NCBI GenBank assembly: GCA_963733035.1
Contig: CAVTBU010000005.1
Span: 1,568,001 to 1,632,000, forward strand
Origin: Pirellulales bacterium
GTDB taxonomy: Bacteria > Planctomycetota > Planctomycetia > Pirellulales > PALSA-1355
Direction: 5' to 3'
Length of the DNA stretch: 64,000 nt
Shown here: positions 1-64,000 of the stretch, in pieces
Numbering within the stretch: position 1 is the first letter of the stretch
How the letters are laid out: each line of letters opens with the position of its first letter
Notes under the pieces: generated by a model
Told to the model about the DNA's origin: nothing
Seen by the model: only the letters and a program-made list of their open reading frames with translations
Database searches by the model: none
Program-made: the position numbers and the translations under genes

Positions 1-56
1 AGTTGGCAATTACGAATGCAGCGCAAGCGACTTTACCTGACGGGCGCAGATCGAGT

Positions 57-1049
57 TCAAGGTTTGCTGGCACGGCTTTGCGGTTCGCTTTGCCCCAGCA
101 GAAGGTCGGCGACGTCCATCGTTTCCCGTTCGGGGAACAGCCGGTTCAGGTACCACAACACACCGCCAAACAGGAACGCGGCCATCAGGATCATGGCGAA
201 ACCGGCGAAATCGTGTGAGAACTTCTGTCCCGCTTCACTCGAGATGTACTGATAACACAGTCCGGTAACAACGATTCGCGCGGTGTTGGCTGCCAGCGCG
301 ACCGGAACCACGCTTAGAAGTAACAGCGCGCGTTCCCACCACGATTTCTTGAAGAACATCAGATAGGCGACTGCCAAGGCAATGATCCCCACCAACATGC
401 GCAAGCCCGAGCAAGCTTGCTCCACGTCGAGCCGATGAGTTCCGAGGTGGATTGTGTATCCTTCACTAATTGCCGGTTGGCCCAGACACTGGAGCGTCCA
501 CACGCTCAGCCTGGTGGCCGCCGAACGAAGCGGCAGGCTTAGCATCTGCTCCATGCGGAAGGGGAGCGGAACCATGAAGTACAGATACAGAGCCGCCGGC
601 AAGCTCCAGCGCGCCAGTCGCCACCCTCCAAAGGTCCACACGACTCCAACGATCCATACTGGTATCGACCACGCGTCAATCGTTGGAATGTACAGAATGG
701 CCGCCGGGATCCGCATGGCGATGCTCAGCAGCACGAGCAACAACCCGGGCCACGCGAACTGAAGGCGGAAGTCCGGAAAGCGATCGCGAGCGTGCCACAA
801 AAAGAAACCCGCCAGCAGCGGCACAAGAAAACCGTGCGAATAGTCGGGCACGGTGTTCCAAGTGTGGATCAGATGGGCTGTCGTTGGCCAGTATGCCCAG
901 AAAAACAAGACCACCAGCGACAGGCCAGCGATCGCGATGGTCGTGCGCGCCTTGCGCGGCGGATTGACCGCTATTTCAGCCGGGGAATCAGGCGAAGGGC
1001 TCGCCTGCGCTCCGACGAGCGGCGACTTTTCGTACACGCTCGAGCCCAT
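57..1049 (-). CDS. Exosortase (EpsH/XrtA family), no fused EpsI domain
   Basis: Multi-TM protein with YSHGFLVPLL, YLYFMVPLP, catalytic Cys in VEQACSGLRML, Arg in ANTARI and His in FSHD. ATG 1049 chosen because it lies 2 nt from the upstream stop. PEP-CTERM substrate genes are adjacent. Confidence 0.93.
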   Translation of the reverse strand: MGSSVYEKSPLVGAQASPSPDSPAEIAVNPPRKARTTIAIAGLSLVVLFFWAYWPTTAHLIHTWNTVPDYSHGFLVPLLAGFFLWHARDRFPDFRLQFAWPGLLLVLLSIAMRIPAAILYIPTIDAWSIPVWIVGVVWTFGGWRLARWSLPAALYLYFMVPLPFRMEQMLSLPLRSAATRLSVWTLQCLGQPAISEGYTIHLGTHRLDVEQACSGLRMLVGIIALAVAYLMFFKKSWWERALLLLSVVPVALAANTARIVVTGLCYQYISSEAGQKFSHDFAGFAMILMAAFLFGGVLWYLNRLFPERETMDVADLLLGQSEPQSRASKP

Positions 1050-1050
1050 G

Positions 1051-1710
1051 CTAGGTGCCGTCTCCAAAGAAACGCACAAACCGCTTATACACGCGATGCG
1101 TCTTTTGCCAGAAATTCGCCCGCGTCATCTCGTCCGTTTCCAGGTAGCTGTCATCGTCGGGGGAGTCGAGCAGGTACTCGCCACAAAATTGCCGTTCGCT
1201 GGGCGATAACGTTTCCAGAAACTCGTTGAGCGAGACATCAACCTGATCATCGTCTGTCGAGTAGTGAGGAGCTCGCTGGCGAGACGCTTTCCCCTCCCGG
1301 ACCCTGCGACGAAGCTCCGAGCGAAAGTGGCGACGGACTTCGTCGCGAGCGATGGCACGCAAGAACGTAATCAGGCGTGCCCCTCTGCCTGGATCGTAGC
1401 GCGTCAAAAGTTCGCCATCGTCTGCCACGAGGGCGTACCATACCCGAGCAGTGATTTCCTCGGCCAGGTTTATATCGCTCGTGCGACCGCTCAAGAGCAC
1501 GCAAACGATTTGAACGAGCTGATGATTGCATTGGGCGTGCAATTCCTCCCACGCGTTGACTTGTCCGGCTACGCACCGCTGAGCAAGATCGCGGTCCGCG
1601 TCGACCAACCGCTTGCGAGCAGCTTCCACTTCGGCCTGCGTTTGCAATGCCTCATCTGCAGGCGGCGCCTCCAACAGTTGACTGCTCGACGGCTTTTGTC
1701 TTCGCTTCAC
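1051..1710 (-). CDS. ECF sigma-70-like RNA polymerase sigma factor
   Basis: Sigma2-like DRDLAQRCVAGQVNAWEEL...AEEITARVW...RYDPGRGARLITFLRAIARD and sigma4-like LETLSPSERQ...TRANFWQKTHR, with an atypical acidic stretch. GTG start is uncertain. Confidence 0.72.
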   Translation of the reverse strand: MKRRQKPSSSQLLEAPPADEALQTQAEVEAARKRLVDADRDLAQRCVAGQVNAWEELHAQCNHQLVQIVCVLLSGRTSDINLAEEITARVWYALVADDGELLTRYDPGRGARLITFLRAIARDEVRRHFRSELRRRVREGKASRQRAPHYSTDDDQVDVSLNEFLETLSPSERQFCGEYLLDSPDDDSYLETDEMTRANFWQKTHRVYKRFVRFFGDGT

Positions 1711-2701
1711 GCTGGTCTTATGGCTTTTTCAAAACCTGCAACGTAACTTAAGCGCCGGAGACAAATACGCGGCCTCCTACTGCGCCCAATTTGCGCGTAC
1801 TCCGTTCCCGTGGGTGACGTTGCACCCATTCCCAAACGATTGGAAAGCGCGTCCAGGCGACTAGTGGCCGTCGAATCCGTCGACGGCGCATACGACATCC
1901 ACGGCTCTCAGCCCGGCTCGGACAACGAGCGCCACAATCTCCGTCCAATCAGCGAATCAACAATTCAATGGTGTGCGGAACGGCAGGATTCTGGACAGTC
2001 CCAGCCCCGGCACGGGCTGGATCGCCGGGGCGGCCGAAGCGCATGAACGACGCGTCGACCGCGAACCGGCTGGTTCAGACAGATTTGATGCGGAACCCGA
2101 TACCCGGGGCGCCTCGCGCCACGAGCCACGACTCGCGAATCAAACTGCGTCAAGAAGCTTGCGTTCGTAGAGGAAACCCGGCCAGAACAGACAACAATCC
2201 GTGGAAATACCAACATTTTCCGGTCCAGTTTTTCGGTCGTTCGGCTACGAACCGACTGCAAATCGAACCGACTTTCAGCGGCAGAGTTCCACACGGTTGT
2301 TGCCCCCAGTTGCTAGCGGGTCTCCTCTATAAGCAACAAGGCGCATTTGGTCGTTGAAAGCGGACACGCTTGTGTCGCAGAGCGTATCAGCCAGAGCCGA
2401 TGATAGATTAGTAAGTCATTCTTGATGCGTCGGTTGCGCTTTCCAAAATTCTCCTAAAATTCTTTTTGGGTTCGTAGGTCTGATCGGCTACCGACGTCAG
2501 CGACCCACCGTCCCCCCCATATTCTTTACTCCATGGCATAGATCAAACGACGCCCAACAATGATCACGGATCGGATCTTCGCAGTCGAGATGACCTGAAC
2601 GCCGAGTGACAGGTTTGACTGAAATGATCGAGAATTGGCTGTAATCTTCAATCTTCGATAGGCAAGGAAGAGCCATCTCAGTCGCGGGGTGACCTTAGTT
2701 A

Positions 2702-2716
2702 TGACACAAAATGTCA
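2702..2716. promoter_or_regulatory. Palindromic box TGACA-N5-TGTCA
   Basis: TGACACAAAATGTCA, upstream of the PEP-CTERM gene at 2877. The same box occurs at 8184, 10654 and 11835. Confidence 0.6.
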
Positions 2717-2773
2717 GCACTTGTCCGCGGCGTCGGTTTTCGCAAAAAAACATCTCCACGACTTTAGAAATAC

Positions 2774-2802
2774 TTGACATTCACCGCTGGCTCGGTTTTA
2801 AT
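2774..2802 (+). promoter_or_regulatory. Sigma70-type promoter
   Basis: TTGACA-N17-TTTAAT, ending 75 nt upstream of ATG 2877. Confidence 0.7.
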
Positions 2803-2876
2803 TTGCTTCATCGCGGTTGTCCGCGTTCAACATTGCCGATCAGCCAAGAACATTCATGCATACGGAGAAACGTCTA

Positions 2877-3257
2877 ATGCGTCGCATCTTGAGCCACTTT
2901 GCGTTTTGTTCTCTGGCGGCGGCAATCGTCTTCTCGGCTGCCACGGCACGAGCTGAAAGTATCTCGTTTGCCGACGGATACGAGGGCAGCGTAAACGCGG
3001 CAGCCGATGAAGCGTTGACCAGCGAATCCGCTGTTGAAGCTTCGACGCTTGTCAGCGACAAATCTCTGGACGCTGAATTCACATTTACCAGCCCTTCATC
3101 GGCGAGCGAAGTTGCCTCGTCGCAGTCAGTGAATCTGACGCCGGTCGGCATTATGGTCGCCACCTCGGCCACGGCCACCGTCCCGGAGCCAGCAACTCTG
3201 GTATTGCTTGGCCTTGGTTTTCTGGGCGTACTGGTTGCCCGTAGGCGAAGTCGCTGA
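2877..3257 (+). CDS. Small Ser/Ala/Thr-rich PEP-CTERM protein (canonical tail)
   Basis: Signal peptide MRRILSHF...ATARA and C-terminus VPEPATLVLLGLGFLGVLVARRRSR. GGAG precedes ATG 2877. Confidence 0.9.
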   Translation: MRRILSHFAFCSLAAAIVFSAATARAESISFADGYEGSVNAAADEALTSESAVEASTLVSDKSLDAEFTFTSPSSASEVASSQSVNLTPVGIMVATSATATVPEPATLVLLGLGFLGVLVARRRSR

Positions 3258-3315
3258 TTCATTTGCTGATCGCAACAAATACGTTGAACCGTGCAAACCA
3301 GTTTGCACTGCAAAT

Positions 3316-3339
3316 AGGACTGCTCGCCAGTCCTTTTTT
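3316..3339 (+). terminator. Intrinsic terminator
   Basis: AGGACTG-ctcgc-CAGTCCT followed by TTTTT, about 60 nt after the stop at 3257. Confidence 0.6.
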
Positions 3340-3584
3340 GCGCGCCCGCCCTTCGAATGCACATACGCCCTGCGGCAACAGTTAATGCTTTTGATTTGAG
3401 CGGCCATTCATCCGACCGACTTGACTCTTGCAGGAACCTCGTCCAGCAGCGATGCTGAAAAACCGTGGGCATCGAGCGTCGCAAACCGTACCGCTCGACT
3501 AGGTCTGACAGGTCGCGGTTTCAAGATCAACCGGTGACGTGTCTTCCCGGTGTGCGGCAGCCGGCGCGGTTGGAGAGTCATGTG

Positions 3585-4694
3585 ATGCGGCAAAGCATGC
3601 TAGTTTTGACAATCTGCTGTATCGCGGCCAACCTATCTCAAGCCAGCGTCGCGGTCGTGACGAACCGCACGGACAGGACCGTGTCGTTTCGCTTGGCTAC
3701 CGAGGACGCGGATACCTCGCGCAATGCCGAGCAAGTGATCGAGCAAGGGGATTGCTTGCCGATCCCGCTGTCGGGCCAGGCACAGTTGTCGATCGTTTCG
3801 GGTGGAAAGCGCAAGCAATACCGCGTGAATCCTACCGCCATGTACTACTTCTATTTGAACAGCGCCGGGGAAATTGACTTCAGTCAGATCGGGTTGCAGG
3901 AGCCGCCTGGTGCCAACGTTGCTCCCATCGTCGCTGCTCGGGTAGCTGGCGCACCATTGACTCCCAGGAAATCGGGATCGGTCGTAATCCCGGTCAAGAT
4001 CCTGTATGACGATGCCGAGGTGTTGACTCGCAAAGCGTGGGAAGCTCGCATGCGGAGACGATTTGAAGAAGTCTCGCGCATTTTCCGGAAGCACTGTTTC
4101 GTTGAATTTCAAATCGTCGCGGTTGACAGCTGGCAGCGGCCAACCGCTGTGCAGGCACTGTTACCTACCATGGAGGAGTTTGAGAAGGCCGTTGATCCGG
4201 CGCCTGCGCAGGTGGCAATCGGATTCCTGGGACAGCCAATCAAAAAGAGGCCTGAAGATGGTCACCTCGGTGGCACGCGGGGACCGCTGAGCACGCACGT
4301 GTTAGTTCGTGAGTGGGTCAACGAAAACACGGAGCGGGAATGCTTGGAACTCCTGGTGCACGAACTGGGCCACTTCCTCGGTGCCGTTCATAGCCCCGAA
4401 GTCAATTCGGTCATGCGGCCAAATCTCGGGGACCGCTATGCGCGATCTCCATATTTTCGGATCGTTTTCGACCCGCTAAACACATTGGCCATGTGCCTGG
4501 TCAGTCAAGAACTGGCTGCCAATCGAACGCTTCGATTCGCGCAGCTAAGCCCTTGGACCAAGTTGGAATTGAAGGCGATCTACTACAACCTGGATCGCGC
4601 GAATCCCAAAGATCCAGCCGCAGGCAGCTATTTGCGCGCCTTGGGGGATATCTCTCCCCGACGAACCGGTCCGGACCCGATCCTGGGAGAATAG
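3585..4694 (+). CDS. Secreted zinc metallopeptidase (metzincin)
   Basis: HELGHFLGAVH (HExxHxxGxxH) plus Met-turn NSVM. Signal peptide starts at ATG 3585, preceded by GGAG. Confidence 0.85.
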   Translation: MRQSMLVLTICCIAANLSQASVAVVTNRTDRTVSFRLATEDADTSRNAEQVIEQGDCLPIPLSGQAQLSIVSGGKRKQYRVNPTAMYYFYLNSAGEIDFSQIGLQEPPGANVAPIVAARVAGAPLTPRKSGSVVIPVKILYDDAEVLTRKAWEARMRRRFEEVSRIFRKHCFVEFQIVAVDSWQRPTAVQALLPTMEEFEKAVDPAPAQVAIGFLGQPIKKRPEDGHLGGTRGPLSTHVLVREWVNENTERECLELLVHELGHFLGAVHSPEVNSVMRPNLGDRYARSPYFRIVFDPLNTLAMCLVSQELAANRTLRFAQLSPWTKLELKAIYYNLDRANPKDPAAGSYLRALGDISPRRTGPDPILGE

Positions 4695-4883
4695 AGATAC
4701 CGGCAATCGCGCATCGGTCGAGCATGGAAAATCATCGGGAGTGACCCGGCTAAGATGCGGGCGATCACGCTTGGGTTTTCAGCAGGCTGCCAACCGGTCA
4801 CCGGACCGCCCCAGTCGCGCGTGTTCCGACTCACAGTATGCTGCGCCACGGGGAGCGGAATGCACGCTCGTACCCGATCGCAA

Positions 4884-5780
4884 TTAGGCCCGCGGTCCGG
4901 ACACGGCATCCAAAATGGCTTGGCGCGTATCGCTTGACCAGCGTCCCTGCGCAACTTCCCGGCGTCGACGTCCCACGGTCAATCCGGCCGCACCTCCGGC
5001 CAGTAATGACCACACAACAAGGCTTGCCGGCTCGGGCACGGCGGCGCCCACCTGTGCGTCGGCAACAATGACCCCGTAGGCTTGGTCCTGATTGAGCGGG
5101 TTTGTCAATGCCCAGACCGTCGCGTTCGGCGATGCACTACCCAGGTTGCTTAAGAAAAACTGCGCCTCCGCCAGCATGTTCGCGGCAGCGCCCGTGGGCG
5201 TGTTTGTAACTCGCAAATTGCCCGTGCTGAAGCTGGAAGAAGCACCGTCGTATACTAACTTCCAGAGCGCGATCTGGTAGGCACCCGCCCACTCTCGACG
5301 GTCTTGAGTCGTCAGATTTGGATCGCTGAGGATCATCTGCGGATCCGGGTAAAAATTTGAAAAGAGCGCAGTAATTTCTCCCGCGATTGTCGCGTCGATT
5401 TGAGCTCCCGGATTGGGGGCACCGACTAAACCAGCGACCGTCCAACTCTGCAAGTGCCCCCAGTACACATCTTGCACGACTTCGATGCACGAAGTGTAAA
5501 AGTTGTCGACCGGGCTGCCGTTTACCGCAGCGTTGGTCCAATAAAGTAGCCCGCCCTGATCCGAGCCCCAGGTCGTGCTTGTAGGGCTCCCGTTGTTGTA
5601 GAGCCGAAAGTTTACTCCGGAGACGCCCAGGATCGAACCGTTCTGCGTCAGGTATCCCTGGACTTGATCATTTAATTGCAGGTCCAACGCCGCCATCAGC
5701 TGATGCCCGTTGCCGAGCACTACGGCGACAGCCAGGGAGGCTAGAATCGTGCGAGCAAGACTCTGTAACTTCATGGACAT
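4884..5780 (-). CDS. PEP-CTERM protein (Trp-type tail) with candidate Cys-Gln thioester domain
   Basis: Signal peptide, FYTSCIE and YQIALW motifs, tail VPEPASLVVWSLLAGGAAGLTVGRRRR plus a 24-aa extension. Confidence 0.9.
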   Translation of the reverse strand: MSMKLQSLARTILASLAVAVVLGNGHQLMAALDLQLNDQVQGYLTQNGSILGVSGVNFRLYNNGSPTSTTWGSDQGGLLYWTNAAVNGSPVDNFYTSCIEVVQDVYWGHLQSWTVAGLVGAPNPGAQIDATIAGEITALFSNFYPDPQMILSDPNLTTQDRREWAGAYQIALWKLVYDGASSSFSTGNLRVTNTPTGAAANMLAEAQFFLSNLGSASPNATVWALTNPLNQDQAYGVIVADAQVGAAVPEPASLVVWSLLAGGAAGLTVGRRRREVAQGRWSSDTRQAILDAVSGPRA

Positions 5781-5849
5781 AACAATCTCTATCTCAGGCT
5801 GTGATTCTTGATGCGGGGAAGATCGTGTTATCGCTTTTATCTACCCTCC

Positions 5850-5879
5850 TATAGACCGCCACACGATTTTCCTGACAAA
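5850..5879 (-). promoter_or_regulatory. ECF-type promoter motif, copy 1
   Basis: Coding strand reads TTTGTCAGG-N13-GGTCTATA. Confidence 0.7.
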
Positions 5880-6074
5880 AAAACCTCCCAATTTACCAAT
5901 TCGGCGCGGCGAGGGATTCTTAAATCAGGACGTCGGACACGGCTTGTCCGCTCCTGCGGCCAGAATTGACCATGAGAAAGCTGAAGGTCGCGAGTGACTG
6001 GAATCGGCGCTGCTCAGATTTGCGAGCTCGGCGAGAAAGGCAGATGGGAGCTTGAGCCCGTTTTCGTGGTGAGT

Positions 6075-6765
6075 TCAGCCCTGAGACTTCTTGCGGCGCC
6101 AACCGATGCCCATTGCAAGGGAACTTAGCAAAGTCCACACGATCAGGCTGGTGGGCTCAGGAACCGCAGCTGTTCCCGACATTTCGACCCGCAGCGCCGA
6201 TGGATTGGCGTTGCCGCTATTGTCACCAGGAGCGGAGCCACCGTTGTGAATTACGAATTCCAAGGTGTTCAATCCTGACACGAAGCCACTGGTAATCGTG
6301 AACGGGGCGAATCCCGAACTGAATTGCGTAAACGAGGTGGCGACAGTACCGATCGAAACACCGTTTATTTTGATGTCCACGCCATCGTTGTCGCTTGACC
6401 AGGCACCACTGATACTAGCCGTCGACGGATTGAGGCCGGTCAAATCGAACGTCGTTTCATAGACGTAATTTCCTGGAGGGGAGTTCAGGTCCGGGTCGTT
6501 GTTTGGGCCAATCCAACGGGACAACGAATTATCGCCCAAGTAGGGCGGGATTGGAAAGTTGCTCGCGGACGTTATGACTCGAATGTCGGTGGATCCACTG
6601 GGCACCGACGTCAAAGTGTAATGTGGGTCCCCAATCGTGCCGTCGGGCAGGACGGCTCCAGAAGCATCGACGCCTGTGTTGAACAAGGTCGTAATGATGG
6701 CTCCCTGGGCGTGTCCGACTTCGAAGGCCAACACGATTCCAAGCATGCCGACAGATCCGTTTCAT
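6075..6765 (-). CDS. PEP-CTERM protein (Trp-type tail), beta-rich domain paralogous to 7048-7800
   Basis: Tail VPEPTSLIVWTLLSSLAMGIGWRRKK. The open frame starts at ATG 6746. ATG 6765 (MKRI, good RBS) joins it with a 1-nt indel and completes the signal peptide. Confidence 0.88.
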
Positions 6766-6875
6766 TTTCCAGTCCCTTGACGAGTCGAGGCGGTTCCGCA
6801 GGCGAAAGCTAAAGTCGTCGCGACGCGGGTTCCACGAAATGGGTCCATAGGTCCATATCCATACTTTCAGTTTCT

Positions 6876-6905
6876 ATTAGGTTCGCCAAGCATGGTATCC
6901 TGACA
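6876..6905 (-). promoter_or_regulatory. ECF-type promoter motif, copy 2
   Basis: Coding strand reads TGTCAGG-N15-AACCTAAT. This is the most divergent copy. Confidence 0.55.
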
Positions 6906-6991
6906 CAAACCTCGAAAAAATAGTTATTCACCAGGGAATGCCATGTAGATTCATTAAGCGTCGAGTACGATTTCAAGAGCCAAATGACAGC

Positions 6992-7140
6992 AGCCGGAGC
7001 AGACCAGAGTGCGCCCCGGCTCAGTGGATTCGCTCGGCGACCAATTCCTAAGCAGCTCGTTTGCGTCGTCGCCAGCAACCAGCGCCGCCCAGGACTAACC
7101 CGAGGAGGGACCAAACAACGAGGCTGCCGGGTTCGGGAAC
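6992..7140. repeat. Direct repeat copy A (PEP-CTERM tail plus 3' hairpin)
   Basis: Ungapped match to 8291-8439, about 81% identical by manual count, including 56 non-coding nt. Confidence 0.85.
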
Positions 7141-7800
7141 CGAAGCTGATAGGAACTCTGCTCGAAGACCCGTCGGATTGCCGCTTCCGCCAGATGCGTT
7201 TGTCACTCGGAACTCTAAGGTATTTGCCCCAGCTACCAAGCCAACTGAAGAATTCAGTTCAAAATTCGTCCAAGTTCCAAAACCCAACGATGACGGCAAA
7301 ACTAGATTCCCATTCAAGAATAGCTGCCCCGAGTTGTCAGTTGCCCAATGCCCGTCAACCACCAAGTAGGAACCTGGCGCCGTGAACGTAAGCGAGTAGG
7401 TGTAAAGCCCCGCAGGAGCCGTCGACGGCCATATTCCACTGCCTGAATTTGCAAACTGGGTCGGAGTAATCCAGCTGGAACCACTTGACCCGGGAGCGTC
7501 ATTGGCAAGCCAATGACCATAAGCTGGGTTCGTCGTTGAGACACCCGAATTAGGCGGGGCTGCCGTTGTTGTTAGCGTGTAGTGCGTATCGAAAGCAACT
7601 GGAGCTAAGACTTTGTCGGCGGAGTCGGTGCCCGTGTTATAGAGGCCAATGCTCGGCAATGAAATTGCGGCCGATGCGTTCCCTGGCAGGCAGGTTGAAA
7701 CAGCGCCAGCGATCGCTAGAAATGCCAAGCCCCGATTTCCGAACAGCAAAAAGTCTTTATAACACATAGCCCACGTTTCCTTGTAGGTTGTTCGATTCAT
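7048..7800 (-). CDS. PEP-CTERM protein (Trp-type tail)
   Basis: Tail VPEPGSLVVWSLLGLVLGGAGCWRRRKR. Shares NTG-D-HY-WI-W-DN-NTLEF-LR-E pattern with 6075-6765. Start may be ATG 7767. Confidence 0.9.
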   Translation of the reverse strand: MNRTTYKETWAMCYKDFLLFGNRGLAFLAIAGAVSTCLPGNASAAISLPSIGLYNTGTDSADKVLAPVAFDTHYTLTTTAAPPNSGVSTTNPAYGHWLANDAPGSSGSSWITPTQFANSGSGIWPSTAPAGLYTYSLTFTAPGSYLVVDGHWATDNSGQLFLNGNLVLPSSLGFGTWTNFELNSSVGLVAGANTLEFRVTNASGGSGNPTGLRAEFLSASVPEPGSLVVWSLLGLVLGGAGCWRRRKRAA

Positions 7801-7982
7801 GTTGCTCTATGATATCGCTAAAACCCTGCTTCATTATCGGGGCGATTCGTAGGCCACTCTTTTGCCGTCGTAGCCACACCAACCGGCCCCACCGATAGTC
7901 ATGATCTCGCGTAGCGACCAGCACACTGCCGCTTATCTATCGCAGCTTTGTGGCGGCCTTAAACCGGCCCAACGCTACAAGC

Positions 7983-8014
7983 TTTAGGCCGGCAAACCCG
8001 GGAACCTGACAAAA
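7983..8014 (-). promoter_or_regulatory. ECF-type promoter motif, copy 3
   Basis: Coding strand reads TTTTGTCAGG-N14-GGCCTAAA. Confidence 0.7.
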
Positions 8015-8183
8015 GATTGGCCTTTCTGCGATCATATCCATCAGAGATTGGCAAGGCGTCCGAGCAGCGACTTGGCGAAACGACTGCCCGGCGAGGAAAA
8101 AGTGCACTAGGACGCGAAAACCGGGCGAAAAGCGATTCGGCAGTAGCGACCAGTCCGCTCGGCAATCCATTGTTCCAAAGGTC

Positions 8184-8198
8184 TGACAGTTTCTGTCA
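8184..8198. promoter_or_regulatory. Palindromic box TGACA-N5-TGTCA
   Basis: TGACAGTTTCTGTCA inside the longer inverted repeat GGTCTGACAG-TTT-CTGTCAGGCC. Intergenic. Confidence 0.5.
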
Positions 8199-8282
8199 GG
8201 CCGAACGCAACCGATTGCTCTTAGAGTTGTGTTCGATCGGAGTACCATTTTACTGCAAGCGCTCGCTTTGCCAGAAGACGGA

Positions 8283-8320
8283 AACAGAAAAGCCGGAGCA
8301 GAACAAAGTCTGCCCCGGCT
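8283..8320 (-). terminator. Intrinsic terminator of 8347-8931
   Basis: Minus strand reads AGCCGGGGCAGA-ctttgt-TCTGCTCCGGCT followed by TTTCTGTTT. Confidence 0.65.
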
Positions 8321-8439
8321 CATTGGATTCGCTCCGCGGCCAATTCCTAAACCGCTCGTTTGCGTCGTCGCCAGAAGCCGGCGCTGCCAATTGCCAAGCC
8401 GAGCATGGACCACACGACCAAGCTTGCCGGTTCGGGAAC
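8291..8439. repeat. Direct repeat copy B (PEP-CTERM tail plus 3' hairpin)
   Basis: Matches 6992-7140. Confidence 0.85.
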
Positions 8440-8931
8440 AATCGACGCGTTTAGTGCTTCGGCCGTTGGAGTTGGCGATGCCCCGTTAGTGAAAGTCCAG
8501 TTATGTCCGCTCCAACTGGCGAGTGCGGAATCGACCAAGGTGCTACCCCGGTACGCGAACAGGTTGACCGAAAGGGGAGTGCTACTGGATCCGATGAACC
8601 AAAGATTGAAAGTGATATTCGTGGTTAGAGGTCCCTGTGCGATGCCCAGCGTACGATTGAGACCAACGCCAGCGGTGGGCTGGTCCGTCCAGCCAGCGAC
8701 TGAAATACTTCGAAATACCTGCGCTTCAAGCGGCCCGCCGGAGACGATTTGGGCGGCTATCATGTCGAAAGTTCCAACTCCACTCTCATTGATACCCTGG
8801 CCCCAACTGTTTCCCTCTATTGGGTCGCCAATTGCCGTGATCGAAGCTGAAGATTGCGAGATACCGACGGTGAGGATTAGCGCCACCGTTGTAAATCGCA
8901 CAATTCGCACGAAAAGATCGCTCGTTCGCAT
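8347..8931 (-). CDS. PEP-CTERM protein (Trp-type tail)
   Basis: Signal peptide from ATG 8931 (MRTSDLF...SSA) and tail VPEPASLVVWSMLGLAIGSAGFWRRRKR. Confidence 0.9.
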   Translation of the reverse strand: MRTSDLFVRIVRFTTVALILTVGISQSSASITAIGDPIEGNSWGQGINESGVGTFDMIAAQIVSGGPLEAQVFRSISVAGWTDQPTAGVGLNRTLGIAQGPLTTNITFNLWFIGSSSTPLSVNLFAYRGSTLVDSALASWSGHNWTFTNGASPTPTAEALNASIVPEPASLVVWSMLGLAIGSAGFWRRRKRAV

Positions 8932-8987
8932 TACATCGCTCCGGCGGTGTGTCTCTTGAATGTGCTGGAAGACTTTTTCTAACTGTA

Positions 8988-9018
8988 TATAGGCCGACGG
9001 CGGACGATCACTGACAAA
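8988..9018 (-). promoter_or_regulatory. ECF-type promoter motif, copy 4
   Basis: Coding strand reads TTTGTCAGT-N14-GGCCTATA. Confidence 0.7.
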
Positions 9019-9540
9019 GAAAATCGCAACGGCTAGATCGAGGATTCGCCCCGGAAGAAGGCACCGTTGACACGAATTGACATGGTCCTGTGACGCTACC
9101 GCACACGCTCGTCCTGTTGACCTAACGTTGAGAACGGGCAAAAATCGTAACGGTTGAAGTCGTAGCATCACGAGCGACCGCGTGATCGACTCGCTGGTCG
9201 AATTACTCGCCGATGCGTGGCAGGCTCCAGCAAATTCGCAGCGGCAACGGTCCGGAGTCTATCGCCGTCTTGATTCGTCGCTGGCTCGGCCGAGGTGGAC
9301 GTTGAGCGCTGCACATCATGCTGCTGGGAAGGCCGCTGTCCAGGGCCGTCTCGATAGCTGCCCGGAATCTTGCGCCCGAGTTTTGCGCCGTCGGTCGACG
9401 GCAATTCCTGGCATCATTCGTGCCAGTCACCGCCTCAGCCTTGGCCCCCCCTTGACGGCGGCAATATACCGATGCTGCGCTGACCCCTGGCTGCCACCTT
9501 ATGACCTTCACCAGGAGCCGATCCGGCCTTACCGGATGCC

Positions 9541-10407
9541 TTAGTTGAAATAGCCGATTCCACAGACCAAGGGCCCCTGCTTACGCGTGCCCCTCGTGCA
9601 AAATCCAAGTGCTTCATCAACACGTGCTACTTCGGCTTCGTACCGGTTTTGTTGCTGCGACGCGCAGAGGTAACCCAGCAAACTCAGGCTTCCGAAACTG
9701 AGCAGCATAATCGAAGACGGCTCCGGAACGATTTGAGCCAGTCCGGTGAGCACAGCGATATCCCCGCCGCCAGAAAGCGAGAATCCTAGGGTCAGTGACA
9801 TGTTCATCCAAGCACCCACGGGACCCGCCTGGGGGCCTGCCGTGTAGGAGCCGTACGTGTAGAAAGCACCAGGGGACGCGGCGCCATGTGCGTTGGCCGG
9901 GCCAACGTCGACACCCATGTTTGTCAACGGAAGTGACAAGTCAGCAATTTGAATGTTTGGGCCAAGAGTCGGCGTAATGGAAACGCCGTTTCCGTTCACA
10001 TCGTTCAAGGCACCCGCGATCGAGGCATTCACGCTGTTCGCCGTTGGTGGAAATGCGATCGGCGTTGAGAAAAAGAATCCAAAAGCGCTGGGCGCTCCCA
10101 AATCTTGCACCGAGATTCCGTAGCTGATTTGTGGATCAGGATCGAGCTCGCCACTAATGCTTGCCGAGAATTCGCTATTCGAAAGATCGACACCAGAAAA
10201 CTGATTTGTATTCGGGTCGAACGTTCCCGCGCCCCAGTGGCCGCTGCCGGGATCGAATGCCAGCGGAATCACAAAGTCCTGCCCGTCGACCGACAGAGTT
10301 GCACTGGGTGTCACTTGAACTGGCACCGCTTGGCTGGCGCTGGACCCCAGAACAAGCGCAAAGATGAAAGCCATGCAAACGACGAGAAGTCGATTTCGTA
10401 GTGACAT
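9541..10407 (-). CDS. PEP-CTERM protein (canonical tail; probable 1-nt indel near the 3' end)
   Basis: Signal peptide from ATG 10407 and tail VPEPSSIMLLSFGSLSLLGY. Removing one base at 9669-9670 gives the expected basic end SARRSNKTGTKPK, with stop at 9627. Confidence 0.88.
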   Translation of the reverse strand: MSLRNRLLVVCMAFIFALVLGSSASQAVPVQVTPSATLSVDGQDFVIPLAFDPGSGHWGAGTFDPNTNQFSGVDLSNSEFSASISGELDPDPQISYGISVQDLGAPSAFGFFFSTPIAFPPTANSVNASIAGALNDVNGNGVSITPTLGPNIQIADLSLPLTNMGVDVGPANAHGAASPGAFYTYGSYTAGPQAGPVGAWMNMSLTLGFSLSGGGDIAVLTGLAQIVPEPSSIMLLSFGSLSLLGYLCASQQQNRYEAEVARVDEALGFCTRGTRKQGPLVCGIGYFN

Positions 10408-10594
10408 CACGAGCTGCTCTCCATTGCACCTTGTCTCGCCGCGACGAGCCAAGCTGGTCGGTTAATCTCAGCGTAAAGGACAAGAACACGGCCTACAACT
10501 GCGACAACTGGTTCAGCGTTTTCCTTGCGGCTTATATGCGGCAGCAAGCTATCCGCACAGACGCGAAAAACGAAAAACGTTCGCAACCAGCGGT

Positions 10595-10668
10595 AGCCTA
10601 GCAATCCAGTCGACAACCGTCAATCAAAATCAAAAGAAATCGCGAACTTATGATGACAGATGCCGTCA
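10595..10668 (-). promoter_or_regulatory. Sigma70-type promoter with upstream palindromic box
   Basis: TTGACG-N17-TAGGCT at 10623-10595. TGACA-N5-CGTCA at 10654-10668 lies 30 nt upstream of the -35 element. Confidence 0.75.
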
Positions 10669-10945
10669 TAGTAGCGTCGCAATTCGGTACTCAACTCGCG
10701 TGGCCGGCATCCCCGTGCCGCGCGGTGACATGGTCCATTGAACTTGGTGCTGGATATTCAGACTTGGCAGTCTACCTTCCGCCTATCACATTTAAGCTGC
10801 CGGTATGCGATCCTTGATAGCCGTGCAGCAAGAGGCTCAGAAAGCGATGCGATTGACGGGACAACAGACAGCGAATCGAAATAAGTCGGCCAGGGCAAAA
10901 CCTGGTGTTTGATCGAGACCGATCGCAGTTGTCTAGCCGGCCGTT

Positions 10946-11710
10946 CTACGCGATGCGCTTTCTTCGTCGGAATACCAGCAGGGCGAGCATGCCGAATAAC
11001 GCCAGCGCGATGCTGGTGGGCTCCGGGACGATAATTCCGAGCGATCCAGTGCCGGCGACATTGCCGGTACCAGCAGCGTGAAAGCCGGTGAGGTAGCCGC
11101 CGGCCGAGGTGACGCCCGTCAGGTTGGCGCTGGACATCGCGATCGTGATCGGCTGCGAGGGATCCCATTCCAAGTTGAACGGCAAATTCTGCGCGAACAG
11201 ATCGGTGGCGAAGCCGGCCACGGAGATCGCGATCTGGTTGCCCGTGTAGAAGAACTGCATGGTGTCGATGTTGAGTGCCAGACCCCAGCCAGGGGTCTGG
11301 TTTTCGGTCAGCAGATCGACGCCAAAAGCACCACCGTTGCCGGCGCTGTTGACGATGCTGCCGCCCGCCGCCGGAATGTTGAGCACGTCTTTGATGTAGA
11401 TGTCCGCAAAGACGTCGGTCGTTTCGGTTCCGACCAGCGTGCCGTCGAGGTAAAAGTTCATCGACGTCAGGGCATCGGACTGGGCCGGGTCGCCGATGCC
11501 CAGCGTATTGTGCGTCCCGGCATCGAAAATACTCGTACCGTCGTAATCGAGATTGAGACCGGTGAACTGGACCTCAAGCGTGCCGGCGCTGGCAGGACGG
11601 AAAGACAACAGAATCAGCGCGCATGCAGCGAAGCTCAAGCCAAGCTTCGCAAAACAACAATTCTTTCGCAGCACAGCAAGCCGCAAAGAGACATGATTCT
11701 TGGCATGCAT
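10946..11710 (-). CDS. PEP-CTERM protein (canonical tail)
   Basis: Tail VPEPTSIALALFGMLALLVFRRRKR, signal peptide ending RPASA, GGAG before ATG 11710. Confidence 0.9.
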   Translation of the reverse strand: MHAKNHVSLRLAVLRKNCCFAKLGLSFAACALILLSFRPASAGTLEVQFTGLNLDYDGTSIFDAGTHNTLGIGDPAQSDALTSMNFYLDGTLVGTETTDVFADIYIKDVLNIPAAGGSIVNSAGNGGAFGVDLLTENQTPGWGLALNIDTMQFFYTGNQIAISVAGFATDLFAQNLPFNLEWDPSQPITIAMSSANLTGVTSAGGYLTGFHAAGTGNVAGTGSLGIIVPEPTSIALALFGMLALLVFRRRKRIA

Positions 11711-11775
11711 GAAGCTACTCCAAAGTGGCTCAGCAAAGTGTTCGCGCGGACGCAGCGATGTTGACAACGAGCAGT

Positions 11776-11849
11776 AGCCTAAGTTCCCCCAGAGTGATTG
11801 TCAACCAAATTCAACAGAAATCGCGAACAAAGTGTGACAGGCATCGTCA
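11776..11849 (-). promoter_or_regulatory. Sigma70-type promoter with upstream palindromic box
   Basis: TTGACA-N17-TAGGCT at 11804-11776. TGACA-N5-CGTCA at 11835-11849 again lies exactly 30 nt upstream of the -35 element. Confidence 0.75.
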
Positions 11850-12159
11850 TAGTTCAGTGGCGTTACTGATTTGACGCTTGCGCGGCTCGATCCATCCAAT
11901 TCCTTTTGGACCTCAGGCCAGGCATTGCTTTCACTCCTCTCGCCGGCTTTTATCGGCCCGGAAGAAAGCCAAATCGCCACACTGCGATTTCGTTTCGAAC
12001 TACTCAAAAACCGCAAAATCACGGCATGTCATCAGTCGGTAATTTCCTTTCTGCACGCGAAGACGCGCACCGGAGGTTAACAAAACGAAAAGCTTTGTGC
12101 ACGAAGCCTTTATGTGAAAGGATATCGGCATCAGTCAGGTCTCCCCGAATTGCAGATTT

Positions 12160-12190
12160 TTTGTCAGGCGGGCCTCATCGGGGGCCTATA
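12160..12190 (+). promoter_or_regulatory. ECF-type promoter motif, copy 5
   Basis: TTTGTCAGG-N14-GGCCTATA, ending about 50 nt before TTG 12241. Confidence 0.72.
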
Positions 12191-12240
12191 GAGGGTTAAG
12201 AAGCATTGTATGGAGTCCAACATCCGGCTGGGAGCCGACT

Positions 12241-12804
12241 TTGAAACCGCATATTTTCGCTCTCTGGGCGTTTGCGATCGTGGGCAGTACTTGCTGCCGA
12301 GCGGCGATTGTGCCGCTTTCGGGCGGCCCGGTGCGGATAGCGCTCGTTGACGTGACGTCCATCTCAGGCTCAGAGAATGCTGGGTCGGCGCTTGCCAATG
12401 CGACGCTCGTTGATATTTTTTATGCCGAAGCGTCACAAGGCGAGGCGCAACTCACCGCGGGCATGCAGGTGTGGGTGTACAATAATTTCGGTCAGCAGGT
12501 TGGCACCGGCATCATCGTTCCCCGCCCAGACACACATGACGAGCGGAACCAGTTGGGTATCTTCGGCAAGTCCCCCTTGCCCAGCAGTTACTTCGAAAGT
12601 TTCCTGAGTTTGCTGACCTCGGCCGCTCCCGCGACAGGCGGTTCTGCCCCGCAGAGCCCGTTGATTGCTGCCGGTCCGTATGCGATTTCGGCCACGCCAC
12701 TCGCTGCTACCGTGCCAGAACCGGGCAGCTTGATGATCTGGTCTTCTCTGATCGCGAGCATCGGCGTGTTGAGCGCCCTAGTCCGCCGCCGACTTCGCCG
12801 CTGA
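12241..12804 (+). CDS. PEP-CTERM protein (Trp-type tail)
   Basis: Signal peptide from a TTG start preceded by GGGAG. Tail VPEPGSLMIWSSLIASIGVLSALVRRRLRR. Confidence 0.88.
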   Translation: MKPHIFALWAFAIVGSTCCRAAIVPLSGGPVRIALVDVTSISGSENAGSALANATLVDIFYAEASQGEAQLTAGMQVWVYNNFGQQVGTGIIVPRPDTHDERNQLGIFGKSPLPSSYFESFLSLLTSAAPATGGSAPQSPLIAAGPYAISATPLAATVPEPGSLMIWSSLIASIGVLSALVRRRLRR

Positions 12805-12865
12805 AATCAGCATCGGCTTGCCGTGAACTGAAAGAAGCCAGCCGTTTGGCGGTTTCGCGCTCCGT

Positions 12866-13428
12866 GGCCGTCGCTTCGCTGGTGGTCTTGGCCTGCCGGA
12901 TGCCGAGGATCTGGGCGATGACACGGCTCACTTCGGCCGGCGGGTAGAACTGTCCCTTGCTCTTGCCACTTTCGGTGGCGAAGTGCCACATCAGGTACTC
13001 GTAAGCGTCGCCCAGAATATCGTCGCCTTCGGCGCGATTTTTGGAGAAGTCGAGGACCTTGTTCTCGAAGATAGCGATCAGGTTGGTGAGCCGATCGACC
13101 ATCTCCTTCCCGCTACCCAGTTTCGTGGCATCGTTAAAGTCCGGCACGTTGGACAGCTGATTGGCCGCGGCCAGAGGGGCGATGATCTTCTTGTTGATCT
13201 GGTCGCCAATGTCGCTTCTTGCCCTTGAGCGCCACCATGTCCTTGAAACTGGCCCCTTTCGGGATCGTGATCGGGGCATACGGCTGGCCTGCGTACTTAT
13301 CGCTGATGTACTTCACGAACAACAGCACCAGCAAATAGTCCTTGTACTGGCTGGCGTCCATGCCCCCGCGCAGCTCATCGCACGAAGCCCAAAGATGAAG
13401 AGTAAAGCTCGGATTTCTTCAGGGCCAT
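12866..13428 (-). pseudogene. hsdM: Type I restriction-modification HsdM N-terminal fragment
   Basis: MALKKSELYSS/LWASCDELRGGMDASQYKDY...GDAYEYLM.HFATESGKSKGQFY.PAEVS, read across two frameshifts. Homology stops just before the DPxCGSG SAM-binding motif. Left end is approximate. Confidence 0.88.
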
Positions 13429-14165
13429 TGAGCGGGCTTTCCTGGCTAGGGATGGAGGAGACCACCTAGTTTAGCGGCCAAACAGGCGGGGAAATAGTGA
13501 TCGAAGGAGTGACGGCGAGCGGGCCCCTAAGAAGTCCTCCAGTTCGCCGCGATTTTCAAATCTCGGGCTCGTATTGATGTCGTATTTTCGACGTTCAAGC
13601 GCGATGTGAGTCGTGCCAGCGCCGTGCAACGACTGTCTGACGCGGACCAGTCTGGCTCGATCAGCCGCTGGTAAAATGCGCAAGAGAGACAGCTCCGAGC
13701 CACGCTAGACAAGTGGTGGAACATGCAGTCATATGGATTTTCGGGCTGGATTTACATGCTGGATCAGAGGAGGCGCGCGAAATTTGACTTTGAGAGTGCG
13801 CGGTCGTTAGATTGGCATTTGTGTCGAGAAATGACCGGTTTCGGCCTAACATATCCGGCGTTGCTCGTCATGGGATAGCCGCGTCTTATCGCGACCGCGA
13901 TAGGCACGGTTCCGTCGAGTTTTTGGTTAGACGTATCCAGAGCACTGCCGACGAGAGGCCTGAATACGTTACGGCTGTTGATTGACCGCGTATCACCTTG
14001 TGGTGACAAACACCAAGAAACTCCGACCGAAGCTGCAGTAGAGATAATCCAGAGCGCCGCTGATACCAAGGGGCCTGGACGAGTTGCGACGGCATTTCGC
14101 CTGCGCAGTTCGCCCAGGCCCCTTTTTTTTGATAAAGCCACCTTCACCACCTAGGAGACGATTAG

Positions 14166-14444
14166 ATGAACCAATCCGCCAATGAAACGCAGATTTCGCT
14201 AAATGAAACGCAGGCGTCGCTCCTCGACGTCAAAGCCCTTGCGAAACTGCTTCACTGTTCACCCAGGCACATACGTCGGCTGGTCGAGTTGGGTCGGATG
14301 CCGAAGCCAGTTCGCCTCGGTACTCTTGTTCGGTGGCCAAGGCCGGCGATTGAAGCCTGGATCGGCGAAGGATGCGAGCCGGTCCGAAAAGCCAATCCGA
14401 AAAGCACCAAGGTATCGGACGTCAATAAATCGACTGCGACATGA
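14166..14444 (+). CDS. AlpA/excisionase-family HTH protein
   Basis: LLDVKALAKLLHCSPRHIRRLVELGRMPKPVRLGTLVRWPRPAIEAWI, with an AGGAG RBS. Confidence 0.85.
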   Translation: MNQSANETQISLNETQASLLDVKALAKLLHCSPRHIRRLVELGRMPKPVRLGTLVRWPRPAIEAWIGEGCEPVRKANPKSTKVSDVNKSTAT

Positions 14445-14519
14445 CATCTACTGCCGCTTACCGTGTTGTTCGCGAATTACAAGGACCGTTAATTCAATCC
14501 AGGAAAGGAGTCCGCTGCT

Positions 14520-17426
14520 ATGGCAGCAAAGAACAGCGATCTCAACGAGCTGCGCGACCAGATCATCGCGTCCCTCGATATTCCATACGAGTACAGTCAG
14601 ATGGGCCTACGGCTCGCTTCCGACAAGCCGCGATCGAGCGGCAAGATGGAAGCGTATTCCATGACCCGCGACGAGCGCAAGCCTAGCGCGTGGATCGACG
14701 CGAACACCGGCATGTACGGTGACTCGGGCCCCGGCGGCGAGTCTGGCCTGTCGATCTTCGACTTTGCCATCAAGTACGGCGGGCACGTCGATTTCAAGTC
14801 CGCGTTCGCTCACTTCGCCGAAAAGGCCGGCGTCGACATCAAGAAAAAGAAACGCAAGCGGCGCGAGGAGAAGCCGGAGGACAAGCTCGAATTCCAGGAA
14901 TGGGACGACGGCAATGACATCCTCGCAACAATGTGGTGCGTCAAGCACAAGCAGGGCGTGACCCTCGAATCTGTCAAGGCGGCAGGCGGCAAGATCGCTT
15001 TCTATCCGTGCTGGAAGGACAAGGAAACCGGCGAGAGAAAACGCGGCTCGCACAAGTGTATCGCGGTCCCATGCTATGTCGATGACGTGGCATCCGCAGA
15101 GCCGGTCGCCTGGGTGCTGTACGACCTGCACAACCAAAAGTTCAAGGTGTTTCGCGGCGACGATCAAGAGCCCGACTACGTCAAGATGAAGTCCATCGGA
15201 CCCACGCGGGGCGCGATGATGGGTCGCGCGGGACTGGAACGGCTGGCCGGCGACCGCAACGGCATCGAGCTAGTCTGGAAAACCGCCGGCCCTAGCGACA
15301 TGCTCGCGTTGATGGCTGCGATTCCCGAGGATAAGCGGGGCTCGCACGTAGTCGTGTGCAATGCGAGCGGTGAGACCGGCGACGTACTGCCAAACAACAT
15401 CGACCTGTTCGTCGGGGTCAAGGCGGCTGTGCTGCACGACGCCGATGACGCTGGCGAACTCGGCGCCGTGAAGTGGTGCCTGCCGCTGCATTCCGTCAGC
15501 CAAGAGGTTCGTCACGTCCGCCTGCCGTACGACGTGACACAGAAGGGAGGCAAAGACTTCCGCGACTTCGTGGCGGAGGGGAATAACTACGACTCTCTGT
15601 TGACTCTCTACAACGCCGCGAAGCCCTACGAGCCACCCGCCGAACCAGGCCACGGCGACGGCAAGCCAGAAATCAGCATGGCCGCCGAGCGGCAGATTGT
15701 CGGGATGATCCAACTCGACGTGCTCGGCGAAACAGATCGCGGCGGCGTGAAGGTGTTCAGTGAGTTCCATCGCAAGGCTGACGTCATCACCGACATCGGT
15801 AGGCTGACGTTCGAGAACTTGGCTCGCATCGCTGGACCGCGCGTGCGTGAATGCGTGATGCTCAGTAGCCGCGACGAGAAGCCGGGAATGGTTCCGCTCC
15901 AGGCGGTCAAGAATGCCATCGCGCTACTGTCTGGCTACCGGCGGATCGGTGAGCAAACCGAACTCGGCGCCGGCTGCTGGTCGGGCATGACGGAGGAGGG
16001 CATTGCGTACCCATCGGTAGTGATGGTCAACAACGGCGAGGCCGCCGAGTGGAACGGCACGAAACAGCTTGAGCGAATCGACCACCCACGGTTTAAAGAA
16101 CAATTGCTCGACTTCGAGAGCGCTCAGAGACCGTGGTATCGTTTCGATCACCTTAAGCAGTGCATTGAAAACTGTGACCGGGATTTTGCCACAGACACAA
16201 TGAACGAAGCGATCCAGCTCTTCGACAAGTTTCGCTGGAAGCATTCTGCAGCGCCGTTCACGACAACCGGACTCGTGCTGGCTAGCTGGGTTCAGTCGCT
16301 TTGGGATTGGCGACCACAGATCGCGGTCATCGGTCCTTCAGCGTCGGGCAAAAGCACGCTTTTTGGAGTGCTCGCAAGAATCTTTGGCAACTTGGCACGG
16401 AAGTCGTCCAGCAGCTCGGCTGCAGGACTTAGACAGGTCATTAAGCGATCGAGCCAAGTGATCTTGTTCGACGAGTTTGAAAACAGCCAATATCGCAAAG
16501 AGGTCCTCGAAATGCTCCGAATGAGCAGCAGAGGCGACACGATGTTGCGAGGCACGACCAGCCACCAGGCCCAACAATTCCAACTCCGGCACATCGCCTG
16601 GGTCGCGGCAATCGAGGCAGGTCTCAACAAGACGCCCGACAGAAATCGGTTCATAATGCTTGAGCTGGAGCGACGAGGAACCCTGGTCAATGAGAAACTC
16701 GAATTGCCAAGCGCTAGAGAGCTAGCGAGTTTAGGCCAGCGGCTGCTTGCTGTCGCTGTTAGGTATGCGTTTAAAGCATGTCGACTAGCCAACCAACTTA
16801 AGGAGCACCGGATCACCGGGGTTGATGATCGAGTGATCGAAAACTACGCAGTACCCACCGCGATGCTATCGACGATAAAGGAGTTCAATTACGCTGACGC
16901 GGTGGCCCTTTTGACTGAGATGCTGCATGGCGCAGAAGAACAACATGAAAGAATGTCGGACGAGATGGACCTATTGGAGGACATCCTCAACTCGCGATTG
17001 GCGAACAGCCCAAGCCGACTAGCTATGTGGCAGTTGGTACAAATCGTCCTGACTTCAACTGCCATCTCGAACGTCACGGTGGACCAGGCCAAATCAGAAC
17101 TGGATACTGCCGGACTACGATTTTCCCAATTCACAAAGAACGACGCCCTTACATTGAAAAACATGGACCTAGAAGGTCAGAGATGCCTCATAATCAGCTG
17201 CAAGGCCGTCTCGCGTCATTTGCTGACAGACGACGCCTATGCCGGAGTGGATGTATCAGCGATTCTGAAACGATTGCCCGTTTCATTAGCGAGCCGCAGA
17301 CAAACGAACCTCGGCAATGACCGCTCATGTATAGTTGTCGGGCTGAATACACTCGCAGAGGCGAAGGATGAGTTGCTATTCGCTCCACAAGCATGCAGCG
17401 GAACAGTTGGAACACGCGTGGAATGA
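14520..17426 (+). CDS. Primase-helicase-like replication protein (TOPRIM plus P-loop NTPase)
   Basis: TOPRIM-like WKTAGPSD...HDADDAG...KDFRDF, Walker A GPSASGKST and Walker B ILFDEFE. AAGGAG RBS. Confidence 0.75.
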   Translation: MAAKNSDLNELRDQIIASLDIPYEYSQMGLRLASDKPRSSGKMEAYSMTRDERKPSAWIDANTGMYGDSGPGGESGLSIFDFAIKYGGHVDFKSAFAHFAEKAGVDIKKKKRKRREEKPEDKLEFQEWDDGNDILATMWCVKHKQGVTLESVKAAGGKIAFYPCWKDKETGERKRGSHKCIAVPCYVDDVASAEPVAWVLYDLHNQKFKVFRGDDQEPDYVKMKSIGPTRGAMMGRAGLERLAGDRNGIELVWKTAGPSDMLALMAAIPEDKRGSHVVVCNASGETGDVLPNNIDLFVGVKAAVLHDADDAGELGAVKWCLPLHSVSQEVRHVRLPYDVTQKGGKDFRDFVAEGNNYDSLLTLYNAAKPYEPPAEPGHGDGKPEISMAAERQIVGMIQLDVLGETDRGGVKVFSEFHRKADVITDIGRLTFENLARIAGPRVRECVMLSSRDEKPGMVPLQAVKNAIALLSGYRRIGEQTELGAGCWSGMTEEGIAYPSVVMVNNGEAAEWNGTKQLERIDHPRFKEQLLDFESAQRPWYRFDHLKQCIENCDRDFATDTMNEAIQLFDKFRWKHSAAPFTTTGLVLASWVQSLWDWRPQIAVIGPSASGKSTLFGVLARIFGNLARKSSSSSAAGLRQVIKRSSQVILFDEFENSQYRKEVLEMLRMSSRGDTMLRGTTSHQAQQFQLRHIAWVAAIEAGLNKTPDRNRFIMLELERRGTLVNEKLELPSARELASLGQRLLAVAVRYAFKACRLANQLKEHRITGVDDRVIENYAVPTAMLSTIKEFNYADAVALLTEMLHGAEEQHERMSDEMDLLEDILNSRLANSPSRLAMWQLVQIVLTSTAISNVTVDQAKSELDTAGLRFSQFTKNDALTLKNMDLEGQRCLIISCKAVSRHLLTDDAYAGVDVSAILKRLPVSLASRRQTNLGNDRSCIVVGLNTLAEAKDELLFAPQACSGTVGTRVE

Positions 17427-17607
17427 GTTGGCGTAAAGGTAATTCACTACGAGCACAAGGGTTAGTCGCTCTCACTCTATCAGTATTCCAAGGTTCCAGA
17501 TATTCCACGATGAAAGACTCCATTCGACTGATCAGGACGATCTCGACGCGTGAGAAAATCAGAGGAGAACTGTTGTACTGGTATGTTGGAATCTGGGAAT
17601 GCTGAAC
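17400..17607. repeat. Clusters of short GGAA(C/T) repeats, candidate replication origin
   Basis: Three forward copies at 17400-17424, three inverted at 17485-17507, two or three forward at 17587-17607. Confidence 0.5.
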
Positions 17608-17700
17608 AGCAAGAGTATTGACGTGTACTGCGACGAGTTTTTTATTGCGAGACTACTTGACACGATCGGAGGAGTGGGATAAAAATCTCACTAGGGCAAG

Positions 17701-17895
17701 ATGCTCTCAGATGTATTGCGAGACAAGATCGCCAGGAGCGGCATTCCGTTGCTGGTACTTGAGCGCGAGACCGGAGTTCAGCGGGCCTCGATCCGCCGGT
17801 TTCTCGATCGCAAACAATCGCTGCGGCTCGATGCCGCCGATAGGTTGGCGAAATACTTTGGTCTGACGCTGGTTCAATCCTCAAGGAAGAAATGA
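17701..17895 (+). CDS. Small XRE-like HTH protein
   Basis: 64 aa with LERETGVQRASIRRFL...LRLDAADRLAKYFGL. Ends 3 nt before the integrase start. Confidence 0.78.
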   Translation: MLSDVLRDKIARSGIPLLVLERETGVQRASIRRFLDRKQSLRLDAADRLAKYFGLTLVQSSRKK

Positions 17896-17898
17896 ACT

Positions 17899-19557
17899 GT
17901 GGGCACTGTCTTTAAGAAAACATATACCAAGCCGTTACCCGCTGACGCGACGCTTGTTGACCGCAACGGCAAGCCGCAAGCGCAGTGGCGCGATAGCAAG
18001 GGGAAGCTCCGTCGGGCCGACGTGACAACTGGCAAGGACGGGAGGGATCGGCTCTTCTTGACCGCTCGTACGTACACCGCCAAATACCGCGATGGCCAGG
18101 GCTTGCTGAAGGAAGTTGCGACCGGCTGCCGGGACGAAGCTGCGGCACGCGCTGTCCTCTCGGACCTGGAACGCCGCGCCGAAAAAGTGAAGGGAGGGCT
18201 CCTTACGCGCGAAGAGGCGGATGCGATCGATCATCAAGATCTGCCACTGGACCGGCAGTTCGAGACCTACTTGGTTAAGCTGCAAGCCGAAGGCACCACA
18301 TCCGTTCACCGCGCAAACGTACGCCGCTGCTTGTTTCGAATCGCGAAGGATTGCAAGTTCATGCAGCTGTCCCAGCTGTCCCGGGATGCTCTTGAGCGCT
18401 GGCTCGTAGCGCAACAGAAGGCTGGCATGAGTGCTCGGACTCGCAATATCTACCGAGCTGCCCTCGTGGCGTTCTGCAACTGGTGCCTGGAGACGGGGCG
18501 CATGCTAACCAACCCGTTCACGAAGGTGGCCAAGGCGGACGAGGTGGCGGACCCGCGCCGACAGAGGCGATCCTTGACTGAGGAAGAGCTTGGCCGCCTC
18601 ATTCAGGCCGCTCGCACCCGTCCCTTGGCCGAAGCCGCCACGGTGCGACGTGGACGCCGCAAGGGTCAGCCCGCGGCGTCGCTCAAGGCCAAGACGCGCC
18701 AGCGCCTGGAAAAGCTCGGCTGGGAGCGTGCACTGATTTACAAGACTCTGGTGCTCACCGGGCTCCGCCGAGGGGAATTGGCGTCCCTCACGATTGGTCA
18801 GCTGCGGCTGGATGAGCCGACGCCTTATCTCGTATTGAAGGCAGCCGATGAAAAGAACCGCCAAGGAGCCACCATCCCTGTCCGCGCGGACCTCGCGGAG
18901 GATCTGCGGAATTGGCTGGTGACGAAATCCCACGAGGCACTGGATTCCCCGCTCTTCACAGTACCCAAGGGCCTGATTCGCATTCTCGACCGCGACCTGG
19001 TTGCCGCGGGAATTGCTCGTAGAGTTCAGGTCGGACCAAACAAATGGGTGATCGACAAGCGGGATGATCGAGGCCGTACGGTTGACGTACATGCGTTAAG
19101 GCATACATTTGGTACACTGCTGACTAAAGGTGGGGTTATGCCTCGCACTGCCCAGGCAGCGATGCGTCACTCGGACGTGAACCTGACCATGAACACGTAC
19201 ACCGATCCCAAACTGCTCGACGTGTCTGCGGCGATCGCCGCTCTGCCCGAGCTCCCGCTGGGCGCTTGCGCAGTGGGAAATCAGCTCTCTGGGTCGCTGG
19301 GAGCCGTGTGCGATAAAGCTAGCGCCGCGGAATCTCGGCTTGCACCAGAGCTTGCACCAACGCCTTTCCAAGCTGGACCAATCGGGTCAATTGTAGACAC
19401 TGCGGTAAATGCGCCGAGCCATTGCTCAGTCGAGAAGGGTGTCGACGAAGGTGCCTTTGCTGACAAAGAGATACGGCCGTTGTCCATCTCAGACAACGGC
19501 CGTCAAGAAGAGCGGGCGAAGGGATTCGAACCCTCGACATCCAGCTTGGGAAGCTAG
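17899..19557 (+). CDS. Tyrosine recombinase/integrase
   Basis: LTGLRRGEL (R), EKNR (K), HALRHTF (HxxR) and MRHSDVNLTMNTY (H, Y). The stop codon lies within the tRNA, on its antisense strand. Confidence 0.95.
   Translation: MGTVFKKTYTKPLPADATLVDRNGKPQAQWRDSKGKLRRADVTTGKDGRDRLFLTARTYTAKYRDGQGLLKEVATGCRDEAAARAVLSDLERRAEKVKGGLLTREEADAIDHQDLPLDRQFETYLVKLQAEGTTSVHRANVRRCLFRIAKDCKFMQLSQLSRDALERWLVAQQKAGMSARTRNIYRAALVAFCNWCLETGRMLTNPFTKVAKADEVADPRRQRRSLTEEELGRLIQAARTRPLAEAATVRRGRRKGQPAASLKAKTRQRLEKLGWERALIYKTLVLTGLRRGELASLTIGQLRLDEPTPYLVLKAADEKNRQGATIPVRADLAEDLRNWLVTKSHEALDSPLFTVPKGLIRILDRDLVAAGIARRVQVGPNKWVIDKRDDRGRTVDVHALRHTFGTLLTKGGVMPRTAQAAMRHSDVNLTMNTYTDPKLLDVSAAIAALPELPLGACAVGNQLSGSLGAVCDKASAAESRLAPELAPTPFQAGPIGSIVDTAVNAPSHCSVEKGVDEGAFADKEIRPLSISDNGRQEERAKGFEPSTSSLGS
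19338..19359. repeat. Tandem 10-bp direct repeat, candidate integrase arm-type sites
   Basis: GCTTGCACCA-ga-GCTTGCACCA, about 150 nt from the tRNA 3' end. Confidence 0.5.
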
Positions 19558-19583
19558 CGCTCTACCAACTGAGCTACGCCCGC
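19511..19583 (-). tRNA. tRNA-Gly (anticodon CCC)
   Basis: GCGGGCGTAGCTCAGTTGGTAGAGCGCTAGCTTCCCAAGCTGGATGTCGAGGGTTCGAATCCCTTCGCCCGCT folds as a cloverleaf. CCA is not encoded. Confidence 0.97.
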
Positions 19584-19671
19584 AGGGTACCAGTTATCTT
19601 AGCTGATTTTGTTTGTGGATACAGCAAGGGCACCAGGAATTTGGTGGCTGCGACTATTGGCGCGGGGGGAA

Positions 19672-20442
19672 TTACGTAGGGCCGGAGCCGCGAAGGGCCT
19701 GGTCGATTCGCGATAGCGTCTGGCCAATGGGCTCGTGCAAGACGGCGTCGGCCGAGGCGTCCTGGTCGGTCGGGTCGCGGTTGACAATGACGAGTTTTGC
19801 GCCGGCGCGGCGGGCGACTTCCGGGAGGCCGGCCGCCGGGTAAACAACGAGCGACGATCCGATGGCCAAAAAGACATCGCTTTGCGCAGCCAACGCGGCG
19901 GACGCTTCCAGGATGTCGGTCGGCAGCGCCTGGCCAAACGATACAGTCGCACTTTTCAAACGTCCGCCGCACGCCGGGCAGTCGGGCACCGCCTGCTTTT
20001 CGCGAAACTCCGCCAGCAGCGGTAGCGGCTCGTAGCGCTGGTCGCAGTCGAGGCAAACAATCCACCGCACGGTGCCATGCAATTCGAGCACGCACTGGCT
20101 CCCCGCCAGTTGGTGCAGGCCGTCGATGTTTTGGGTGACCACGCCGGCCACGCGACCTTCCTGCTCCCAGCGGGCAATGATGCGGTGGCCAACGTTCGGT
20201 TCGGCTTGCACGAAGTCATCGGCGGCTAGCGCCTTCTGTCGCCAGTATTCAAAGCGGGCCGCGGCCGACGCAAGAAACTCGTCGTAGTAGACCGGCTTGT
20301 TCTGCGACCAAACGCCGCCGGGCGAGCGAAAGTCTGGAATACCGCTCTCGGTACTCATACCGGCGCCCGTAAAAACCACGGCTCGCCGGGCGTCGGCCAA
20401 CCAGCCCGCTACGCGCTCGATGGGGGAGTCTCTGCGCATCAT
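19672..20442 (-). CDS. cobB: NAD-dependent deacylase (sirtuin)
   Basis: FTGAGMSTESGIPDFR, TQNIDGLH, ELHG, two CxxC motifs and GSSLVVYPAAGLP. Confidence 0.9.
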   Translation of the reverse strand: MMRRDSPIERVAGWLADARRAVVFTGAGMSTESGIPDFRSPGGVWSQNKPVYYDEFLASAAARFEYWRQKALAADDFVQAEPNVGHRIIARWEQEGRVAGVVTQNIDGLHQLAGSQCVLELHGTVRWIVCLDCDQRYEPLPLLAEFREKQAVPDCPACGGRLKSATVSFGQALPTDILEASAALAAQSDVFLAIGSSLVVYPAAGLPEVARRAGAKLVIVNRDPTDQDASADAVLHEPIGQTLSRIDQALRGSGPT

Positions 20443-20531
20443 CGCCGCAACCTCGACCAGATTGAAATGACGTTGCCACGCTGAGAAAGTTGTATGCCGG
20501 TTGAAGGTCGGTTTGCAAACGGGCGACAGGT

Positions 20532-22344
20532 TTACACTGCGCCCTCCAGGTCGGCCCAGCGATTGAACGCGACCGCCAAACGGTCTTCCAACTCCTTCAG
20601 AAGTGCTTGCTTGGCCGCGATTTGTTCCCCCGGCTGACGGTAGAACGTCTCGCGGGCCATTTCCTGGTGCAAATCTCTGATTTGCAACTCGAGGCTCTCG
20701 ATGCTGCCGGGCAAGGTTTGGAGTTCCTGCTGCTCTTTGTAGGACAGGCGGCGTTTGCCCTGACCCGATGATCGCTGGTTTGCGGACGCCGACTTCGTTG
20801 CCGCCGGTATTGCTGTTTGTTTCGACGCGACGTCGCGAGGGCGATTCTGGCGTTGTCGCAGCCAGTCGTCATAGCCGCCGACGTACTCCTTCGCGTTTCC
20901 GTCTTCGAATACGATTGAGCTTGTCACGACGTTGTTCAAAAAGGCCCGATCGTGGCTCACCACGAGCACCGTTCCTTGAAACGTCACGAGTCGCTCTTCG
21001 AGCAGTTCGAGTGTTTCCGCGTCGAGGTCGTTAGTCGGCTCGTCGAGCACGATTACGTTTGCCGGCTTGGCGAACAGCCTGGCCAACAGCACGCGATTGC
21101 ACTCGCCTCCGGAAAGAAATTTCACCGCGGTGCGCGAACGCTCGGGGCTGAATAGGAACTCTCCGAGGTAGCCAATTACGTGGCGAACATTGCCCCCGAT
21201 GTTTACCGTGTCGTAACCATCGCCGACGTTGTCCTGCACCGAAGCGTTCTCGTCCAGCTGCTCGCGAAGTTGGTCGAAGTAGGCGATTTCCAGGTTCGTC
21301 CCCAAACGCGCGGTGCCCGACTGTGGCTCGAGCTTGCCGAGCAGCAGCCGCAAGAGGGTCGTCTTACCGGCACCGTTGGGGCCGAAGATGCCGACCTTGT
21401 CGCCTCGTAGAATCGTGGTCGAGAAGTTCTTGACGATCGATTGCTGGCCATAGCAGAACGACACGTCATCCAATTCGGCCACCAACGTCCCGCTCCGCTG
21501 CGCCTCCTGGATCGACATTCGCACGTTGCCGTCGCGTTCTCGCCGCTGTGCGCGCTCGCGCCGCATTTGCTCAAGGGCACGCACTCGCCCCTCGTTGCGC
21601 GTGCGCCGGGCTTTGATGCCTGTGCGAATCCAAACCTCCTCCTCGGCCAGCTTTTTGTCGAACAACGCGTTCTGCTTTTCTTCGGCCACGAGCAATTCCT
21701 CCTTGCGTGCCAGGAATGTGTCGTAGTCGCACGACCAATCGAACAGCCTGCCGCGGTCAATTTCCAGTATGCGCGTGGCCAGGCGCCGCAAGAACATCCG
21801 GTCGTGCGTGACGAAGACCAGTGCAACGCTCGTCCGCCCCAAAAACTCCTCGAGCCAATCGATGGCGTCCACATCGAGATGATTGGTCGGTTCGTCAAGC
21901 AGCAGCACGTCGGGCGACGAAACCAGCGCTCGGGCCAGTAGCACGCGGCGTTTCATGCCCGCCGAAAGCGTCTCGAACTCGGCATCGGCCGGAAGCTGCA
22001 TCTGGGCGATTAGCCGGTCACGTTGCTGCTCGGCGCGCCACGCTTGTTCCGGGTCGGCAGCCAATTCACCCATTCCCTCCGCGATTACCTTGCGGACATT
22101 TCCGGTCAGATCTCGCGGCACATCCTGCGGCAACAGCGCCACGCGCAGTCCCCGGGACAAAACTTACCTGACCCGAGTCCGGCTGCACTTCGCCGCTTAA
22201 GATTCGCAGGAAGGTTGTCTTGCCGGCACCGTTGCGGCCGAGCAGCGCGACACGCTGCCCGGACTCGATATTACAGGACACACCGTCGAGCAGCGCTGGT
22301 CCGCGAAACCCGATGGTCAGATCGCTAACAGTAATCAGAGCCAT
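20532..22344 (-). CDS. uup: ABC-F family ATPase, Uup-like (frameshift near 22150-22162)
   Basis: GRNGAGKTT in the upstream frame, then LDEPTNHLD, GIKARRTRNEGRVRAL, GPNGAGKTT and the C-terminal LSYKEQQEL coiled coil. Confidence 0.88.
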
Positions 22345-22459
22345 CAACCCACGGCCGACGAGCGGTAGGAACAAGAGTACGAAGAACGATGCTCCGTATT
22401 ATGGCAAAACCTCTGGCGGCCCCGATATGCCTATTTCGCGCGGTGTGCGTTTGAGGCGT

Positions 22460-23425
22460 CTAGTTCGCACTCAATTTGTCGATCAGAAATTTTTCGATCG
22501 AGCCGTATTTCGTGTCCTTGTGTCCCGGGTACGAGACAACCGCTTCCACGCCGGCGTTTTCGAGGACCTCGGCCAGTTGTACGCCGTACATGGCCGAGTG
22601 CGTGGGGTCGCGCTCTTCCTGGCCGATTTTGGGAGACTGCTTTTGATTGGGGTAGTCGAGATAGATCGGCGGATCGTCCTTGGTCACCAATTCGATCGGG
22701 GAGTACTCCTTGATCCAGGGCAATACCTTCTCTCGATTGGCGATCAGGAGTTCGAACTCCTCTGGTCGGCCCCGTCCCGCGGCGGCAAAACCGAAGGCAT
22801 GACCGCCATAGATCGCATTGGGAATCCACTCGCGAAGCTGCTTGGGGTCGAGCGACGTCTGCGCTCCGGACACTGCCGCGCAGGTGAGGCGAGACGACTC
22901 GCGTGCAATCGGATCGCTGCTGGCGGGGTCGGCCAAATCATCGTGCAGTGCCAGCCAGACCGATGTGCAAGCGCCGGCCGAGCCGCCCGTTGCGCCGACC
23001 CGCGTGGGATCGAGATTCCACTGCTTGGCTTTCGAACGGATCGTCTGCAGCGCGCGGGCGGCGTCATGCAAGGGGGCCTTGACGGGCGGCTCGACGTGCT
23101 GCTGCATGGCTTGCTCGATAAATCGGTAGTTGATGGCGGCCACGGAAATGCCCGCGTCCAAATAGGGTTGAATTGACTTCGTGCCGTAGGTCGATTTGTC
23201 GCCACCGCGCCAGCCGCCGCCGTGAATCAGCAGCACCAGCGGCGTCGGCTCGTCCGACTGCGCCTGCCAGAAGTCGAACTTCTGCCGCTCGGAATCGTCT
23301 CCATAGAAAAAGTCCGCGACCGAGGGCGTCGGGCGGTCTGGGGAGTTGCGCTGGCGGGCGTTCTGCGCCGGTGCAACCGAGGGAATCAAGAGCAGGGCGG
23401 CAACAAGCAAACTTTTTGATTTCAT
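22460..23425 (-). CDS. Secreted alpha/beta hydrolase (esterase/lipase)
   Basis: Signal peptide, IHGGGW, INYR and nucleophile motif GGSAG. Confidence 0.88.
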   Translation of the reverse strand: MKSKSLLVAALLLIPSVAPAQNARQRNSPDRPTPSVADFFYGDDSERQKFDFWQAQSDEPTPLVLLIHGGGWRGGDKSTYGTKSIQPYLDAGISVAAINYRFIEQAMQQHVEPPVKAPLHDAARALQTIRSKAKQWNLDPTRVGATGGSAGACTSVWLALHDDLADPASSDPIARESSRLTCAAVSGAQTSLDPKQLREWIPNAIYGGHAFGFAAAGRGRPEEFELLIANREKVLPWIKEYSPIELVTKDDPPIYLDYPNQKQSPKIGQEERDPTHSAMYGVQLAEVLENAGVEAVVSYPGHKDTKYGSIEKFLIDKLSAN

Positions 23426-23587
23426 GGCAGGATTTCCAGGTTGGCCAACTTGCGGGGAAGCCGACGGTTCGAGCGCCTATCGTCGACGAGTTGACGGTTC
23501 GAGTCAAGCAACTCCTCGCACGAGACGCGGTGGCGAAGCATTGTGCCGGCGGCACGCTTCGAACCAGTTTGTCGGACACGGTTGCAA

Positions 23588-26500
23588 CTACTTCCCGCTT
23601 CGCTCCCAACCGGTCAATTGCCGGTACACGTCTTCCCGTGGGAGTTTCGCCTGATTGAGGGGCATGGCGACTGCGGCGGGCCGCGCGAGAAAGCCGGCCG
23701 CGCGGCGCTGTTCGTTTGCCTCTTGTTCCAGCGATGCGAGCCAGGCGGGAACTTCCAGCCCAATGCCGGTCGGCTCTTGCGTGAGTTCGGCGGTTTCCTG
23801 CTCCAACTGGTCAAACGGTCCACCGGGCTGCGGGGCGGCGCCCGCTTTCACGGCTTCCATGGCGGGCCGGATCAAGGCGCGCAAACGGTCGATCACCAGC
23901 GGCTGAACAAAGCGCTCGGCAATGCGATCGGTGACCGTGGGCAGACGCATCGCATATTTCTGCCGCAATTCGGCGCCGCGCGTTTGCAGTGTGTCGGCCA
24001 GTTCGCTGGTGCGGTCGGCCAGCGCCCGGCGCCACATTTCGGCCGCGCCGTTTCGCCCTCGCTGCACGAGTACCGCATGCGCGATCAAGACCGGCCTCAG
24101 ATGCCACGCCACGCGGTCGTAGTGCACGCGAAGCCGCAGAAAGTCGAGCAGCGTGTAAATCATCTCGCCGCGGTCCGATTGCGTGGTCGTGCTATTGTAG
24201 TCGCGATACTCGCTGTAGTTCTCGACCACTGCTTCGATAACGAGATGCAACTGCTTGATTGCCTCGGCGCGCGAAACCTCCCGCCCCAACTCGTTAAGCA
24301 AGCGCAGTTCAGTGTCATCGGCCAGGGCAGGTTCTTCGACCAGTCGATCGAGCCACGCATCGACCCCCTGGTGCAGAATCGCCCGCAGATTGCCCATGTT
24401 CAGGAATCGCTGCGTAAATAAGTCGCCCCCGTAACGTTGGACAAACTGGACGAGCGACCGCCAGGCCCGGTCGTCGACAATCCGCTCGAGCACGGACAGG
24501 CGAAGCGTGCGACTGTGGGCCAGCCACTGCTTGAGCAGTGACTCGGTCACGCGCTCGAGCGCCTCGACCAACTCATTGTCTGTTTCTTCGGCGTCCCGGC
24601 CCGTGGCCCAATCGGACGACATCTCCACGATCGACTCCACGATCGATTCGTAACCGGCGGAGAACAAGCGGTCATATTCGCTGATTGCTCCCGGGCCCAC
24701 CGGATTAGTCGATTCCATCAGCCGCGCCACTTCTAGCAGTTGACAGGTCTCGGCAATGAGTCCCAGCTTGGGCAGCCACTGCAACAGGTCGCGCAGGAGT
24801 TGCTGCCGTACGCGCGCCTGCACCAATTGCGCCGGTTCGCCACCCTTGCTAACAGGTACGTATAGCAGCGTCTGGCTTTCCAGATTTGCGAGCAGTTCCG
24901 GCCAGCGACTTTTGACACCGGTGGCATCCTGCCGCACGATCGCTCGCAGGACGTCGACCGTGACATCCGAAGGCGTCTCAGCCCGTTCGGCGGGCAAGCC
25001 GGCGCGCATGATTCGTGATGCATCTTCAATTTCAATCGCCGCGGTGACGATCTTCTCCGTGAGCGATTCCTTGATCGCCCGACGGCGATCGAATTCAAGC
25101 AACGAATCTCGCGTATTCGACGGCGCGGGCACGCGGCGTTGACTTACTTCCCGCAATAAACTTAAAAGCCCTTGTTCGTTGGCACTTGCCTGTGCGAGCC
25201 AGCGCTGGAGCGTCGGCGAGTCGAGTGGTGCGTCGCTGGTGGGCCCTGCGGCCAGGGCAGCCTGTTTCCACAGCGAGGCGACCGTCTGCAGCAGTGTCAA
25301 CCGCTCACCCACGCGGCGCGCCTCGTGTTCGAGTTCAAAGTCGGTAACCGAGCCCGCGCCGCTTTCCAACATGTCGGCATCGATGCCGTCGGCCGTGCTG
25401 TCGACATACACGACTTCGTCATACGCGGCGCTGAACAGTCCTTCGTCTTCTTCGTCGTCGTCGAGCAAGTCGTCCTCTTCCAACTCGCGATCGTCGATGA
25501 CATCGCCGACTCCCGAACCGAGCAATTCGAGCGAAGGCACGCGCCAGTAGTCTTCCGCATTGGCTTCAAGGAGTTCGAAAAACCGGGTGATCAAGACGTT
25601 TCGGGCGTCGCCGGAAAGCTGTGGCGCGGAATCCGATGAGGACGAACAGAGTTGCGCGAGCCACCGCCGGGCCAGCGTATGGAACGAATATTCTCCCTGC
25701 TTGAGCGCGATTGAGCCGGCCTGGCTGAGCCATTGCATCAACAATGCCATCGCGGCGACCAGGTCGGGCTGCCGGCAAAGTGAGGCAACTACCAAGGCGT
25801 AGGCCTTCGGCGAATTGAACTGGGCCACCCGGTTCCGCCAAAATGCAATATCACCCGCGGCAGCGCCGGCCTGATGAAACGCCGACAATGCTTGGGCAAC
25901 TTCGCGCGCCGAATCGAAGGCCTCGGCTCCGCTAAAGCCTTCGATGCTTTCAATGCTTGTGGGCGCGAACTGATCCCACCAGGCCGTCAGTTCGCTCATG
26001 CGATGTGAAAGCACGGCTTGCAACGATTCTTCGTTGCGCGCCGCGGCTTCGCTCCAAAGTCGAGCATACAGCCCGACGATCTGCTCCATCAATTCGATGA
26101 GTTGTTCCAAGCGATGGTCTGGGACGCTGTTTTCCGGCGACGGAAACAAGCTAAATTGTCCTTGAAAGCCGAGAATATTCCACGGATCGACCAAGGCGCC
26201 GCACTCGATCGCGCGGTGAAGAAAATCTTCGGCCTCGACCAGCAGCGTCGACGCCTTATCCGGGTCCCCCGCGTCGAGGGCCAAATGTCCAGTCGTGAGA
26301 CGACATTGGATTTCGCAGACCATCCTTGCCGCGGCCACCGGAACGACTCGAGCCTGTCGCAAGGCCGCGTCTGGATACCCCATGCGCGCGAAGAGGAGCG
26401 CCAAATGAACATGTTCGAGTTGCGCGGCACGGCGGCGAGCCAATTGTTGATTGAGATGTTGGCGCGCCGCCGATAATGGCTGTTTGCCGGCAACCGCTTC

Positions 26501-27601
26501 GTCCCGCAACCGCTCGCCGTGACTTCCGCCCAGTCGAGCGATGAATTGCTCGTAAAAGGCATCGCGGTAGCCGGCGATCCGAGGTAGCAACGTGGAAAGC
26601 GTCGTCGCGGAATCGTGCGCGTCGGGTCCACTGCCGCTGGTGCCCGAGGCCATCAACATCGTGCCGGCCAGCACTGCCGCTGCTTCGAGCAGCAGCTCCT
26701 CGGGTGGCAGACTTCCTGGCTGATCCACGCGATCGAGCAGCACGTCGAGCGTGACCTGTTGGACGACGAACCGGCGGTAACGTCCCTGCCCGTCGATGTG
26801 ATGGGGATCCCATTGGCCGAAATGATAGTTTGGCCGTTTGTTCACGGGGTGGTCGAAATCGTAGGCCCGCGGATCGAACGCCAGTTCGTCGAGCAGTTCC
26901 GGATCAAACCAGGCATCGCGCAGAATCACCGGATCGGTGCCGTGCAGGATCTCCAGTGCCCGCTCGACGATTTTTTGATAGCGTCCGGTTCCGACGCCGG
27001 CGGATCGCACGTAGAGCGGGATGGGACGGACCCATTCGTGCGGGTACGGTTCGATCTTTTGCGCGGTCCTCAAGACGGCGACGGGTCGGTGCCCGACGAA
27101 ATCGTTCAAATGGGCAATGGCACCCGACGTGATTCGATCGTCTTCGTCCCAGGGCCCCCCCTGCTGCAAGAGGGCTTCGATTGCGCGGCCAACGAACAGG
27201 GGTCGCCAAATGGAGGAATCTGGCTGATGAAAGAGCAAGTCCTGGTGAAATCGACGGTAGTGTGGGGGAAATACCTCACCGGCCAGCCGCAACACTTGTT
27301 GAGCCTGCTCGACATTGCTAAAGGCGCCGGTCCCGCCGGCTACGGCGCGTAACTGTTCTTGGAGTTCGGCATAGACCGCGGGCCACGTCGCCGCGGTCCC
27401 TTGCTCTGCATTGCCCGAATCCTCAACGGCCTCGAACAGGCAATTGAGATTTGCCAGGAACTGCGGATCAGGTGTACCTGACGAGAAGTTCAGATAGCCG
27501 AGCAACTCCAGAAACTGGGCGGGACTCGGTTGGGGGGCCTCTCTACCGGTCATGGGCACTTGCCTGTGGATCTTGCTGGGTTCTGCCTCATGGTAGGACA
27601 T
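23588..27601 (-). CDS. Large hypothetical protein (about 1340 aa)
   Basis: Long uninterrupted ORF with protein-like composition and a central acidic tract. No motif recognised. Start uncertain (27748, 27601 or later). Confidence 0.8.
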   Translation of the reverse strand: MSYHEAEPSKIHRQVPMTGREAPQPSPAQFLELLGYLNFSSGTPDPQFLANLNCLFEAVEDSGNAEQGTAATWPAVYAELQEQLRAVAGGTGAFSNVEQAQQVLRLAGEVFPPHYRRFHQDLLFHQPDSSIWRPLFVGRAIEALLQQGGPWDEDDRITSGAIAHLNDFVGHRPVAVLRTAQKIEPYPHEWVRPIPLYVRSAGVGTGRYQKIVERALEILHGTDPVILRDAWFDPELLDELAFDPRAYDFDHPVNKRPNYHFGQWDPHHIDGQGRYRRFVVQQVTLDVLLDRVDQPGSLPPEELLLEAAAVLAGTMLMASGTSGSGPDAHDSATTLSTLLPRIAGYRDAFYEQFIARLGGSHGERLRDEAVAGKQPLSAARQHLNQQLARRRAAQLEHVHLALLFARMGYPDAALRQARVVPVAAARMVCEIQCRLTTGHLALDAGDPDKASTLLVEAEDFLHRAIECGALVDPWNILGFQGQFSLFPSPENSVPDHRLEQLIELMEQIVGLYARLWSEAAARNEESLQAVLSHRMSELTAWWDQFAPTSIESIEGFSGAEAFDSAREVAQALSAFHQAGAAAGDIAFWRNRVAQFNSPKAYALVVASLCRQPDLVAAMALLMQWLSQAGSIALKQGEYSFHTLARRWLAQLCSSSSDSAPQLSGDARNVLITRFFELLEANAEDYWRVPSLELLGSGVGDVIDDRELEEDDLLDDDEEDEGLFSAAYDEVVYVDSTADGIDADMLESGAGSVTDFELEHEARRVGERLTLLQTVASLWKQAALAAGPTSDAPLDSPTLQRWLAQASANEQGLLSLLREVSQRRVPAPSNTRDSLLEFDRRRAIKESLTEKIVTAAIEIEDASRIMRAGLPAERAETPSDVTVDVLRAIVRQDATGVKSRWPELLANLESQTLLYVPVSKGGEPAQLVQARVRQQLLRDLLQWLPKLGLIAETCQLLEVARLMESTNPVGPGAISEYDRLFSAGYESIVESIVEMSSDWATGRDAEETDNELVEALERVTESLLKQWLAHSRTLRLSVLERIVDDRAWRSLVQFVQRYGGDLFTQRFLNMGNLRAILHQGVDAWLDRLVEEPALADDTELRLLNELGREVSRAEAIKQLHLVIEAVVENYSEYRDYNSTTTQSDRGEMIYTLLDFLRLRVHYDRVAWHLRPVLIAHAVLVQRGRNGAAEMWRRALADRTSELADTLQTRGAELRQKYAMRLPTVTDRIAERFVQPLVIDRLRALIRPAMEAVKAGAAPQPGGPFDQLEQETAELTQEPTGIGLEVPAWLASLEQEANEQRRAAGFLARPAAVAMPLNQAKLPREDVYRQLTGWERSGK

Positions 27602-27774
27602 CGCGAGGGAGTTGGTCCAGCGGGGTACGAGAGGCGGGCGCGAGACGTAGACCGAAGTTTCAGTGCTTTTGGAGCCAGGCCGCGTATCGACTATAGTGGA
27701 AGGAGCCCGCTCGGTTCCTACTAAATACCTTGGGGGCTGCCTTCCCATCGGAACAGATCTCGGAGTTTTCTCTC

Positions 27775-29058
27775 ATGCGCCAAGCGACGCGATTGACGCT
27801 CTGTGTAGTCGCCCTGCTCATCGTCTTTGGATCTCTGGCTCAAGCTCAGGGATTGATTCCGCGCACCACGGCAACACGGTACGGTTTGACAAGAGCCTGG
27901 TTTGCGCAGGTTGGGTCGCCGCAGGTGACCGGGCGGCTGGACCACGTCAACTATGACGAGGGGATGTTGCTCGCGCAGTCCAGCCGGGGCGTGATCACCG
28001 CGCTGGATGCGGAGACGGGACAACTATTATGGAGCACACAAATCGGCACTCGGGAGGGCTCCACCACCGAACCGGCCGCGAACGACAAGTTTGTCGTCGT
28101 GCTCAGTGGCTCGACGCTTTACGTCCTTGACCGCAAGGATGGTGGTGTCGTCTGGACCAAGCAGGTGAGCGGAGCACCCGGGGCAGGCCCCGGAGTCACG
28201 GCGACGCATGCGTTCGTACCCATGGTGTCGGGGCTGATTGAGGGATATGACCTGGAAGCTGGCGTCCATCAAACGCCTTGGAACTACCAGTCGACCGGGC
28301 GCGTTTTGATGCCGCCGTTGACGACGCCTTTATCCGTAAGTTGGACGACCGAACATGGCTATTTCTACGTCGCCGACCCATCGGGCGGCGGCATCAAATA
28401 TCGCCTGGAATCGCGGGGAGCAATTCACTCGCGCCCGGCCTCCTGGGCGCCGATGGTCTATGCCACGTCGATCGACGGATTGGTGTACGGGATCAACGAA
28501 GTCAAGGGAGACATCAAGTGGAAATTTTCGGTCGGTGAAGCGATTTACAAAGAACCCGTAGCGCTGTCGGACCGCGTCTACGTCGTTCCAGAATTCGGCG
28601 GCATGTATTGTCTTGACGCGGCGAGTGGCGGACTGGTATGGCACGTACCAGGCATTCAACAGTTCGTAGCGGCCAGCCCTTCACGCGTCTACACGGCGGA
28701 CTCCCTTGGCAATCTGGCGATGCTCGACGTCGAGACAGGCGGTCGTGTCGGCACCATGCCGGTTGATGGCCTGGCCACGAAATTAGTCAATCGCTCGAGC
28801 GATCGGATCTTTGTGTACGACAATTCATGCGTCGTGCAATGCCTGCACGAGGCGCAACTCGCGTCGCCCGCGATGCACACGCCACCGGAACCGGCCGCCG
28901 AGGAACTAAAACTCGGTCCTAAGAAGCCCGCCCAGCCCGAGGCCCCACCGGCCGACGAAGTACCGGCCGACGCAACGCCACCGGAAGAGCCGGCGGCGGA
29001 CGGCGACGACCCGTTCAGCGTGCCCCCTGATGATGGCGGCAATCCGTTCGCACCATGA
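27775..29058 (+). CDS. PQQ-binding-like beta-propeller protein (BamB-like)
   Basis: Signal peptide, repeats ALDAETGQLLW / LDRKDGGVVW / CLDAASGGLVW, and a Pro/acidic tail. Confidence 0.85.
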   Translation: MRQATRLTLCVVALLIVFGSLAQAQGLIPRTTATRYGLTRAWFAQVGSPQVTGRLDHVNYDEGMLLAQSSRGVITALDAETGQLLWSTQIGTREGSTTEPAANDKFVVVLSGSTLYVLDRKDGGVVWTKQVSGAPGAGPGVTATHAFVPMVSGLIEGYDLEAGVHQTPWNYQSTGRVLMPPLTTPLSVSWTTEHGYFYVADPSGGGIKYRLESRGAIHSRPASWAPMVYATSIDGLVYGINEVKGDIKWKFSVGEAIYKEPVALSDRVYVVPEFGGMYCLDAASGGLVWHVPGIQQFVAASPSRVYTADSLGNLAMLDVETGGRVGTMPVDGLATKLVNRSSDRIFVYDNSCVVQCLHEAQLASPAMHTPPEPAAEELKLGPKKPAQPEAPPADEVPADATPPEEPAADGDDPFSVPPDDGGNPFAP

Positions 29059-29216
29059 GCCAAAAGCCGGGACGTGCCCGCTCAGGCGGGAGTTGACTGC
29101 CGGCGGGCAACTTCTTAAACCAAGGGGATGGCACGCGACGAGTGCCGTTCTTCTTGCCGACGACCGTGAACCATCGCCCGCGGGAGTCGGTCTGATTTCC
29201 ATGACTGCGAGCTGCC

Positions 29217-30797
29217 ATGTCTGCACCGATTTCTCCGCCAATCAAGCGAGCCCTGATCAGCGTTAGCGACAAACTGGGGCTGGGTGAGTTTGCCCTGGGA
29301 TTGGCTGCCGCGGGGGTGGAAATCTACAGTACCGGCGGCACGCGCAAGTTTTTAGAGGCCGCCGGAGTTAGAGTCCACGACGTGGCCGAGTATACGGGCT
29401 TCCCGGAAATGCTCGACGGCCGCGTCAAGACGTTGCATCCCAAGATTCACGGCGGGATTCTGGCCCGCCACGATCGCGCGGACGACCTTGCAGCGCTTGC
29501 CGCGCACGGCATCCGGACGTTTGAACTCGTGATCGTGAATCTCTATCCCTTCGAAGCGACCGTGGCCCGCGAAAACGTGGCCTTTGAGGAGGCCGTCGAG
29601 CAGATCGACATCGGCGGTCCGAGTTTGATCCGAGCGGCGGCCAAGAATCATGCGTTCATTACCGTGGCCACCGACACGGCCCAATATGGCGAAATTTTGG
29701 CCCAGGTTGCCGATCGTGGGTGTACCACGCCCGAATTTCGGCGCAAGCTGGCATATGCGGCCATCGCACGGACGGCGCAATACGATCAGGCAATCGCCCA
29801 CTATCTCGCCGGTCAGGTCGAGGGCGAAGTTTTCCCGGAGCGCTGGCCCGTGGATCTGCGCCGCAAGGAAGTCCTGCGGTACGGAGAGAATCCGCATCAG
29901 CGGGCGGCCCTGTATGCCCAAATGCATGCCGGTTGCGGGGCGAATCTGGTCGCGGCACAGCAACTGGCCGGCAAGGAGCTTTCATACAACAACCTGTTGG
30001 ATCTCGACAGCGCGCTGGCGATTGTCCGTTCGCTAAGCGGACCGGGAGTGTCCGTGATCAAACACAACAATCCCTGTGGTGCGGCCGTTCACGAGCAGCT
30101 TTCCACCGCCACGCGGGAGGCACTCGACGGCGACCCGCTCAGTGCGTTTGGTTCGGTGCTGGGATTCAATCGAGCGGTCGACGCGGCCTCGGCTGAAGTG
30201 CTGGCCGAGCCAGGGAGATTTGTCGAAGCGATCGTCGCACCCGATTTCGAGCCGGCTGCGCTTGAAATCCTGACAACGAGGCCGAAATGGAAAGCGAACG
30301 TGCGATTGATGAAAGTCGGACCGCTCGATGACGCCCAGTCCCACTGGCAATTACGGCAAATCGAAGGCGGCGTATTGGTGCAGGAAACCGATACGGCGGC
30401 CGATCCGCAGTCCGAATGGAAAGTTGTAACCAGCGTTCAGCCGCAAGACGATCAGTATGCCGACCTGAGATTCGCCTGGGCAATTTGCCGGCATGTCAAA
30501 TCCAACGCGATTGTGATTGCCAAGGACCGCACACTGTTGGGTACCGGCGCCGGGCAGATGAGCCGCGTCGATTCGGTTGAGATTGCCGTCGAAAAGGGGG
30601 GCGATCGCGGACGCGGCGGCGTTTTGGCCTCGGACGCGTTCTTTCCGTTTCCCGACTCGATCCAGCAGGCCGCCGCGGCTGGGATCTCGGCCATCATTCA
30701 GCCGGGCGGATCGAAGCGCGACGAAGAAGTGATCGCTGCCTGCAACGAACACCGAATTGCCATGGTCTTTACCGGCCGACGCCACTTCAAACACTAA
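29217..30797 (+). CDS. purH: Bifunctional AICAR transformylase/IMP cyclohydrolase
   Basis: RALISVSDK, GRVKTLHPKIHGG, IDIGGP, LRYGENPHQ, KHNNPCG, ASDAFFPF and FTGRRHFKH. Confidence 0.98.
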   Translation: MSAPISPPIKRALISVSDKLGLGEFALGLAAAGVEIYSTGGTRKFLEAAGVRVHDVAEYTGFPEMLDGRVKTLHPKIHGGILARHDRADDLAALAAHGIRTFELVIVNLYPFEATVARENVAFEEAVEQIDIGGPSLIRAAAKNHAFITVATDTAQYGEILAQVADRGCTTPEFRRKLAYAAIARTAQYDQAIAHYLAGQVEGEVFPERWPVDLRRKEVLRYGENPHQRAALYAQMHAGCGANLVAAQQLAGKELSYNNLLDLDSALAIVRSLSGPGVSVIKHNNPCGAAVHEQLSTATREALDGDPLSAFGSVLGFNRAVDAASAEVLAEPGRFVEAIVAPDFEPAALEILTTRPKWKANVRLMKVGPLDDAQSHWQLRQIEGGVLVQETDTAADPQSEWKVVTSVQPQDDQYADLRFAWAICRHVKSNAIVIAKDRTLLGTGAGQMSRVDSVEIAVEKGGDRGRGGVLASDAFFPFPDSIQQAAAAGISAIIQPGGSKRDEEVIAACNEHRIAMVFTGRRHFKH

Positions 30798-31579
30798 TGG
30801 CAAACGTCCTCGACAAAATCGTCGCCACCAAACGCCGCGAAATTGCCGACGCCAAGGCGGCACGCAGCGAGTCGCAAGTGCGGCACGAAGCCGAAGCAGC
30901 GCCGCCAGTTCGCAATTTCTTCGAGACCCTCGCGGCCGGCGGCAAGATCAAGCTCATTGCCGAAGTGAAAAAGGCCAGCCCATCGGCCGGCGTCATTCGG
31001 GCGGACTTCCATCCGGTGGAAATCGCCATGACGTATCAGCAGCACGGCGCGAGTTGCTTGAGCGTGCTCACCGACGAGCACTACTTCCAGGGCAGCCTCG
31101 GCTACTTGCACGACGTTCGCGCAGCAGTCAACTTACCCGTCTTGCGCAAGGACTTCATTCTCGACACGTACCAACTATACGAAGCCCGGGCGGCGGGGGC
31201 CGACGCCGTCCTGCTGATCGCCGAGTGTCTCGACGACTGCAATTTGCGAAAGTTGCATAATGAAGCCGTTTCTCTCGGCATGTCGCCGCTGGTCGAGCTT
31301 TATGAGCCCGAGAATCTGCCACGTGTGTTCGACGCCGGCGCCACGCTGATCGGGGTGAACAATCGAGATTTGCGATCCTTCAAGACCGACTTGGAGCACA
31401 CGTTGCGCTTGCGAGATCAGATTCCAGACGAATGCGTGCTGGTGAGCGAGAGCGGCATCCGCACCAGGGCCGACGTGGAGCGGCTACAGGCGGCAGGGGT
31501 TGATGCCATCCTAGTGGGTGAATCGCTGATGGCCAGTCCGGATATAGGGGCGGCGGTTGATGCGATCTTGGGTCGGTAG
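30797..31579 (+). CDS. trpC: Indole-3-glycerol phosphate synthase
   Basis: IAEVKKASPSAG, LSVLTD, LRKDFI, GVNNRDL and VSESGI. Confidence 0.97.
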   Translation: MANVLDKIVATKRREIADAKAARSESQVRHEAEAAPPVRNFFETLAAGGKIKLIAEVKKASPSAGVIRADFHPVEIAMTYQQHGASCLSVLTDEHYFQGSLGYLHDVRAAVNLPVLRKDFILDTYQLYEARAAGADAVLLIAECLDDCNLRKLHNEAVSLGMSPLVELYEPENLPRVFDAGATLIGVNNRDLRSFKTDLEHTLRLRDQIPDECVLVSESGIRTRADVERLQAAGVDAILVGESLMASPDIGAAVDAILGR

Positions 31580-31710
31580 GCAAGAGGCCGGATGATTTTA
31601 CCCCCGCTGCGTAACCGATAAACACAAAGACGGGACGCACGCGGCGTGTTTGCCTATAATTTCGCGAACGTGGTTCGTGCAATCCGGCGTCATCCGACGA
31701 GCATTTTCGC

Positions 31711-32451
31711 ATGGCTAACAACCTTACCAATATTGCCACGATCTTTCGCAGCATGATTTCTCTTGTGCTGCTCGGATTGCTGGGAACGGGCAGTTGGCTG
31801 GCGTACCAGACATATCACGAGCGAGATCGGCTCGGTCGCGAATTGCAGCAGGCCCGCGCCGCGGTCGAGCAGCTTGAAAAGGAAAACGAGCGTCTGGACG
31901 TCGCGCTGCGGCTCATGAAGGTGGATCATCGCGTGGCCGAGATCGAAGTACTCGACCAACGTCAGAACGGTCCGCGACCCCAAACGACGTTTCAGTTTGT
32001 GGAGCTGGCCGACGACGGCACACCGGTCGGCGAAAAAAAGGTCTTCACACTGGAAGGCGACCGCGTTTACGTCGACGCCTGGGTAATCAAATATAACGAC
32101 GACCTCGTCGAAAAAGGGGATCCGATGCGTTCGACTTCGGTCTGTCTGTTTCGCCGCGTGTTTGGAGAATTCCTGGCGCCCGACAAAGGTTTTCCGCTCG
32201 ACACGAGCGGCTCTCGACCGGCGATCTACAGCCGGGGCGATGAAATGTCGCCTATCGAACGCGACATCTGGGCCAACTTCTGGCAGTACGCCAACAATCC
32301 TGCCAAGGCCCGGCAGGCCGGCGTGCGCGCCGTGCACGGAGAAGCGCCCAGTATGCGATTGGAGCCTGGAAATCGCTATCGCGTCGAACTGCGGGCAAGC
32401 GGCGGCTTGTCGATCGTTCCGGAAGAATCGCCGCAGAAACCGGAAGCGTAG
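31711..32451 (+). CDS. Membrane-anchored hypothetical protein
   Basis: N-terminal TM segment, coiled coil, then a globular domain. Confidence 0.8.
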   Translation: MANNLTNIATIFRSMISLVLLGLLGTGSWLAYQTYHERDRLGRELQQARAAVEQLEKENERLDVALRLMKVDHRVAEIEVLDQRQNGPRPQTTFQFVELADDGTPVGEKKVFTLEGDRVYVDAWVIKYNDDLVEKGDPMRSTSVCLFRRVFGEFLAPDKGFPLDTSGSRPAIYSRGDEMSPIERDIWANFWQYANNPAKARQAGVRAVHGEAPSMRLEPGNRYRVELRASGGLSIVPEESPQKPEA

Positions 32452-32489
32452 CGTTTGCGAATTGCTGCCGGCGGGCGTTTCGACAGCGT

Positions 32490-33603
32490 CTAGTCTGCCA
32501 ACAGCAAACGGCTCAACTTCCTGCCGGTCGTGCTGAGGGGAAGTTCCGCAAGTGCCCGGGGCGCGATCCATTGCCACTGGCTGGTCGGCAGTCGCACGCG
32601 ACTCTTTTCGTACGTTGCACGATAACAATCGAGCGTGATGCGAAATCGTGTCACACCATGTTTGAGCGTCGCAATCCGCGCTGCGGATCCGATGGCTAGC
32701 CCGGCCTGCTGACGCGTTTTTTCCTCCAGTTCGGTCCGCAAGGCCTGACCACGCCGTGCAGTCACGGGAAAGCGCACGAAGTCCCACAAACCGGCCCAGC
32801 GTTCTCCCGGCTGGCGTTGACGAACGAATACTCTACCGCGCCGCCAAACCACGACCGCCGCTTCCCGCACGTCTTCGAAGTTGGTCTTGGTGCGTGGCGC
32901 GGGAATGTCGTCTTGCCGCCCCTGCTGATACGCGACACACAACTCACTTATCGGACACGCGTCGCATGCCGGCGCCTTTGGCGTACAGACCAGACTACCT
33001 AGTTCCATCAATGCCTGGTTGAAGGCTCCGCAACGGCGCTCCGGCACGATTGCCTCGGCCAGTCGCCAAAGTTGCTTCTGCGCAGCGGCCGTCGAAACGT
33101 CGCCGGCATAGCCGAACAGGCGACTTAGCAGGCGAATTGTGTTCGCTTCGAGAATCGGGGCCGGTCGGTCGTAGGCAATCGACATGATCGCGCCGGCCGT
33201 GTAGCGCCCGATCCCGGGAAGCGCGGATGATCTCGAGCGATTCGGGAAATCGACCGCCATGATCCTCGGCAATTTGCCTGGCGGCCGCGTGCAACTGCCG
33301 AGCCCGTCGATAGTAGCCAAGCCCTTCCCAAAGCTGGAGTATCTGGTGTTCGTCGGCCGCGGCCAGGTCGGTTATGCTGGGAAACGTCTCAAGAAACCGC
33401 TCGAAATACGGAATCACGGTCGCCACTTGCGTTTGTTGCAGCATGATCTCGCTGACCCACACCCGATAGGGATCCGCCGATTGCCGCCAGGGTAGCTTGC
33501 GCTGATGCTGACGAAACCAAGGCAATAGTCGACCGGCGAGCGCCCGTTTCCATTCGGACGTCGGCAACTGCGGCGACTGTGTGACTCGAGACGTGCTGGC
33601 CAT
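32490..33603 (-). CDS. mutY: A/G-specific adenine glycosylase (frameshift near 33220)
   Basis: LPWR..DPYRVWVSEIMLQQTQV and WEGLGYYRRA, then in another frame LPGIGRYTAGAI, the Fe-S motif CTPKAPACDACPISELC and a NUDIX-like C-terminus. Confidence 0.93.
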
Positions 33604-33678
33604 CAAAGATTCCGGCGTCCGCTGCGGCAAGATGCAGGGATTCTAGCGCCTTCGCCCTCGGCTGAGTAGACCGAATCG

Positions 33679-34314
33679 GTGTCGTGCAGTACGCTCATAC
33701 GTCGCACACGCACTTTCCCTTGGAACGCCACGCAGAGCATTCAATTGGCCGGCAAGCGACGCAAGCCTAAGTCTCGTCCCCGAACGGATCGATCCGGACC
33801 GGCTAAGCGATCAGCCCCTTTGTCGTCCGGAGGCATTCGCGTCCGGCAACGCGCGGGCGAAGCCGCCTGGGAGTTGGTCTTGCCGCGTTGTGCGCGCGAC
33901 CGCCAGGAAGACCTGGACGAAGTTCGCAAGATGCTCGAAGCCGGCGAGCCCGATGTGGCGCGTGACGAGTGCCTCTGGCTGTTGCAAGGATGTGTCGATT
34001 GCCTCGATGCCCATCGCATCCTCGGCGAAATAGCGCTCGGCGAGAACGATTTGCCGTTGGCCCGCGGGCATTTTGGTTACGCGTTTCGGTTGGGCTCCAA
34101 AGCGATCGAGCAAGCTGGCGATGTCGCCCCCCTGCCCTACCGTCTGGTGGCCAATCAATCCTTTCTGGAAGCGGGCAAAGCTTTGGCCTGGTGTCTGAAA
34201 CAACTCGACAAATCCAAGCTGGCCGCCGAGGTGATCGAACTTGTGCTCCGTTGCGACCCGGACGATCCGCTCGGTGTCCGCAACCTCTCGACCGGCGATC
34301 CCGCAACGGGCTGA
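33679..34314 (+). CDS. Hypothetical helical-repeat (TPR-like) protein
   Basis: AHRILGEIAL...ARGHFGYAF...VLRCDPDDPLG. The true start is probably later (TTG near 33745). Confidence 0.65.
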   Translation: MSCSTLIRRTRTFPWNATQSIQLAGKRRKPKSRPRTDRSGPAKRSAPLSSGGIRVRQRAGEAAWELVLPRCARDRQEDLDEVRKMLEAGEPDVARDECLWLLQGCVDCLDAHRILGEIALGENDLPLARGHFGYAFRLGSKAIEQAGDVAPLPYRLVANQSFLEAGKALAWCLKQLDKSKLAAEVIELVLRCDPDDPLGVRNLSTGDPATG

Positions 34315-34425
34315 GCTGCCCATCGCAGCGGTGTTTGAAGATTCAACACGTTGCCCACGCGCATGGATGCGACGACAACCTGGCACCGAGGCTTTTGTCG
34401 GCGGCCTGGGTTTTTCACCAGACTG

Positions 34426-35469
34426 TCATTTGTCCTGTACGGCCACGATCTTGGTTCCGGGTTCGTAGTGCGGAACCTTGCCGGTGAATTCGACTTTTGC
34501 CGTCTTACGTTCCTCTTCGATGAGTCGGCCGAGCTTTTCCTTGGCGGCGAATTGTCTGATCTGCGGAATGACCTGGGTCCATTGTCGACCGCCGGGCTTG
34601 ACGTCGGTTGCCTTGATCAGATGCGTCCCCAGCGCCGTGGAGACTGGTGCACTGATCTCGCCCGGTTTCAGCTTGAACAGTGCCTCGCCGAATTCCTCGA
34701 GCATTACGCCGTGGCGCGGAATGAACCCGAGATCGCCCCCCTGCTCGCGGCTCGGACCGACGGAATACTTGCGGGCAGCCGAGGCGAAATCGATGCTGCC
34801 GGATTCGATTTCCTCGCGAATCTTTGCAGCTCGTTGCTGAATTTCCCTGGTAGTCTCGTCGTAGCGATTTGGAAGTAGCATGATGTGGCTTGCGCGGATT
34901 TCCGTGCCGTCGAGTTCCTTCTTGTTTGCATTGAAATAGGCCTCTAGATTGTCGGCCAGATCTCGCTCGAGAAAACGTTGCCCGGCAACTCGAAACATCG
35001 CGGAATTGCGCAACGCTTCGATCGTGACGCCTGTCTTCGCGCACATTTCATCGAGCGTCATCCCCTGCTCCTTCGCTTGGGCCTCTTTTTCCGCAAGGAG
35101 CTTTTCGACTTCACCTTCCTTGATCAACGTCGGGTCGCGCGCCAGGGCGTGTTGCGCCAGTCGCTGATCAACGAGCTGCGAAAGTAGCGCCGCCTTTACG
35201 TCTTCAGGACGACTGCCACGTATGCTCCCGGACCTTTGCATATACTGATAAGTCGCCTCGATCTCGGAGACAAAAATCGGTTCGCCGTCGACGGTGGCAG
35301 CCACCGGCGGCAGGGGCCGCGGCTCAGGGGCTGGCTCCGCGGGGGCTTGCTCTGGCGGGGCCGCCGATTCGGGTGCGGGTTCATCTTGCGCTCGAGCGGT
35401 TATCGCGCACACGGCCAGCGCGATTGAAATGACCAGGCAAGTCCAGTGAGTGCGTGGGTTCGTCTTCAT
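34426..35469 (-). CDS. Parvulin-type peptidyl-prolyl isomerase (SurA/PrsA-like)
   Basis: Signal peptide, VAATVDGEPI, IRASHIML, FASAARKYS, GGDLG and GTHLIK. Confidence 0.92.
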   Translation of the reverse strand: MKTNPRTHWTCLVISIALAVCAITARAQDEPAPESAAPPEQAPAEPAPEPRPLPPVAATVDGEPIFVSEIEATYQYMQRSGSIRGSRPEDVKAALLSQLVDQRLAQHALARDPTLIKEGEVEKLLAEKEAQAKEQGMTLDEMCAKTGVTIEALRNSAMFRVAGQRFLERDLADNLEAYFNANKKELDGTEIRASHIMLLPNRYDETTREIQQRAAKIREEIESGSIDFASAARKYSVGPSREQGGDLGFIPRHGVMLEEFGEALFKLKPGEISAPVSTALGTHLIKATDVKPGGRQWTQVIPQIRQFAAKEKLGRLIEEERKTAKVEFTGKVPHYEPGTKIVAVQDK

Positions 35470-35559
35470 GTTCAAAATCTCGATAGGTTCAAATGCATAT
35501 CGGCGAGATTCGTTGGCCGGCGGCCCAGGCCTTGAGGCCTCGCTGACCAATCCGACCAC

Positions 35560-36846
35560 TCATGGAAGAGGCAAGTCTCGGAATTCATATTCGACGGGCA
35601 GTTCCAGCACCATCAACGGCGTGCGATAGACAAACGACATTCCCGCCGGGCCGTCCGGCAAATCGAAGAAATAGTTCAACCCCAATTCGTCCTTGGTGTG
35701 CAAGGTTTGCTCGATTCCGCCCGAGTCGTGACGATTTCCGTCGCCATCCACGAAATAGGCCTCGTTTTCCAACATCCACCCGCGGTGCGATTCAAAGGCC
35801 TCGCTGGGGGCGTCGAAGCGGATGCGAAGACTTGCTTCCCAGATGTCATTGTTGGTACGCACCCGGTCGAGCGTCAACGATGTACCTGCCTTGCGCTGCG
35901 TGGCACCCTGTGGGCGAGCACCGGGTTTGGCCAGCGGAAGTTCGTCAAAGCGAAATTCTTCGAGCGGACCAGGAACCAGCGCGATCAACTTACCGGTCAA
36001 TCGCCGAATGCTCTTCGTGCCGCGCGGCGGAAGCTCCAGGGGGATCTCCAACTCGGCGGCTGAAAAGCCGCCGCGAATCAGGGTCTCGGGCGCGGCCCGC
36101 TCGCTGGCGGTGGCAATCGCTTCGCCAGAATCGCCGACAGCCTCGACTTCGGCCATGGGCTGTAGTATGGAAAACGGCTGCAAGCGCGGCTCCCAGCTCA
36201 CTTCGATAAAGAGCCGCAACCCACCGAGTTCCGGGTTGCGCAGGTCGCGTTGCGCCTCGAACCTCACGGGTTCCAGCCGAAACACGCCGACGTAGTTGGC
36301 ATTGGCCGCGCGCGGCGATGCGCCGGGAGGACGATTGATGACGAACAGGCCGCGCTCGCCGGCAAATCCATACAGGGTAAGACCCGCCTGATCGAGCACG
36401 TTATCCAGCGCTTGCCAAAATGGCGTCTTTTCAAAGTCCACGTCGACCAGCCGCTCGTCGGCCTGCTGTCCGAACGCAGCGCGGTGATCGACGATCGGGT
36501 TTTTGGTTTGTTTGGCAAACTCCTCGAGCACTTCGGCCAACGGCATGTCTTGGCCGTGCAGCGTGATGTGAGTGGGCTCGGCCGCGGCCATCGCCTGGGC
36601 GCGCATCAGGATTTGCCGCACGCGCGTCAGCCGTTGAGCGGCTTCGGCGGACGTGCGGTCGTCAATGGCCGGCAACAGCGGCAAAACATCCGTGCCCAGA
36701 GACTCCAACTCGCGCTCTGCGCTGTCACGCTCGGTTAGTCGCGACGCATCGAGCTGCCGAACGAGCGATTGCACGCGCGCGGCCACGTCCTCGTCGGCCG
36801 CTGGCGGCGCAACGACCAACATCGTGAAAAGCATGAACTGGATCAC
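35560..36846 (-). CDS. Exported hypothetical protein
   Basis: Long ORF directly upstream of the PPIase gene with a hydrophobic N-terminus and an STN-like segment (PLAEVLEEF...TPFWQALD). Start uncertain. Confidence 0.75.
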   Translation of the reverse strand: MIQFMLFTMLVVAPPAADEDVAARVQSLVRQLDASRLTERDSAERELESLGTDVLPLLPAIDDRTSAEAAQRLTRVRQILMRAQAMAAAEPTHITLHGQDMPLAEVLEEFAKQTKNPIVDHRAAFGQQADERLVDVDFEKTPFWQALDNVLDQAGLTLYGFAGERGLFVINRPPGASPRAANANYVGVFRLEPVRFEAQRDLRNPELGGLRLFIEVSWEPRLQPFSILQPMAEVEAVGDSGEAIATASERAAPETLIRGGFSAAELEIPLELPPRGTKSIRRLTGKLIALVPGPLEEFRFDELPLAKPGARPQGATQRKAGTSLTLDRVRTNNDIWEASLRIRFDAPSEAFESHRGWMLENEAYFVDGDGNRHDSGGIEQTLHTKDELGLNYFFDLPDGPAGMSFVYRTPLMVLELPVEYEFRDLPLP

Positions 36847-37189
36847 TCGAACGCCTCGTGATTTCGCGTTGCCGCGTTTCGCCTTGTCTTCTTGCTCATA
36901 ACGATCCACGTAAACGGTTGATACCTTGATTTTATGCCAGACCGCATGACCCTGCGAACCAAAAAGTAGCCTGCCAGGATGTCAAGTCGCGACGCCTGGG
37001 CCAACCGGCCCACCGTAAATGCCGGCTAACTGTCACACGCGCTACTTCATTTATGCCGTGAACGGCCGGTTTCGTGGGCTAGGTTTTAGTAGTCCTGTCT
37101 TGCACCCGACAGCCGGCAACGTCGCCGACGGCGGACTATCCGCACACCACTTCTTCCGATTTCGACGAACCGCAGCGAGACCGCGATCG

Positions 37190-38266
37190 ATGCGCACCTG
37201 GTTGGCAATCTTGATGGCGGCGTTTTGCCTCGGCACGACCGAGGGAAGAGCCGAGCGGCCGCATTGGACCATGCTAGTTGACGTACATGGCCAACCACTC
37301 GAGGGAACTCCCTTGGCCTGGTCCAGAAACCAGGTCGTTTTGCTGGCACGAGACGGCCGCTTGTGGGACTTTGCACCCAGCGAGAGCCGCAACTTCCGCA
37401 AAGTCAGCTCGGTGTTTACCCCTTACTCGGCCGCCGAGATGCAAGCCGAACTGCAGCGGGAGCTGCGTGGCAGGCTGGCCGTGACCGGCACGGGCCACTA
37501 CCTGGTGGCTCACCCTCACGGCCGCGAAGCTTGGGCCCAGCGGTTCGAGGACCTTTATCGGTCGTGCATCCACTACTTTGGCCTGCGGGAAATGCGCGTC
37601 CGTGAACCGTCGTTTCCCTTGGTCGCTATTGTTTGGGATCGCCGCGAGGATTTCGTACGGTATGCCGCCAGCCAAGGAACTCGGGTGAGCGGCAATGTAC
37701 TGGGCTTTTATTCGCCTAAGACCAACCGGGTCATGCTGTACGATCAGGACCACGGCGGGCGCCAGCGAACATTTCTGGAAAACGACGCCACGATCATCCA
37801 CGAAGCCACGCATCAGATGGCCTTCAACACGGGCGTGCACAATCGCTTTTCGCCCACGCCGGTGTGGTTGGCCGAAGGGCTTGGCACGATGTTCGAGGCA
37901 TCGGGCGTCTGGAATTGGCGCGATCACCCCACGCGACGCGAACGCGTGAATCGCGGCCGCCTGGCAGAATTTCGAGCCTGGCAAAAACAGGGTCGAGCGC
38001 AGGGGGACTTCATTCACTTGCTCGGTTCCGACCGCAAGTTCGAAACCAACCCTTCGGCGGCTTATGCCGAGGCCTGGGCCTGGGTCTTCTTTCTCACCGA
38101 GACTTATCCACGGCAGTTTGCCGAATTTGTTCGGCGAGTCGCTGCCCGCGAGGACTTTGAACAGTATCCCACCGCTCGCCGCATCGCCGATTTTGCCGAG
38201 GTGTTCGACACGGATTTGCGAATCCTCGAACGGCACTTCTTGAACTTTATCGCCGGGCTCGATTGA
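37190..38266 (+). CDS. DUF1570-like putative zinc peptidase
   Basis: Signal peptide, IIHEATHQMAFNTG, WLAEGL and AYAEAWA. Confidence 0.82.
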   Translation: MRTWLAILMAAFCLGTTEGRAERPHWTMLVDVHGQPLEGTPLAWSRNQVVLLARDGRLWDFAPSESRNFRKVSSVFTPYSAAEMQAELQRELRGRLAVTGTGHYLVAHPHGREAWAQRFEDLYRSCIHYFGLREMRVREPSFPLVAIVWDRREDFVRYAASQGTRVSGNVLGFYSPKTNRVMLYDQDHGGRQRTFLENDATIIHEATHQMAFNTGVHNRFSPTPVWLAEGLGTMFEASGVWNWRDHPTRRERVNRGRLAEFRAWQKQGRAQGDFIHLLGSDRKFETNPSAAYAEAWAWVFFLTETYPRQFAEFVRRVAAREDFEQYPTARRIADFAEVFDTDLRILERHFLNFIAGLD

Positions 38267-38286
38267 TCGGCGTCGCTTCGCTCCGG

Positions 38287-38306
38287 CCCGCCCTGGAAAG
38301 GGCGGG
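38287..38306. terminator. Hairpin between convergent genes
   Basis: CCCGCCCT-ggaa-AGGGCGGG, with no clear U tract. Confidence 0.4.
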
Positions 38307-38315
38307 GGAAGGTTC

Positions 38316-39119
38316 CTATTTGCCCTGAAAATTTGGCGGTCGTTTTTCTAGAAACGCGTGCATGGCCTCGGCCACGTCGGCCGTGCCGATGAGTTGGCTT
38401 TGAGCCCAGCGCTCGATGGCCATTTGGGTATGTTTGGGCAGACCGTCCCCTTGGTCGACAATGAGCTTGGCCAGCCCCACGGCCAACGGCGCATTGGCGG
38501 CAATATCGCGGGCGAGCGAGACGGCACCGTGCAATTGGCTTCCATTGGGCACGACACGATTCACCAGTCCCCAGGCCAGGGCCTCGTCGGCCGCGATGCT
38601 GCGCGCGGTCAGCAGCAGATCCTTAGCGCGGCTGGGCCCCACGGTGCGCGACAGCCGCGTCGTGCCGCCGACGTCGGCCACCAGTCCCACGCGCGCTTCG
38701 GGTATCGAAAGCTGACAATCCTCGGTTGCCACGCGCAGATCGAAGGCCAACGCGAGTTCGAGTCCCAGGCCCATCACTTGGCCTTGCATCGCCCCGATCA
38801 CGGGCACCTCGGTGGCTTCGATGACGTTCAGCGCGTCTTGCAGACGATCGGCCAATCGCCGTAATGCGCGAGCGGGATTCTTCGCGAGCGAAGCTCCCAG
38901 CGATTCGGCCAGCGCGCCGATGTCGATGCCGGCCGAGAACACCGGCCCCTCGGCATGCACCACAACGGCCCGCACCTCGGGGTGATCGTCGGCCGTGCGG
39001 ACGGCGGCAGCTAAAGCGTCGATCATTTCCGGCGTCAGCGCGTTGCGTTTCTTGGGCCGATCGATCGCAACCAGCAAAAGGTTGTCGTCGATTCGCGTGG
39101 TGATGTGCTCGGCGGTCAT
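38316..39119 (-). CDS. Enoyl-CoA hydratase/isomerase family protein
   Basis: DRPKKRNALT, FSAGID, GLGLELALAFD, PEARVGL and AFLEKRPPNFQG. Confidence 0.93.
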   Translation of the reverse strand: MTAEHITTRIDDNLLLVAIDRPKKRNALTPEMIDALAAAVRTADDHPEVRAVVVHAEGPVFSAGIDIGALAESLGASLAKNPARALRRLADRLQDALNVIEATEVPVIGAMQGQVMGLGLELALAFDLRVATEDCQLSIPEARVGLVADVGGTTRLSRTVGPSRAKDLLLTARSIAADEALAWGLVNRVVPNGSQLHGAVSLARDIAANAPLAVGLAKLIVDQGDGLPKHTQMAIERWAQSQLIGTADVAEAMHAFLEKRPPNFQGK

Positions 39120-39280
39120 GTTCGGCTCCGAAGGGCGGTGTGACGGGTGACGGTTGTGACGCGAAGGCGGTTTGCCGGTGAAAGCTGGCGTCTGGGCTCG
39201 GCCAAAGCCGATGGGCTATTATTGTCCTGTTAGTGAGCGAACGGGAAGACGTTTTCAACAGCTTTTGTCGAGTGGGAACG

Positions 39281-40909
39281 ATGGCGGACTCTTACGATGC
39301 GATCGTGATCGGCGGTGGGCACAACGGCCTGGTGACGGCGGCCTACCTGGCACGCGCCGGCAAACGCGTGTGCGTGCTCGAGCGGCGGAGCGTGCTGGGA
39401 GGCGCCGCCACGACCGAGGAACTGTGGCCTGGCTACAAGGTGTCGACCGCCGCTTACGTGGTGAGTCTGCTGCTGCCGGAGATCATCGGCGAACTGAGGC
39501 TGGCCGAATACGGCTTCAAGGTTCTGCCGCGCAGCCCGTCGAGTTTCACTCCGCTGGCGGACGGCCGCAGCTTGCTGATGGGACCGGAACCGGGACTCAA
39601 CCAGCGAGAGATTTCCCGATTCAGCACGCGCGACGCCGAACGATTCCCGCGCTACGAGACCCTGCTGGAACGCGTGGCACAGTCGCTCGAGCCGGCCCTG
39701 TCGAGTCCGGCTCCCGACTTGCTGCCGCTCCCTTCGACTTGGCGCGAGCGCGGCCTGGGCAAGCGGCTGCGCGACGGCAAGATTGGCTGGAACCTGTACC
39801 GCGCGCTCGGTGCGCTGGGCAGCGATCTGCCCGAGGCGATTGAGCTGTTGACCGGCGCGGCCAGGCCAATTCTGGACCGCTGGTTCGAGAGCGACGTGCT
39901 CAAGGCGACCCTGGCGACCGACGCGATCATCGGAGCATTCGCGCCCATTTCCGCGCCGGGAAGCGCCTACGTGCTGCTGCATCACGTGATGGGCGAGGCC
40001 GGTGGGGCGCGGGGCGTGTGGGGGTATGTGCAAGGGGGCATGGGGGCGCTCGCAACGTCGCTAGCCGCCGCGTGCCGCGACTTGAAAGTGAAGATCGTCC
40101 GCGAGGCGCCGGTCCAACGCATTTTGGCCGCAGGCGGACGCGTGAACGGCGTGGCGTTGGAAGACGGACACACCATCAATGCGCCCGTGGTGGCCTCCAG
40201 CGTCGATCCACATTGGACGTTCGAGCGGTTTCTCGACCCCAGTGATCTTCCGGCTGATTTTCTCGCCGCCGTGAAACGCATCGACTACGCTTCGGCTTCG
40301 GCCAAGATCAACCTGGCACTTTCGGAGCCGCCACGGTTCGCAGTGAACGATCGGCCGGTGGACGCCGATGGCTTGGGAGCCCATCATCACGGCACGATGC
40401 ACATCGGACCGTCGCTCGAGTATTTGGAACGAGCCTATGATGACGCCAAGTATGGTAAGTTCAGCGACGAGCCAATTCTCGAATTGACGATGCCCACCAG
40501 CGTCGACCGCACGATCGCGCCGCCGGGCAAGCACATCGTGTCAATATTCGTGCAGTACGCACCGTATCAGCTGGCCGAAGGCGATTGGGATAGCCAGCGC
40601 GAGACGTTCGGCGATCGGTGCATCGAGGTGCTGGCACGCTTTGCGCCGAACGTGCCTGGCGCGATTTTGCATCGGCAGGTGCTGACGCCACTCGACCTGG
40701 AGCGCACGTTTCGCCTGACCGGCGGCAACATCTTTCAAGGGGCGATGAGCCTTTCGCAACTGTTCTCGCTGCGCCCCGTGCCTGGCTGGGCCGACCACCG
40801 CACGCCGCTGGCTGGCCTCTATCTGTGCGGCGCCGCGTCGCATCCCGGCGGTGGCGTAATGGGCGCCTGCGGAAAAAACGCGGCCGCCGAGATTCTTCGC
40901 GACGATTGA
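39281..40909 (+). CDS. Phytoene desaturase-like FAD-dependent oxidoreductase
   Basis: YDAIVIGGGHNGLVTAAYLA, GGMGAL, TPLDLE, GGNIFQG and LYLCGAASHPGGGVMG. Confidence 0.9.
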   Translation: MADSYDAIVIGGGHNGLVTAAYLARAGKRVCVLERRSVLGGAATTEELWPGYKVSTAAYVVSLLLPEIIGELRLAEYGFKVLPRSPSSFTPLADGRSLLMGPEPGLNQREISRFSTRDAERFPRYETLLERVAQSLEPALSSPAPDLLPLPSTWRERGLGKRLRDGKIGWNLYRALGALGSDLPEAIELLTGAARPILDRWFESDVLKATLATDAIIGAFAPISAPGSAYVLLHHVMGEAGGARGVWGYVQGGMGALATSLAAACRDLKVKIVREAPVQRILAAGGRVNGVALEDGHTINAPVVASSVDPHWTFERFLDPSDLPADFLAAVKRIDYASASAKINLALSEPPRFAVNDRPVDADGLGAHHHGTMHIGPSLEYLERAYDDAKYGKFSDEPILELTMPTSVDRTIAPPGKHIVSIFVQYAPYQLAEGDWDSQRETFGDRCIEVLARFAPNVPGAILHRQVLTPLDLERTFRLTGGNIFQGAMSLSQLFSLRPVPGWADHRTPLAGLYLCGAASHPGGGVMGACGKNAAAEILRDD

Positions 40910-40952
40910 TAACGATCGATTCGAACTTGTTTTGGATTGCCGCACGGGCAGC

Positions 40953-41378
40953 CTAACGAACGCAGACTTCGCGCACTCGCTTGGAGCGCAGCAAGTAGGC
41001 CGTCCACAGGCCCGCGACCACGCACTGCGCGAGGAACACCAAGGCGGTGAAAGGCAGATCGTACTCGTATCCTGAGAAAATTTCGTAGCCGACGAACGCG
41101 ATGCTCAACAGCACGTTGGCGATCAAAATTGAAATCATGATCGGGACAAAAAGTTTCCGCCGCCCTAGCAACAGGAATAACGCCAGGGCGCAGAACGCGG
41201 AAACGCCCACATCGGTCAATACGTCCAGGCGATCGGAGGAAGTGGATTGAGGCTCAAGCGTGAAGAGCCTGGCGAAGCCCGTAACCACATTAAGCGTCAG
41301 ACCGACCGCCAATAGCCCGAGCCAGAATCCGAAAGAGGGCAAGTTTTCCGCCTTCGCCGTGCTGGAAGCTGCGTCCAT
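40953..41378 (-). CDS. Small four-TM membrane protein (DUF2569-like)
   Basis: Four hydrophobic segments and C-terminal WTAYLLRSKRV. Confidence 0.7.
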   Translation of the reverse strand: MDAASSTAKAENLPSFGFWLGLLAVGLTLNVVTGFARLFTLEPQSTSSDRLDVLTDVGVSAFCALALFLLLGRRKLFVPIMISILIANVLLSIAFVGYEIFSGYEYDLPFTALVFLAQCVVAGLWTAYLLRSKRVREVCVR

Positions 41379-41645
41379 TTGAGATTCTCCCACTACAGAG
41401 GGTTTGAGTGTCCGGGGAGGCCTGCGGCCAACCATCTACTAGTAATAATGGGTGGTATGATAATGTCCATTGAATGGAGTGTCAATATGTACACTTACTG
41501 TCGAGCGACGTGAGCCGCATCGCACGTCATTTGTTCAACTTTTCCAGCCGAACTGCCGCCGCTTTGCCCGACCTGCTGGCTCGGTTATCTTATTAGCTGG
41601 CGTTGATCTGTTCGTTCTCGCTGAGATCGTGGAGGGCCGGCCCAC

Positions 41646-44600
41646 GTGGTCAAGGAGTTGCACTGCGAGTACGTTCTGAGGCGGGCATCGATGTTGGCCG
41701 TGGCGTGTCTGGTGCTGGGAGCCACCGGCTCGACTGCCGACGCGTCTGCCAAGGTCGATTTTCTGCGCGACGTGCAACCGATCTTTGCCGAGCACTGCTA
41801 CCAGTGCCATGGTCCCGATGAGCAGGAGGCCGGGCTGCGACTCAACCTCCGCGACAAGGCACTCGCCGGTGGAGATTCGGGCGTCTGGTTCGTACCCGGC
41901 AAAGCGGGCGAAAGTGAAATCGTCCGCCGCGTCACCGCTGGCGACGATGAACGGATGCCCCCGGCAGACGCTCAGGCCAAGCCGCTCTCGGCCGCACAAA
42001 TCGAAACGATTGAGTCCTGGATTGACGCTGGCGCCGAGTGGCCCGAGGCCAATGCGGCGGGGAGCAATCACTGGGCTTTCCAGCCAATCGAGCGTCGGCC
42101 AGCGCCGTCCGTGAAAGAAGAAGCCTGGGTTCGCAATCCGATCGATCGCTTTGTGCTTGCGCGGCTCGAAGCCCGCGGCATCGCTCCATCGCCCGAAGCC
42201 GACCGCTACACACTCATCAAACGTTTGTCGTATGATTTGCTGGGGTTGCCGCCAACGGTGGCCGAGGTGGACGCCTTTGTGAACGATCCCGGGCCGGATG
42301 CTTACGACCGGCTGGTGGATCGATTGCTCGATTCACCTCGGTTTGGTGAGCGATTTGCCCGACACTGGCTCGACAAGGCCCGCTATGCCGACTCAGACGG
42401 CTACGAAAAAGACAACCCACGCCCCGATGCGTGGCGCTATCGTGATTGGGTGATCGATGCGGTCAACCGCGACCTGCCGCTCGACCAGTTCACGGTTGAG
42501 CAGTTGGCCGGCGACCTGCTCCCAGAGGCCGGTCCACTCGATCGTTTGGCGACGGCCTTTCATCGTCAAACGCTCACCAACACGGAAGGGGGCACCGACC
42601 AGGAGCAGTTTCGCGTCGAGGCGATTTTCGACCGCGTGGCCACGACCGGCACGGTGTGGCTGGGCCTGACGGTGGGCTGCGCACAATGCCATTCGCACAA
42701 GTACGACCCAATCACGCACCAGGAATACTATCAACTTTTCGCGTTCTTCAACAACGGCGACGAAACGCAATCCGATGTGCCGCTGGTCGGCGAGCCGCTG
42801 ACAAAATGGCAGCGAGAAAAACAACAGGCCGAAGCCAAGCTGGCAACCTTGCGCCCGCAACTCGAAAAACTGCGCAGCGACCGCGCTGCGGGATTGGCAG
42901 CCTGGGAAGCCGAGCTCAAGGTCGCGCCGCCCGTTTCGATCGAATACCATCCCGTCGAGTTGGTAAGCGCCGCGTCGAGCGCGGGCGCCGAAATCAAGAC
43001 GCTCTCTGACGGTTCGTACCTGATCGCCGGCAAGAATCCCGATGTTGATCGGCTGACGGTGGTCGTGAAGACGGAACAGCCGGAAATCAGCGGTTTGCGG
43101 ATCGAAGCGCTCGCGCACGATTCGCTGGGTGGCCGTGGGCCGGGACGGACCGATCACGGCAACTTCGTGCTCGGTGAGTTCAAGGCGTTAGCTTCGCCGG
43201 ACGGCAAATTCAAGGACGACCAGAAGGTGGCGCTAAAGTTTGCCGAGGCCGACTACAACCAGGACGGTTTCGCGCCGCAGGCGGCCATCGACGGTAATGA
43301 AAAAACGGGTTGGGCCGTGGGCGGGCAGACCGGCCGCGACCACCGGGTCGAGTTCTTTACCGAGAAGCCGATCGACACGAAATCCTCGCCCTGGCTGCAA
43401 CTGACGCTCAGTCAGAACTACGGCGGACAGCACACGCTGGGCAGGTTCCGCGTTTCGGCCGTGACGGGCAATGATCCCCTGCGTGGCGTTCCCGAGAAGA
43501 TCCGCGCTTTGCTCGCGACGCCGACAGAAAAGCGAACGGCCGAGCAAACGGCCGCACTGACCGACTATTACGTTCGTCGCGACGAGCAAGTCGATAAGCT
43601 GGCCGATGAAATCGCCAAGCTCGAACAGCGCGTGACGGCCGAGCCGGTGATGAACGTCCGCGTGATCAGCCAGCGCACGAACGAACCTCGCTCCAGCCAC
43701 ATCTTGTCCCGTGGCGACTTTTTGAGCCCGGCGGCGGAGGTTCAGCCCAATACGCTGGCCATATTGCCCCCAATGGCGCCACGCGCCAAAGGTTCGGCCG
43801 ATCGACTCGACCTGGCCCGCTGGCTGGTCGATCCGGCCAATCCGCTTACCCGCCGCGTGATGGCGAATCAGCTCTGGTCGCATTTGTTCGGCCGCGGCAT
43901 CGTGCGAACGCTCAACGACTTCGGCGTTCGTGGCGAGCGACCGACGCATCCACAATTACTCGACTGGTTGGCTTGTGAAATCGACGCGCGCGGCTGGAGC
44001 CGCAAGGACATGCTGCGGTTGATCGTTTCCTCGGCCACCTATCGGCAAAGTTCGGCCAGCCGGCCGGAGTTGGCCGAGCTTGACCCGCTCAATGATACGT
44101 TCTATCGCCAGAACCGCTACCGCGTGGAGGCCGAGTTGGTGCGCGACCTGACGCTGTCGGTGGCCGGCTTGCTTTCGGACAAGATCGGCGGGCCGAGCGT
44201 GTTTCCGCCAATGCCCGAGGATGTTGCGGCGCTCAGCTATGCAAACAACTTCAAGTGGAAAACCAGCGATGGCGAAGACCGTTATCGCCGCGGCATGTAC
44301 ACGTTCTTCAAGCGAACGGCGCCGCATCCGAATCTCGTGACTTTCGACTGCCCGGACGCCAACACCACCTGCGTCGAGCGCCGCGCGTCGAACACGCCGC
44401 TGCAAGCACTGACAACCCTGAACAATGATACGTACATCGAAGCCGCGCAGGCGATGGCCCAACGTGCATTGCAGTCCGACGCGACGGACGATCAAGGGCG
44501 CTTGCAACGGGCGCTACGATTGTGCATTGCCCGCCCGCCGCGACAGGATGAGTTGGCAGCGTTTGCCGAACTGCTGAGCGACAGCCGCGGCTGGTACGCC

Positions 44601-44732
44601 CAGCGCACCGAAGAGGCCAAGTCGACCGTCGGATCCTATGGAGTCAGCGGTGTTGCGGCGGAGGAAAACGCCGCTTGGATCGCGACGGTGCGCATGATGA
44701 TGAACCTCGATGAGTTTCTGACGCGCGAATAG
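41646..44732 (+). CDS. Planctomycete cytochrome c / PSD1 (DUF1549-DUF1553) protein
   Basis: CYQCH, HWAFQP, NPIDRF, DLLGLPPT, CAQCHSHKYDP, HPQLLDWLA and NTPLQAL. Start may be ATG 41691. Confidence 0.93.
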   Translation: MVKELHCEYVLRRASMLAVACLVLGATGSTADASAKVDFLRDVQPIFAEHCYQCHGPDEQEAGLRLNLRDKALAGGDSGVWFVPGKAGESEIVRRVTAGDDERMPPADAQAKPLSAAQIETIESWIDAGAEWPEANAAGSNHWAFQPIERRPAPSVKEEAWVRNPIDRFVLARLEARGIAPSPEADRYTLIKRLSYDLLGLPPTVAEVDAFVNDPGPDAYDRLVDRLLDSPRFGERFARHWLDKARYADSDGYEKDNPRPDAWRYRDWVIDAVNRDLPLDQFTVEQLAGDLLPEAGPLDRLATAFHRQTLTNTEGGTDQEQFRVEAIFDRVATTGTVWLGLTVGCAQCHSHKYDPITHQEYYQLFAFFNNGDETQSDVPLVGEPLTKWQREKQQAEAKLATLRPQLEKLRSDRAAGLAAWEAELKVAPPVSIEYHPVELVSAASSAGAEIKTLSDGSYLIAGKNPDVDRLTVVVKTEQPEISGLRIEALAHDSLGGRGPGRTDHGNFVLGEFKALASPDGKFKDDQKVALKFAEADYNQDGFAPQAAIDGNEKTGWAVGGQTGRDHRVEFFTEKPIDTKSSPWLQLTLSQNYGGQHTLGRFRVSAVTGNDPLRGVPEKIRALLATPTEKRTAEQTAALTDYYVRRDEQVDKLADEIAKLEQRVTAEPVMNVRVISQRTNEPRSSHILSRGDFLSPAAEVQPNTLAILPPMAPRAKGSADRLDLARWLVDPANPLTRRVMANQLWSHLFGRGIVRTLNDFGVRGERPTHPQLLDWLACEIDARGWSRKDMLRLIVSSATYRQSSASRPELAELDPLNDTFYRQNRYRVEAELVRDLTLSVAGLLSDKIGGPSVFPPMPEDVAALSYANNFKWKTSDGEDRYRRGMYTFFKRTAPHPNLVTFDCPDANTTCVERRASNTPLQALTTLNNDTYIEAAQAMAQRALQSDATDDQGRLQRALRLCIARPPRQDELAAFAELLSDSRGWYAQRTEEAKSTVGSYGVSGVAAEENAAWIATVRMMMNLDEFLTRE

Positions 44733-44767
44733 CCTCAAAGTCTGCTACCCATTGGAAGGCCAAGACC

Positions 44768-46268
44768 ATGGAATCGCATCCGCTGGTTGAGCACACCCGA
44801 CGTAACTTCCTGACGAGCGCCGCCAGCGGGCTGGGTGCCGTAGGCCTCATGCAAGCGCTGGCCGGTGATGGGTTGTTTTCGGCGGCCCACGGGGCCACGG
44901 CCGAGCAGGGCGCGTCGGGTGACATCAATCCGCTCGCGCCAAGGCGCCGCATTTCGCGCCCAAGGCCAAGAGCTGCATCTTCATCTTCATGGCCGGGGCG
45001 CCCAGCCACATCGACCTGTTCGATCCCAAGCCGAAGCTCAATGAGCTGAACGGGCAGGCGCTGCCCGAGTCGATGGTCAAAAACGTCCGCTTCGCGTTTC
45101 TGAAGAAGGACACGGCGCGGCTGATGGGCTCGAAGCGAGTCTTCACCAAGCACGGCGAGTGCGGCATGGAGCTATGCGACCTGCTGCCCCACATCGGTAG
45201 CGTGGCCGACGATCTGCTGCTGGTGCGCAGCATGCATACCGATCAGTTCAACCACCACCCGGGCCAACTGTTGATGCAGTGTGGCAGGGCCACGTTCGGT
45301 TTGCCCTGCATGGGATCCTGGCTCACCTACGGGTTGGGAAGCGAGTCGAAGAACCTGCCGGGCTACGTGGTGCTCACGGCCGGACGCGGTTCGAGCGGCG
45401 GCGCCACCCTGTGGCAAAGCGGCTTCTTGCCGAGCGTTTACTCGGGCGTGCTGTTTCGCAACCAGGGCGAACCGGTGCTCAACTTGCGCACTCCGGCGGG
45501 AATTCCCGACGCGTTGCAGCGCAAGGGGCTTGACGTTTTGGGACGGGTCAATCAGGCCCGCTTCGAGCAGATGCACGATCCGGAAATCGCCAGCCGCATC
45601 GCCAGCTACGAGCTCGCCTTCCGAATGCAATCGGCCGCGCCAGAACTGATCGACCTGGAGCAAGAAACGCAGGCTACGATCGACGCCTACGGACTCGACC
45701 GCAAGGAGCCAGAGGCCAAGGGGGGACGTAGCGGCGGGCCAGGGCAGTTCCGCTCGTTCGCTTCGAACTGCCTGCTAGCGAGGCGAATGGTCGAGCGTGG
45801 CGTACGCTTCGTCAACATCATTCATGCCTCGTGGGATCATCACTCGAATCTTGATGTCGAGCTCCCCTTCAACGCCGAGATGGCCGACCAGCCGATCGCC
45901 GCGCTGATCAAGGATCTCAAGCAGCGCGGCCTGCTCGACGAGACGTTGGTGGTGTGGGCCAGCGAGTTCGGCCGCACGCCGCTGGGCGAGAACCGCAACG
46001 GCTCGGAGATGGTGACCGGCCGCGACCACCACCCGTTCGCCTTCAGCATCTTCATGGCCGGCGGCGGCATCAAAGGGGGCAGGTCTACGGCGAGACCGAC
46101 GAAATCGGCTGGGCCCCGGTGAAAGACCCGGTGCACATCAACGACTTCCAGGCCACGCTATTGCACCTGTTCGGCATGGACCACCTGAAGCTAACCCACC
46201 GCTTCCAAGGCCGCGACTTCCGCCTGACCGACGTACGCGGGAACGTGATTGATCGGTGGTTGGCGTAG
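44768..46268 (+). CDS. DUF1501 protein with Tat-like leader (frameshifts near 44940 and 46080)
   Basis: TRRNFL leader, [42 protein letters not shown] and RDFRLTDV, spread over three frames. Confidence 0.9.
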
Positions 46269-46585
46269 CGATCGACGTTTCCACAGCGTTAGTCGGAAAT
46301 TGCGGGCCGTACAACCTTCCAAGTTGCCATGCGATGGCCCCAGACGTCGATCTCAGGTCCCTTTCCAACGGTGCAAACGAACACCTGCCCGCAGGCCACA
46401 CACATTTCCATGCGAAGGTAATTCCGGGGCGATCGGGCGAGTTATCGCAATAAAGGTCCGCCAAATCACCACCCTCTCGTCCCATTTCCGTATCAACCAT
46501 CCATTGGGTGAATTCCTCTGATTTGGCGAAGGAGCGATCCGTGCAGAACCGAGGCGCAGGTTGGATATCCGATCGTGTGATTCAT

Positions 46586-47833
46586 CTAGCGACCCGGCGT
46601 CGTGGCTGATCCGATACAATAAAGATACTTGTTCGAGCGGATGAAGAGCTGACCCTGGCAGGGGACGATGGCCGAGCGGAACAGTTCATCGCTGCCGCTT
46701 TCGAGTTTGCTTTCGCCGATGGTTTTCATTTGCGGGCCCGGTTCGATGACGATCGTGTCCCCCTCTTCGCTGTGGAAGTAGGCACGTCCTTCGGCCACCA
46801 GCGGCGTGGTGGAAAACTTCGGACCGATCCGTTCTTTCCAAAGTTCCTTGCCGTTGGCGCAGTCGTAGCACACCAGCACGCCGGCCATGCTGCAGCCGAG
46901 TAGATAATCGCCGACGACGACGGGGGAGGGCAGATCGCGGCCCGCGCGGCGTGGCGTGTGCCACTCGCGATGCGTATGCGGTAACGTCGCCCGAGCCGCC
47001 GGGCGCACGCAGTAGATGTCGCCCGAAAGGCCGTTAATGACATAGAGCTTGCCGTGGGCAAAGGCCGGCACCGGTTCGCCGCGGCCGTTAAAGCCCTTAC
47101 AGAACCAGAGCTCCTTGCCCGTCTTCGGATCATAGCTCCGCACTCCAGTGTGGCTGTTCAGAATCACCTCCTCGCGCTCGGGCGTTCTGATAACAATGGG
47201 CGTGCTCCAGCCGCGGATGACCTGCCGCGGCGCTTGCCACACGGTCTCCCCGGTGCGGGCGTCGACAGCCAACACGCTCGACTCGGGCGACTCGCTGTCG
47301 CAGTTCTGGATGATCGTGTTGCCGTAGAAGATCGGGCTGGCGGCCGTGCCCCAGGGGCCGGCGAACTCGCCGAGGTCGCGTGACCAAAGCGGTTTGCCGT
47401 CGAGCGTATAGGCGTGCAAGCCACCCTTGCCGAAAAACGCGACCACGATCTTGCCGTTCGTCGCGCAGGTGGCCGAGGCGTGACCGTTCATGTTGTGGCT
47501 GCGCTCGGGCTCGCCGGTCCAGGCAATTTGTTCCCAAAGCGTGGTGCCATTGCGGCGATCGATCGCAAAGACCATTCGCTGCCGCCCGCCATCGAGCGCG
47601 GTGGTTAGAAAGATCGAGTCGCCCCAGATGCAGGGCATCGATTGGCCGAACCCCTTTAGTTCGGCTTTCCAAATGACGTTGTCGGCCGTCCAGGCAGTGG
47701 GCAAACCGGTTTCCGCGGTATGGCTGGAGCCGTCGGGGCCACCCCACCGTGGCCAGTTGACTTCCGCACGGGCCGTAGCGATCCACGCCAAACACATGGC
47801 CAACACGACCATTCCGACGATTGCCTTTCTCAT
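46586..47833 (-). CDS. PQQ-binding-like beta-propeller protein
   Basis: NWPRWGGP, LPTAW, GKPLWSRDLG, WSTP and GKELW. A short compensated frameshift is likely near 46980-47005. Confidence 0.88.
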   Translation of the reverse strand: MRKAIVGMVVLAMCLAWIATARAEVNWPRWGGPDGSSHTAETGLPTAWTADNVIWKAELKGFGQSMPCIWGDSIFLTTALDGGRQRMVFAIDRRNGTTLWEQIAWTGEPERSHNMNGHASATCATNGKIVVAFFGKGGLHAYTLDGKPLWSRDLGEFAGPWGTAASPIFYGNTIIQNCDSESPESSVLAVDARTGETVWQAPRQVIRGWSTPIVIRTPEREEVILNSHTGVRSYDPKTGKELWFCKGFNGRGEPVPAFAHGKLYVINGLSGDIYCVRPAARATLPHTHREWHTPRRAGRDLPSPVVVGDYLLGCSMAGVLVCYDCANGKELWKERIGPKFSTTPLVAEGRAYFHSEEGDTIVIEPGPQMKTIGESKLESGSDELFRSAIVPCQGQLFIRSNKYLYCIGSATTPGR

Positions 47834-47959
47834 GCGCACGATGCAACTCCTGGCTGTAGAAACGGGAACCTGGAAAGACGAACCCCTGCGGGTCGAGAAA
47901 GTTCCGCTGCCTGGCGGACAATCGTCACGCGGTGGGAGCAACCAGCAGTCGGGCCGCAA

Positions 47960-49270
47960 CTATACCAACTCAACGATCGGCGTGCCTTGTTCGATCATAT
48001 TCACCGGCCGGCCGGCGTTGTTGATGAATTGCGTGTCGCGGGGAATCCCCAGCACGTGAAACACGGTGGCCATCAGATCCTGCGGTCGAATGGGCGCACT
48101 GCGGGGAACGTCACCCTTGGGCATCGACTCGCCAACAACCTGCCCGGTGTTCAAGCCGCCGCCTGAGAGCGCCAGCGTGCTCAACGGAGCCCAATGGTCG
48201 CGGCCGGCGTTTTTGTTGACCTTGGGCGTGCGGCCGAACTCGCCGGTAACGACCAGCAGAATGCGGTCACTCAGCCCGCGCTGATGCACGTCCTTGACGA
48301 ACGCGGCAATCGCCTGATCGAGGCTGGGGCTGAGCTTTTCCATGCGCTTCTTGATGCCGTTGTGCATGTCCCAACCGTTGTAAGACAGCGTGACGAAACC
48401 GCAGCCCGCCTCGCACAGCCGCCGGGCACGCAGCAGTTGTTCGCCAAGCCCTTTACCGTAGGCCGCGCGGGTCTTCTCGCTCTCTTTCTTTACGTCGAAC
48501 GCCTCGGGGGCTCCGCCAAGCACCAGGTTGAACGCCTGCTGTTCGAAGCGGCTCATCCCTTCCATCGCGCCGGAAGCATCGACCTGGCTATTGAGCCGGT
48601 CGAGGCTCGCCAGCAGAAAGCGGCGGTTGCCAACCCGGTTTTCGGGCACCGCCAGCGATAGATTCTTGAGTGCCTGGCCGTTGGGATCGAACGGGCTGTA
48701 AGCCGCGCCGAGAAAAGCGGGCCCGTCAATGCCCGAGCGAAGCCGATTCAGGGCCACATACGTCGGCATTCCCGTGACCGCATGATTACTTCCGCGCACG
48801 CGGGCCACGATCGAGCCGATCGAAGGTCGGGCCGGGGCGCCGCCGTTGTCGATGTTGCGGTTGTCGTAGCCCGTGTTGACGTAGTGCGTGCCCCCCACGT
48901 GCCCGCTATTGTTGTGAGCGAACGAGCGGACGAAGGCCATCTTGTCGGCCACGCCAGCAATTTTGGGGAACGTGCCACCGATCGTGACGCCGGGCAATCG
49001 AGTTTTGACCTCGCCGGTCGTGCTGCGATATTCCGACGGGGCGCGCATGTGCGGGTCGAACGTTTCGACGTGCGTGGGTCCGCCCGCCAACCAAACCCAA
49101 ACGATGGAAGTTTCCTTGACTGGTTTGCCCGCGGCCTTGGCCTGGGCGCGGGCGGCCAGCAGCTGTGGCAACGTAAGCGCGCCAGCTCCCAAGGCTCCGA
49201 TCTTCAGGAAGTCGCGGCGGGCAATGCCTTCACAATCTCGGGTCCCACGGTCAGTGAACAGTTCCAACAT
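47960..49270 (-). CDS. DUF1501 protein
   Basis: RRDFLKIG, WLAGGPTHVETFDP, ARRLCEAG, WDMH, GEFGRTP and GRDHW. Confidence 0.92.
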   Translation of the reverse strand: MLELFTDRGTRDCEGIARRDFLKIGALGAGALTLPQLLAARAQAKAAGKPVKETSIVWVWLAGGPTHVETFDPHMRAPSEYRSTTGEVKTRLPGVTIGGTFPKIAGVADKMAFVRSFAHNNSGHVGGTHYVNTGYDNRNIDNGGAPARPSIGSIVARVRGSNHAVTGMPTYVALNRLRSGIDGPAFLGAAYSPFDPNGQALKNLSLAVPENRVGNRRFLLASLDRLNSQVDASGAMEGMSRFEQQAFNLVLGGAPEAFDVKKESEKTRAAYGKGLGEQLLRARRLCEAGCGFVTLSYNGWDMHNGIKKRMEKLSPSLDQAIAAFVKDVHQRGLSDRILLVVTGEFGRTPKVNKNAGRDHWAPLSTLALSGGGLNTGQVVGESMPKGDVPRSAPIRPQDLMATVFHVLGIPRDTQFINNAGRPVNMIEQGTPIVELV

Positions 49271-49576
49271 GGCCAAAGCTCCTTCGGCTGTGCGTACGCC
49301 GTTTTCGCGGGAGGGCAGGGCGAGGCGGGAAGTAAAACCGATCAGCGTCAGCTTATGTTTGGCAGTATAGCGCCATTCATTAAACCGTTCAACGTTGCCA
49401 TCGGACTGCTAAATCCGGTTCACCTACCCCCCGAAAGTTTGCAAGAGAGCGGCCAAGTCGGCTAACATGCGGCAAGCTGCCCGCGGCGACGCCGGAACGC
49501 GCCCCGGGAAGGACCCGGCCGAGGAGATTTGCGTCGGGTCCGCATCTCACAACGCTCAATTCGAGGGGAGGTTGTC

Positions 49577-50495
49577 ATGGCTCGCAATCGATGGCTCGTG
49601 GCGGCTTTGGGGCTGGTGACTTGGTTGGCGCTCGGGAGTGTCACACGCGCCCAGTTGGGCTCGGGCGAGTTCAGTCCGCCTTCGGCAGGCAGGGCGCTCA
49701 TCAACGACACACGCGTTGATGCGCCGGACGACGACGATCCCTTTGGCGGTGGCGAAGTGGCGCCCGCCGACAATCCGTTTGCCGCGCCGGCCAAACCGGG
49801 TGTGAAAAAAGCGACTGACAAGCCGACCTCCGATGACAATCCGTTTGGCGATAGCAGCCGGGAACAAAAGCCTAGACGCGCCAGGAAGCCGTCCAAATCT
49901 CCCAAGGCCGCACCGCGCGAATCAAACCGGGGTTTACGCCCAAGCAGCAACGAGCGAGTGCGCGACGCACTTGCATCCCCGACACGGATGGAATTCACGG
50001 AAATGCCTTTGCAGGACGCCGTGGTCGTATCTTGAAGGACGTATCACGACATTGAAATCCAAATCGACAATCCGCGCTTTGGAAGACGCTGGCGTGGGCA
50101 GCGAAACACCGGTCACGCGAAACCTAAACGGGATTCCGCTGAAGTCGGCGCTGCGACTGTTGCTCAGCGAGTACGATTTGGACTATGTCATTCGCGACGA
50201 CGTGCTGATGATCACGACTAACGACGTGGCGAGCAATTGGTTGGAGCTCGAGGTCTACGATGTTTCGGACCGGGTCGGCCCAGGGGTGAACGCCCAAGAA
50301 GTGGCCGCGACGCTGTCGATGCTGCATCAGCCCGTCGTTCAGGGAATGGGTGGGGGAATGGTCATGCCGTCCGACCTGAAAATCAGGATCGTGCCATTTC
50401 ACAACCTGTTGATCGTGTATGCCCCGCAGCACGAGCACGAGAAGATTGAGGACCTGTTCTCGCAGATCAAAGCGAAGCTGAACGCCGACGACTAG
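49577..50495 (+). CDS. Exported STN/secretin-N-like protein (indels near 50020-50075)
   Basis: Signal peptide, DPF/NPF-rich linker and FTEMPLQDAV, then in another frame IPLKSALRLLL..LDYVIRDDVLMITT and VYDVSD. Confidence 0.7.
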
Positions 50496-51367
50496 CCCGG
50501 CTCGTACGGCTCCATGTGAACCAGCACGTCGCGCACCGCCGGCACGTACTGCCGCACGGCGCCTTTCACCTTGCCGCTGAGGATGTGGGCGTCGTGCAAC
50601 GATAGCAATGGATCGGCCTGCACGTGCAGGTCGACCAGCAGTTCGGTGCCGAACCGGCGTACGCGCAGCTTTTCGGTTGCGCATACGCCTTCGACCGATC
50701 GGGCGGCCCGTTCGATCTCCTCCAGCAGCGCGGCCTCGGGCATGCGGTCCATCAAGTCGTTAACGGCCGACCTCAGGAACCGGCCGCCGTTGAGCGCGAT
50801 AATCGTCGCCGCGGCGATGGCGGCCCAGTCGTCCGCCGTGGCCCAGCCAGGGCCTCCCCAAATGGCCAGCGCGATGCCCACGAACGCGGCGGCCGAAGTG
50901 ATGGCGTCGCTGCGGTGATGCCAGGCGTCTGCCATCACCACGTGGCTTTGCGCCTCGCGGCCCACTTTGAAAACCTTGCGAAACAGTACCTCTTTGATGA
51001 GCACCACGCCGGCCAGCACGAACAGCGTGAAGGGCAGGGGGGCATGGTGCGGCGTGCCGATTTCGTGAACTGCGGCAATCGTGATGCCGATGGCGGCGCC
51101 GAGCAACATGAGCGCCACGGCCGCCGTGGCCAACGCTTCGGCCTTGCCGTGACCGTAGGGGTGCGACTCGTCGGGTGGCAGGGCCGAAACGTGCAATCCG
51201 CCCCACACGATCAGAGAAGCGAAAATATCCGTCGACGACTCGACGGCGTCGGCCACCAGGGCATAGGAATGCCCTACGATTCCGGCGGCCAACTTGGCGA
51301 CCACCAGCGCAGCATTAACAAACAGTCCTGCCTGTGCCGCACGGATGCCAGAAGTGAAATGCCTCAC
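50492..51367 (-). CDS. Cation diffusion facilitator transporter (FieF-like)
   Basis: SYALVADAVES, HPYGHGKAE, ADAWHHRSD and DVLVHMEP. Confidence 0.93.
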   Translation of the reverse strand: MRHFTSGIRAAQAGLFVNAALVVAKLAAGIVGHSYALVADAVESSTDIFASLIVWGGLHVSALPPDESHPYGHGKAEALATAAVALMLLGAAIGITIAAVHEIGTPHHAPLPFTLFVLAGVVLIKEVLFRKVFKVGREAQSHVVMADAWHHRSDAITSAAAFVGIALAIWGGPGWATADDWAAIAAATIIALNGGRFLRSAVNDLMDRMPEAALLEEIERAARSVEGVCATEKLRVRRFGTELLVDLHVQADPLLSLHDAHILSGKVKGAVRQYVPAVRDVLVHMEPYEPG

Positions 51368-51757
51368 GGCCGTAGTTTAGCAGGCGGTGTGCCCGTTGGG
51401 GACGGGGTGCGGTACGTCATGTTCCTGTCCCGAACAGAGTCGGGCGCCGCCGTGCAAATCGGCATCAACCGTGACAATCGGACTCTCGGCCGGCCTACGA
51501 CGTTCATCATTGTGCCAACCCGCGCAGCCGAACCCCCGCGGAGCGAAACTTCGCATCGCCGCACTATAGCCTGGGGGACCTTGCGGCCGATGTAAAGTTT
51601 GCCGCTCATGGAGGAGTCTGAGGATTGGGTTGTCCGCCCGCACAGGCCAAGTGCGCTGGCGCGATCGATCCGGCTCGCCAATTCCTTGGGAGGCAAATCG
51701 TTCCAGTCAGGGAACCGACGTGTCCGCAACTTTTGGCGCAGGCCCCTGACATTACTT

Positions 51758-53352
51758 GTGAATAAACAAATTCCCAACTACCTGCGGCTGGTGTCCGATA
51801 CTAGCTTGCAGCCGCGTACGACGCAGAACGAGGACCTGGCCGCGCTCGACCACGTGTCTCAGAGTTTCGCCCGAGCCACGGGGTGGCAACTCGAGTACGC
51901 CGCCGGTCCACCGCCCTCGGTAACAACGAGCCTGATGTGGTCCGCCCCGGTCGATCCGGGCGTTGGAACCTCTCCCGGGCACATTAGGCTCTTATTTCCC
52001 GAGGAGCGTAAGTCGTCTGAAAATCACGCCAAGCCGTCACTGTCGCTCGAGCAGGCCGCGCCGTTGGCCGAAGCCATCGGACAGCTGTGGGGCGAAGTGC
52101 TTCACACCCGGCATGCCCTGCGTCAGCGTGAAGCCGAACTTGCCGCTGGCGTTCCGCTGGTCGTGCGCGATGACGATGCCCGCGCCCCGTCGCTCGCCGA
52201 GCGACTAGAATCGGTACTCAAGGGCGGCGCCGAAGCGATCGGCTGCCAGGCTGCCGCGCTCTACCTGTTGGACGACGCGACAAGCGAGCTCAAGTTGCGC
52301 TCGAGCTGGGGTCTGCCGCGGCGGCGGTTGGCCGATCCGGCGCGGCCCTTGCGCCGGCGCTGGCGGATCTCGAGGCATTGCTGGGGCACGCCGTGGTGAT
52401 GAACGAACCGGCGCTCTTCGACTATTGGAAAGTGCCGCAAGAGGGTTTCCGGTCGTGTGTCTGCGTGCCGGTTGCCAGTCCGTCGATGCCGCTGGGCACA
52501 CTCTGGATCTTCAGCGAACGCGTTCGCGACTTCACTGACGCAGAGACGAATATCGTGGAAGTTGTCGCCGGCCGCCTGGCCTCGGATTTGGAACGCGAAA
52601 CCCTGGTGGACGAGGCCGTATCCGCCAGGGAAAACTCGCAGCAGATCGCTCGCGGACAGCGCGCCCAGCAGGAACATCTGCCCAGCGTGCCGCCGATGGT
52701 CGAAGGCTGGGAAGTTGCCGCCCGGGCATATCATGCCGCGCCGGTCGGCGGTTCGTTTTACGATTGGTTCGCGCTGGACGACGGTAGCCTTTCGATCGTG
52801 GCTGGCGACTTGCGGCAGACGGGTATCGAAGGAGCCATGGCGGCAAACCTGCTTCGTGGCGCCGCGAGGGCATTTGGCACGGACCGCAAGGCGGCGCATG
52901 AATTCGCACAAAAGGCGAGCCAGATTCTCTGGTCGGCCACTTCCGGCGATGCCGCGGCGGGGCTTTTTCACGGCGTGCTCGAACCGAAGGCCGGCGTACT
53001 CGAGTTCTGTTCCGCCGGACCGGTGCGCGTGATGAGCCTCGGCACTGATTCGTACGTGGTGTTGGAAGGTCCCTCGGCGGCGCTCGGCGAACAAGAGTTG
53101 GTTCGACTTGCGACCCGGCACCATCCCGTCGGCGACGGCGAATTGATCGTATGCTATGGCACGACGTTCTTGGGCGAGGCCGACGAGCAAATGTTGGCCG
53201 CGTTCGACCAAAGGCTGGCCCTGGCCCTGGAACCTTACTGCGGGCGACCGCTCAGCAAGTTGGCCGACGTGGCCGGCGAGATCCTCGATGGCTATCTCCA
53301 CGGCCAACTGGCCGACCGAGTGATCCTGCTCATTCGCCGCCAACGGGATTAG
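51758..53352 (+). CDS. GAF plus PP2C/SpoIIE-like (RsbU-type) phosphatase (frameshift near 52355)
   Basis: GAF motifs AALYLLD...CVPV..PLGTLW and PP2C-like VGGSFYDWF, IVAGD, FCSAG. Some metal-binding Asp residues look degenerate. Start uncertain. Confidence 0.8.
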
Positions 53353-53476
53353 TTGCGGCGACCGAAAACGCGCCGGGCTGCCGCCGGTTCCGTTCAGCAT
53401 CCGTGCAAATCTGAAGTTGCCGATTGCTGCCCAATGAAACGTTCCCCCCACCGATTGCCCCTCAAACCCGATCGCC

Positions 53477-53504
53477 TTGACGGCCGCGCTAAATGCCGTA
53501 GACT
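53477..53504 (+). promoter_or_regulatory. Sigma70-type promoter of tRNA-Leu
   Basis: TTGACG-N16-TAGACT, ending 21 nt before the tRNA. Confidence 0.6.
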
Positions 53505-53525
53505 TCGGACATAGCCAACTTTGAC

Positions 53526-53609
<84 letters not shown>

Positions 53610-53757
53610 GTATTTACAACGTTAGCAACAGGCTAGGAACCAAGCGCTTTTCAACGGCCGGCCACGGGAATGCCCAGCAGTCGTTCGGCTTCGGCTCGGA
53701 AGTGAACAAGCCCGTTGAATGGAGCCGTTGTCGCGGTGGGCGTAGAGTGCGGCGCGG

Positions 53758-53975
53758 TCAGCGGAAGTCGCGCCAGTTGGGGAGGCCGCTGCGCGTACCT
53801 TGGCGGTTTCGAGCGCGTTGAAGGTTTAGGAGTCGAATTCGCCGCGGATCCATTCCAACAGGTGGTTCTGGTTTTTGGTGCTTGGGATCATGGATGATTA
53901 GCAGAAAGTCGGCGTATCCCCAAGGGCCCTCCCACGTCTTCGGGCGGATAGGCACGGGCGCCTTCGAGGCAGCGA
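53758..53975 (-). pseudogene. Remnant of a plasmid pRiA4b ORF3-like gene (C-terminal part)
   Basis: PEDVG/GPWGYADFLLIIHDPKH...W..GEFDS..F..AKV, read across frames. Confidence 0.6.
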
Positions 53976-54259
53976 GGGTACTTCGTGCTAGCCTCTGGGG
54001 GCTGCTTGCCCTCGCAGGCGACTTAATCGTTCGCCGACGGTTTGACTGCCATGCCAAAAGGAAGATTGAATTGTCCAATTCCGCTGCCGTACGTCCCGAA
54101 GCTTTGGACGAATTGATATTGGGCTAGCGCACCTTGGCTGTCGAAGAACAAAACGCCGCCACAATGCAGCCATGTCGAAAGGCGTTGTCGAATTCAATTG
54201 GGTATCCTAGTTCTGATTCGCGAATAGCTCATGGCGCACAAAACCCGGCATTCAAAGAC

Positions 54260-55045
54260 TCAATTGCTATGCGTACTACGGCGAAACTGTGACCAAACTG
54301 CAACGAGCAACATCGCAGTCACCCCAAGCGTTACCGCGCTGGGTTCCGGGACGCCGACGATTAGTGTGCCGCCAGTAAATGAGTTCGGAAGGTGGTCAGT
54401 AAAATCTCCGGCGCCCTCGGCGTTGTTGGTGTATGTTCCCCAGGGGTTCCCCGAGATCGGCGTAACTTCGATTGTTGTGGGCGACAATCCGGTTCTTTCT
54501 ACTACCAATGAGCCGATAAGGGTTGGATAGCCTAGAGCATCTGCAGCGCCCGCGCCCGGCCGACTTGGCTCGCCGTATTGGCGATTCTTCGCTTCACCCG
54601 GGGACGCTTCCACGATGATGCTCTTCAAGTCGTTCGTGTCGATGCCAAAGTCGGCATTGCTGAATTGCCAGTGCATCTGTGCGCCGCCGATCGAAGGACC
54701 GTTGCTGTCGAACTGGTTAAGGTTGGGCGCCAGTGGATAGAAGCCATTGGCCTGGGCGGTGCCCGGGTCCATCCAGCCGGAGCTGTTCGCCAACCCCGCT
54801 CCCAATTCAACATTGAACAGCGCGGTCCAAAAATCCTCGTCAACCGCGGCGTCGGCCAATGTCATGCGAAATTCAATTTGCAAGAAGCCGCCTGCTGGAG
54901 TGGACGCTCCATTGTCGGGCAACGCTCCCAATGGGGCGAGCGTGCTGCTGAAGCTCTGCACGTAGTGCGGATCAATTTGCAGCGTGGCGGCCTGCGTCGC
55001 AGTTGCAAACGTGATTGCGACCAAAAAGGCGGTGAATCGAATCAT
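54260..55045 (-). CDS. PEP-CTERM protein (canonical tail), possible cohesin-like fold
   Basis: Signal peptide MIRFTAFL...ATQA and tail VPEPSAVTLGVTAMLLVAVWSQFRR. Starts 3 nt after the giant ORF stop. Confidence 0.88.
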   Translation of the reverse strand: MIRFTAFLVAITFATATQAATLQIDPHYVQSFSSTLAPLGALPDNGASTPAGGFLQIEFRMTLADAAVDEDFWTALFNVELGAGLANSSGWMDPGTAQANGFYPLAPNLNQFDSNGPSIGGAQMHWQFSNADFGIDTNDLKSIIVEASPGEAKNRQYGEPSRPGAGAADALGYPTLIGSLVVERTGLSPTTIEVTPISGNPWGTYTNNAEGAGDFTDHLPNSFTGGTLIVGVPEPSAVTLGVTAMLLVAVWSQFRRSTHSN

Positions 55046-55048
55046 TGT

Positions 55049-58000
55049 TTATTTCTCTGCGTGATACTTATTGGGGCCGGTGTGGACCGCAGGTTCTGGT
55101 TCGTTTCTGTGTCTGAAGTCGGGGGCCTTTGCCAAAATGCCTGTCTTTGCAGCGGACGACCAGCGTGACGTCGACAAGGTTTCAAGCACTGCGTCATTGC
55201 AAACTTCCGTTGTGTCGTCGAGCAACGAATCCATCGATAGCGCAATGACTCGATCCCAGATGTGCAGCGGTGCTCTCCTTGGCGCAGCCGACAAGATGGT
55301 GGGGTCGCCTGGTGGAATCGACGTGCTCAGAGCGACAGGGCGAATCGTTTGTAACGAATTGGAGCCGATCCAGAATGACTCGGGATTGGCCAGCGGAGGC
55401 GTCGCGTCGACGCGTGTCGAGCCATCGCTGGCCGGCTCGGCGACGAGCTTCGCGCGGATCGCACTGGAGTGCTTTTCCAATGGCGATGTTGTTGTAGCGT
55501 TGTCCGGGAATGCCGTATTGAAAAGCATACGCACCGTTGTCAGCACCGGCATGGCGTTTTCAGCAAGCGTTGGCTGGTAGCCGGGAGACACCACGCCCCG
55601 AGACGGTTCTTCGTCGGGTTGTCCGACCGAATCGTCGCGTGCATTATCTCGCGTCATGGATCCCGGTTGCGCCACCGCAGACGCCGGTATCGACGTATCG
55701 GCGTCCATTGCGTTCGTGTCGTCCGATGGAAATCCTGTGCCGCCGACTGATGCGTCAAACACCGGATCGGAAACGGCCACAATTGGAGCGGCAACCAGCA
55801 AGCCCGGATCATCCGGCTCCGCACTACCAAGTGAAGGCTCCCCAACCGGAGCAGAAAAGCCAATGTATTTGCGTACCGTTGCGAGATCGGCAGCGTCAAC
55901 AAAGCCATCTCCGTTGAAGTCACCGGCAACCCAGTTCGGCCCGCCAAAATTACCGCCTGTACTGGTGCGCACCGTGGCAAGATCGGCCGCGTCGACGTGG
56001 CGATCGAGGTTGGCGTCGCCGTACTCGGTTCCTAGGATCGTATGGACCAGGTAATCGACGTCGCCATGATCGCTCAGCCCGTCGCCATTGAGGTCGGCCG
56101 CCGGGTTGTGGTTTCCAACGAGGAAGAACAGATAGTCGATGTCCTGGGCATCGACCAGACCATTGCCGTCGACGTCGCCGACTGGGGGGCTGGTCACCTC
56201 GAATTCGTAAGCGGACTGGTTCCAGTTGTCGTAGATGAAAAGTGAGTAGTGTCCGGCAACCGGCAGCATGAGCCCCTGGAAGGTTAGCACTCCGGCGTCC
56301 GAGGCCAACACATTTATTGCGCCGTTGCTCAGGTTGAAATACTCGCCGGTGTCTTCATTCACGGCGGCAACAGAAACGGAGCCGAGGTAGCTCGTTAGTA
56401 CGCCGCCCTGATCGTTGCGAGCCGTCACGGTCAGATCGAAGGGCACCCCGGACTGAATGTTTTGGGGGATCGTCTGAAATGAGAAGTTGACCGCCAAGAC
56501 ACCCAGCGGGAAGTTCGTTTCGACAACGCCATCGCGAATGGTCAGCGTCTGGTCACCGGCGGAGTCGAACGACAGCCCTTGAAACGTGTGCTGACCGAGG
56601 TCGACAGGAGTGATTACCGCCGCGGTATCTGCGCTGGTCGCGATCGGTCTCGAAGTGCTAAGCGCGATCAGGCCGGTGTAATCGGGTAGCGGTTGTCCAT
56701 CGGCGTCCAGAGCACGAATGCCAAAATCAAAAGTCTGGCCCACATAAACCACTGTGGGACTTGCCGCCGTTGCCTCAAACCGTGAAGCGACCGGAACGGT
56801 CACCAGAAACTGACCGTTGAGGTGGCCATCCGTGCTGCGGGCCAAAAGTGCATAGTTTCCCAAACTGGGTAGCACGACGTTGGTGAAAGTGACGCGTCCG
56901 TCGATGGCAGTTTGTGTGCCTCCGCCCAACACGTGCGACGTGCCGGAAGTGTCGACATAGGACAGCTCGACGGCGCCCGTATATCCGGGCGCAAAGACAC
57001 CGCGATCGTCTTCCGCTTGGAGCGTCACGTCGAACGGCTGGCCGACATCGGCCACGGTGGGAGTGTCGGCGGTGCCTCCGAACCGCGTAATCGGGTGCAC
57101 GACTATCGGGAGTTGGGTGGAGACCGCGCCGCTGGTGACGGTCAACATGTCCGTGATGGGACTGGTGCCGGGGTTGTTGAGCACGTGCGCGGGCAATGTG
57201 AAAGCGCCGGCGGCAAAGTTGCCCAACACGGAGAACACCACGTTGCCTTGATTATCGACCAGTTCAGCGGTCACTGCGTCCGCGGAATCGGCAATCAGAT
57301 TGCCGCTGCCGTCCTCGGCGGCAAGGCCACCGCTTACCATCTGGCCGGCCGTCACGTCGCTGGCGAAGCCGGACACTTTGATTTGGGACAGCGGCGTGTT
57401 GGTGACAGTCGCCGTCGGTTCGGGCAGATCAAGATAGTCGTTGGCCGAGACTTGTCCGTCGGCGCTAGTGGCCGTGAGCGAGACATTGAAGTAGCCAACG
57501 CCCGTGGGGCCAGGCATGAAAGTGATTGTCGATTGGTTGCCAGTGGCGACCACGATGTATTGATACGCCGAGGTATAGGTTGATACTTGCCAGTTGAACG
57601 AGGCGCCCGGGGCTAGTGCGCCGTCGAGCTGTGCTGTGAGCGTGACGGGCGCGTCGATTGGCCACCCGCCACTCGGCGCGCCGGCGATGTGGACTGCCAG
57701 CTCTGTCTGCGTGGGTCCGCCCCCGCTGCCCGCTTGAATGACTCCATCGGTAGCGAGGTCGTCGTCCCCGCGCCCGCCGTCGACCAGGTGCAGGATGATT
57801 TGACCGTTCGGCAGGAACTCGGCGCCGGTTGTGCTGGCGTCGTTGTCGTCGGTCTGGTGCTGGTAGAGGAAATTGTACCAGTCATAGTTGTCTGGATGAG
57901 CTGGTGTCGTGCCGTACTCACGATAGTCGGTCCAATCGCGTCCGGCCGGCGGAGTGATCGACAGCTCGGTTGCCTCGCCGGGCGTCAGTCCCTCGATTTG

Positions 58001-61000
58001 AAATTGGATTTGCCCAAGCGCGAAGTCGAGAACCGCCGCGGAGTCGTAGTAGCCTGGAGAGGACAGCGACGCGCTGAGCGTGGTCCCCGCTCGGGACTCG
58101 AGAGTCACGTAGCCACCATGGATCGTATCGGCCAGTTGCAGAACGTTCGACGCCGATGCAGTTACGGTCCACTCGAATGTTCGATCGCTGGCATGCAGTC
58201 CGTCGTCGGCATGGATCGTGACGTAAAACTGCCCGGGCAACGACGACTGAGGCGCAACCGTGCCGACGATGTGCCCTGTGGCCGGATCGATGTCCAACCC
58301 TAGCGGCAGGCCGCTGGCGGAAAATGTGATTGGCAGCCCCAGGTCGCGCTGCAACGTGATCGGCAGGTCAACCGCCGTTCCGACTGGTGTCGCCTGATCC
58401 GCGGGCGTGTCCAGAATGATCGTCGGCGCGACGGACCACTGGAAACTGATTGGGTAGACGAAGTTGATCGTCTGATCTGTCACCGTGACAGTCGCGTGGT
58501 AAGGCGAGTTGGCATCGGCGTACGCGTCGATCGTGCCGTTGATCGAGTGGCTACCGGGATCGAAGGTGAGGCCAGGCGGCAATCCGTCGGCAGCGTAAGT
58601 GAAGCTGTGGCCATACGGATTGTTGCTCACGCCGGCATAGGCGTAGACCGTGTCGCCGACAAAGCTGCTTTGGTCGCCCGGCACGTACACGCCAAAGCCA
58701 GGCTCGGTGGTCCAGTTGAAGCTAGTGGAGACCGTCGACGCGCCGTCGGTTGCGTAGACGGTAACCGAAAACGTCGGATCGTACCCGTAATACGCATGGT
58801 AGAAGTAGATCGAACCGCCGATAACTCCCGTGTTCTGATCAATGTAGAGATAGCTGGGCAGTCCCGCCGCCGAGAAGCTCAGCGTTTGGTTATTCGGATT
58901 GAGGACCTGCATGGCCAGGCTGATCGGCACGCCTTCGGGCGTCAGTTGATTGCCTGGATTGACGAGCGAGAAACTCGGCAACACGCTCCAAACAAAACTC
59001 GCGGATCCGCTGCGCGCGCCGTCGCTGGCCGACACCTCGACTGTGTAGGGAGACCCGCCAGCAGCATCAACCGAAATAGTTCCGCTTATCAATCCACTTT
59101 GTGGATCGATCGATAGCCCGGCTGGCAGACCGGTTGCCGAATATGTTAACGGTTGGCCATAGATGCTGGTCGATTGGATCGCCAACGTCGCCGCCGATCC
59201 GGCGGTCGCCGACTGCGGACCCGGGTCGACCACGACAATGCCTGGCAACACGGTCAACGCAAAACTGCCACTGGTTGCGTTGTATCCATCGGTGACCGAG
59301 ACGGAGATTTGGTAAGGCGACGCGTTGGCGGCGGCTTCCGCCATCGAGCCGGAGATCACACCGGTCTGCGTGTCGATCGACAGGCCGGTCGGCAAGCCTG
59401 TTGCCGCGAATGTGAAAGTGCCGAGCCCCCCCAGGATTTGGATCTGAAGTGGAGCGATGTTGGCTCCGACTTGGCGCGTCTGGCTACCGGGGCCGATCCA
59501 ATCGATCGGTACAATCTCAACGTTGCTGGTCAGGCCCTCGATGCGAGGCGCGACGCCGTTTGCCAGATCGAAGGGCACGTTGTGCCAGAAAGTCGACGAA
59601 CCGTAGTACAGCGAGTCAATGCCCGCTCCGCCGTCGACATTCCCATGCACGACGCCGGCGTTATAAAAACCGTTGACAAAACTGAAGGTGTCAGCGTCCG
59701 CGCCGCCTTGCAAGTTGCCAATGCTCTGGTAGCTGACGGCCGTGCCATCCAGGTTACTCGCGGATGTATCCTGGTAGATGTTCCACGTGTTCGGTTGATC
59801 CGGGCCAATCAGAGTGTCGGCCAGGCCCGCGCCTCGGATCGAGTAGTAGAATCCATTTGGCAGACTCATGACATGAAAGACGTTGCCGCCGGCTCCGCCG
59901 CGGAATGAGGTCGAAAACCGCGTGCCGATCAAAGTAATCGGTCCGGGGGCCATTCCGCTGACAAGTGCATTGCCGTTACCGTTGGCTTGTAGATCAATGT
60001 TGCGGCCGACGGTGTCTGAGGAGTTGTCCAGCGTGAGACCGATATAGCCCTTCGTCGGATCGTTGGAATAGATGTCCACCGCTCCTCGAATCGCCTGCAT
60101 ATTGCCCGCTTGACCGAGGTTAACGATTTCGGTTCTCTGGGTGCCGGTCGGTTGCCCGCCCGGATTGATCTGCAGCGGCCCGGAGGTTCCATAGACGTCG
60201 ATCTGTTGCGTCCCGGCGCCAAGGACCGTGCCCGCCATTCCCGTATCGCTGACGACGATGGGCCCGAAGTTGATCGCGACGTGCGTGTTGTCGCCGGCGT
60301 AGCGAACGTCCCAGTACACAGTGCTGCCGGATTGCAACCTCAGGGAAAGCTGATCGTTCTGGATGGGATCCAAATACAGCGTCCCCGCCGGGGTGGTCGG
60401 AAATGGAGTACCGACAGGTGTCTTGTCAACCGAGAGCTCGATGGCGTGGGGCTGCGACGGATCTTCGCTGATGTTGATCTGCGGAGCCCCGCTGAGGCCG
60501 GGAATCGCCGCGTATTGTGTCGGCATGAGCGCGACATTCCAGGCGCCGATGATATTGATCGGCGCCGAGGAGTTCGCGACCGTGCTGGCTGCGCCTGCGT
60601 AGAGATTCATAGTCGGCGGTGCGGCCGCGACGTCGTACGAGCTCATCGCGCTGCCGCGCACGCTTAGATTGTGAGCGCGATTGTAAAACGTGCTGAAATA
60701 GATCGGCGCCGGGGCAAAGTTGTTCAGCTCTTTGTAAAATGCCAGTGCGCTATAGTACTCGTTGTGCGTGCTGGTCACGATGCTGTAGGGCGCTGCTGAA
60801 TAGGTGTGCGCCGTGAAGCTAACCTGCTGCCGCGAGCTTTCGGCGCTGCCGTCGATGGTCGTCACTGTGGCGGAGTTCAGATGTGAGTCGCCGGCCAGTA
60901 GAACAGGACCGTCCAGTCCTTGCACGCTGCCGGCACTTCCCAAGGTTAACTGAGGAACGGACCAGCCATCGTCCCAAGACAAGTGGCCGGTCGGCTGACC

Positions 61001-64000
61001 TGTAGCGGTCGACCAGTTGAATTGGACGCCGCCGGTAAGAAGCGCCGAAAAGAGTTGGCCCAAGACCAACGGGCCGGTAGTCCCAGCCACAACGACAGGG
61101 CCGGCTGTGAACGACGTGTCCGAGTCCGAGAGCAACGTACTGATGACGGTCGTAGCACCCGCCGGCGTGTTGGATACGGTCGTTGCCACCGCGACATGAG
61201 AAGGCAACTGGATGCTGAGCCCAGGTAGTTGCGTCACTTCAAGATCGAGCGTAGTGCGGAAATTGCCCGAGTTCGCAGTCGACGGGGCATCGATCAGATC
61301 GAAGAAATGAATGGGCGCTGCGGCGATTCCCGTCAATTGAGTCGCGGTCAACTCGACGTCCGGCGTTACGTCGGTGTGGTCCTGGATTCCCGTTGGCAAC
61401 GGAATGTCGGCAATGACGCGCAGCGACGCCTGACTCACGCTGACGTCGGCCTGAATGGTGTCCAACAAGCTATACGCACCGACGGAGTCGTCTCCCCAGC
61501 CGGGCAGTACCGACGACGAGCCTGGTTGGATCGGGAATGAGAACAGCGGATTGATCTCCACGCGCGTTCCCAGTCCGTTGCCCTGGACGTCGATCGGGCC
61601 TTGCGCCGACCCGATCAGGATCTCTTCGACGCCGTACCTGTTGTTCGGATTCGAAATATAGTGGACCGGAGACGACAGCGGATTGTTGATGAGCACCGTG
61701 GGTCCCGGCTTGCTGAGCGCCATTGGATTGCCGATCTCGACCGGGCCGTAGAAGTACACCTCGGTATTGGCGCCGTAGAGCACGTCGCCACTGGCGAGAT
61801 AGCGCAGGTCGCCCATGCCTGGGAAGTTAGGATTCGACCAAATGCCGTCGATCGTAGACCCCAGGTTCTGATCGCTAGTCGTCTCGTCCGAAGTGTCGAA
61901 CACCAGCGTCGCCTGACCGTGGCCGGTGAAGTCGAGGAACACCGGCAGCGGCTTCTGCGTCTCGTATGAGTTCACATAATGTATCAACGTGAGCGGCGGC
62001 ACGACGACTTGCGTGAAGGCTGGCTGGAGTGCGAGATCCCGCAGGATCCAGCCCACATTGGAGTAGTCAGTTATCAGTCCGCCGGTTTGCTCGTAGCGGT
62101 CTTGCGAATCGAAGACGTCGGCAACATGGCCGACGACATCGATCGAACCATCCGAATTTAATCGCCTGCCAACGTATAACGCAAAGTTGCCGGTGACGTA
62201 GAGCGGCATTACCGACTTACCCATCACATAGACGCCGGAGGGAGTTCCCGTGTCGACAAAATTCCGAATCGTCGTCGTGGGCGCTGTGTTGGGAGTGCCT
62301 TCGACGTCGAACTGATCGAGCGGGCTGGCGCTGATCGTAAAGTCTCCCTCCAGCAAATCGAACGTCATGGTGGGATGAGTCCCCGCGTCGGTGCTCCAGC
62401 CCGAGAGCGTTCTGGAGGTCAACGTCAGGTTGTCCGGCGATGTTCCCTGGCGATCGTCGATGTCCTTGAGCCACACCAGATAGGCGTTGACATCTCCTTG
62501 GATGTCGGCCAATCGGCCGGTGCCCACCGTCATGCTAGTGCCGGCATGGTGCACGACGCTTCCAGCCGCCAACAAATGTGCCAGGTCGCTGCTGAAGATG
62601 GGCGGGGTTCCGGTCACCGTGACGGCCAACTCTGGATTGACCTTCGTCAGATTCACGGACGTCTGTCCAAACGTGGCGATCGCGCCGGTGTGGAGACTGC
62701 CGAACGCATCCATCAAGGCTTTGGCCGTCGCGTAATCGGGCTCCTCAACGTTGAACGCCAAATCACCGCGCAATTGCGAGGCATCTAGGTTGACGTTGTT
62801 GTCGGTTGTCGTGGGATTCGGGTTGCTCGGAAAGATCCGCACGGTAGCCGTTTTGGCGTATTCAGAGCCAAGATAGACCGGCGTGCCGCCGGGCGGCACC
62901 ACGAACGCGCTGTACGTCAGGCCGACGTTGTCAATAAAGTCGACTCCCGTCAAACCATTGCCCACAAGAATCGGCGGTTCACCATGGCCAGTGGTCGGCA
63001 CAAACTCAGTGGACAGCACGGCAAAGAAATCCGTCGGAGCAGGATTTGCATAGTAGGTCCCAAACGAACCGGCATAAGGCTCATACGGCTTCGGCGGATC
63101 GGCAACGAAACCGAATGCTCCTAGCTCGATTTGCGCGTCGCCTTGTTGCGTTGGCGCGACCTTGAAGAGGGTTGGCGCGGTGACGCTCAGGCTGTCCTCG
63201 GGAATGGAGCCGAGCACGTACAACGTGTTATATGCGTGCAAGACTGAGTCGTTCGTACCGATCGGGTCGAGCGAGATGTCGCCCGCGCGGACGAGCGCGG
63301 AAATGTCGTTCGGTGCCGAGGGATTGGTGCCCGCCAGTCGAGCCTTACCATCGACATAGAAGATTCCCGGTCCCGTCTTCCGCAGATTCGCGTCGACGCT
63401 TCCGCCCGGCAGGTAGATGTAGATCTGGTCCTCAGCTCGGTAGCCATCGACCGTTAGATCGAGGCCCACCGTTTGATTCAAGACGTGCAAGTTGCCCATG
63501 CCGTCGATGACATACTGGGCGTCAGGAGGGTCTAAGTCGCCGTCGAGGATCACCTCGGCCAGCGGCGTTCCAGCATGGTATACGTGGACGGGAATCGCCA
63601 GGCTGATCAGGTGCTTGACCCGTTCTTCCGCGCCGGTGATCGGATCCAGCCGACGACCGAGATAAACTCCGAAGTTGTTGTAGATATCCAAAGGCACCGA
63701 CCAATTTGGCGAAAAGATGGCGTCGCGCGTTTCGAGCCAGGAATTGCTGACTGCGCTGCTGGTGACGCCGGACGGCGTGCCATCGAGACTGATGCGATCA
63801 CCCTCGCCCAGTTGGACCGACAATGCCCCGTCGAGCACGTCGTAGGTCAGGGTCGGAAGCTGTGCCAATCCAGGCACGGCCCAGCCGTAGAACGTCGTGG
63901 GGTTGAGCCACAACAGGTTTTGGCCGGGATATGGATTGATCACATCGCCGGGGTAAATCGCCGGACCATTTTCCAACGCGTTGTTGATGGTCAAGTGACC
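55049..64000 (-). CDS. Giant surface protein, 5' partial: putative Ig (He_PIG) repeats, choice-of-anchor U-like domain, C-terminal dockerin-like repeats
   Basis: More than 2980 aa, open to the window edge. Five (F/Y)xAxGLPxxLxxD repeats at about 58170-59490, YGTTP...WYNFLY...TGAEF...LHLVDGGRGDDD, and GDVDGNGLVDAQD / GDANLDRHVDAAD / GDFNGDGFVDAAD. Confidence 0.9.
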   Translation of the reverse strand, partial: GHLTINNALENGPAIYPGDVINPYPGQNLLWLNPTTFYGWAVPGLAQLPTLTYDVLDGALSVQLGEGDRISLDGTPSGVTSSAVSNSWLETRDAIFSPNWSVPLDIYNNFGVYLGRRLDPITGAEERVKHLISLAIPVHVYHAGTPLAEVILDGDLDPPDAQYVIDGMGNLHVLNQTVGLDLTVDGYRAEDQIYIYLPGGSVDANLRKTGPGIFYVDGKARLAGTNPSAPNDISALVRAGDISLDPIGTNDSVLHAYNTLYVLGSIPEDSLSVTAPTLFKVAPTQQGDAQIELGAFGFVADPPKPYEPYAGSFGTYYANPAPTDFFAVLSTEFVPTTGHGEPPILVGNGLTGVDFIDNVGLTYSAFVVPPGGTPVYLGSEYAKTATVRIFPSNPNPTTTDNNVNLDASQLRGDLAFNVEEPDYATAKALMDAFGSLHTGAIATFGQTSVNLTKVNPELAVTVTGTPPIFSSDLAHLLAAGSVVHHAGTSMTVGTGRLADIQGDVNAYLVWLKDIDDRQGTSPDNLTLTSRTLSGWSTDAGTHPTMTFDLLEGDFTISASPLDQFDVEGTPNTAPTTTIRNFVDTGTPSGVYVMGKSVMPLYVTGNFALYVGRRLNSDGSIDVVGHVADVFDSQDRYEQTGGLITDYSNVGWILRDLALQPAFTQVVVPPLTLIHYVNSYETQKPLPVFLDFTGHGQATLVFDTSDETTSDQNLGSTIDGIWSNPNFPGMGDLRYLASGDVLYGANTEVYFYGPVEIGNPMALSKPGPTVLINNPLSSPVHYISNPNNRYGVEEILIGSAQGPIDVQGNGLGTRVEINPLFSFPIQPGSSSVLPGWGDDSVGAYSLLDTIQADVSVSQASLRVIADIPLPTGIQDHTDVTPDVELTATQLTGIAAAPIHFFDLIDAPSTANSGNFRTTLDLEVTQLPGLSIQLPSHVAVATTVSNTPAGATTVISTLLSDSDTSFTAGPVVVAGTTGPLVLGQLFSALLTGGVQFNWSTATGQPTGHLSWDDGWSVPQLTLGSAGSVQGLDGPVLLAGDSHLNSATVTTIDGSAESSRQQVSFTAHTYSAAPYSIVTSTHNEYYSALAFYKELNNFAPAPIYFSTFYNRAHNLSVRGSAMSSYDVAAAPPTMNLYAGAASTVANSSAPINIIGAWNVALMPTQYAAIPGLSGAPQINISEDPSQPHAIELSVDKTPVGTPFPTTPAGTLYLDPIQNDQLSLRLQSGSTVYWDVRYAGDNTHVAINFGPIVVSDTGMAGTVLGAGTQQIDVYGTSGPLQINPGGQPTGTQRTEIVNLGQAGNMQAIRGAVDIYSNDPTKGYIGLTLDNSSDTVGRNIDLQANGNGNALVSGMAPGPITLIGTRFSTSFRGGAGGNVFHVMSLPNGFYYSIRGAGLADTLIGPDQPNTWNIYQDTSASNLDGTAVSYQSIGNLQGGADADTFSFVNGFYNAGVVHGNVDGGAGIDSLYYGSSTFWHNVPFDLANGVAPRIEGLTSNVEIVPIDWIGPGSQTRQVGANIAPLQIQILGGLGTFTFAATGLPTGLSIDTQTGVISGSMAEAAANASPYQISVSVTDGYNATSGSFALTVLPGIVVVDPGPQSATAGSAATLAIQSTSIYGQPLTYSATGLPAGLSIDPQSGLISGTISVDAAGGSPYTVEVSASDGARSGSASFVWSVLPSFSLVNPGNQLTPEGVPISLAMQVLNPNNQTLSFSAAGLPSYLYIDQNTGVIGGSIYFYHAYYGYDPTFSVTVYATDGASTVSTSFNWTTEPGFGVYVPGDQSSFVGDTVYAYAGVSNNPYGHSFTYAADGLPPGLTFDPGSHSINGTIDAYADANSPYHATVTVTDQTINFVYPISFQWSVAPTIILDTPADQATPVGTAVDLPITLQRDLGLPITFSASGLPLGLDIDPATGHIVGTVAPQSSLPGQFYVTIHADDGLHASDRTFEWTVTASASNVLQLADTIHGGYVTLESRAGTTLSASLSSPGYYDSAAVLDFALGQIQFQIEGLTPGEATELSITPPAGRDWTDYREYGTTPAHPDNYDWYNFLYQHQTDDNDASTTGAEFLPNGQIILHLVDGGRGDDDLATDGVIQAGSGGGPTQTELAVHIAGAPSGGWPIDAPVTLTAQLDGALAPGASFNWQVSTYTSAYQYIVVATGNQSTITFMPGPTGVGYFNVSLTATSADGQVSANDYLDLPEPTATVTNTPLSQIKVSGFASDVTAGQMVSGGLAAEDGSGNLIADSADAVTAELVDNQGNVVFSVLGNFAAGAFTLPAHVLNNPGTSPITDMLTVTSGAVSTQLPIVVHPITRFGGTADTPTVADVGQPFDVTLQAEDDRGVFAPGYTGAVELSYVDTSGTSHVLGGGTQTAIDGRVTFTNVVLPSLGNYALLARSTDGHLNGQFLVTVPVASRFEATAASPTVVYVGQTFDFGIRALDADGQPLPDYTGLIALSTSRPIATSADTAAVITPVDLGQHTFQGLSFDSAGDQTLTIRDGVVETNFPLGVLAVNFSFQTIPQNIQSGVPFDLTVTARNDQGGVLTSYLGSVSVAAVNEDTGEYFNLSNGAINVLASDAGVLTFQGLMLPVAGHYSLFIYDNWNQSAYEFEVTSPPVGDVDGNGLVDAQDIDYLFFLVGNHNPAADLNGDGLSDHGDVDYLVHTILGTEYGDANLDRHVDAADLATVRTSTGGNFGGPNWVAGDFNGDGFVDAADLATVRKYIGFSAPVGEPSLGSAEPDDPGLLVAAPIVAVSDPVFDASVGGTGFPSDDTNAMDADTSIPASAVAQPGSMTRDNARDDSVGQPDEEPSRGVVSPGYQPTLAENAMPVLTTVRMLFNTAFPDNATTTSPLEKHSSAIRAKLVAEPASDGSTRVDATPPLANPESFWIGSNSLQTIRPVALSTSIPPGDPTILSAAPRRAPLHIWDRVIALSMDSLLDDTTEVCNDAVLETLSTSRWSSAAKTGILAKAPDFRHRNEPEPAVHTGPNKYHAEK

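Follow-up and report, generated by a model that had tools for sequence, protein, structure and literature searches.

A promoter-like motif upstream of Trp-tailed PEP-CTERM genes points to a divergent ECF-type sigma factor encoded with an exosortase

Introduction

Do the sorting signal at the end of a PEP-CTERM gene and the promoter in front of it belong together, and if so, what reads that promoter? The question arises from a 64-kb stretch of Pirellulales DNA (the window), in which genes with two flavours of PEP-CTERM tail lie near a sigma-like gene and an exosortase gene. The initial annotation had matched promoter class to tail class without exception and proposed one dedicated, switchable surface-display regulon. 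Overall, we believe, at a probability of roughly 0.7, that the sigma factor encoded at 1051-1710 reads an ECF-type promoter motif, and that its regulon is the aromatic-tail cargo of the co-encoded exosortase.

Results

A sigma factor joined to an exosortase

Three features define the head of the operon:

57..1079, reverse strand: exosortase (EpsH family), "clade A", likely ATG start at 1049; PF09721 and TIGR02602 above cut-off
1051..1710, reverse strand: divergent ECF-type sigma factor, 219 aa, joined to the exosortase gene; from profile scores, AF2 model and Foldseek
1792..1818, reverse strand: short element containing GGGAAC, ~85-110 nt upstream of the sigma start, common to the same-genus genome G090

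The sigma stop codon (1053-1051) lies 1 nt from the exosortase ATG at 1049, and a TTG start at 1079 would give a 29-nt overlap; the two genes are thus the coupled pair that had been described. Profile scores of the 219-aa protein fall under the cut-offs (Sigma70_r2, 18.3 bits against 24; TIGR02937, 16.9 against 42.9). Its AF2 model has a pLDDT of 83, and sigma factors fill the 44 best ranks of the Foldseek search, almost all of them ECF-type (SigC, sigmaE, AlgU, SigK and SigW included), at a target-normalised region-2 TM of 0.77-0.79. The modelled fold identifies the protein as a very divergent ECF-type sigma factor. Sampling of 150 genomes gave an ortholog in 19 and many weaker homologs in every one. 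Autoregulation is usual for ECF sigmas; here the tail-gene motif described below is absent within ~1.2 kb of the sigma-exosortase operon, leaving the sigma without such a promoter of its own, and no conserved anti-sigma candidate was found beside it. The element at 1792-1818, the sole significant blastn match between the intergenic regions of this genome and G090 (26/29 identities, E 1e-5), may be the promoter region of the sigma operon itself.

The exosortase scores 214.5 bits on PF09721 (cut-off 25.7) and 152 on TIGR02602 (cut-off 105.55), and reaches the cut-off of no named Xrt subtype (XrtA, 161 against 208; XrtD, 200 against 400). The genome encodes only one other exosortase, in a separate polysaccharide locus; the one described here heads an XrtA-like polysaccharide operon with the sigma joined in front. 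The order from the head is sigma, exosortase, Wzc-like tyrosine kinase, giant PrsT-like TPR protein (263 bits), EpsI-like protein, priming glycosyltransferase, XrtA-system polysaccharide deacetylase, further glycosyltransferases and an O-ligase-like protein. No PrsR above cut-off was found, the best match scoring 396 against 502.6.

Tails and motifs in the window

The open reading frames of the window bear out eight PEP-CTERM-like genes, five of which end in the tail VPEPxSL(V/I/M)(V/I)W (generally PEP-x-S-h-h-h-W, here W-type). Genes are named below by their starts.

2877..3257, forward strand: small PEP-CTERM protein, canonical Trp-less tail; PF07589 34.5 bits, TIGR02595 27.1
3465..4694, forward strand: secreted zinc metalloprotease-like protein, HELGH motif; Peptidase_M10 24.9 bits (cut-off 24)
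4884..5780, reverse strand: W-type PEP-CTERM gene, tail VPEPASLVVWSLL
6075..6746, reverse strand: W-type PEP-CTERM gene, distant paralog of gene 7800 (30% identity, E 1e-9)
7048..7800, reverse strand: W-type PEP-CTERM gene, from ORF and tail
8347..8931, reverse strand: W-type PEP-CTERM gene, from ORF and tail; a terminator-like hairpin follows at 8321-8290
9541..10407, reverse strand: PEP-CTERM-like gene, Trp-less tail without an Arg cluster; PF07589 18.5 bits (below the cut-off of 20.7)
10946..11710, reverse strand: canonical PEP-CTERM gene, from profile matches; upstream region homologous to that of 10407
12241..12804, forward strand: W-type PEP-CTERM gene with a TTG start, from ORF and tail

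The start first placed at 6765 is out of frame with the ORF 6075-6746, so the signal peptide of this gene may be disrupted, and gene 9541-10407 may be degenerate, since its tail lacks the Arg cluster. Gene 2877 has an ortholog in the G090 locus and is followed by a terminator-like hairpin at 3316-3334. The G090 ortholog of the metalloprotease (46% identity) carries TGTCAGG-N14-GGCCTACG upstream; no motif lies upstream of the metalloprotease in this window.

Each W-type gene is preceded by a motif of the generalised form TGTCAG[GT]-N14(+/-1)-GG[CA]CTAWW, sense-oriented:

5877-5850, reverse strand: TGTCAGG-N13-GGTCTATA, 69 nt before start 5780; score 14/15, variant
6905-6876, reverse strand: TGTCAGG-N15-AACCTAAT, 129 nt before start 6746; score 13/15, variant
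8011-7983, reverse strand: TGTCAGG-N14-GGCCTAAA, 182 nt before start 7800; score 15/15
9016-8988, reverse strand: TGTCAGT-N14-GGCCTATA, 56 nt before start 8931; score 15/15
12162-12190, forward strand: TGTCAGG-N14-GGCCTATA, 50 nt before TTG start 12241; score 15/15

The exact pattern first described, TGTCAGK-N14-GGCCTAWA, therefore holds at three of the five genes (the last three sites listed), with N13 and N15 variants at the other two. Those three are its only occurrences in the 64 kb, where 0.10 would be expected by chance, and 0/100 shuffles reached three. The motif ends 50-182 nt before the start codon; the 5' flanks are T-rich, the spacers unrelated, and comparison of the W-gene upstream regions found nothing common beyond the motif.

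The three Trp-less genes had been assigned a second promoter class, and its elements are present: TTGACR-N17-TWNNNT at 2774-2802 (forward; TTGACA-N17-TTTAAT), 10623-10595 and 11804-11776 (both reverse), with TGACA-N5-YGTCA boxes at 2702-2716, 10654-10668 and 11835-11849. The sigma-70-like pattern occurs six times in the window against 1.08 expected. Neither the exclusivity of the box nor the status of a class stood up: a further box (8184-8198) lies upstream of the W-type gene 7800, the box at 11835-11849 falls in a region shared with the W-type gene 12241, and genes 10407 and 11710 have homologous upstream sequences (78% over 54 nt), the mark of a local duplication. Genome-wide, the sigma-70-like match precedes 8/110 non-W PEP-CTERM genes, the box 5/110 and the two together 2/110, and we therefore reject the combination as a promoter class of Trp-less tails.

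Tail and motif across the genome

The genome encodes ~120 PEP-CTERM-like ORFs, 10 of them W-type. A motif scoring at least 13/15 lies upstream of 10/10 W genes and 2/110 non-W PEP-CTERM genes (Fisher p = 5.7e-13), with 3/120 in the antisense control. A loose regular expression gives 16 matches in the whole genome, a total not above that of shuffles (10-24), of which eight precede W genes and one a non-W PEP-CTERM gene. Eight of the 10 W genes cluster in C5:1.498-1.581 Mb, around the sigma-exosortase operon. The correspondence, first described as free of exceptions among the eight window genes, does have exceptions beyond them, and these run both ways: gene C4:5120 has a 15/15 motif yet a tail without an aromatic residue at +6, the G090 metalloprotease gene likewise has the motif outside the Trp-tail set, and other genomes hold W tails without the motif.

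Could recent duplication fully explain the association? Compared without their tails, the cargo domains show a relationship in a single pair (6746/7800, 30% identity). The DNA coding for W tails is 70-85% identical, and similarity extends past the stop in one pair only, 7800 and 8931, where it covers the tail and a 3' flank of 56 nt. Since cargo domains and promoter spacers are unrelated, recent duplication does not account for the association. These data support the view that the motif marks a dedicated gene set, almost identical to the Trp-tail set in this genome.

The sigma factor and the motif in other genomes

We sampled 150 other genomes, together with 42 named Pirellulales, Thermoguttaceae and Planctomycetia loci; the genomes are related and the tests below uncorrected for phylogeny, and the W-pattern counts rest on a stringent DNA pattern, which overlooks some tails and wrongly calls others. 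The exact pattern of this genome is at background elsewhere (7 matches, 12 for the reversed control), and relatives keep the -35 while the -10 has drifted. TGTCAGG itself precedes 16/33 W genes in genomes with a sigma ortholog against 2/37 in those without (p = 5.9e-5, phylogeny-uncorrected); antisense counts are 1/33 and 2/37. Searching from motif to gene in five sigma-bearing genomes gave 10 matches and no control matches, and seven of the 10 precede genes with PE[PA] tails whose +6 residue is W (six) or F (one). At the named loci the motif precedes 15/20 aromatic-tail genes and 3/17 others (L156, L180 and L181; p = 8e-4, phylogeny-uncorrected), with 0/37 antisense. A link between motif and sigma ortholog across genomes is thus supported.

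The same holds for the exosortase. Clade A is found in 17/19 sigma-bearing genomes and 27/131 others (phylogeny-uncorrected), and the sigma adjoins a clade-A exosortase in 7/10 fetched loci and, within 6 kb, in 15/42 named loci; by the strict DNA pattern, at least three W matches occur in 18/44 clade-A genomes and 6/106 others. In related genomes, then, the motif-tail link was recovered where the sigma is present, if incompletely in some (exact TGTCAGG at 2/9 W genes in G135, 1/3 in G148, 0/2 in G009 and 0/1 in G073), but Trp tails are widespread without sigma or motif, and W-pattern matches are numerous in sigma-lacking genomes (35 in G004, 14 in G008, 8 in G023).

These comparisons bear on the possibility that the motif is a real promoter read by another sigma, the adjacent one controlling, for example, the polysaccharide operon. 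The many ECF-like sigmas of this genome would offer candidates, the sigma's own operon lacks the motif, 27/42 named sigma loci lack an exosortase within 6 kb, and two sigma-lacking genomes, G082 and G048, show TGTCAGG before a W gene. Yet the motif follows the orthologs of this very sigma, is found before 0/13 W genes examined in G004, which has no sigma match, and often belongs to W genes directly beside the sigma gene; the G082 sigma may simply be unassembled, since four other genomes of its genus have the ortholog. We regard a different sigma as unlikely.

Discussion

Our preferred reading remains that the motif is an ECF-type promoter, with TGTCAGG as the -35 and a -10 core CCTA/CTAT 16 nt on, most likely read by the divergent sigma 1051-1710. 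Because it is encoded at the operon head, expression of this sigma would accompany that of one of the genome's two exosortase/polysaccharide machines. The regulon would comprise mainly monocistronic genes of secreted proteins that have an aromatic residue, in nearly all cases Trp, at the sixth position after PEP; the co-encoded exosortase, rather than the second one, probably has these proteins as its cargo. Of the regulon initially proposed, the dedicated gene set and its association with sigma and exosortase are supported, the "switch" is not.

It is less probable still that the two blocks are the operator of a DNA-binding regulator, with transcription from some other, unrecognised promoter. 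The -10s of ECF promoters are mostly CGT-type, for which the block GGCCTATA is unusual, and the conserved motif spacer of Thermoguttaceae-type loci, AATCGSCCTTCGGCGG, hints at an extra constraint. Against this, the motif is strictly sense-oriented (antisense 3/120, 1/33 and 0/37), its two blocks keep a set distance (14+/-1) and form neither a palindrome nor a direct repeat, and TTGACR-N17-TWNNNT lies at 0/10 W genes, so that no sigma-70-like match accompanies it. The geometry also equals that of ECF41 promoters, given as TGTCACA-n16-CGTC by Wecke et al. 2012 (PMC3426412): TGTCAGG-n16-CCTA likewise joins a TGTCA-type -35 heptamer to a -10 tetramer through a 16-nt spacer, and a small regulon of neighbouring genes is common to ECF41 and to the system proposed here. 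According to the same paper, ECF41 differs in its CGTC -10 (CCTA/CTAT here), in a fused C-terminal regulatory domain that our 219-aa sigma lacks, and in a promoter also before its own operon. That promoter and tail are paired by history alone and without function, through copying of one ancestral gene that had both or through shuffling of its ends, is already largely refuted and very improbable: W tails are clearly homologous modules, with 7800/8931 and the distant paralogs 6746/7800 as traces of copying, but promoter and tail lie at opposite gene ends, only one pair of genes has related cargo, neither spacers nor flanks show conservation, and several families of the order have the same pairing.

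A candidate ECF-type promoter for one tail subclass has partial parallels. Dedicated pairs of exosortase and cognate tail include XrtD/VPLPA-CTERM, XrtC/VPDSG-CTERM and XrtV/PEPxxWA-CTERM (NCBIfam families). As in these, two exosortases and two tail flavours occur here, and the variant-tail genes cluster around one exosortase; unlike them, this exosortase passes no named subtype cut-off and the Trp-tail pairing is statistical only. The Trp stands at +6 after PEP, not at +3 as in PEPxxWA-CTERM, on whose profile Trp tails score 7 bits where 35 are required. Their fit to the generic TIGR02595 is weak, with 17/18 matching at E<=10 and one example scoring 17.5 bits against 16. In the flagellar FliA (sigma-28) hierarchy, a sigma encoded with machinery genes turns on late substrate genes; by analogy, the sigma here is also encoded with machinery and proposed to activate substrate genes, although neither a FlgM-like anti-sigma nor an export checkpoint is apparent.

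Closest in logic is the proteobacterial PrsK/PrsR/PrsT system with its sigma-54 "PEP-CTERM box", as presented by Haft et al. 2006 (PMC1569441). Common to both are a shared cis element in front of PEP-CTERM genes that mostly form single-gene units with long leaders, agreement of that element's phylogenetic profile with a regulator from the exosortase/polysaccharide locus, and a PrsT-like TPR protein. By that account, the Prs promoter is of the -24/-12 type with an enhancer and its regulator a kinase plus sigma-54 activator, whereas here a candidate ECF-type -35/-10 promoter would be read by the sigma factor itself; and here only one tail subclass (~10 of 120 genes) is involved.

Our literature search found no description of this sigma/motif/Trp-tail system, and the findings suggest that exosortase cargo is here switched on in a manner not previously described. 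A sigma factor made with the sorting machinery would turn on that machinery's cargo, which would then be expressed only when the machinery that sorts it is expressed.

The PEP-CTERM cluster and its sorting tails

The genes at the left edge of the window are as follows:

57-1079, minus strand: exosortase of the EpsH family (PF09721, 214.5 bits against a cut-off of 25.7; TIGR02602, 152 against 105.55)
1051-1710, minus strand: sigma-like gene preceding the exosortase gene, with a product of 219 aa
2877-3257, plus strand: small canonical PEP-CTERM gene
3465-4694, plus strand: zinc-metalloprotease-like gene

The sigma gene is separated from gene 2877 (genes are named by start coordinate) by a gap of 1.1 kb, and seven further PEP-CTERM-like genes lie beyond the metalloprotease gene, up to 12804. 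Five genes of the cluster end in VPEPxSL(V/I/M)(V/I)W, with Trp six residues after PEP (position +6; W-type genes), and three have Trp-less tails. One W-type gene had been assigned a start at 6765, which is out of frame with the ORF at 6075-6746 that begins MLGIVLAFEVGHAQG at 6746. The ATG at 6765 (minus strand), 19 nt upstream of that ORF start, gives MKRICRH, resembling a charged signal-peptide start, and the mismatch may reflect a signal-peptide frameshift or an assembly error. The tail of gene 10407 (9541-9680, minus strand; VPEPSSIMLLSFGSLSLLGYLCASQQQNRYEAE...) lacks an Arg cluster and runs about 40 residues further, as if the PEP-CTERM end were degenerate or frameshifted. Next to the cluster, judged by eye, the ORF at 12707-13279 (minus strand) resembles part of a type I restriction-modification methylase, and that at 14166-14444 (plus strand) resembles an AlpA/excisionase-type DNA-binding protein. 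Because these ORFs adjoin a dip in GC content, which falls to 0.52 at 16-18 kb, a mobile-element border may directly follow the PEP-CTERM cluster.

All ten W-type genes of the genome encode the complete tripartite tail of PEP motif, hydrophobic helix and Arg cluster. When isolated W-type tails were compared with TIGR02595, 17 of 18 matched at E<=10 (17.5 bits against a cut-off of 16 for the one displayed). Whole-protein searches with TIGR02595 and PF07589 at E<=0.01 matched none of the five W-type genes of the window, and canonical tails scored 20.8-27.1 bits. The W-type tails are not PEPxxWA-CTERM signals, in which Trp stands at +3 rather than +6: they reach 7 bits against the NF035944 cut-off of 35, with 5/18 matching at E<=10 (best E 0.005).

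A motif paired with the Trp-type tail

The initial annotation had placed TGTCAGK-N14-GGCCTAWA, a candidate -35/-10 element, before all five W-type genes of the window. Each does have a site, although the exact pattern occurs at only three (chance expectation 0.10; 0/100 shuffles reach three); the remaining two deviate from it, one having N13 and GGTCTATA, the other N15 and AACCTAAT. All five sites are sense-oriented and lie 50-182 nt ahead of the starts, with T-rich 5' flanks and unrelated spacers, and the motif was found upstream of neither the metalloprotease gene nor gene 2877. The companion claim, that Trp-less genes share a promoter class of their own, fared less well. The sigma-70-like TTGACR-N17-TWNNNT and the TGACA-N5-YGTCA box are present where they had been reported, but they do not define a class: a TGACA-type box also lies upstream of W-type gene 7800, another falls in a region shared with W-type gene 12241, and genes 10407 and 11710 have homologous upstream regions (78% over 54 nt). 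Among the 110 non-W genes of the genome the sigma-70-like match occurs in 8, the box in 5 and both in 2, and we reject this class as a local duplication.

The link between tail and motif, by comparison, extends to the whole genome (6.6 Mb, 10 contigs), where a tail screen of the ORFs recovered about 120 PEP-CTERM-like ORFs, ten of them W-type (PEP-x-S-[LIVMA]2-[LIVM]-W). With TGTCAGK-N13-15-GGMCTAWW scored out of 15 over 700 nt around the 5' edge of each ORF and a pass set at 13 or more, the motif was found in 10/10 W-type genes against 2/110 others (Fisher p = 5.7e-13), and an antisense control gave 3/120. The two non-W passes are C4:5120-6145, with a perfect site, and another gene with a 13/15 site at -344. 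The first of the two, a PEP-CTERM gene with a 15/15 motif ahead of it (C4:5043-6145, plus strand), has the tail VPEPGTVVLAAFGF... with no aromatic residue at +6. Only this gene departs cleanly from the tail rule within the genome; it lies 5 kb from the W-type gene C4:10237-11013. A loose regular expression gave 16 genomic matches, a number not above that in shuffled sequence (10-24), of which eight lie ahead of W-type genes, one ahead of a non-W PEP-CTERM gene and one is a well-formed orphan; the two W-type genes that it missed have sites with one or two mismatches. That orphan, a perfect motif on contig C5 outside the window (TGTCAGG-N14-GGCCTAAA, 1529262-1529234, minus strand), is followed only by a 57-aa ORF, and the 350 nt downstream of it hold no convincing ORF; it could represent an orphan promoter, a remnant or the sign of a small gene.

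Recent duplication, in which tail and motif were copied together, can be set aside as the explanation of this pairing. The tail-coding DNA of the W-type genes is 70-85% identical, but similarity runs past the stop codon only for genes 7800 and 8931, the upstream regions have nothing in common beyond the motif, and once the tails are removed only the cargo of genes 6746 and 7800 is related (30% identity, E 1e-9). The motif stands at the front and the tail at the back of genes with unrelated cargo, and selection is therefore a better explanation of their pairing than recent copying. Genes 7800 and 8931 (6990-7060 and 8290-8400, minus strand) also have in common, besides the tail, some 56 nt of 3' flank (81% identity over 149 nt), including a terminator-like hairpin at 8321-8290; the alignment points to exchange of a tail-plus-terminator module between the two.

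Sigma, exosortase and motif across the order

Among 150 sampled genomes of the order, clear orthologs of the sigma (E below 1e-25) occur in 19, spread over many families. Exosortase scores are bimodal, and clade A, the subgroup to which the window exosortase belongs (at least 200 bits, 40-64% identity), is present in 44 genomes. The two genes often go together: clade A is found in 17/19 sigma-bearing genomes against 27/131 others, and the genes adjoin in 7 of 10 fetched loci. Under the strict DNA pattern VPEPx[ST]xxxW, W-type tails are widespread, with at least three matches in 18/44 clade-A genomes against 6/106 others, and they are also abundant in some genomes with no detected sigma ortholog (35 in G004, 14 in G008 and 8 in G023). 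The exact motif of the window genome stayed at background across the 150 genomes (7 matches against 12 in a reversed control); its -10 block has drifted in relatives, and searches were therefore moved to the -35 core and to a score. Exact TGTCAGG then tracked the sigma ortholog, lying upstream of 16/33 W-type genes in sigma-bearing genomes (antisense 1/33) against 2/37 in sigma-lacking ones (antisense 2/37), with p = 5.9e-5 when genomes are treated as independent despite their kinship. It preceded 0/5 non-W PEP-CTERM genes of the same sigma loci, and the motif preceded 0/13 W-type genes of G004. In the reverse direction, TGTCAGG-N14-GGCNTA gave ten matches in five sigma-bearing genomes and none in the control. 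Seven of the ten lie ahead of genes with PE[PA] tails, the +6 residue being Trp in six and Phe in one; one lies ahead of an ortholog of the window metalloprotease, and two have no clear target.

A scan of GTDB representative genomes with the sigma gave 59 loci, all in metagenome-assembled genomes, and the best 42 of the 59 (L153-L194; tblastn E 8e-32 or lower, except L190 at 3e-30) carry labels such as Pirellulales, Thermoguttaceae and Planctomycetia, some of them probably overlapping the sampled genomes. An exosortase lies within 6 kb of the sigma in 15/42. Among their PEP-CTERM genes, those with an aromatic residue at +6 reached a motif score of at least 13 in 15/20 cases, against 3/17 for the others (p = 8e-4; antisense control 0/37). 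This result was obtained with a uniform score and a window reaching the real starts; a cruder scan for exact TGTCAGG in a short upstream window gave 7/20 against 4/17 (p = 0.5), with no link to the tail. In five of these loci (L155, L156, L164, L188 and L191, from Thermoguttaceae and Planctomycetia) the spacer of the motif does not vary as it does in the window genome: it is conserved, TGTCAGGAATCG-SCC-TTCGGCGGCCTATA, and contains a small inverted repeat, which could reflect either a structural constraint or a second site of binding. PEA replaces PEP in some genes that follow the motif or adjoin the sigma (L040:3444-3471 in G050, L143 in G068, and L170). The PEA tails of G068 and L170 retain Trp at +6, as in VPEASTFAMW, and that of G050, PEAGTWATW, has Trp at +4 and +7; so far as this small set shows, conservation seems stronger at the aromatic position than at the third signature residue.

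The sigma-like protein and its operon

By sequence, region 2 of the 219-aa protein falls below threshold (Sigma70_r2 PF04542, 18.3 bits against 24; TIGR02937, 16.9 against 42.9), and a PDB search with its profile matched ECF sigmas only weakly, at E 0.028 and 0.43. An AlphaFold2 model built from 30 homologs has a pLDDT of 83, exceeding 90 across residues 30-140, and its 44 top-ranked Foldseek matches in the PDB are sigma factors, nearly all of ECF type, with TM-scores of 0.77-0.79 and rmsd of 2.3-3.0 to the region-2 structures of SigC and sigmaE. In the model, a sigma2 domain is thus clearly recognisable. Full-length alignments to sigmaE, AlgU, SigK and SigW have probabilities of 0.94-1.0 and low TM-scores, the latter because the domain orientation differs. 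The protein has space for sigma2 and sigma4 only, and regions 1.1 and 3 would not fit; C-terminal helices are predicted at residues 152-216 (pLDDT 50-87), and profile searches gave no Pfam region-4 match. The 48 homologs in a large protein collection are mostly unnamed or "hypothetical", and 47 of them have no precomputed Pfam domain.

Among the closest known promoters is that of ECF41, given in passages of PMC3426412 as TGTCACA-n16-CGTC, the geometry of which is that of our motif written as TGTCAGG-n16-CCTA. ECF41, however, has a fused C-terminal regulatory (SnoaL-like) domain, and neither profiles nor the model detect any domain past the sigma regions here.

A single nucleotide separates the TAG stop of the sigma gene from an exosortase ATG. 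The exosortase scores under the cut-off of every named Xrt subtype, XrtA included (TIGR03109, 161.2 against 208). Downstream on the minus strand, beyond the window, follow genes for a Wzc-like tyrosine autokinase, a 1481-aa PrsT-like TPR protein, an EpsI-like protein, a priming glycosylphosphotransferase, an O-ligase-like protein and an FkbM methyltransferase. The operon's XrtA-system polysaccharide deacetylase scores above its cut-off (375 against 276), and its stp1/stp2-like glycosyltransferases and the PrsT-like protein score below theirs. The genome's only other exosortase is encoded at a different locus, alongside Wza-like, Wzc-like and EpsI-like genes. Eight of the ten W-type genes fall within 83 kb around the sigma operon.

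A cognate promoter ahead of the own operon is common, not universal, among ECF sigmas. Within about 1.2 kb upstream of the sigma no site scores 11/15 or more, and the sigma operon of G090, a genome of the same genus, has a single weak 13/15 site about 580 nt upstream. A conserved anti-sigma-like neighbour was also sought, and the only recurring neighbours are the exosortase, the Wzc-like gene and the TPR gene. The sole stretch of the 1.1-kb gap conserved with G090 is 1792-1818 (minus strand), GTCACCCA(C/G)GGGAACGGAGT..ACGCGCA, which includes GGGAAC, a classical ECF-like GGAAC; it might be a promoter that lets another sigma control the sigma-exosortase operon.

Discussion

Overall, we believe that an ECF-type sigma, made together with one of two exosortase/polysaccharide machines, drives the genes for the probable cargo of that machine, a reading to which we assign a probability of about 0.7. 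The motif would act as the promoter, the product of 1051-1710 would be the sigma that reads it, and the clade-A enzyme made with that sigma would be the one that cleaves the Trp tails. We stop near 0.7 because autoregulation and an anti-sigma are missing, the -10 block has drifted in relatives, and exceptions run both ways.

To our knowledge, the one case in which PEP-CTERM gene regulation is understood is the proteobacterial sigma-54/PrsR circuit. The present genome differs from that PrsK/PrsR system in having no PrsR match above cut-off (TIGR02915, best 396 bits against 502.6). Passages of Haft et al. 2006 (PMC1569441) hold that further regulators and DNA motifs outside that group are still to be found. 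Full-text searches found no ECF sigma tied to an exosortase or to PEP-CTERM genes; among the papers listed by the broader searches, only Haft et al. 2006 and a paper on RpoN in floc formation combine a sigma term with PEP-CTERM or exosortase. Passages of PMC7293339 do not link an ECF sigma and exosortase, and the main text of the ECF reclassification paper (PMC7826278) mentions none of exosortase, PEP-CTERM or TGTCA.

A more elaborate model, which we think improbable, is a machinery-first display hierarchy, in which the sigma, co-translated with the exosortase, is the sole activator of its cognate Trp-tailed cargo and is gated by the state of the sorting/polysaccharide machine, gating of this kind being proposed because a conventional anti-sigma is absent. 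If true, the circuit would be to the exosortase what the FliA checkpoint is to the flagellum, and the aromatic residue at +6 would be the discriminator between two co-resident exosortases.

The pairing described here offers a concrete and testable candidate for PEP-CTERM regulation in Pirellulales and Thermoguttaceae, whose carriers seen so far are all uncultured. It names a sigma family overlooked by Pfam and NCBIfam thresholds, and supplies the likely promoter of that sigma along with a predicted regulon of secreted proteins. For annotators, it provides a way to spot weak-scoring PEP-CTERM proteins, and the tail subclass with an aromatic residue at +6 could explain how substrates are divided between two exosortases in one cell.
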